A DNA stretch of 64,000 nucleotides from Paecilomyces variotii. Lineage: Eukaryota. A program made the translations under genes and the position numbers. Shown in pieces: positions 1 through 64,000 of this stretch. The DNA lies in assembly GCA_004022145.1 (NCBI GenBank), contig RCNU01000006.1. One strand, 5' to 3'. The notes under the pieces are model-generated. The model was not told the DNA's origin and did not search any database. It was given only the letters and a program-made list of their open reading frames with translations. The first letter of the stretch is position 1. Every line of letters begins with the position of its first letter.

Positions 1-981
1 GACCGAAGCCGACTGCTCTCCGGCGAGTCATATGCAAACTATACAGAATGTCCTCCGGCGATTATCCTAGATTCCGCAGTACCGGGCTCAGCGGAGACGT
101 CCGAACCTACTCCATGCGTTCTGGGTGTTGATGAGGCAGGCCGAGGACCTGTCCTTGGACCCATGGTCTACAGCGCCTTCTATCTTCCCCGCGACCTTCA
201 TCACTCGCTGCTAGCCAAAGACCACGCTTTCAACGACAGTAAAGTCCTCACACCAGGCGTCAGATCGAACCTAATGCGCCTTCTATGTACACCCGGACAC
301 CCGCTTTTCCAGTCCTGCGGCTGGGCTGTTAAGGTGCTATCCGCACAGGACATCTCTTCAGGCATGATGCGGCCTGGCGCTGGAGTATATAATCTCAACG
401 CACAAGCAATGGACGCCACGATTGAGATTATCCGTGGAATTGTGGAGGAACGCAAAGTTGATGTCAAAGAAGTATACATCGACACAATCGGAAATCCAGC
501 GACTTATCAGGCGAAACTGGAGCGGATTTTCCCGACACTCAAGATCACTGTTGCCAAGAAGGCTGATTCACTATACCCTTGTGTCAGTGCTGCGAGTGTG
601 GTTGCGAAGGTGACAAGAGATGCTGCGTTGGATTTATGCTATGAAGAGTTGATGGACCTCCGACGGAACGCAGGAGGTGATGCGGACGCACTAGAAACTG
701 CCGCTGAAAGCTGGGGTAGCGGATACCCGTCAGATTCGAAATGTGTTAACTGGCTGAAAAGAGATATGGATCCTATTTTTGGCTGGGGCACTGAGTGTCG
801 CTTCAGCTGGGGAACGGTAAAGGACTTGCTTGAGGTAAAAGGACCGACTAGAGTTGACTGGCCCGTCGATGAAGCAGAGGCGCAAATCAGCGAATACTTT
901 CTCAACTCTTCATCTGGACAGAAGGGAAAGGCGGACGAGCTCTCGAGTTGGTATGGGCAAAAGGCGGGAATGATATTTTGA
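1..981 (+). CDS. RNH201: Ribonuclease H2 catalytic subunit A (5' end outside window)
   Basis: The frame is open from base 1 and reads CVLGVDEAGRGPVLGPMVY. It also has FNDSKVL, YIDTIG, AKKADSLYPCVSAASVVAKVTRD and WGSGYPSD, the RNase HII motifs. Confidence 0.95.
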   Translation, partial: DRSRLLSGESYANYTECPPAIILDSAVPGSAETSEPTPCVLGVDEAGRGPVLGPMVYSAFYLPRDLHHSLLAKDHAFNDSKVLTPGVRSNLMRLLCTPGHPLFQSCGWAVKVLSAQDISSGMMRPGAGVYNLNAQAMDATIEIIRGIVEERKVDVKEVYIDTIGNPATYQAKLERIFPTLKITVAKKADSLYPCVSAASVVAKVTRDAALDLCYEELMDLRRNAGGDADALETAAESWGSGYPSDSKCVNWLKRDMDPIFGWGTECRFSWGTVKDLLEVKGPTRVDWPVDEAEAQISEYFLNSSSGQKGKADELSSWYGQKAGMIF

Positions 982-1236
982 ATAGTATGATTTAACTACG
1001 GTGTTGTATACGGGCTTGTACGATAGGAATAATGATACCCATGGCCAAAATGGAAGACATCGTCGATTATCATGACATATATGTGATATTCAATTATCCG
1101 TATTAATCTCATCGGGTATCGCCACTGAACTCCCTTAGTATACACGCCGTGTGCCTGACATGGTTTCCTGAAGACAAAGGAATGGAGAAGATACCCTGTC
1201 GAATGTGCTGAAAAGAAGGAGAACAAAACCAATCTG

Positions 1237-2555
1237 CTACAAGGTTGCAGTCGAAAAATAGTAATTATCCCAGAGATACTGGTAGTCTTCGAGGATGCCG
1301 CCAACGAGGTCTAGCAAGGGCACACCCTTCGTCTTTTCGGTCACATTTTTCAGTGACGGCCTGATCGATGTTAGTTCAAATCCAAGTCATTCAGGGGAAT
1401 ACAAGTTCACATACTTCGTGAAGGACTCGTAGAAAGCACCTCTCATCATCCACCAACCCATAGCCCAGCCTCTCTTCTTGAGTTCCTCTCGTTCCAATCC
1501 CGTTAATCCCCGCAGACCCCCGGCGATGCGTTCCCGGAAATCCTTCTTCGCAAGCTGCCGACATCCATATTCCATACCGAATCCAATTAGCCAAGGTCTC
1601 CAGCTACGCTTGTCCTGGCCCCATTTGCGAAGTGCCAGGGCGTAAACGACAGGCCTAAGGATGTACAGGACCTCGGCCAATTGACCCTGGCCGTTGACGC
1701 GGTGCAAGAGAGATTTAGCTGGCTTAACGTCGTCTGCCGTAAGAACCTTGGAAATGAGGAAATTCGACACGTCATTCACATCTGGTAGACTAGGAAGTGA
1801 CAAACGCGTCCGGGGCATCGTCCAACTCAAATCAGATGATCCTGCACTGGCTGGTGATTGCACATCATTGTACTCGTTATCCTCCCGTTCTTCGTTAGCG
1901 GTCATGAGGTCTAGCTCACGTTCCGGTAACGGAGGGCTAACTAGGGGTCTCGAGTTGGTCAATCGAAGCAAGAACAGGCGACATATTGCTTTGATTGTTT
2001 CAATGAATACGACAACGTGCCATCGAACCTTCTCCCCACGGCGGCGCGCAATCATCTCCCAGAGCAATTCGGTGTACTGAATCATCTGGAGTGTGAGCGC
2101 CGCCTTGCGATACAAGGGCGACTGCGACGTCCAGTACTTCGTGTACCGGGCATGTGGAGTCGGAGGTGGACGAGCGGCGGTTGGAGGAAGCCGGGCGATA
2201 ACCCGAGAAACAAGGGAATCATGATATAAAGAGAGCAGTTGTACGCCAGAGTGTACTATAGAGGCCGTCAGAACCGTGTGCATACTAGATGCTTGATAGA
2301 AGTGAGGGACTTACCAGATTCCGAGAGTACCTCGGATTCCCGATATCGACCTAGTAATAGTTTCTCAGTAACTGTATAGATCAAACGGGCGGATCTGTAT
2401 GTCTAACCAGGTATTATATACGTCAGCGATCTGAGCGCAGACTCTATCTGCCCGACAGAACTGGCATTTTTAGTGATAAAATCCTCATAAAGCGACAGCA
2501 GTTTAGAAGGCTCAGATAACGTCTTCGCGACGTAGCGGGTGCGTTTGGATTCCAT
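1237..2555 (-). CDS. PEX16: Peroxisomal membrane biogenesis protein Pex16 (spliced)
   Basis: ATG at 2555 gives MESKRTRYVAKTLSEPSKLLSLYEDFITKNASSVGQIESALRSLTYIIPG. The main exon has PTPHARYTKYW, QYTELLWEM and MRGAFYE. The last exon ends EDYQYLWDNYYFSTATL with the stop at 1237-1239. Confidence 0.92.
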
Positions 2556-3400
2556 ATTGACTCGATATGGGGGTCCAGCGTCAAGCGGACCTCACAGACA
2601 GTTCCCCCTTGGACTTATTAACACGATAAAATGGATAGAAGTTATAAGTGTCGTGATATAAGGGGAACCCTGTTTGAAGGAGATGATGCCAGGGCGGACG
2701 ATGACGGTTAGCTGCGATGGGGCACGTGTCCAGCGTTCGCCAAGCCTTCGCTGCCGAGGCAGGACCAACTTAAGTAGAGTAACTAAATATTAAGGCAGTT
2801 CTCGTATCCATTAACTGGCCTTTGATGACATCTGTAGCAAAGGTCGCGATAGAGTTCAGATCTTGAGATTCGGCTTACGTGCGATGCTTGATGTTTATAG
2901 CTGCTCAAGCAAGCTTGCTAACTACTGTATAACACGACTTCGCGTTCAGCATTCCTTGCATTATATCATATCCCTAGCTAACTAAGTAATGCAGAATGAT
3001 ACGCCAAAAAAGCGCCTAGTCTACGACCATACTCGTATCCTCTTCGTAACATGTAACTATATGACGGAGAATGGATTGGGATTATATGCATACTGCAGAA
3101 TGCAGAGCTCACCAGCTTCAGAATTAACGGTTAAGCCAACTTTGAAATTTAAAAGAGCATCTCAACTTCGCCCTTCGTCTACCATTCCCACAGCAAATGA
3201 TGCTAGGCAACATAGAGACGGACAGTGGGGTATGTACTGCAAGATGTCGATGTTCAATCATGAATATTCTTGCTCAAAATGAGGACGCCAACAAGACATG
3301 CATATCCCCAGCTGCAAAATTCAAATGCATCTTTCATATGCATCAAATAAGAAAATTGCGGGATGGGAGATACAGAGTACACACTTTATCGGTACTTGTT

Positions 3401-5425
3401 CTAAGGCTCGTCGGCGAACTTCCATAGTCCTCCGGGACGCATAGCCTCTCTGTATCGTTCCATCACCTTCTCGCGCTCCAACTTCCTGGCATCTTCCTGA
3501 TCCCGTTCCAATTCCTGGGTGCTAGGCATGTCTGTACGCCAGAATCCAGGAGGCGACCGTGGTCGTTCGTGTGCGTATCTATGTTTTCCATATTGATTCG
3601 CTAACAGTCTCGCTTTCGCCTCGATCAGAAGATCGTGCTTCTCCTGCTCGCCCATTGTTTCCAGCTTGTGCTTCTGATCGCCCATATAATCTTCCAGAAT
3701 TTGACTATCTTCATCGCCTGCACTCGTAAGACCTCCCGCCCGTGCCATGGCACGAAACTTATCACCGCAACAGTCCGGACGTGTACATCCGGCAAGGCAT
3801 TTACGTTGGTCTCGCTTCCGGACAACTTCGTCGAACGCAAATTCCAGCCCCTGGTTATACTCAGTATTGATCTTGAAACAATCAAGGTTGAGTTTATGGA
3901 CTGGGCGGCATCTGAAGGGCTCGTCTTCCGGATCTGGCGGTTCAGGGCTGTGAGCGTCATTATTCAAATATTGTCTCGAAGGAGATCTTTGTCGGTCCGG
4001 ACGCGATCGCCCCGTCGCACCAGTAGATGCCTTTTGTGATCTAGGTGGTAGAAGAGGTGACCTTTTGGGCGACGGCGCTGCAAGTAGATCATCCAAGCGA
4101 CGTTTTGCGGAGGCAGAGCTCCCAGCTAAGAGACCTCCCTTAGGGGCAGGAGTGTTAGCCGTCCTATGATTGCGTTCTGCTGCCATGCCGGCATAATTTT
4201 CTTCGCCATCTTCTGCCACGCTAGGTATCGCGTGTACACCTCTCACGCCTGTCTTCCTGCGCTTGGAATCCGGCCCAGGTCCGGGCTGGCGAGTCACTGC
4301 TCTATTAGTATCTATCGGCTGAAGGGGCGTTTGCCGCCCTGTTGTTTGCTGCGCACGGAACTCCCCCGAATCACGGCCAAAAGTAAATCTCCGAGGTTCA
4401 GATTCATGGAATACCCTCAATGTCGAAGTCCCATGAGATCCGTTGTCCCAGTGTACATGTTTCCTTGGAGTCTCGACTGTCTTTCCAACGTCCTCCAAGT
4501 CTTGTGTCCCAGGTGGGCCTGACTCAAGGCCGTTCAATAAGCTATCCAGTTCACTGGAGGTGCTTTTCTCGGCTTTTATAACAGCGGGTCTTTCGTAGGT
4601 CCCCGTTGCCATAGTTTCTCTGCTGTATAGCGGTGGCAAAACAGGCTCCACGGTGACATTCGGTTCGACTGGTGTTACAATCATTGCAGCAGGTGGATTA
4701 CCGTCACTCTCGTCGCGCTGCCTTTGTTCCTCAATTCCCGAGCTCTGTGATGCAGTTGGCGTAGAGTCGGATGACTGAAGAAGCGATAGGTCGACTTGGT
4801 CTCCATCGCGCTTATCGAAGGGTTGTGGTAAATGGCGTGAAGATGATCGGCCTGAGCGGCTACGCTCCCCAATTCGTTCAATTCGTCTGAACGTGACATT
4901 GACCCCCTGGACAGGGACTGTAAACTCCTCCCGATTGAAATACCCCTGCCATTGAGACAGTGTTTTCTTTGCGTGTTTGACCTTCCGCCTGAGCGTATCA
5001 GACGCCGTCGCAAGTTCTTGTACCTGGGTATAGAGGGACCTGTACTTGGACTCAAGACTGCGATGTGCTTCAAGTAGTTGAGCGTTACCGGCGTTTATTC
5101 TACCACCACTTATGGTAGTCAAGACTTTCTCTGGATCATATGCTCTTTGAATATCGTTGAATATCGCAGCGGAAGAGCTCTGTCCATCGGTATCAGTCTG
5201 ATCGGCCCGGAACTTCTTTTGAAACGACTTGTTCTCGTGCCGGAGTTCTTCAGCCCGCTTCACAGCCTTTACGCGAGCTTCTTCCGCAGTCCTTGCTTTC
5301 TCTTCTGCTTGATGGATTCTTGCATCTCGAGCAGCAAGCTCGGCATTCAGCTCATTGTACGCGCGATTGAAGGCCTGGTCAAGTTGGTCGCCTAGAGATA
5401 TTTGGAGGTTCCTGATAACTTCCAT
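3401..5425 (-). CDS. SAE2: Sae2/CtIP/Ctp1 DNA end-resection endonuclease cofactor
   Basis: N-terminal coiled coil, a long disordered middle, and a C-terminal CxxxxCC motif, YGKHR and RSPPGFWRTDMPSTQE (Sae2/CtIP C-terminal signature). The first ATG is at 5425; the ORF track start at 5434 is a TTG. Confidence 0.88.
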   Translation of the reverse strand: MEVIRNLQISLGDQLDQAFNRAYNELNAELAARDARIHQAEEKARTAEEARVKAVKRAEELRHENKSFQKKFRADQTDTDGQSSSAAIFNDIQRAYDPEKVLTTISGGRINAGNAQLLEAHRSLESKYRSLYTQVQELATASDTLRRKVKHAKKTLSQWQGYFNREEFTVPVQGVNVTFRRIERIGERSRSGRSSSRHLPQPFDKRDGDQVDLSLLQSSDSTPTASQSSGIEEQRQRDESDGNPPAAMIVTPVEPNVTVEPVLPPLYSRETMATGTYERPAVIKAEKSTSSELDSLLNGLESGPPGTQDLEDVGKTVETPRKHVHWDNGSHGTSTLRVFHESEPRRFTFGRDSGEFRAQQTTGRQTPLQPIDTNRAVTRQPGPGPDSKRRKTGVRGVHAIPSVAEDGEENYAGMAAERNHRTANTPAPKGGLLAGSSASAKRRLDDLLAAPSPKRSPLLPPRSQKASTGATGRSRPDRQRSPSRQYLNNDAHSPEPPDPEDEPFRCRPVHKLNLDCFKINTEYNQGLEFAFDEVVRKRDQRKCLAGCTRPDCCGDKFRAMARAGGLTSAGDEDSQILEDYMGDQKHKLETMGEQEKHDLLIEAKARLLANQYGKHRYAHERPRSPPGFWRTDMPSTQELERDQEDARKLEREKVMERYREAMRPGGLWKFADEP

Positions 5426-5535
5426 GAACGCCAATTCTGGAAACGAGTTCCACGTATAAGATAAGAGTGGTTGCGCTTTGTTTGGGATCAGCTATGCATA
5501 GAAGTCGGATAGCTTCTACGTACAATTGCCTTAAG

Positions 5536-5549
5536 ACGCGTCGACGCGA
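5536..5549. promoter_or_regulatory. Tandem MCB-like (MluI cell-cycle box) elements forming a palindrome
   Basis: ACGCGTCGACGCGA lies ~110 bp upstream of the sae2 ATG, in the divergent sae2/F-box promoter. Confidence 0.5.
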
Positions 5550-5968
5550 TACCTATGGAGAACCACTCTAACGGCATTAGGAAACATACGATGTTCCCCC
5601 ACCATATGATTCTCCGGCCTGCGAGTAGGGTCTAGACCTTGGATGTGTTAATATCTAGTCCATTACCATTTAGCATCATTTCCTAGGGTATCATCATTGC
5701 ACTACCAAGTCTATTTTATCTTATTCTAGATGGGATCTTGGGGAAACTGTCATTGGGTCGATTTGAGTGAGCTCCTTAGGTAAGCGACTTGACGTCTTCC
5801 CGTCTACTGCGATAATTCGACGGCGGCGAACTGATAACCAAGTCAGTTAACTAATCTATCCATGTAGGGTGTCTGGCAGTGTTTCGCAGGCCGCCGTTGT
5901 ACGGTCTGGGATATAGCTTTTCCTTCTTTTTCTAGCATCCACTGTTCTACACAGCTTGGATCTGCGAA

Positions 5969-7720
5969 ATGTCCAAGCGATCTCGAGATAACGAACGCAC
6001 TTCGTCTCCTGCACCGAAGCGTCTCCGCGCCACTGCGGATCGAACAGACCGCCTTTCATCCTTGAGTGATGAGCTACTCATTCAGATTCTCTCATTTCTC
6101 CCGATACCGTCGCTCATAACATGCCAAAGGTATTGTTCGCTCTATCCCTTGTTTCTTGGTGGTGATGTTGTTCTTTGCTAACTCTGTGATAGACTATCCC
6201 GCCGGTTTCATTCCCTCGCCGGGGACTCCGAACTATGGAAAAGACTATACTACTCGCGATGGGTGTGGCCCCGCGCCCGTCGGTTGGCGAATTCAAAGCA
6301 CTCGATATCATCCCAGAAAGCACTTGATTACTCCCCAAGGGTGTCGAAATGGCTAGGTCATGGCCACCTCATGGAGGAAGGCAGGGCGACAAATTGGAAA
6401 AGACAGTACCGGCTCAGGCATAACTGGTCCAAGGGTAGCTGCCGGGTCAGCGAAGTCGAGGTCGCCCAACCGCCCGTTCCACAGATATTGGTGAAACTCT
6501 ATGCAGGCATGGTGTTCACTGCGGATAGTGATTGCGGGTTAAGAGTGTGGTCTACAAGATGTCCCAGTCGCTGCTTGGCAAGTTTTCCATTTCAAGACGT
6601 CGCAGGGAGGGTATCTGCTGCTCCTACAGCTCTTGCTGCAGCCAAGGGTTCGTCTCAAAACAGCATCGAAGTCACTGTTGGATTCGAAGATGGCCGTTTT
6701 ATGGTTTATGAGTTGCAGACGCCTACCTTGCGCTTGGTTCTACGACTCTGCCATGCAGCATCATCTGGGGGTGCAGTGACCGCGGTCGCATCGTCGTCAC
6801 CTTATGTTCTTATGATATCCCAGCATAAGGTGCTGTCCTTGTACGAACTCCCCTGGAGGAAGATCGATACAAGCACTGACGCGACACTGGAACCTCCGCG
6901 GCGGGTGGCTTCTCTTACTGCTAACAACATCTTCGCGCCAATATCATTGTCCATACGGAATTCTGCTTCGGAAATCGTGGCATCGATAGCATACAGCTTT
7001 TATCGCGTAGGCTGTGGTTGGTCCCTTGGCATTCAGGAGCTGCGTCTTAGTAACGACGGTGAACATCTCGGTTCTCGACTCGCCACTACGGTGGATTCCC
7101 AGTACGGTACAGATCTAGTCAGACTTCCCATAGAACCTGGGACAGGACGACGACATGGACCAGTGGCGCGCCAATTTCCTGCAATACCCGCTGAGCCTTC
7201 TATACTGCACAACGAACCCCCTACCTCACTGTCTTATTCACACCCTTACCTTCTGAGTTCGCACGCGGACAACACGCTGACCATGTATCTCGTCGTGTCG
7301 ACATCTAACGCCTTATCCATAAAGGGAGGGCGGCGACTTTGGGGCCACACATCCTCAGTCTCGGGTGTACAAGTCAGTGAACGCGGTAAAGCCGTCTCGG
7401 TCGGCGCGCGAGGCCATGACATACGAATTTGGGAACTCGAGGCTGTGGCGTCCTCCCCGTTCTCGTCACAAAGATCATTACAGGGAGATAGCAGTGTCCA
7501 GGTCAGTCCCGAAAATAAACACCGCAGAAAATCCGTGGAGTTTGGCATAGCGCCAGTCTCCCTGGACGCCAGTTGCGGACAGCTGCGATCGGTGTTTGAA
7601 GACCTCTCCGAAGAGTTATCGTCGAGAGATAGCTGGATCGGATTTGATGAGGAGCAGGTAATCGTGCTCCGTGAGAGAGGGGTGGGGACCCAGTTGCTTG
7701 AGTGCTATGATTTCACATAG
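5969..7720 (+). CDS. F-box protein with WD40-like C-terminal region
   Basis: The F-box LSSLSDELLIQILSFLPIPSLITCQR joins across intron 6130-6192 to LSRRFHSLAGDSELWKR. It has NWKRQYRLRHNW and a WD motif, LWGHTSSVSGV...IRIWEL. Confidence 0.85.
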
Positions 7721-9009
7721 GCTGGGCCAGGAGCGGACTTTTACTCTTTATGTAGATAATAGATATTGTATAGATCGTCCTCCATCGATATCATCGAATC
7801 CATCTTGATGTCTGCAAAGATCGCCCCGCCCTGTTGGCCAGAAATTAGAATCAGATAGCCCTGTCAAAGATCGTCAGAAGAGCATCTTAGTTAGCAGTTC
7901 CGCGTCAGGACTCTGTAGTATGGGTGCAGCGCAGCGGCCCGCACGACAATCGCGCAATAGAAAGGCCTAGGATCAACAGATAAAGACCACTGATCTTCGA
8001 GTTCATGCTCGAATTGATAGCAGTCTCGAGTAGTAGTAAGGTCACTGGCTGTCGCCGTTAGACCGAGGGCTAGCAGTGGTCCAGGGCTCGTACCTTGCAG
8101 GCCGACGGAGAGTACCTTTGGGAAGGCGAGCACGCGTCCCGACTGAACGGATATAAGGAAGCTTCTGGTGCGATTTATCTGAGACAGCGTTTCTTGGCCT
8201 GAAGTGCTTCGTTTTCACCCTGCCACTTGTATATTCCTTTCTAAACTGTGATCTGCTTTGTCTATCGCCATCTCAGATTTTGTTGAGTCAAGATGGTCGT
8301 CACTGCCTCGTCTCCTTTGCTTTCCAGTCTGTCCTGGAGAAGAACGCCCTTGGGGGGACAGACGGGGTCAGCGAAAGCGATCCTATCGCCGGATTTCTCT
8401 CAGCTTAGCCCAGCTCAGTCGTCAAAAGGGTGAAATGCGAAATGGAGACCTTGTCTAAGCGACTGCTGGCTCTAATTGCATCGCTAATTATGAAATGAAC
8501 GCTGCGAGAAAGTGCGACTGTCAACGGAGGGAACAGAATCCAGCTGCCAGCTGCTCCTGAGAGTCATGGAAGAAACCAGCAGACAGAGACACAGATGGTG
8601 GTGGTCTTTTCGACTTCACATCCAGCTCGCTGGAGACGAAGCAGGATTCAACCGTACTTGCTCTGCTGGCCAACGCCAACAACGCCAGAGGCGAGCGTAG
8701 ACGAAGGCCTAGAGCGCACGCCGCCAGTGCTGACTCCCCACTATCAAGCACTACCGAATTCGACGTTGCCTTGAATTCTCTGATTCTTCCGGTCCTTTCC
8801 TGTTCTTCCTCATTTCTCACTTTTCTCTCGGATCAGATTGTCTGCTATTTTAGAGGCTAGCGACCAAACCACTCTCAGGTACCGCGGCAGACCTCACCCC
8901 GCACTATCTCTGCATTTTAATTTTTCTACCACAGATTTCTGACCTCTCTACAAGCAGTTTCTCAACCCACTTACATCAATCTCCAACGTTTTAATACCGC
9001 TCAATCAAA

Positions 9010-10078
9010 ATGGATTACCAAGGTTCCAGCGGCCGTGGATGCTTCAACTGTGAGTTATGCATTAGCCGTGATATTTTGACGTCGCAACTTTTGCGATTGT
9101 CTCCTTGAATTCCCTGCGTTGCGCCAACTCAGAGCGCAAGAAAACTGATGTCTGATGGCCATTATCTTCCTACACGGTTGGTTTGAAACACCTTCATACC
9201 ATCATTTCTAGCTTGCAATGTGCTCTGAGTTTGTTGTCGCATTGTACATGATTGTGAAGAATTTTGTTTCCGAGACTGACATTTTTTTCACAGGTGGCGA
9301 CGCCGGACACCAGGTAATTTCCTTTCACTGAGTTCTGCTCTATGCAGACCTAATACTTACTCATCCTGTAATACAGGCGCGCGACTGCCCTAAGAGGGGT
9401 ACTCCTACTTGGTATTTTCACCCGCGTTCTTTTTCTCCGGCGGTTTTTGTCACGGACAGATGCGCTAACTACTTAACTTTGTACAGCTACAACTGCGGAG
9501 GACAGGGACACGTTAGTAAGTCTACTTCCGATCTGTTCTCCGGTACTCCGAGTTGAAAGTACTGACCATATCTCTTCAGGCCGAGAGTGCACTGCACCCC
9601 CCAAGGAGAAGTCTTGCTACCGTTGCGGCCAGACCGGTCACCTCTCCCGCGAATGCCCTCAGTCCGGCTCCGGTGACAACTACAACGCTGGCGGTGCCGG
9701 TGGTTCTGGCGGTCAGGAATGCTACAAGTGCGGCCAGGTCGGACACATTGCTCGCAGCTGCCCCCAGAGCGGAGGTTACAACGGTGGCTACAGCGGTGGC
9801 TACGGAGGCGGTTACGGTGGACGCCAGCAGACCTGCTACTCTTGCGGTGGATACGGCCACATGGCTCGCGACTGCACCCAGGGCCAGAAGTGCTACAACT
9901 GTAAGTGCATAGCTTTTCGTATACAGTATATCTGACCCTTCAACGTTTGACCTCTAACTCTTTACCAGGCGGTGAAGTTGGCCACGTCTCGCGGGACTGC
10001 CCTACCGAGGCCAACGGCGAAAGAGTGTGCTACAAGTGCAAGCAGGCCGGCCACGTCCAGGCTGCCTGCCCTGCCTAA
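9010..10078 (+). CDS. byr3: CCHC zinc-knuckle nucleic-acid-binding protein (Byr3/Gis2/CNBP family)
   Basis: Six exons (9010-9049, 9294-9313, 9377-9411, 9487-9515, 9580-9900, 9969-10078) splice in frame to give seven CX2CX4HX4C knuckles with Gly/Tyr-rich linkers. Confidence 0.93.
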
Positions 10079-10900
10079 GCCAGTTCTATTTGATGGTTCT
10101 CCTAATTCCCTTTGGGTTTTGTGATGGTCGATGAAGGTCTAAAAAAGGGTGGCATAAAAGTCCACAATTTCATGATTAGGTTTTTCAAAATCAGGGCATG
10201 GTTTCTGCTTTTGTAACGAGATCACGGCTTAATTCGAGAATCTGGGCATTACGACGATTTCTTCTGTGGAGACTCTACATGATGAATCCTCATCGCGCCG
10301 TTTTTTCTTTATTTTTCTGCCGGTTTTTTCTTTTTCCTTTCACTTTGCTACAAAAGTTGACAGAACTTGCATGTGCCGGATAAAAAGAATATTAACGAAT
10401 GAATCGCATCGGATGGCCTGTCTTATTTTTTTTCTGAAGACAGATAGCCATGGCCATCCTTCATCTCTATATCTCTTTATCTCCTCCCTTAATTCTTTCT
10501 TCTAGATCAGGCTTCGTTTCTTCCTCCGAGTATTTTTCTCTCTTCCGACGAGGGACGTTAAGGACGGACGTTCCTGATCTTGCGGACGCATAGCATTTAG
10601 ATTTCCTATCGAATTGCGACGGAAGTAGTAAATATCATTTAGACTATAACGAGAGTATATCAAGTTGCAAAGGTATCAGTGCCTAAATATCTCAACCACC
10701 TTTTGTTTTCACCCTGGTTAGCTATTGATTTTGCCCAATCGTAATTACAATATATCTGCTATAAGATCCTTCCTTATGTCCACTGTTTCTGGACAACAAG
10801 CCATATATGTTCATATATATACCTTCCCAATGGCCAAAATCGCACAGGACATAATGCGCAACGGTGTATAGTTATGCGGTATCAGAATCTTTTCTTTATC

Positions 10901-13114
10901 TTAAGAGCTGCAGCTGCACATCATAGCTCTCTTGAAACGGGGAACGTCTCCAGTGAATCGCTCCTCTTCTTCGGGGTTCACACCCCATTTATCCTCGAAT
11001 GGATTGAGAGCCATGTGCATAACGCGGTTGAGAATATCACGCTCGCCGCGGCGCTCAACGCGTTCGATGACTTCGTCGAGGATCCATCCTCGTGGTAGGA
11101 ACTGCGGTTATGCGTCAGTATCTCTAGATACTATGAGGAGTTTATGTATGTATTTATGGGGAAGGGTAAGATTTCTAGGTAGACTTACGTTCGGGTTGAT
11201 GGCTTTCATTTGCTTCTTTCTTTCCTCGTCCTCTTCGGGTTTCCAGTCTTCGAGGACTCGTTCTCTCCAGCTGGCGAGCCATTGTCCGACTCGTTCTTTA
11301 GCGGAGTCTTCGGTGTTGCCGACGCCTCCGACGCCTTCGTTGTGGAAGAAGACACGAGCGGCCTCTTTTCGCTGTTCTTCGGTCTCGAGGTCGGCTAAGG
11401 ATAGCTCTGAGAGTCGTCTGAAGAAGTGGTTGAAATCAAGCTCTAATGCTTCTAGCGTATCGAGCAATTCGGAATTCAGCTCCTGGAAGTCAGATTCCTT
11501 GTGTGTCTTGAGACCGATCCGTTTGCCCATCAGTCGCTTGTACTCGTTCAGGAAGACAGTCCTGTACTCGTCGCCTGTCTTGCCGATGATGGTTTCAGCG
11601 CGCTTGATGAGGGTTGGGGCGAACTCTTCCGTTACGCCCTTGGTGACGAAGGTCTCTTCATCGACCTGGTCTCCAGCACCGATGAGCTCCCCGAGCGACT
11701 CCCCGAGTCTGACAAGGTTCCACCAAATAATGGTCGGCTGGTTCTTGTAACTGTACCTCAGCATATGATCATCGTGATTCGGTGTATAGCTAGAATCGAA
11801 ATTGTCCATAAAGGCAAATGGGCCGTAGTCGAGAGATAGCCCGTAGATTGAGGTATTGTCAGTGTTCAACACGCCATTCATGAAGCCGTAAGCTTGCCAG
11901 GCTGCCACGGTCTTTGCGTTTCTCCTTGCAATTTCTCGGTAGAGTCTAGTGAAACGATTCTCTTCTGCACCCTCCGGTCCCTGGATCTCGTTCTCTGGAA
12001 CATCCCTGGGGGGGTTATCCACCTCGGGGGAATCTGTAGATACGGCAGCAGGCAGAGACTTCCAGCCCTGGAAGACATCCTCGGCAATGAATGTCGCCAG
12101 TTTCCTAATCAGGTCTCGATCCCCGCGTGCACGGAGAATGTCGAAAGATCCGATCCTCAGCCAGGTCTCAGCGAAACGGGCCACGATCGCTCCGGGTTCG
12201 ATGCGTTCCCTCAAGACCTTGGATTTCGGAAGGAGAGTGAGCGAGAGCGCTCTCGTGGTAGGCACGCCCAGTGCATTTAGAGCTAGTATATGCGTTAGCT
12301 GAAGAAATGGATTGTTTCGGCTGTATTACCTTCGGAGACAATATATTCACGAATGCTCGACCGAAGAACAGCTTTGCCATCGGCAAATCTCGAGTACGGT
12401 GTCTTTCCAGCACCCTTCAACTGTAGTTCGTATCTTTTTCCCGTGGAGGGATTGACGCTCTCAAACAAGCTGATAGCACGCTATCCACTGTTAGCTTGGA
12501 AATCCGGAAATATATCCGCTTATGTTCAAGGAATGCATACACCGTCTCCCAACTGACCAGCCCATGAACCACTGCGGCTAGGTCAACTTCATGAAATCTA
12601 TTAATCGGGTACTGGCAGCATACAATTGCCAACCTTGCTTTGGTCAGTGACAGTTTTGTATTATTCATAAATTCAAGCAGAACTCACCTCCGTAGCATTG
12701 AGCCCAAGGGTAGATTCCACCATTTTCTTCATCCCAGAAGAATTTATTCCCGGCCACCAGGGCCTTGAAATCAGGGTTCTCTTCCTCTCCAGGCTTTAGA
12801 CCAAGATCTTCCATTGCTTTTGCGCTGACCCCAAGGAGTTCTGGTTCCTCGGCTGTTTCCGGGCGGACAAATGTATACATCGCGCCCTTCACGAGTCGCG
12901 GACCTAGCGTCTCCCTGGGAGCCTTGTGCGAGTCCTGCGGAGTCGGGAATGCAGGATCTGGCGGAAGCTTCGTGGTGAAGACATTGGACTTGGGTAGCTC
13001 AGATAGAGAAACCCTAGCTGCCTTTCTGGCAGCCGACTGAGAAAGATGAGACGCCATCTGGCTGAGACGGGTCTGGGTACCTCGCGAACGGAATGGGTGT
13101 GAGCAGCGAAACAT
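10901..13114 (-). CDS. selO: Protein adenylyltransferase SelO (UPF0061/Fmp40), mitochondrial, Cys homolog
   Basis: Contains [26 protein letters not shown] (rebuilt across introns), [34 protein letters not shown] and [13 protein letters not shown]...DYGPF, and ends MCSCSS*. The N-terminus is Arg-rich and presequence-like. Confidence 0.93.
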
Positions 13115-13336
13115 ATGAGAACAACTGTAAGTAAGAGCCGACTAGAACATAAAATACCGCAGCGGATGAAATGGCATGAATTTAATAAAGAAAAAGAAGG
13201 ATAAGACCCACGAGGGAGAAGGTTGTCTGAGAACTGTATAGTTCGCGGCGAATGTTGTTCATCCTCAGTTAGTTTACTTGGGAGTTTAATCGACAAGAGG
13301 CGGCGTGACATCATTTTGCCCCAGTAGCAATTGATC

Positions 13337-13361
13337 ATTACCGTAATTACCGTAATTACCG
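13337..13361. repeat. 9-bp tandem repeat (ATTACCGTA) x ~2.8
   Basis: attaccgta attaccgta attaccg, upstream of selO. Confidence 0.7.
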
Positions 13362-14147
13362 ATTCTCTACCTTATAAATAATATCAACTGGCCAACTAAT
13401 TGCTACTACTTATTTATGACAGAGGACCTTGAAAGACGAGTTCTGACAATGGTGATTCTTCTCCAATTAATTGTGTCATAGTGATATGCTATTGCACCAT
13501 ATTCTCATCCTCTAGTGGCCATCATGAAAGCCATAACTGCGCGTATCATATGTTTTAGATGTCCCTATAGCCTCTATCGTCTCGTTCTCTCTAACTATTA
13601 GCCTTCCCTGAAAGCTCAACAATGTAATTATTAATATGTTTCAGCGGCTATAGCTGGATCTTCGAGAGACAGATGGTCCATTGCCAACCGTCCCTCACTG
13701 CAGCGTATGTCATGTTAGTTCCTTGGCTATATCATCTTTTCAATCACCCCCGATATGCAGTAGACTCCTGCCCTGTTCGGTTCACTGCATGGACCCGGTC
13801 TCTTCGGAAGGACATCCTTAATTGTCATAATTGTCTGCATTACTGATTCCCCCCCGACTCGCAACGTGCTAGTTAAGTTGCACAAAATCGAATGATTATT
13901 AATCCAAAGACTTGACCTTCCTAAAGTGGGGGGGAAATGAGTCCTATTACTGACAATCGAAGACGAGTACTTCTGGCTCTGCCCCGCATCGGCCCGCTGT
14001 ATTTATCTCGGTCCTGGCCCGCGGTAGTTGTCTATCAATCAACTCCTACCATATCATATTCTAGATTCGAGCTTCTCTTGCGGAAACCGTATAACTAAGC
14101 TCGATTCCATTAGCAGATCAGTCTCTCTCTCTCCTTGACGTACCAGC

Positions 14148-14185
14148 TTCTGTTCTGTTCTGTTCTGTTCTGTTCTGTTCTGTTC
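14148..14185 (+). repeat. (TTCTG)n microsatellite in the AKR 5' leader
   Basis: About 7.6 perfect copies, ending 16 nt before the AKR ATG. Confidence 0.9.
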
Positions 14186-14201
14186 ACTTCACACGGGCAA
14201 A

Positions 14202-15206
14202 ATGGCAAACGTTATCGACTCCATTCCAACCGTCAAGCTTAACGACGGTACTGAAATCCCTGCGGTAAGCTGGTTCCAGGCCGTCTTGGCAAGAATATGT
14301 TCCTGACCTAGAAGTAGATTGGGTATGGTACCGGCACAGCCTGGTACAAGCCGAACGGTGGTGCAATCAACCGTGATCTCGTCGACGCCATCAAGGGCGC
14401 AATCAAGCTGGGATACAACCACCTCGACGGAGCAGAAGTCTACGGCAATGAGGAAGAGCTGGGTCTGGCCATCAAGGAAAGCCAAGTGCCGCGCGAGAAG
14501 CTCTTCGTTACCACAAAGGTCATCACCAACATCGCAGACATCCCCAATGCGATTGACATCAGCTTGAAAAAGCTCCAGCTTGACTATGTCGACCTGTCAG
14601 TAGCTCTTGTCACTATCCGCAAAAAGTATTCATAGGAGCGCAAGCTGACCATCATTCAGATATCTGATCCATGCTCCCTTCTTCGCTAAGTCAGATGAAG
14701 ATCTCCAGAAAGCCTGGGCTGAAATGGAAAAGGTGAAAGAATCCGGAAAGGCGAGGTCAATTGGTGTATCCAACTACCTGCAGAGCCATATCGAAGCCAC
14801 TTTGAAGACGGCCAAGGTCCAACCTTCCATCAATCAGATCGAATTCCACCCATATCTACAACACGGAAACCTCGTTCCTTTCCACAAAGAAAATGGTATC
14901 GCAACAGCGAGCTATGGCCCCTTGACCCCGGTCACTCGGGCCAAGGGTGGTCCTCTGGACGGCCTGCTGTCATCGTTGGCCAAGAAATACGCAGTCAGTG
15001 AAGGAGATATCCTTCTGCGATGGTCCATCCAACGTGGTGACGTAGTCATCACGACGAGTGGCAAAGAATCCCGATTGAACGAGTACCTACGCGCGTTACT
15101 GTTCAAATTGACACCCAAAGAGGTGGACGAGATCTCAGAGCTCGGACAGCAGAAGCACTACAGAGCTTTCTGGCAAGACAAGTTCGCGGCTGACGACCGC
15201 TCGTAG
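14202..15206 (+). CDS. Aldo-keto reductase (NADPH-dependent ketoreductase family)
   Basis: Starts [30 protein letters not shown] (intron 14265-14317). Has catalytic-tetrad motifs [14 protein letters not shown] and YLIHAP, then RSIGVSNY and INQIEFHPY. Confidence 0.92.
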
Positions 15207-17004
15207 AACGCGTGTCTGTTAGCATGATAGGACCTCAGGGGATGATTGTCCGAAATTTGCACTTCGCAGCACCACTGGGCTGGTGCCTTTATTTCTAGAC
15301 ATGGAATGTATGTATATTGTTCGAATTGACACATTTCATGTGCATGCCTTTCTTTAGCACCGAGAGGCCATGCTACATGCTCAATTCAACGATAGTGCTT
15401 CACCAGAATGGCCGTATCGGCGTCGCACTGAGTCGATATAATCGAGAGGCTAGATGTTCAATCGCGAATGTGACGACGTACTATTAGAGTGAGGCTAAGC
15501 CACCACGCACGGTTTGCGAGGAGGCGGGGTGGTTATGGGGTGGCTTCGCCCCCAAAAACAGCCCCAATGATCAGCTTCCAGGGTCCTCCGATGTTTCAAT
15601 GGATAACTTGTACATGGGTATCAAGTATTGGTGATATGACTGAGGTCTATTAAACCATGTAATACTGGAGAGTAGGTACCTCCATGTAGTAAACACAAGG
15701 AACAATCTACTTCCTTTCTTGGAATATTGATTGTAAACAAGCGCCTTGTGGATATGGACGTACATACATTATCCGGTGCATAAAATTGTGAGCAGTCATG
15801 GTCAAGCCGGGCGAATTAGGCCAATCTCTGCAGGGTTTCGGTAGCAGACAGGGAGCGTTCCTGCAAGGGTTGATTGACTGAGGCATGGATATCTTATCGC
15901 AGAATACTATCTATCCTCGTCCGTGATGCCACCAACGCGATCAAAGGGGACGCTGGATTGAAGATGTGGATTCTACCGTAAAGAAGAAAAAGAAGAGAGA
16001 AGTTCAGTTGATCAGATGGTGTGGAAGGGAGTTTATTTACTGCTCTTCAGAGGCCTCGCATGCACAAGTTGCGTTGCACAAATAATAAATAAATAAATAA
16101 TGGTCCAGTCCAGCGCAGGCGTAGACTAAAGTAATGCCGTGACAGCGTGATCAGCGCCCCATCTCGGCACTGCCCGCCCTCCAGCATCGACCGCCTGTTC
16201 ACGCAGTCGGGGCCATTATCGATCTCCCATCTGGCAAGCTACGTGGGTTGATACTGCTGTGGTAGCTAGTTGTGCTATCTAACGCGACCCATGCTGCAAT
16301 AATCGCTCCTCTTCCGCTCGTCCTTCCCACGCCTCCTCCGATAACGCACCGACCGCAATTATCCCCGTACCACCTGTCTGCCGCGTCCCAGCTCCGAAAG
16401 AACTATTCCATGGCATCTAGTCCCAACGCCTGCTGTGCAATTCTCCGATAGATCTGGGTGGCTATTGGCTTGTCAGCAGCTTGGCCTCGAAATTGATGGA
16501 CCGTCGGATGTGATATCGCTCTCCTCGAAGAACAGAAGCCTTGTCGGGGGAGGGGGAGCCTACTGTTGATCATATCTTCGCGACGACTTGGACAGTACTC
16601 GAGTACCGATGTATCTGATCGAGCCCTCTCTCAGTGCAGCTTGATCGCCTTCACTGTGCCAGGGTCTCCCTCAGATTACCGCGGGTACTTTCCGCCGTGA
16701 ATGGATCTCGCCGCGCCCATTCACTGCGACTGCGACAATAACCGTTCCTACTGATCTATTGACCTACGAATACCCTGCCATGATCCTTGAGACCTATTGA
16801 GCCTGCATATAGCGACCTGGTCGATTCACCCTTGTGCGCCACTTTATGGAATCTCTGGATGTCTGACTTTAACGACTGCATCTATCATCTGCCACGTCAA
16901 GGAAACAAATGATCTCGCGAAAATAGGGTATATTCTTGTTGCATCTTACGTCCTGAACTTCGATTGGCATTTTCCTATAGTCTCCAGGTCCTAGTTGGAT
17001 TGCA

Positions 17005-19395
17005 ATGTCGGCTCAAACAACGACTTATTCCCACGAAAAGAACGAAGACATCCCCCGATTTACTACGAAGGGACCCCACAACACTGAGCCAGATTCGGTC
17101 GACAAGCGGCTAAAGGACCTGAGGGACAAAGTCTTGCCTGTTTATCCTTTCCTCCTAACCGTCCCATCGGACGTGCCGTTTCGCCTTGGAGATCGATACG
17201 TCAATAATTGGGCGGTGGGAACGGACGGTCCATTCAAACCGGAAGAACAGCAACTACAGTACATGACATTTTTGACCCATTCGGAAGGCGATTCTTTACT
17301 GGTTGCTGTTGGCGATTGGTCAGATGACAGTGGGAATATCATGGCTGAAGACGATTCCAAACCTACAAGTGTGACCAGTGCTGCCAGTACCCCCCTCACT
17401 GGCGCGACCAAGAAAAAGATCAGTCTAAGTGACTACAAAAGCAAAAAGATAACCAGTGGTCAAACTACCTCTGGAAATCAGGGTGCTATTGACGGTGCTG
17501 CACCGGCGCCTGACACTCCAAAAAACCATGCGCGTATTTCCAAGCAAGCTACAAATGACAGTTCTGTCCCGCAAACAGACAGCCCCAAGCGGTCGAAGCC
17601 GCATATTCATACTGAAGATGGCGCTCCACGCCGTAAACGGTCCGTGGAGCCTGAATCGAAGCCTTCGAAGGAAGAGGATCGGAGGCACGGTGGACGATCT
17701 CCTAAGAAACCGCGATTGTCTCCCCTGAAAACTGAGTCTGGTGATGGTTCCCAGACTAATGGCGCAACCCATGCCCTTCCAGCTCTTCTCTCACCGACCC
17801 TCCCACCAGTTCCTGTCAGTCCGAAACTTCCACAATTGCTCTCGCCTACACTTCCGCCAGATATCGAAGAGGAGCTCTCAAAACTACGAGACGAGTCTCC
17901 CATTACGAATATTCATGCCAAAGACAGATCACCAATTCCACCTCGAACATCCAAACACGATCCAGATGGAAGGCGTCCGCATTCCGGATCGCTTGCAAGC
18001 TCAAAGAACCCTAATATCAATAATAAAGCAGTGCACACACATAATCGATCAACATCCGGTTCGAAAACAGTGGCCCATGATCCTCGAGAATCCTCGGGCA
18101 GTACGGGTAGGAAAATGCCTAGCAGCACACATGGAACCGACAGCCCAAGCTCTAAAACTCGCCTTATTGTCAAACTGAAGTACGGCCGATCGAATAGGAA
18201 ACGGGTTGAGGCTCTTCTCAAATTTTCAGGGAAGAGGAAGGCGGCCGGCGACAGTGCACGCTCGAATCTGGCGGAAGATCACGATTCTAGGGATAACAGA
18301 ACCAAGAAAGATCTGTCTTTATCAAAGCTTCAAGGCGACAGACGGCAAAGGCTTGTTGAGAGTGATGATTATCAAGACATGCCTAGGAAACGTCCAAAAA
18401 CGGTAGCGCCAGGATCTGCTTCTCCGAGTTCACCAGTTCCTGCCTCTGATGCTACCGGACATCACTCGCGTTCCTTCAAGTCAGTAACTTCTGCACCGAA
18501 AAGAGACGCCAGGGGGGGCTCCTCACGACATCCTGATCCAGAAGACACTGAAGCCAGGTCGCAATTGGCCGGCAAGACCACTCCTCTACACCCAGAGAGA
18601 AGCACACGGGCGTCCCCTCCGCTGTCGAGAGAAAGCAAGCCCACGCATAGTCGGGATCGCGAACGGCGAGCATGGCGAGACGAGTACCAGAAATATGCTG
18701 GTCTGGGAAGGGAGCTGAAACACGCTGCCAGTCGACAGACAACAGACGCAAAACTCGCTGCGGCTACTGCTGTGGAAGCGATTCTTTGCTTCATCCTCGC
18801 GTTCATTGCGGACGACAGATGCAAGACAATCACTCGTCAGGTCCCAGATTCGACCAATTGGCGATCCATTCTAGCATACTGGCGTGTAGTCACCAAAAAC
18901 AGCGTCGCATATCCCCATCTTCATAGTCTCTGTCTTCTTCTGGGTGCCATCTCCCACGATACCATTCATGCCCTTGATCTCGAGCGTCTCGCAGTCAGCC
19001 CACTTCCTGGAGAACACAGTCCAGTGCCCACTCCAGGGAGTGACGGGCATACTGTCACAGCGGACGAGAGCAAGAAATACAAGTCAGAATTCCTCGAGCT
19101 GAAAGCCCGCCTTCCGGAATACTATAAGGAAGCTCTACGGCTCTGGCTAGAGGGAGCTCGTAAGCTTTCAGACGAGACACTGAAGCACGAGTTTCCCAGT
19201 ACATGGTCCAAACGCTCTGGAGACTATCTCGATCGGGGCAAAGAGCCATTAAAACTGGGGTCATACTCTGGTCGATTCTTTCTACCACTAGGAAGGACGA
19301 CCACGCCGTTAGAAGCGGTTCGATTCGGTTTTGCAGTTCTCAGCGAGTGGTGCCAAAAGGAAGGTGTGGATTGGCACGGTCGGCTGCAATTATGA
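17005..19395 (+). CDS. Conserved nuclear low-complexity protein; possibly Ebp1/AFF4-like with C-terminal helical domain
   Basis: Intronless 796-aa ORF with KKKISLSDYK, an NLS-like RSPKKPRLSP, repeated LPxLLSPTLPP and a folded C-terminus (GRELKHAA...AVEAILCFILAF). The family assignment is from memory of similar proteins. Confidence 0.6.
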   Translation: MSAQTTTYSHEKNEDIPRFTTKGPHNTEPDSVDKRLKDLRDKVLPVYPFLLTVPSDVPFRLGDRYVNNWAVGTDGPFKPEEQQLQYMTFLTHSEGDSLLVAVGDWSDDSGNIMAEDDSKPTSVTSAASTPLTGATKKKISLSDYKSKKITSGQTTSGNQGAIDGAAPAPDTPKNHARISKQATNDSSVPQTDSPKRSKPHIHTEDGAPRRKRSVEPESKPSKEEDRRHGGRSPKKPRLSPLKTESGDGSQTNGATHALPALLSPTLPPVPVSPKLPQLLSPTLPPDIEEELSKLRDESPITNIHAKDRSPIPPRTSKHDPDGRRPHSGSLASSKNPNINNKAVHTHNRSTSGSKTVAHDPRESSGSTGRKMPSSTHGTDSPSSKTRLIVKLKYGRSNRKRVEALLKFSGKRKAAGDSARSNLAEDHDSRDNRTKKDLSLSKLQGDRRQRLVESDDYQDMPRKRPKTVAPGSASPSSPVPASDATGHHSRSFKSVTSAPKRDARGGSSRHPDPEDTEARSQLAGKTTPLHPERSTRASPPLSRESKPTHSRDRERRAWRDEYQKYAGLGRELKHAASRQTTDAKLAAATAVEAILCFILAFIADDRCKTITRQVPDSTNWRSILAYWRVVTKNSVAYPHLHSLCLLLGAISHDTIHALDLERLAVSPLPGEHSPVPTPGSDGHTVTADESKKYKSEFLELKARLPEYYKEALRLWLEGARKLSDETLKHEFPSTWSKRSGDYLDRGKEPLKLGSYSGRFFLPLGRTTTPLEAVRFGFAVLSEWCQKEGVDWHGRLQL

Positions 19396-20560
19396 TTCCA
19401 TTGTTGTTTTCCCTTTTCCCTTTCTTTTTTCACTCTATTCCAGTTATTTATCCCTGGAGATCCGGCGTCTAGTTTTTTGTTTTTTTGGCGGGCAAAGCCT
19501 CCTCTTACTTAAACTTAAGCATGTGTTATTGTTGTTCTTTTTTTCCCTTGTTATCTGTTATTTTTTTTTTTTTTGCCTTCTGCTTCGTTTCGTTCTATTG
19601 TGTAAATGATACCACTGTTTATTTTCTTTTCTTTTCTTTTTCTTTTCTCTTTACCTTTTTGTGCTTACTTACTTACAACAATTATCTTTGAACCGGCTCA
19701 GAAAGGGCAGCTAGTTAGTTAGGTATTATATTAGTTTTCTTATGGTATAGTACCTAATGAAATGGAAGTGATATATATATACACACATGTATCTTCGGTG
19801 TTAGCTTCATGTTTAATTGTATTGATTTGGAGCGTGTTGTATAAATCACGAGGAAAGGAATATATTTATAGTTATATGATCTAAGTATTTGGCAGTGTTC
19901 TATCGAATCGTATCCTTATCTAGAGAATGTATAGAATGTATAGAGAGAGAGAGAGAGGGTGATATCCACATAATATATGATAAAGAACAGAGGATAATAA
20001 AGTAAACCCTTGATAGTTAGTATCAGTTTTTTAATTTAATTTGATTCTCTCTTTAATTCTCTAAGTGTGTTGAATTCGATAGTCTCCTAGTTAATAACCA
20101 TCATGACATGATAATGATCATTCTCCAAAAAGAAATCAAAAACGCCCTAACTAATCTACCCGAAAAGTGAGAAAGAAGTATTTTGAAAGTCCTTCGAGGA
20201 TAAGGAAAGGAAACGGAAGGAAAGAAAATGAATAGGGCAGAGCAAACACATGAATCGTTTCATTTCAAAAAACGTGGAGAGGCTAAGATCGTTCGTTTAA
20301 CATCACAGAATAATGAAGAGACAGCGAACGCCTGGGACCGGACCGAACCGAACTGAATCGAGCCGCAATGGAATGAGTTTGGGTACTCTCTAACCAGAGG
20401 GATAGGTAGATAGATAGAGAGAGGAACGGGAATGGAGATAGGAGATGGATGCATGAATACATGAATGCATCCTAGCTACGCATCCGTACATTCCTTGAGG
20501 CGCCATGACACCGTGGATATTGACAATGACATGACAAGCTACCTAGGTGATAATGTAATA

Positions 20561-22958
20561 TCAGACGCGGTTCCATTGTGCATGATCCCGAGTTTCTGCG
20601 CGCCAGTCGTCTCCAAACAGCCATCCGGCTTCACGGCAATACCGGGCCTCGCGGCTCGAGGCCCCGACTTCAATGCCCCAGCAGACAACGGCGGCATCGA
20701 CAATGTCTGCAATAACTCCCTCCATCGCACCGAGGACGCCCCACCCGATGGCGCCGGCAATCAGTCCCACAATATAGGCGTAGAGACTTCCGCGGATTGT
20801 GCCGCTAGTCTCAGCAACCCGAAGAGTCCGAGCGGTCGTGACCCATCCGCCAAAACCAAGAGCAAGTGACATCATGAAACGAGTGGCATGCAGGACGAGT
20901 TTGGAGAGTCTGTAGGGCAGAAGAGGGACGTGCTCGCTTCTTTGTCTTGAAAAGGAACGAGGTTGTAGTGTAGTACCGGGTGTTGCGGGAGCAAGGAAGG
21001 TCATTTGAGATAGACCGTGAGCAGAGATAGCAAGCGGTCGAGAGTGGATGGCAGCATATGTCAGTGCTAAGGGGTTGGTAAGAGCGCTTATCGGAGTGGG
21101 AATAATGGAATAGGCAACTAGTGTGATTATGGATGATATACGTCGAGGGAATATAACCAGCGGCAGCCGGACTAGCAACCGGAGCAAGCTCGACAAGCAG
21201 ACAGTGCCAAAGAGCGTCGTAGCAGAGTGTACAAATGCTGCGTGCACAATCTGCCGCGAGGTGGGTGCAGGAACTGCGAGACGGTGGAAATACCACTGGC
21301 TGACTGTTGCGGCGGTGACAGAACGCTGCAACCCAGCAATGGCACCAAGAGACCAGAGGTAGACGAAGATGAAATAGACCGCTAACCACCAGGTAGTCAG
21401 GTCTATGACAAAGTTCTTCGGCCCCAGAAAGTGACCGCCCAGGAATACCCGAGTAAACATGAGCATCCATATCCAGGTCCAGGTGACAACGGTGAGGAGA
21501 ACAGCGAAGCCCAGAGCAAGCAGTGCAGGGTTCGCAACAAGGATCCGACAGGCAAACTCCAAGATATTAATCGCCTTTCCAGTGGCGTGGCGGCCTTTGA
21601 TCACAGTGTAAACCCAGGCGCTGGCCAAGAGGAACGGAACCAGAGAACCGAACCGCATCACCTTGTCCTGCACACTTGTCCCATGCCACGAGCCCTTGAA
21701 GCTGGAGATGAACGGGTATAACGAGAACGAGAACAGAATCACCGGTACAGCTACGATCATCGCATACACCAAGTGGCGCACATAGTACCGCAGTAATGCA
21801 AGCCATAACAAGGACACAAAGATCGAGACAAATGTATAGATGGTCAACAGAAAAAGAGATCCATGAATTGCTGTATAAACGGTATCACCCCATTTGCTCG
21901 GGTCTTCAGACGGAGCAGAAGTATGCAGATATACCAGGAACGCCGTGGCAAAGAGACCAGCCAGGCAAAGCAAGAAGAGGTGGCCCCAGAAGGCGTCATG
22001 GGACGGCGGTTCCGACTCCGGCTGTGCCATGGAGGGAGGCAGAGACGCCGTAGGACTGGACGGCCTCGCATGATCTAGCAATGTTTGCTTATCCGGATCC
22101 TCATGAACAGGAAAAGGACTGGTCTGAAAGTTGTCTCCAGAGTCCCGAGGCTGTTTGCGAAACTGCTGGATCACCGGCGGCTCTTCCTCCGTGAAATCGG
22201 GGATCCCGCCAGGCTCGATCTCTTGCAGATCACTCCTCAGAGTATCCTCCAGGCCTACATCGACCATTTTCCCTTTCCCAGTGGCACCGCTGCTCCGACT
22301 CACCGTGTCGGCAGGCTCATTTTCGTCTTCTTCCGGAAGCAGATCGATCTGCACATTCCGGCGGGTCGTAGCCCTCCCAGCACGCCAGGAACTCCGTATC
22401 CCACCTGGTCGGTCAAATGCATGTCCATGACCGGAATGGTCTTCGCCCGAAGCCTCTGAGCTTCCTCCATCATCCTCCAGCTCAGATGACTGCTCTAACT
22501 GGCTGGAACCAAAGTGACGGCGCGACCTCTGCAATGCGTATAGATCCGCAATCTCGCGCTCATGTTCCAGCTCATCGTCCTCTTCCCGAAATTCGTCCGT
22601 AGCACTGTAGAAGAGAGGGGCCGGTTGCGCTGACATCCGCGAAGCAAAAGGGAAGTGTGACGTCTGGGAGGAAGCCGGCTGATACGGGTTGCCCATGGCT
22701 CGTTGTAGATAAGACCGGGAGGCGGGGAAGCGCGAGCTGCCCTGATATTGTCGTCTCTGGCGATCAGATCCATTATTTCGACCTGTGTCTTCTGGTACAT
22801 GCGCTATACGAGACTGGGACTGAGCGAGGAAACGAGACGCATCTAAAAAAAACGTGTGAGCAATCGCCAGCAGCAAACGGGCCAGGCAGTGTCTCGTGTG
22901 AGAAATTAGGCAGAGGCCGGAAGTGTCTGGGATATTTCTACATACATTCTGAGAACAT
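20561..22958 (-). CDS. Choline transporter-like (CTL/SLC44, Pns1-related) membrane protein
   Basis: A 13-nt first exon (22946-22958) plus intron 22843-22945 gives MFSEYASRFLAQSQSR. About 10 TM segments follow, with TAATVSQWYF, FGTVCLSSLL and YAAIHSRPL motifs. Confidence 0.85.
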
Positions 22959-23762
22959 GATGTTCTCGAAGCACCGGTCAGTGGAGCGAGACTTTCCGAT
23001 ATCTCTCTTCCCCAAGGTGCCTGGGCGAGGCTTCTGGAAATGGTCATACAAAAAGAAGGCAAGGCAACCTCAGGAAGAAGTCCGGGGTTCTCTTGCGGTG
23101 AGCAGCGACCGCCGAGAGCTGTTACAAGCTACCCGGAATACAGTAAGGGGGAACAGGGCCAGCATGAAATAGGGCGACCAGCGTCAGGAGCTAGGACCAG
23201 GTGCCACGGGGGAAGAACGAAATAGATCAAATAATATCAGGACCGCGAGGCTTGTGTCGAGTGAGAATCATTACAGAAGTGCACGAGATCGAGTGGGACG
23301 AAGACGAAGACGAAGACGGAAGTATGAGCGTCAGGCGAGAGAGCATCGATGACTCAGCACGTCAGTAGCTTCACGCGCGCCACGACAAACGAACAACCAG
23401 CTGGTCCGGTTGAGAGCCAAATTGTCCACCGTTGTGATCAATAATAAGAAGAAGAAGTTCAACTGTCTCTTGCACATCACTTATGTCGGTGGCATCTGTC
23501 ACTCAGCCGCTGTGCAACTCCCCATCACATCACACTGTCTGCCATCACAAGGCCAGAGCATGAGGCTAGACGGCTCCTTATCACCTTCCTCCCGCCGATA
23601 AGTTAGCAGCAGCTAATTCAATACTTACTTACTACTACTAGTTGATCATCCTTACAGAGGGCTAGGCTGCAATCAAGCTTTCTCACAGGCACCAGTTCGT
23701 GGAATTCATACATATATCACCCAATCTAGCCCCCCCCAAAGCCCCAGAGAGACAGGATCTCT

Positions 23763-24642
23763 ATGTCGCAGCCATGGGATTATATCGCAAAGCTTGTTTG
23801 CATTGGTGATTCCGGCACCGGCAAGTCCAGTGTGAGTATCAGTCATCTGAGAGTCCTCACCCAGGAACTAACTAACTAACTGCCCTACCACTCTATAGCT
23901 TACAATTCGACTCTGCGAGGGCCGTTTCTCCGCAACCCATGATGTGACTATCGGCGTGGAGTTCGGATCTCGTATCGTCCCAGTGGGACCTCCGGCGTCC
24001 TATAAGTTCGACAACGATCTCGGCGATCAGAAGCAAGGTCCATCTGGCCCCTCGTCCACCAGCTCCCAAAAAGGCCACAACAATGGATCTAGCGAGGCTC
24101 CGCAACAGAAGCGCATGAAGCTGTCTCTCTGGGATACCGCAGGCCAGGAGACATACAAATCCATCACCCGTTCCTATTTCCGGGGCGCTTCCGGAGCCCT
24201 CCTAGTATTCGACATTACTCGTCCATCCACCTTTGCCTCCGTCACCCAGTGGCTGCACGATCTCCGGCAGATCGCGGAAGATGGCATTGTGGTCGTCTTG
24301 GTCGGTAATAAATTGGATCTCGCCACTGAGAATGGCGACCCCAATCAGCCGCGAGTGACGCGTGAAGAGGCCGAGGAATGGTGTCGGCAGAATAATGTAG
24401 TGCGCTACGTCGAGACGAGCGCCAAGTCCGGCGAAGGGGTCGAACAGGCATTTCTGGAGGTAGCAGAGAGGATATATCGAAATATAGAGGCCGGACGGTA
24501 TGACCTCAACGACCGCCGAAGCGGCGTCAAGGGGTTCGGAGCCACAGGCGGTGCCAATGCAGGGATGCCCAAGACGATCGCGTTGGGAGTTAACGATGCT
24601 ATGGCAAGAGGCAGACGAGGCTGGACCGGCGGCTGCTGTTAG
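23763..24642 (+). CDS. Rab small GTPase, Rab2-like
   Basis: MSQPWDYIAKLVCIGDSGTGKSS (intron 23832-23898), TIGVEFG, WDTAGQE, SITRSYFRGA, GNKLD, ETSAK and a C-terminal GGCC prenylation motif. Confidence 0.9.
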
Positions 24643-25245
24643 AACGAAGCGGGCTATCCCCATGACGAGACTTTACGCATTGTTCCTTACTGGGACCCAG
24701 GCATGGCTCGATTGTACATATCTATAAGGTATCCCATCTCATGAGTGAGTAGGTTGTCACCTGTTTCGATAATGAGACTTGCACGTTGGCTGCTTTGCAA
24801 TAATATGCTCCCAGTTGGCCTGGGCACTGTTTGGACGGATTGCTAGTAAGCAATTCGTCAGGTTATATGAAACCGAAACAGAAGAACAGAACTTGTGTTA
24901 CTCTTACAAATACAATTTTTCGCTCGAATTAGCATTAAACCGCGCATAAGACCTTTTGGTACAACCGGTCGAATAACGAGCATGGGATCACACTTTCAAT
25001 CAACTCTTTTTGTCCCAGGTGATAAGCATTGCTTGGTTGCTAATAATCATACATCGTTCCTTAGTCCCGTGTGGATAAATCGGAAGCCGTCCCTCTAATC
25101 ACCGAAATTGAGGCCAGAAAAAAATAAAAAAAGAAAGGGTTGGAACAAAAGCGGATATTGGAGAAAACAGAAACCGCATAGTAGCGGAGTCATCATGGAA
25201 CAGTGACACTTTCCTACTGCGCTACCATGACCTCGCAAGGGCAAA

Positions 25246-27755
25246 CTAGTCCGCTATTCTCCAGCCCTTGAACCATTTCAGGTGAGCCCATTGCTGATTT
25301 GAACCTTCCATACCAAACACAATGTCACGGAAGACAATGAACAAGCCAATCGTGATCCCATAAAGAACGGTGTACAGTGCCCATTGAAGTGGCCGGGTCA
25401 ATTTCTGCGTCATCCAGTCCACGCAGAAGCCAGCCGTGAGAATGGCGAAGTAAAGGGCAGGGTAGTAATGGTGAACATATGTCACACGAGCCATGACTAT
25501 AAACGGAATGTAATGCAGGACCCAGCCGAGGAAAGGATACACACCCGAGTAGTGGATGTGGTCAATATCCGCCTGGCTCAGTTCACGATAGCCACGCTGC
25601 CAGCGAATGAGATACCAAAGTACTAGGAGCCCGAAAATGCCCAAGCTCGCTGTGCTGCTCCAGTAGACGAAAGGATTTCCCAGAAGGAAGTACTTCACCA
25701 CACTGTCATCCCAGGAGCACATACGGAGACCAACATTCAAGATGGGCCATTGCCAGAACTTCGAGGCGAGGTCGTCCTGCTTGTCAGGGTCTGGAACCAG
25801 GGCATTGTTAGAGGTCATCATTGCAACATTGAGATGGATAAAGTCTCTCAGGAATGGCGACTTGTACGAGCCAGGATCACCAGGTGGAACTAGGGAAGAT
25901 AGTTGTATGTCAGCAGCAGTCTTACTTAAGGTTTCTATCAATAATGGCTCAACTCACGTCGGTCGTTCCAGTGGGATTCTACGTTCCAGTGGGTGTAGGT
26001 ATCTCTGGGATTGTTGCTCTTGACACATGTGGTCTCGATCTGTTTGAAACCCCACTGTGGCAGGTTAACGTTGCCTGCCCGTAGATAGCAACCGAGAACC
26101 GGGTGGCGTAGTCGGAAGGCAGTCGTAAGAGTTCTAATCTTCGAACGGTCTCTCGATGCAGCATCGCTGACCACTTCAACAACCCAATGATCCTTTTCAT
26201 CGCCAATAGTAATGTTTCCGTAGCAAGAAACCTCGTAATCAGCCTTCGTGACGGGGGCCGCGATGGCGTGAGAGTGAAGGTTGCGGCCCGTCTGGGCGTG
26301 AATTAGGCGAATAGTGTCACCGTCTCCAACGAACTTCAATGGTCCTTCGGGGTCATATTCGGGTTCGTGGCGGTTGGGGTAGAAGAACCAATCGTTGTTC
26401 GCATCCTTGTGATGATAACATGTCACTTGCTGCTGGCCCGAGCCCTCAGGGTACGTTTGAACATGAGAGTGAAGAAGACCGCCTCCGTAACCCATGTTTT
26501 TGATAGTGGCTCTCGATCCAATGGCAATCTCGAGAGGACTGTCCTTGCCGACTTCCGTGCCCTTCAGGTTGGCTTGGAACAGAGAGCTCATCTGCGCATC
26601 TCCAGGGCCGCTGTTTTCAAGAATCAAGAAGTGGAGGTAGAAAGAAAACATGTAGACGAGAATCGGGATGACGATCAGACCAACGACGCGAGCTACTAGA
26701 TGTTGTGCAAGCACCACCTGCCGGTTCGTCAGAACTTGATAGGCCAGATTACTATCCGAATCCGATTCTGTACTAACCTTGGGCATTTTGAGGTCTCCAA
26801 ACTTGTTCCACAGGTCCTCAATAGTGTAGATGCCAACCAAGGCGGTACAGAACAAGCCGACCATCTTGACACTGCAGACACAGCCAATGCTCAAGCCGGT
26901 CAGGAAAAGCCACGTGAACCACTCCAATGAGAAGCTCTTGTGCTGCAGCCGGTGGAATCTCGCCCAGCAAAGAATGGTGGTGAACGTAAAGCAGAGGAGC
27001 ATAGAGTCGAGTAGGATAAACCTCGAGATGGTCGCGTACGAGTTCTCAAAGAGCACCATCAGGGTAATCAGCCAGACCGTGACTCGTCGGAACCGGAGTT
27101 CGCGTGCAGTGTAGTACGCCAGCGGCACGCAGACAGCACCGAAGAAGGCGTTGAAGACACGCATAAACATGTAGTTGACATCCTCCGGGTATTTCTCTCC
27201 AGATTTGAACTCGAAGGATCCATTGTAACCCGCGAGGTAGCCAGACAGGCCAACCAGTATCTTTCCCAGTGGCGGGTGGACATCGAAATAGAACTCGCGC
27301 TTCAGATAGTGGGAACCGAATTTGCCAAAACTGCGCGTGAGCAGGACGGTCAGCAATGGAACGGAGACTGAGGAGGTCAGTGAGCGGGGGCCATCTTACT
27401 GAGCTTCGTCCCACGTCACGATGTTCGAGCGGCCAATCCGCCACATTCGCGTGAAAAACGAGAGGGCTGTAAAGATCAAAGGTGCCAGTATGAACTCCCA
27501 CTCATCCAAGACGGCCCCAAGGGACTTTTGCTACGATTCAGGACAGTTGTCAGCAACTCCGTGTAAAGAGCGCGGTGCCGCGGGAAATGGGGCAGTTGTG
27601 CTCGACGATACCTTTCTGTGCACCTTGACATCCTGTTCGTCTCGCACCACAGCTGGAACATTCCCACGGCTATCTTCCGTTCCTGGAACGTTTCTGCGTC
27701 GCACCCCGGCGTTCTGGTCAGCGCCGGTGGTCAATGCAGCATCGGTTGACGCCAT
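25246..27755 (-). CDS. pmt2: Dolichyl-phosphate-mannose:protein O-mannosyltransferase, PMT2 subfamily
   Basis: [40 protein letters not shown], MIR domains (GGGLLHSH, GRNLHSH) and MARVTYVHHYYPALYF; multiple introns. Confidence 0.95.
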
Positions 27756-28766
27756 TGTGAAATGCGGAATCTAGAGCTTGAATGCGAAGACACAGAACAG
27801 CGGTATCGGGAGCGTCAAGCCGGACGCGATCCTGGCGGGAGTCGTCCAGTGACTCAATGGAAGTCAATTGCAGCTATGGGAGACTTCAAGCCCGCAGGGA
27901 ACGCAGCATCTCCGACGATGGGCGTGGAAAGGACTAAGTCGGATTTAGCTGTGCTCAGACGAGGAGGGGGGTTTATTGCCAGTTCAGGACACGAGCGACC
28001 AAAACAAGGGTGGTCGAGAACAAGGGAGGCAGAGAAGGAGAGTCAGACTCACGGGAGATTATTTTATTTATTTATTTTAGATATTATTCCGGCTGGTGGA
28101 AACGAAGGATGGACAGCTCCAGCGAGGGGAGACGCGAGAAGAAGGAGCTGGCCAGAAAGTTCAAGGACACGCAGCATTCTACAAACGGGAATGGCCGAGT
28201 GGAACCTTTCAGCAGTCCACGAGGACCGCGCCCGACGTCCGGACGGCCAGGGTTATTATTAGGTCTTTTATTGTTGTGGCTGACGGCGCACACTCCTTTT
28301 TTGGTGTATGTTTTATGTTTTTGGACACAATTGTATCTGTGCTCGTTTGATTATTATTATTGTGGTTATTATTGTGGTCATGGATGTATTTTGGTTTTGT
28401 TCTGCCGCTGTCTTAACAGTAGATAGACCCTGCACCCGAGAGTACCATGTTTCGATCTTAACACTAGACTTGGTTATCTATCAGATCAGAGGACCCGCTA
28501 CCTCCGTCACCACGTAAGGGGAATAATCCCATCCAAGAAAGGGGTCGTTTGTGTATATATAGGTGTATATTATCTATACGGTATATCATCAATACCATAC
28601 ATATTGTTTCGTCTGCTACCAGAGCTATCTACAGATAGATGGATAGAATACAATTATAACAATAAAAATAAAGTAAGCAAAAATACGCCCGGACAATCCA
28701 CTCCCCAATGGGACAACATCCATGCAAATGCGGACAGCAGAAACCATATCAAAAAAAAAAAAGACC

Positions 28767-28810
<44 letters not shown>
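28767..28810. repeat. (AGT)n trinucleotide microsatellite next to an A12 run
   Basis: About 14.7 perfect copies, ~140 nt downstream of the MFS stop codon. Confidence 0.95.
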
Positions 28811-28948
28811 CAGTTCCTCTGCATTCCATTTGTCATTATTGAAATTCCAAGAGCGAAACATAATAGGCTGTAAATTCCATACTGCAACGGAGGGATATCA
28901 TCCTCACGTCTCCAGCAACAGACTCTGACCCCAGACTCCCACTTGATT

Positions 28949-30940
28949 TTATTCCTCCTCATCCTGCCCCAGACGTCTATATTGGCTACTACTACTGCCG
29001 CCTTTCGCTCCGGCATTCCGGTTGCGGTTCACCATATTCGAGATCCAGCCACCAATGCCCTCGCTCCGGTCATCATCGCGGCCATGTTTGCCGTTGGAAC
29101 TGCCGTTGATGTTTGGAGGTTCGATGTCCAGTCCGGGAATGGCACTCTCTGCGCCGAATTGGTGCGGCTGACGTCGAATATCAAGAGACGGGACCGGCGA
29201 GCCCGCCCCTATCAGAGATCCTCGTTCCGCCTGTGCCGCAGGAGTTGGCATTGCCGTTGAAGCATCCCCGAACAGAACATTCATATCTTCTAGGCGAACA
29301 CCACTGGTCTCTGGGTACAGGAAGTACACTAGAATAGCAGTCAACAAACTGATGGCAAACTCCCGACAGCAACATTTAAGAACTTACCAACAACAAAACT
29401 ACACGCACAGAAGAACGCGTGAACGAGATATAGGCGCCATTTGATAGCTGCTTGCAGGATGGGGGTCACTTCTCCAACGAGCCAGTTGAACGCCCAATTG
29501 GTGGCGGTACTCAAACTAGCGCCTTTTGCACGAATGCTGAGCGGGAGAATTTCCGGGGGATACAGCCATGGAATGGGGCCCCAGGACGCGCCGAATGCAG
29601 CGTTGTAGATCATGACGAAAATGACTGTCAGGGTAGGAGTGGCAGGCACGTCGATATAGATGAAGTAGGAGATCGCAGAGAGCGAGAGGAGCATGGCCAC
29701 TGCACCGGAAAGCAGGATCGGGCGTCTACCCCAGCGGTCGACGAGGTACCACGGCGGTATAGTAGACGCAAAATACGAAAGTGCATTGACACCCGTCATC
29801 AGGATAGCTGCTCGACCTGCCCAACCAGCGGACTCAAACACCAGAGGGGCGTAGTAAGAGATCACGTTGATACCGTTGAGCTGTGCCAAGGCCTGAGCTG
29901 ACATGGCAATGAAGACACGCCTGTAGTAGCGCTTGAACATGTCCCCGTATGACCTTTCACCCTCTTGGCGCTGAAGGAGGACGTTCATCTTGATCTCTCG
30001 ATACTCCTGTCGGGCCTTGTCATTGTGCAGGTCCCCTCCACCATACAGGTTGGCAATGACCACCATGCCCTCCTCATCATGATCATTATCCAACAACCAC
30101 CTGGGGTCATAAGTTAGCTCACATGCTAACGGACAGCCATCGAATACACCTCACTGGACACAATGGGATCCCATACTTACCTAGGCGACTCGCAAATGAT
30201 CAGACTACCAAACCCGAGAAGGGCTCCCATAATGCATTGGCACAGCAGCGGAAGACGCCAAGAATAATCGCTCTCGATAAAGCTGCATAGATAGTCAACC
30301 CATACGCTAGCCGCGTATCCGGTGATGTTGCCCGTAAACTCGATACAGGCCAGCTTTCCTCTGTTATGCGGCGGAGAAATCTCCGACTGGTAAACCGGAA
30401 CGATAGTCGAGAGTGCACCAACTCCGAGACCAGCAATGATACGACCAACCATCATCATTGGCAGACCATTGGCAAACGATTGGAAGGCACCACCGATGAA
30501 GAAGATGATCGACCCGTACAGAATGGTTCGCCTGCGGCCTATCACATCACCGATCCTCCCAACAAGTATCGAGGAAATGAACGCTCCTATTTCCAGAATG
30601 GCAACGACAGTACCGATCTCCGCTCGGGACGGTTGATTGAAGTAGTCCTTAAAATACCAACCCCTAGACTAGCATTAGTATATTGATTGACGCCAGATTG
30701 CTGAATTGACCCATGGCAAGTTTCAGATCAGATAAGACGTACGTAATAATACCAGACATGACACCCTGATCATATCCAAAAAGGAAAACGCCTAAAGAAA
30801 CAAAGACACTGGTAAAATACCTAGCGAGCTGTTAGTAATGGGGCCTTCGTAGAGCACGAATGAGAGCGTCGGAGCACATACAGCAATGGCTTGCCCACCA
30901 AGCCATGCGTGAGGGCGGCCTGTCGATTGCTGGGCGACAT
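28949..30940 (-). CDS. MFS sugar porter (monosaccharide transporter); coordinates from first ATG, probable longer non-AUG form
   Basis: MSPSNRQAALTHGLVGKPLL|YFTSVFVSLGVFLFGYDQGVMSGII, GRRRTILYG, VYQSEISPPHNRG, ESPRWL, QLNGINVISYY, WGPIPWLYPPEI and PETSGVRLE sugar-porter motifs. Confidence 0.92.
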
Positions 30941-33122
30941 GATGGCTGCTATAACCCGCTCCGCTCGAGAGATCCGTCTTGGAGCGGGTCTAGGGAGCTC
31001 TATGGCCTCTTTATCAACTCCACCGTGCTGACTGACGTCTTCCGGGTAATGTACTCTTTTCTTCTTCTTCGTCCCCCCTCGAGACCGAGCCCGAGCGTGT
31101 CCGAAGACCTCCTCGTCGAGAGACGGGCGCAGACGGGACCGAAGAGGGTCCTCCGCGTCGGCGAGCTGCTCCGCTAGGTCGCCAGTATCGGACCAGGTGG
31201 AAAAGTCAGAGGCGTAGGATGAACGGGAGGACGGCCGACTGCCTTCCTTCTTCTCTTCTTCCCCGGATTCAAATAGCAACGTCGACCGCTCTGCCCCGGA
31301 TCGAGAATGGGACGAGAGACGCCGGAGAGGGATGCTGGCGGAAGTACGGCGGGCGGAGCTGGAGGAAGGAATGATGGCGGTGATAAAGGGCTGGTCGAAG
31401 CAGCCCTATTTCCGCGGCGAGACAGGAGTGATGATCTCGGAATGAGAGGAAGAAAGGACGTTGGCAGAGGGGTAGGTTCGACGATCGCAGCAATGACGGC
31501 CTCCGACGATAGACTTCGAGGGGAGGGCGGTGTGCCGACAGCACGAGGTCCCGCGGGCAAGTCAGTCAGTCTGTCGTCTTCCAGCAGTGACTTGGATGCG
31601 TTGGAGATGGGGGATGAAGCCAAAGAGCGAGAGTGAGCACGCTCACAGCGCGGTCAGCCAGTCACAGAGCAGACCACCGATCACAACAAATGGCTGGTCG
31701 ATGACAGTGGAATAATAATAATGGTGGGCTCTTTAGCTTTCTTGAAGCCGCTCACGAGACGAACTGGAGCCAGATGCAAGATGACGACGAGTGGACAATA
31801 ATATCAAGTCTAGCAGTGGCGGCGATCAGACATTACAGCGCTGGAGGTATTTATCCGGACGACAGTGGACAGACAGTTGGGTGCAATTGGGCTGGCAACG
31901 CGGAGATCTGGCGCGTATGGTCGCTTTAGGGGGTTCAAGTATCAGGATCGGTATTGAGTATCAAGAGGAGATTGATTCCACGATGCGGGATAGATTGATA
32001 AAGAGGATCTCTGGCAGCTACGACAGTAGATAAACCGTTACAAGAGTCTCGCGTCGCAGACACCAAGACACTGGTTAGTTAGTAATTACTCTGGGGTTCA
32101 AAGCCGGATTAGGCGTCTTGGGAAGAGCGGAGTAATAATTAAATGCATAATAATAGGTACCATACATACTAAGGGGATCAGGGGGGCGGGAAAACGGTGG
32201 AAAGCCACTTACATACTAAGAACTAAGAAAGCTGGGGACGGTCGATCCGCCTTTTGCTCCCTCATCGCGTGAACAACAATACGAACAGAATTCGGATGCT
32301 TGTCCTCCGCGCGGCAAATGCTAAGAGGACAACACCTCGGTTCAACAATCAGTCACAGGGTATTACTGGTCTACTTCCCAATAATCACTGACTATTTAAT
32401 AAATCATCATCTAGTCCAACTACCCCGAGAATCGAGATAGATCGACCGTTCTCTCGAATCTGACCTCGTGGCCATCATTTCCTGGTGCCGGAAAAGAGGG
32501 GCCGCGCGCTGCTCCTCTGACGCGGCAATCGCTCCGTGGCCAATAACAATTATTCCAAGAGAAGCTGATCGCATCCGGAGAATCGCCCAGGTTCAATGCT
32601 CGACCACTGGACTCTCGCCGTTGAAATACACTGAATTATAGATACTTAGTAGGGAAGCAGAACACTTCCATGTATTCTCTCTGGCGTTACTTATCCTCTA
32701 GTGTTTTTTTTTGTAAGAATTAGACTTTACATCTATGTCATAATTATAACAGAAACAGTCGTTATACGGTTAGTGCTGGGTTCTTTATATCCTGAAAATC
32801 TTTCCCTCACATTCTTTTCTGATAACCAATTATCAGATGGTGCTTTCCATTCTTCAGGAATAGCTATACTTGTGCCATGTCAAATACATGCTTTATGGTA
32901 CATCGTCTTTTACAAGTAGGCCCATACAGCGTCGACGTCGGCTCATTGTTAAATCAACCTCATAACCCCTTAGGGTCAGTCCTGTGGTACCGCAACTCTG
33001 ATGCTTATTTCTATACTGTAGTCGGATGGAACCTACGGCCGAGAAAGGAAAAGAGGACACACACAAGGAATACGAAATGACTCTATGGGAAGAGCTAACT
33101 CTGAGTAATCTGGAAGATATCA

Positions 33123-35489
33123 TCACTCAATGCACCACAATTGCCGGTCATATTTTTTCTCAACATAAGCCCCATAGAGAAAATCAGTCCCCCTATTCCT
33201 AACCCGGGCTGTCATGCCTGGACCAAGCCCTTCGAAGTCGCCAATACGCGTTGATTCATCTCGGCAAACTACAGAACCTAACTTTCTCCCATATATTATA
33301 CCTTCGCTCTCTTCGACAATGGCAACAAGAATGCCCACGTCCTCCATCATGCTCTCCACTCCCATGAACGAGAGAAGGGCCACTTTCGTTGCCCCGAATG
33401 CTTGCTTTGGATTTATACTGTTTCTCACTTCACGTCGTCCTACACCAGTATCTGAAATAACCGCTTCGGAATACTGCCAAACCTTACGCTTGCAATGGAA
33501 GACGACACGTTGACATCTCCCCATTTCTTCGATTAGGTAAAAATAGCTTGTGAGCGTCGTGTCGGAAACGTCAAACACACGCCCGCGAAGTTGGACCCGT
33601 AGTCCACGGGAGGATGGTTTTCCATGGGGTAGATGTTGATAATTACCGGGAAGCTGGAAATACTCGCCCGTGTGTTGCATAATATTGGATGCCGAGAGAA
33701 GCAGCGTGCGTGGTGCCCATCTTAGACCGGGCTTGTCGATTGTATCTCCCATGTAACACAGGATATTGAGGGGAACGGAATCCATCATAGCCCAAAACAG
33801 CTCCATTCGGGACAGTACATCTTTCTCCCTCAATATCGGTTCCATGTCAAGGTTAAGCAGTGCAGCCAAGCACAGAGTTTCATCAGAAGCCTGACTCGTG
33901 CTCCGGAATGCCACAGCTGTCATCACGGCCGGAAGCGCTTCTTCTCTATCAGAGGAAATCATTCGAAACCCTCGAAGGCTGTCGTATTTTGCGGCCAGAG
34001 AGGGCCAGATTGTAGTACTTGTGGTGATATCTAAAGAAGCTTTACAGCGTCGGAAAGTCAAGTCCAGATCACAAATATCATCCCTGAATAGAAAGAATAT
34101 TGCTTTCGCCAGAGCGCCCTCCTGATAAGTCCACAGGCGTCGGTTCCATGCGGCATTAAAGATTCTCACGAGTAATTCGGTGTCACTCATTTGAAAGCAA
34201 GTCGTGGACATTAGCCAAGAGTCCAAGACCAGGACTGCGGTAGAGTTTTCGTACACCTGTCGCATCATCTTTAAAGCGGTATCTTGTGCCTCCTTTTGGT
34301 CGGCTGCATCAGGGGGGACACATAATGTATCAAGCCAAAACAGGACGGTATCTGCGGCTTTCCCGGGCAGATTACGTATAAGGCTACTCAGATGAAGTAG
34401 TTGGCATCTTGGAAGTGCGTTTCTTTCAACGTTTCCGAGCCCATCTGACCACACATGGGATATGGCAATATAAGACATATCGCTTTTAGCATCAACGAGC
34501 TCAACGTAGGCGCTGTCATCTCCAGGGTCAATAGACACGATGAGAGGGATCCTGCCGCGATTGAGGGATGTAGTAGGGTCTGCAATAATATCATCGCACC
34601 CAGGGCATCCATCCACATGCTTTGTTTTGTATATATCATCTGAGAGCTGCCGGGGTGAACAACTGAGCTCATTACATAGCCTCTGACTGGATGGTTTGTA
34701 TCCTTCCTTGTTGCTGATATTAATCATACGATGCTCTTCTCCAACTGGCGATGGTGTTAGATTCGCTATGAAAATAAGGGCAGAGACAGTAAAAAGCTTC
34801 GTCATAGGCATAATATCAGAAGGACACCAGCCGCGTTGCCGTAAAGCCATCCACATGTAAGGCCTGCTGGTGTCCGGATGAAAATTTAGCGATTGGTTCA
34901 TTATTTCATTAGGTCCCGAAGGAGACCAATGAGTAGTTATATTGCCAAAATCATGGAGTACCATGTTTGCCAGTACATGGTCTGGGTGTCGAGGATCAGA
35001 AGGGCCTTCAGCCATAATAAATGCATACAAGCTCTCAACAGACTGCAGGGACTCGGGATCATTCCTTCTGTGTCCCCACTCGCCTTGCAAATTAGAATGT
35101 ATATTATAGCATAGTCGGAGTGCAAAGACTCCATGATCATCGTTGCCTGATGTCCGTTCGACGGCTTGTAAAGCAATTGCCGGCAGCAGTTGTGTAGTAA
35201 GGATTGGGAGACCGGACTGGTCGCGTTTATGGGACAGAAATACGGTCTTGACATCAATCGGGCATAGCCTCACATGGATGAGGCCGAAATATAGCCACCG
35301 CTGAAGAAACGCTAGGAAGTCGTCGGGGGGGTCATCGAAAATCGCCTGCCATTCAGCCACAGTGAAGGGACCCCAACCCTGACGGTTGGGGTAAGTGAGA
35401 AAGTCGCCGCCATCATAATTAGTCATGCTGAGGATGGGAACTTCGAACCGAAATCCAGCCGGGTTGCTGGGTAAGATAAGATGGTCCAT
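33123..35489 (-). CDS. HET (heterokaryon incompatibility) domain protein
   Basis: Intronless, 788 aa. HET motifs YIAISHVWSDGLGN, LFWLDTLCVP, MRQVYENSTAVLVLD and WNRRLWTYQEG; the N-terminal LQRWLYFGL and GWCP blocks are typical of this HET subfamily. Confidence 0.9.
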   Translation of the reverse strand: MDHLILPSNPAGFRFEVPILSMTNYDGGDFLTYPNRQGWGPFTVAEWQAIFDDPPDDFLAFLQRWLYFGLIHVRLCPIDVKTVFLSHKRDQSGLPILTTQLLPAIALQAVERTSGNDDHGVFALRLCYNIHSNLQGEWGHRRNDPESLQSVESLYAFIMAEGPSDPRHPDHVLANMVLHDFGNITTHWSPSGPNEIMNQSLNFHPDTSRPYMWMALRQRGWCPSDIMPMTKLFTVSALIFIANLTPSPVGEEHRMINISNKEGYKPSSQRLCNELSCSPRQLSDDIYKTKHVDGCPGCDDIIADPTTSLNRGRIPLIVSIDPGDDSAYVELVDAKSDMSYIAISHVWSDGLGNVERNALPRCQLLHLSSLIRNLPGKAADTVLFWLDTLCVPPDAADQKEAQDTALKMMRQVYENSTAVLVLDSWLMSTTCFQMSDTELLVRIFNAAWNRRLWTYQEGALAKAIFFLFRDDICDLDLTFRRCKASLDITTSTTIWPSLAAKYDSLRGFRMISSDREEALPAVMTAVAFRSTSQASDETLCLAALLNLDMEPILREKDVLSRMELFWAMMDSVPLNILCYMGDTIDKPGLRWAPRTLLLSASNIMQHTGEYFQLPGNYQHLPHGKPSSRGLRVQLRGRVFDVSDTTLTSYFYLIEEMGRCQRVVFHCKRKVWQYSEAVISDTGVGRREVRNSINPKQAFGATKVALLSFMGVESMMEDVGILVAIVEESEGIIYGRKLGSVVCRDESTRIGDFEGLGPGMTARVRNRGTDFLYGAYVEKKYDRQLWCIE

Positions 35490-36032
35490 AGTAGCGAGTA
35501 CTTATCAACCGATGACTCTGAAAAAAGGGGACGCGTTCCATTGATACTTATAGTAAGAGCTAGAAGATTTTGAGGCTGAGAAGGGGAGGTTGCACTTTGG
35601 GGGGAGTCAGCAGTATGTACTCCGTAAGTAGCAGCTGGACGAGGGCTTGACATTCATGTGACTCGCAGTCTCTATACATGTTGCTGACGTGTCGATCATC
35701 GTAGCCTACTTAAGGCTGACAACTAAATAGCAACAAGGCTGGATAAATAGAATCAGACCAATCTGACCGTGACCGATCATTGAGGAGTCCCACCATTATG
35801 TCTCCGTTGGGCACCTTTCATGAAATCATAGGTGTTCTGATTGCAGTGCTCTTCAGCAATAAGCATCGATAGATATAAAATCAGTGCCGATCCTCTTATA
35901 TGCGTAGCCTTCCTCACCCCCTCCACCTTTTGGAGGCACATCGCATAAGGAAAAAAAGAGAAAAGGAAGAAAAAGAAAAAGCAGCATTGATTACGGTATC
36001 ATAGGACACCATCTCAACGCACCCGCTCGCAA

Positions 36033-62381: not shown

Positions 62382-64000
62382 ATTCTTTGTGCGTAGGTTG
62401 CTCCTTCCTGGGAGAGATTGCTTTATCAGACTGATCACCGAGGACATCCTTAAGGCTTCCTTCATATTAGTACGAGGTCGCTTCTCCTTTATATGTATAT
62501 GTCCCTGTCATATTGGGCATCTGTAGCTTGATTGCATAGGATGTAAGCAAAAGTGCAACTCCACAGCGTGACTGTAGCCAAGCACATCATGGGGCACCTG
62601 GGGATTGATCCTTGCCGTACAGAGTAGCATTTGTCGATGTCGCATCATAAAAAGGAGAGAGTGTATATCCTGTCACCATCCAAAGAAAGACTGTGTAAAA
62701 GAATGGACGGACGATCGATTCATTGTTTGTCCAATTGCCAACAAGAACTCTTATGTTTCGAAAGAACCACGGGGCCACCCCGGTCAACTGCATCGGTCAG
62801 TGCTGATTCCTGACAACTGTCCAGAGGAGGGCAACCTTACAGTGATCGTTCCAGATTCACCGCCTGATAAATCGCGCAATTCACATGGTACAGATTTTCT
62901 GCTACGATGTACCAAAAGATGGCATAACGACATGTCTTTAGTAGGTAGGTAGACATTTACAATCACTTCAAACATAAACAAGTTGGGGAATTTCATTGTT
63001 TGGAAAATGGTCTCACATTCTAGTTCTTTGTGCACTAAACCATTTCGAACAATGGAATGTAGCGTGTTTTGGTATCAGACAAGGCTTTTTCCCGAACTAT
63101 GGATAATCAGGTGAGACAACGCTTAGGGTTTCGGGTACTTTGATCCTCGATGGCTTGGTAATGTTATTCTAGGTAGCATGTTAACATATGGAAGTACTGG
63201 ATCAAGTATCCGGGTCGATTTCTGAGATATCTTATTACTAGTTACGTGGACCTTGGAGGTCATGCGAAGTCAAAGTCCCCTTGGCCCGGCACCATGTGGT
63301 TGGTTTAAAGGCCGTTAGGCCCGATCTCATGTTTTAACTCTAACCCCGGAATCCAAGCCATAGATCGTGCATGGCTCTCTCGGGAACGCCGTCCATGCGG
63401 CGATGTCAGCAGACAGCCTTACTGTCGTCAACTGGCGCTTCAGTAGTATATGATTGGAGATCTTATTGTCGACAGGGACCCAAACCTCCTCCAGTAGATA
63501 TGCTTACCTCGATAAACCCTAAGCGCGCAGCCCTGTATTCTAAGTCATGCTCTACTTCAGATGCTACGCTCACACATTTTTAACGCGCAAAAGGTTTCCA
63601 TCAGACGAGCACCCCCAGAATTTGGTTATCCCGCGGCTTCAAGTAAGCATTGCATCCACTATGCAACATATGTTGAGAAGAATAGCCTGTGACCGAAACA
63701 TCATCTGGACTCTACAGACGGACCATAGAACACCATCCACAGGTTATTTACCTTGAAGATGTTTTCCCATTTCATCGGTTTGCATGGGTCAGAGCGCCAT
63801 CCCCATATATGTGGATCATGACCGTCAGTTTTAGAAGATGAACATCTGTAAGCCAGAACCACAGATGGATACTAGATGAATTGAACGAATCTTAATATAT
63901 CCGGTTTCCGTCAACCAACCGTGTCGTGCGCTATCGCCGGTGAGATTGGTAACCCGGACTAGGTACTATATTGGTGGAGCCAGTCGTGCGGTTTGATGCG

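Follow-up and report, generated by a model that had tools for sequence, protein, structure and literature searches.

The minus strand of the window, by which we mean the whole 64,000-nucleotide stretch of Paecilomyces variotii DNA that was analysed, carries a gene for a sugar porter of the MFS type that appears to produce two proteins from a single mRNA, the longer by initiation at an AUU codon and the shorter by leaky scanning to a downstream AUG, a reading to which we assign a probability of about 0.7. In this scheme, one unspliced 5' region of the mRNA would encode both products. A minority of the scanning 43S complexes would initiate at AUU 31372-31370, in a fungal Kozak-like context (C-4, A-3, C+5, U+6), giving a 714-aa protein with a 144-aa disordered, Ser-rich, acidic extension, and most complexes would pass 432 nt kept AUG-free in all three frames by selection and start at the in-frame AUG 30940 (context AUC-AUG), giving a 570-aa transporter with a short tail. 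We infer that both protein forms accumulate. The features discussed below are collected in Table 1.

Table 1. Positions of the transporter gene, its proposed starts and associated elements in the window
Feature	Position	Strand	Remarks
mRNA, reach of assembled transcript contigs	28823..31991	-	X1 record 1, X6 record 12
Short out-of-frame uORF, 7 codons (MSDRRHC-stop)	31810..31833	-	ATG 31833; covered by RNA contigs
In-frame TAG closing the extension frame	31406..31408	-	11 codons 5' of AUU
Stop-to-stop ORF in the frame of ATG 30940	30821..31405	-	Preceded by TAG 31408-31406
Conserved hairpin, GGGCUG 31406-31401 / CAGCCC 31393-31388, 7-nt loop	31388..31406	-	Conservation and covariation
Proposed initiation site, C-A-U-C-AUU-C-C-U	31367..31376	-	AUU 31372-31370, C-4 31376, A-3 31375, C+5 31368
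N-terminal extension, 144 codons, predicted for the long isoform only	30941..31372	-	No ATG in any frame
Conserved downstream start, AUC-AUG (ATG 30940-30938)	30938..30943	-	Start of the annotated 570-aa short form
Core coding region, MFS sugar porter, five exons	28949..30940	-	Stop codon 28951-28949
Introns of the core region	30877-30817, 30741-30663, 30178-30099, 29387-29329	-	Contig joints

Upstream of ATG 30940 the same frame stays open for 155 codons. A sequence-only reading of the window had drawn attention to this frame, and its account of the open frame up to the TAG is accurate, as are the peptide strings it quoted, which are present in the translation, and the in-frame near-cognate codons it named (ATC 31375, ATT 31372, ACG 31282 and TTG 31279). 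It had also reported the sense strand to be devoid of ATG over 30941-31830; no minus-strand ATG was found in any frame over 30941-31832, the next one being at 31833. This 893-nt ATG-free gap is the longest on both strands of the window, where the next-longest gaps measure 434 nt (minus) and 415 nt (plus). The earlier figure of ~14 ATGs expected by chance assumed equal base frequencies and was too high, the composition of the stretch itself giving 9.6 (mononucleotide) or 7.8 (first-order Markov) over the 893-nt gap; for the 432 nt between the two starts in the window alone, the dinucleotide-corrected expectation is only 1.3 ATGs.

Assembled transcript contigs from runs X1 and X6 match the window with 0 differences and lack the four introns, whose joints have GT..AG ends on the minus strand. 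These contigs are colinear with the genome over 30878-31991 (X1) and 30878-31904 (X6), placing the mRNA 5' end at or beyond 31991 or 31904, respectively, and on the 3' side the mRNA reaches 28823, adjoining a repeat that was skipped. In the mature mRNA represented by the spliced contigs, the extension is contiguous with the main ORF. Run X11, which is true RNA-seq, contributes pieces at 31034-31448 and 31658-31826, and run X3 is unspliced with many differences from the window and is therefore DNA-like or from a relative, and uninformative on splicing. No splice joint was seen in the transcript contigs at AG 31407-31406, where an ATG-bearing exon had been considered as a counter-explanation, or elsewhere in 30878-31991; the contigs follow the genome without a break from 30878 to 31991 or beyond, and so an exon bearing an ATG is not spliced in. 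A transcription start site (TSS) downstream of ~31000, the other counter-explanation, is at odds with contigs that span the extension in full and run to 31991 or further, an additional internal TSS still being possible. Transcript contigs of this kind cannot show transcript starts and drop rare variants, so that the gene may also have a rare splice variant, or the short form its own internal TSS; the lack of cover of 31992-32400 by the X1 and X6 contigs was not used to place the TSS.

Because the RNA contigs reach 31904 and 31991, the mRNA leader includes the upstream ATG at 31833. The leader had been described as ATG-free, which is right for 30941-31832 but fails further 5', where this ATG, present in the mRNA contigs, opens a uORF that ends 437 nt 5' of the AUU. 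One orthologous locus (L001) has a uORF equal in length to that of the window and different in peptide, and in the DNA of other orthologs upstream ATGs occur at varied positions and begin unrelated peptides, several of them lying inside CCAAT-like motifs. Sugar transporter mRNAs controlled by uORFs, of the rco-3/sor-4 type, are mentioned in PMC7049704.

Homology searches with the extension matched 138 longer proteins and also 171 representatives, the taxa with matches comprising Eurotiomycetes, Lecanoromycetes, Leotiomycetes and Xylariales. Orthologous DNA was collected from metagenomes as best tblastn hits to this query, yielding 80 loci, 56 of them distinct; single-linkage clustering, tried as a count of independent lineages, put 44 of 57 sequences in a single chained cluster and gave no useful number. 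In none of the 56 distinct loci does an in-frame ATG occur from the upstream stop to the conserved Met. Over 124 columns, the mean pairwise differences at codon positions 1, 2 and 3 are 0.366, 0.291 and 0.605; four-fold sites differ by a median of 0.64, and the median dN/dS of the extension is 0.25 (IQR 0.16-0.35; 204 pairs with 0.1<dS<1.5, of 1596). The 57 loci together have 0 stops from ATT to ATG in frame 0, versus 129 in frame +1 and 336 in frame +2. Judged from these alignments, the extension is under purifying selection; the sequence-only reading had looked to such an alignment for a conserved frame, dN/dS below 1 and absence of ATG, and all three are found in Pezizomycotina. We propose from the same comparisons that the two-start arrangement was already present in the ancestor of a broad part of this group.

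In the ortholog alignment, amino-acid conservation begins at the ATT, and no conserved peptide was found upstream of it. The Ile codon at the proposed start is ATT in 57/57, a count that overstates the independent observations because the loci are phylogenetically related and were taken as best tblastn hits to the query; C-4, A-3 and C+5 are likewise each present in 57/57 and T+6 in 54/57, and position +4 is C in 46/57, not the favoured G. Ile elsewhere in the extension is encoded by ATC (223), ATA (104) and ATT (103), and all other invariant residue columns vary synonymously, the ATT column being the only one fixed as a codon. The nearest in-frame stop lies 3 codons 5' of ATT in L032, L041 and L039, 6 in L075, 7 in L027, 8 in L001 and 11 in the window, and a stop within 25 codons occurs in 33/57. 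Given the ATT in 57/57 with its invariant C-4, A-3 and C+5, together with the in-frame stops close upstream, the long form most likely starts at AUU 31372-31370 rather than at ATC 31375, the codon for which the sequence-only reading had proposed a mutational check; A-T-C stands directly at -3..-1 of ATT in at most 17/57. The long in-frame extension, earlier put at ~145-155 aa, is refined by this start to 144 aa. AUU is one of the weaker near-cognate codons, and the site is presented here as a predicted initiation site at which AUU would be the codon actually used. An AUG may start the long form in some lineages, e.g. Aspergillus sections Flavi and Nigri; of the 73 annotated proteins spanning the Ile column, 13 have an M at most 20 residues upstream of it. 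The CATTCC around the AUU was also considered as an AbaA-type site (CATTCY) and rejected, position -1 being C in only 30/57.

The downstream AUG is present in 57/57, with A-3, T-2 and C-1 each in 55/57, and the Ile codon before it is ATC in 53/54; that the context is kept, a synonymous site included, speaks for two starts used through leaky scanning. Between the two starts, 10 ATGs in any frame were observed over the 57 loci versus 197 expected, with none in 47/57, and the 10 exceptional ATGs have T or C at -3 and open uORFs that close 5' of the conserved AUG. Selection against AUGs between the starts, previously surmised from the window, is thus common to the orthologs, and the proposal of leaky scanning to two isoforms is largely supported by this depletion and by the context of the downstream AUG.

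The translated exons are matched by the annotated proteins P0272 (570 aa, beginning MSPSNRQ) and P0356. An Aspergillus ortholog carries the label AFUA_1G07700. The short form P0272 carries a precomputed PF00083, and on the ortholog P0002 the Pfam family Sugar_tr (PF00083) scores above its gathering score (E 1.7e-102, 344 bits, profile 3-452 of 452); the extension matches no Pfam family. An AlphaFold2 model of P0002, built with 54 aligned sequences, is poor (mean pLDDT 55.2, pTM 0.52), with pLDDT of 29-48 in nearly all ten-residue blocks of the extension and short helices at 74-81, 86-99 and 147-156, and in this model the extension is probably disordered. Its conserved motifs comprise RRSS-type Ser clusters and W-S-D-T-G-D-L-A-E-Q-L-A-D-E-E-D-P-L, and these motifs suggest a possible role of the tail in phospho-regulation, sorting or turnover.

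An AUU start would explain the systematic annotation failure of this gene. The same species is annotated at 570, 746 and 930 aa, and in several of its strains the public annotation begins at ATG 30940 (P0272); many genomes have a model of ~570-576 aa for the gene, and others have models of 700-800 aa with invented N-termini. Among the 120 homology matches listed, 27 (counted by hand) are fusions to a neighbouring mitochondrial-carrier gene. Synteny with this carrier was considered for the window and does not hold, the upstream minus-strand ORF at 33123-35501 being a different gene.

Several other accounts of the 5' region were weighed. It is rather improbable that, with AUU beginning the long form, the short form comes from an internal TSS, or is never made, the Met being merely internal. 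Alternative TSSs are common and transcript starts are not visible in the contigs, but without scanning nothing would purge out-of-frame ATGs, of which 10 are seen versus 197 expected, and the nearly invariant ATC before the AUG is a constraint on a synonymous site of the sort expected in a start context. Slightly less probable again is a start at one or more other near-cognate codons: ATC 31375, ATC 31384, ATC 31333 (the Ile of IPLR), ACG 31282 or TTG 31279. None of these is conserved as a codon, the IPLR Ile being ATC in 24, ATA in 15 and ATT in 11 loci and A-T-C right before ATT being confined to 17/57 at most, and invariance of synonymous site and context is found only at ATT, where conservation begins; this outweighs the facts that all the candidates are in frame in the window, that ATC 31333 and TTG 31279 have A at -3, that 50/57 loci have a near-cognate ATH codon for the IPLR Ile and that, according to PMC5487733, cpc-1 uses several near-cognate codons.

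We consider it very unlikely that splicing joins the extension to an ATG-bearing exon further 5', as the 746-aa model P0356 has it; that model begins MYGTYYYAFNYYSALPKTPNPALNPR, apparently connected to PFITAIIPSS through an intron of ~700 nt with its 3' end at CAG 31394-31392. This model, with its 32088-to-31391 joint, does exist in public annotation, the CAG could act as an acceptor and contigs drop rare isoforms; however, neither the X1 and X6 contigs nor the X11 piece at 31034-31448 has a joint where it crosses 31392, in L039, L032 and L041 the equivalent CAG/CGG is separated from ATT by an in-frame stop, the loci L027, L034, L032 and L035 have no AG there with the pairing retained, and no peptide further 5' is conserved. 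Because the same species is also annotated at 570 and 930 aa, these models look like ATG-seeking. Scarcely credible is an untranslated extension, whether a conserved 5' UTR or a coding remnant recently disabled by loss of an ancestral ATG: third codon positions are the most variable, dN/dS is 0.25 and in-frame stops are absent from all 57 loci, against the annotation of several strains from ATG 30940 and the ATG that some relatives may have near the site. The lack of ATG is common to 56/56 loci and therefore reflects no recent loss.

Upstream of the proposed AUU start lies a hairpin whose 3' edge is 15 nt 5' of the AUU in the window, with a spacer of 11-17 nt across orthologs. The hairpin folds in 45/46 sequences, 93.8% of cells are paired versus 26-52% with the partner slid, and its covariation comprises 9 double-sided changes in 3 pairs, reached by 0/500 shuffles. 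The window's hairpin region alone (81 nt) is unremarkable (z -0.96), 40/200 shuffles folding as well or better, and the case for the hairpin is one of conservation with modest covariation; no Rfam match was found in 30900-32000 at E up to 1. On the 3' side, RNAalifold gives no predicted pair for -3..+75 in 46 sequences, the median MFE z for +4..+63 of AUU is -0.27, and stable structure ~14-20 nt 3' of the start, as in START or in the downstream-hairpin effect of Kozak, is not present. The end of the hairpin, 11-17 nt upstream, lies about where the mRNA exits the 40S subunit with AUU in the P site. The CAG of the 3' arm was considered as a splice acceptor and rejected, given four sequences without AG and in-frame stops after the CAG in three. 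That the hairpin is a new kind of upstream cis-element, or a factor site, that sets or tunes the long:short transporter ratio is a speculative suggestion that we regard as unlikely. It could serve as a backstop, refolding behind the scanning complex and holding it over the weak start codon, or could instead bind a factor, and the tuning of the ratio could respond to nutrients.

With AUU fixed including its synonymous third base, and invariant across fungal classes in which other synonymous sites are near saturation, few comparative cases of a single near-cognate start would be as clean. The invariant AUU and the AUG-purged path to the second start therefore make a good natural model for start-codon stringency, and the gene is a candidate for studying how stringency (eIF1/eIF5) sets isoform ratios in filamentous fungi. 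Known genes of this sort mostly encode transcription factors and dual-targeted enzymes; this one would extend the list to a membrane transporter, with a 144-aa regulatory tail predicted on only part of the transporter molecules and the upstream hairpin as a candidate element for near-cognate initiation. A literature search by the locus name of the A. fumigatus ortholog found nothing, and a non-AUG start for this transporter family was not found in the accessible portions of PMC5487733 and PMC7049704, although supplementary genome-wide tables might list an ortholog.

Among known systems, aminoacyl-tRNA synthetases of Cryptococcus have AUU- and ACG-initiated mitochondrial isoforms (Wallace et al. 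2020, PMC7049704) and share with the present gene the use of one mRNA, a weak near-cognate in strong context (cccaccAUU for ArgRS) and leaky scanning to an AUG; there, the added N-terminus is a short presequence that sends a soluble enzyme to mitochondria. Here, unlike in Cryptococcus, a 144-aa disordered acidic/Ser-rich extension would precede a polytopic membrane protein, and a targeting function is hypothetical. Yeast ALA1 and GRS1 are comparable cases. Tzani et al. are said to have described in 2016 a mammalian PTEN proteoform that is N-terminally extended from an AUU, as proposed here, PTEN being a mammalian gene. In structure-assisted non-AUG initiation (START), as far as PMC11165317 is accessible, a hairpin lies downstream of the start; the likeness is RNA structure near a non-AUG start, the conserved hairpin of the present gene lying 11-17 nt upstream, not downstream. 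In Neurospora crassa cpc-1 and its Pezizomycotina homologs, a near-cognate-initiated N-terminal extension has been described (Ivanov et al. 2017, PMC5487733). As in the present gene, that extension is long, conserved, in frame and devoid of AUG, the main frame is under purifying selection, near-cognates that have A at -3 and a near-optimal context are conserved across Pezizomycotina, and annotations do not settle the start. cpc-1 has several partly conserved candidates (ACG 98/100, AUU 64/100 plus 10 AUC or AUA, CUG 73/100) and is interwoven with two regulatory uORFs, whereas the transporter gene has a single AUU, in 57/57 of the related loci, and an AUG-free path to its second start; the product of cpc-1 is a bZIP factor, and that of the present gene a membrane transporter.

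A script scan of the window found no minus-strand ATG over 30941-31832, the next one lying at 31833, and this 893-nt gap is the longest free of ATG on either strand (runners-up 434 and 415 nt), with 9.6 (mononucleotide) or 7.8 (Markov-1) ATGs expected in it from the stretch's own composition. The sequence-only reading had ended the gap at 31830; the 155-codon open frame that it described upstream of the transporter ATG, closed by a TAG, is present as claimed, and the near-cognate codons that it listed are all in frame.

Features of the transporter gene and its upstream extension in the window
Feature	Position	Strand	Basis or remark
Intron (GT..AG)	29329-29387	minus	removed in X1/X6 transcript contigs
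Intron (GT..AG)	30099-30178	minus	removed in X1/X6 transcript contigs
Intron (GT..AG)	30663-30741	minus	removed in X1/X6 transcript contigs
Intron (GT..AG)	30817-30877	minus	removed in X1/X6 transcript contigs
First ATG of transporter frame	30940-30938	minus	sequence
Open frame upstream of ATG	31405 down to ATG, 155 codons	minus	translation
In-frame stop TAG	31408-31406	minus	sequence; closes the extension frame upstream
Hairpin	31406-31388	minus	first G is the G of TAG
Proposed start ATT	31372-31370	minus	context GCC-ATC-ATT-CCT
Extension from proposed ATT	144 codons	minus	predicted long protein 714 aa

Transcript contigs from two public sequencing runs, X1 and X6, are identical to the window and colinear with it from 30878 to 31991 (X1) or 31904 (X6), and X11, which is recorded as an RNA-seq run, adds pieces at 30887-31063, 31034-31448 and 31658-31826; the mature mRNA therefore contains the extension together with no less than 530-620 nt of upstream sequence. 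No upstream exon joined at AG 31407-31406 or elsewhere occurs in the contigs of these three runs, including the ATG-bearing exon that the sequence-only reading had considered at that AG, although such contigs cannot place the TSS and lose rare isoforms. Because the contigs extend past 31833, the leader includes that ATG, which opens a 7-codon out-of-frame uORF ending 437 nt before the proposed AUU start. At the other end of the gene, shortly after the stop codon, the 3' UTR carries a long trinucleotide repeat (TAC/CTA) and then a T run (28770-28822, minus strand); 28700-28822 was excluded from read mapping as a repeat, and the transcript contigs stop at 28823.

With the 175-residue translation of 31405-30881 (P0001) as protein query, 138 longer proteins were matched, at 37-62% identity among the 120 matches listed, from sources named as Aspergillus, Penicillium, Onygenales, Chaetothyriales, Lecanoromycetes (many, lichen-forming), Leotiomycetes and Xylariales, and an exhaustive HMMER search matched 171 representatives. 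The extension matched no Pfam family; the core of an ortholog (P0002) is Sugar_tr (PF00083, E 1.7e-102). A metagenome-contig scan for orthologous DNA yielded 80 loci, 56 of them distinct, making 57 sequences with the window. Mean pairwise nucleotide difference was 0.366, 0.291 and 0.605 at codon positions 1, 2 and 3 (124 well-occupied codon columns), and over the stretch from the proposed start to the AUG the 57 sequences together have 0 stops in frame versus 129 and 336 in the other frames. The frame is conserved with dN/dS below 1, as had been anticipated from the sequence (Nei-Gojobori median 0.25, IQR 0.16-0.35, maximum 0.59, from the 204 of 1596 pairs with 0.1<dS<1.5), and the expected absence of ATG likewise holds, none of the 56 distinct loci having an in-frame one from the upstream stop of that frame to the conserved Met. 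This coding signature indicates that the extension is conserved and translated. Run X3, from a related strain or relative, is unspliced and divergent from the window and was left out of the splicing evidence; its listed small indels (+3, -4, +1, -5 and +4 nt at 31585, 31868, 32047, 32158 and 32419, all upstream of the AUU, with others in intron 1 at 30844 and further upstream at 32550) spare the 432-nt extension, a distribution that fits coding constraint.

Aligned as proteins, the 57 extensions share an invariant Ile, in the motif x-I-P-S, where the conserved region begins on its 5' side; it is encoded by ATT in 57/57. The other invariant residue columns (D, T, G, D, Q, E, D, L, E, I, P, R, E) use two to six codons each, Ile elsewhere in the extension is ATC 223, ATA 104 and ATT 103 times, and four-fold sites differ in a median of 64% of pairwise comparisons; the third base of this ATT is therefore held by something other than the amino acid. 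Around it, A-3, C-4 and C+5 are each found in 57/57 and T+6 in 54/57, with -2 and -1 variable. Fungal start contexts have the consensus CA at -4/-3, and on this alignment the fixation of -4, -3 and the codon, with -2/-1 left free, has the form of a start context. A at -3 and agreement at -4 are what the cpc-1 paper (PMC5487733) emphasises. The upstream in-frame stop lies 3 to 104 codons before the Ile (at most 25 in 33/57), and in three loci (L032, L041, L039) just 3 codons separate it from the ATT, leaving almost no other start position. The ATC at 31375 favoured by the sequence-only reading is merely the -3..-1 triplet of this ATT, and A-T-C stands there in at most 17/57, judged from per-position counts.

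Some lineages may instead use a nearby AUG: among models covering the Ile column, 13/73 have an M at most 20 residues upstream, and part of these could represent genuine AUG gains, for example in Aspergillus sections Flavi and Nigri. In a subgroup of relatives (P0079, P0090, P0100, P0105, P0115, P0118, P0121) the proteins start with an M that lies a few residues ahead of an RR-S-YSS block (MSATIDNEKEK..RRDSYSS), with sizes of about 570-580 aa except P0079 (706), P0090 (324) and P0100 (440 aa); this may be a shorter, AUG-started extension of another lineage. The nearest upstream ATG of the orthologous loci often lies within a CCAAT-like motif (..ccaATG..), 113-193 nt upstream of the ATT (L018, L048, L055, L060, L071, L075, L077 and others); in 12 loci it is followed at once by a stop (a one-codon uORF), and in another group it opens uORFs starting MRDP. 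These ATGs may be promoter elements upstream of the TSS or start-stop/uORF elements of the leader.

Gene predictors require an ATG, and with this goes an inconsistent annotation of the gene across records. The protein has about 570-576 aa in many records from Aspergillus, Penicillium, Monascus and Talaromyces, others have 700-800 aa with unrelated N-termini, and by our count 27 of the 120 matches listed also carry a mitochondrial-carrier domain, which is a fusion to the neighbouring gene. Paecilomyces variotii alone has models of 570, 746 and 930 aa. The 746-aa model (P0356) starts with an exon-1 peptide reading as the window ATG near 32167 and joins it to PFITAIIPSS, implying, when the window sequence is read against the model, a ~700-nt intron with its 3' end at CAG 31394-31392; the colinear transcript contigs contradict this intron. 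Several orthologs (Emydomyces, Ophidiomyces, Lecanora, Microsporum, Exophiala, Coniosporium, Paecilomyces lecythidis) are labelled at source 'Ribulose bisphosphate carboxylase large chain', an obviously mistaken name that looks like a propagated annotation error. Upstream of the transporter in the window lies a 792-codon stop-to-stop ORF (33123-35501, minus strand) with ISHVWSD and FWLDTLCVP-like strings, of the kind commonly found in the heterokaryon incompatibility (HET) domains of fungi; it differs from the mitochondrial carrier adjoining the ortholog in Aspergillus and Penicillium.

The proposed AUU start and the downstream AUG, kept in 57/57, are 372-456 nt apart (432 in the window), and between them only 10 ATGs in any frame were observed versus 197 expected, 47 loci having none; the 10 are all out of frame, with T or C at -3 and uORFs ending before the AUG. 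Out-of-frame ATGs have no effect on an elongating ribosome, so their removal argues that scanning ribosomes cross the extension to reach the downstream AUG. There, A-3, T-2 and C-1 are each found in 55/57, and the preceding Ile codon is ATC in 53/54, a synonymous-site constraint that fits a start context. Both the ATG depletion and this context support the leaky scanning suggested earlier: some ribosomes would start at AUU, giving the 714-aa long form, and others would scan to AUG 30940, giving a 570-aa short form. The short product is the form annotated in several strains, and one such record of 570 aa (P0272), named Paecilomyces variotii by its source, shows full identity to the window across 99% of the query.

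Upstream of the ATT, nucleotides are conserved and the reading frame is not; the conserved element consists of GGGCTG, 6-9 nt and CAGCCC. Across 46 sequences thinned at 93% identity, 93.8% of the cells in its six pairs are base-paired, versus 26-52% with the partner slid by 1-3 columns, and three pairs show both-sided changes (GC to AU; 9 cells, reached by 0/500 shuffles), which are confined to few clades and thus reflect a small number of independent events. The hairpin folds in 45/46 sequences (-6.6 to -13 kcal/mol), its 3' edge 11-17 nt from the ATT. The window hairpin sequence alone is thermodynamically ordinary (z -0.96), an Rfam scan of 30900-32000 gave no match, and no conserved structure was found downstream of the ATT; the element may instead be a palindromic DNA site.

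The AlphaFold2 model of an ortholog, of low confidence, has the extension disordered with three short helices. Conserved within the extension are a cluster of Ser that follows basic residues (consensus EK-G-RRS-SS), an acidic block (W-S-D-T-G-D-L-A-E-Q-L-A-D-E-E-D-P-L), K-R-V-H-Y, and a D-K-E-A-I-E-I-P block directly before the Met. Judging from other fungal transporters, it is a reasonable guess that the extension acts as a phospho-regulated tail in sorting, turnover or autoregulation.

In the main texts and abstracts searched, no non-AUG start was found for this transporter family. AUU initiation and two protein forms, proposed here from comparative and transcript-level evidence, would work in the manner of the Pezizomycotina cpc-1 extensions initiated at near-cognate codons (PMC5487733) and of the Cryptococcus isoforms that start at AUU and ACG (PMC7049704). 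On that evidence, this transporter would be a new instance of a known mechanism, and an unusually clean one, with a single invariant AUU and, in addition, a conserved upstream hairpin.
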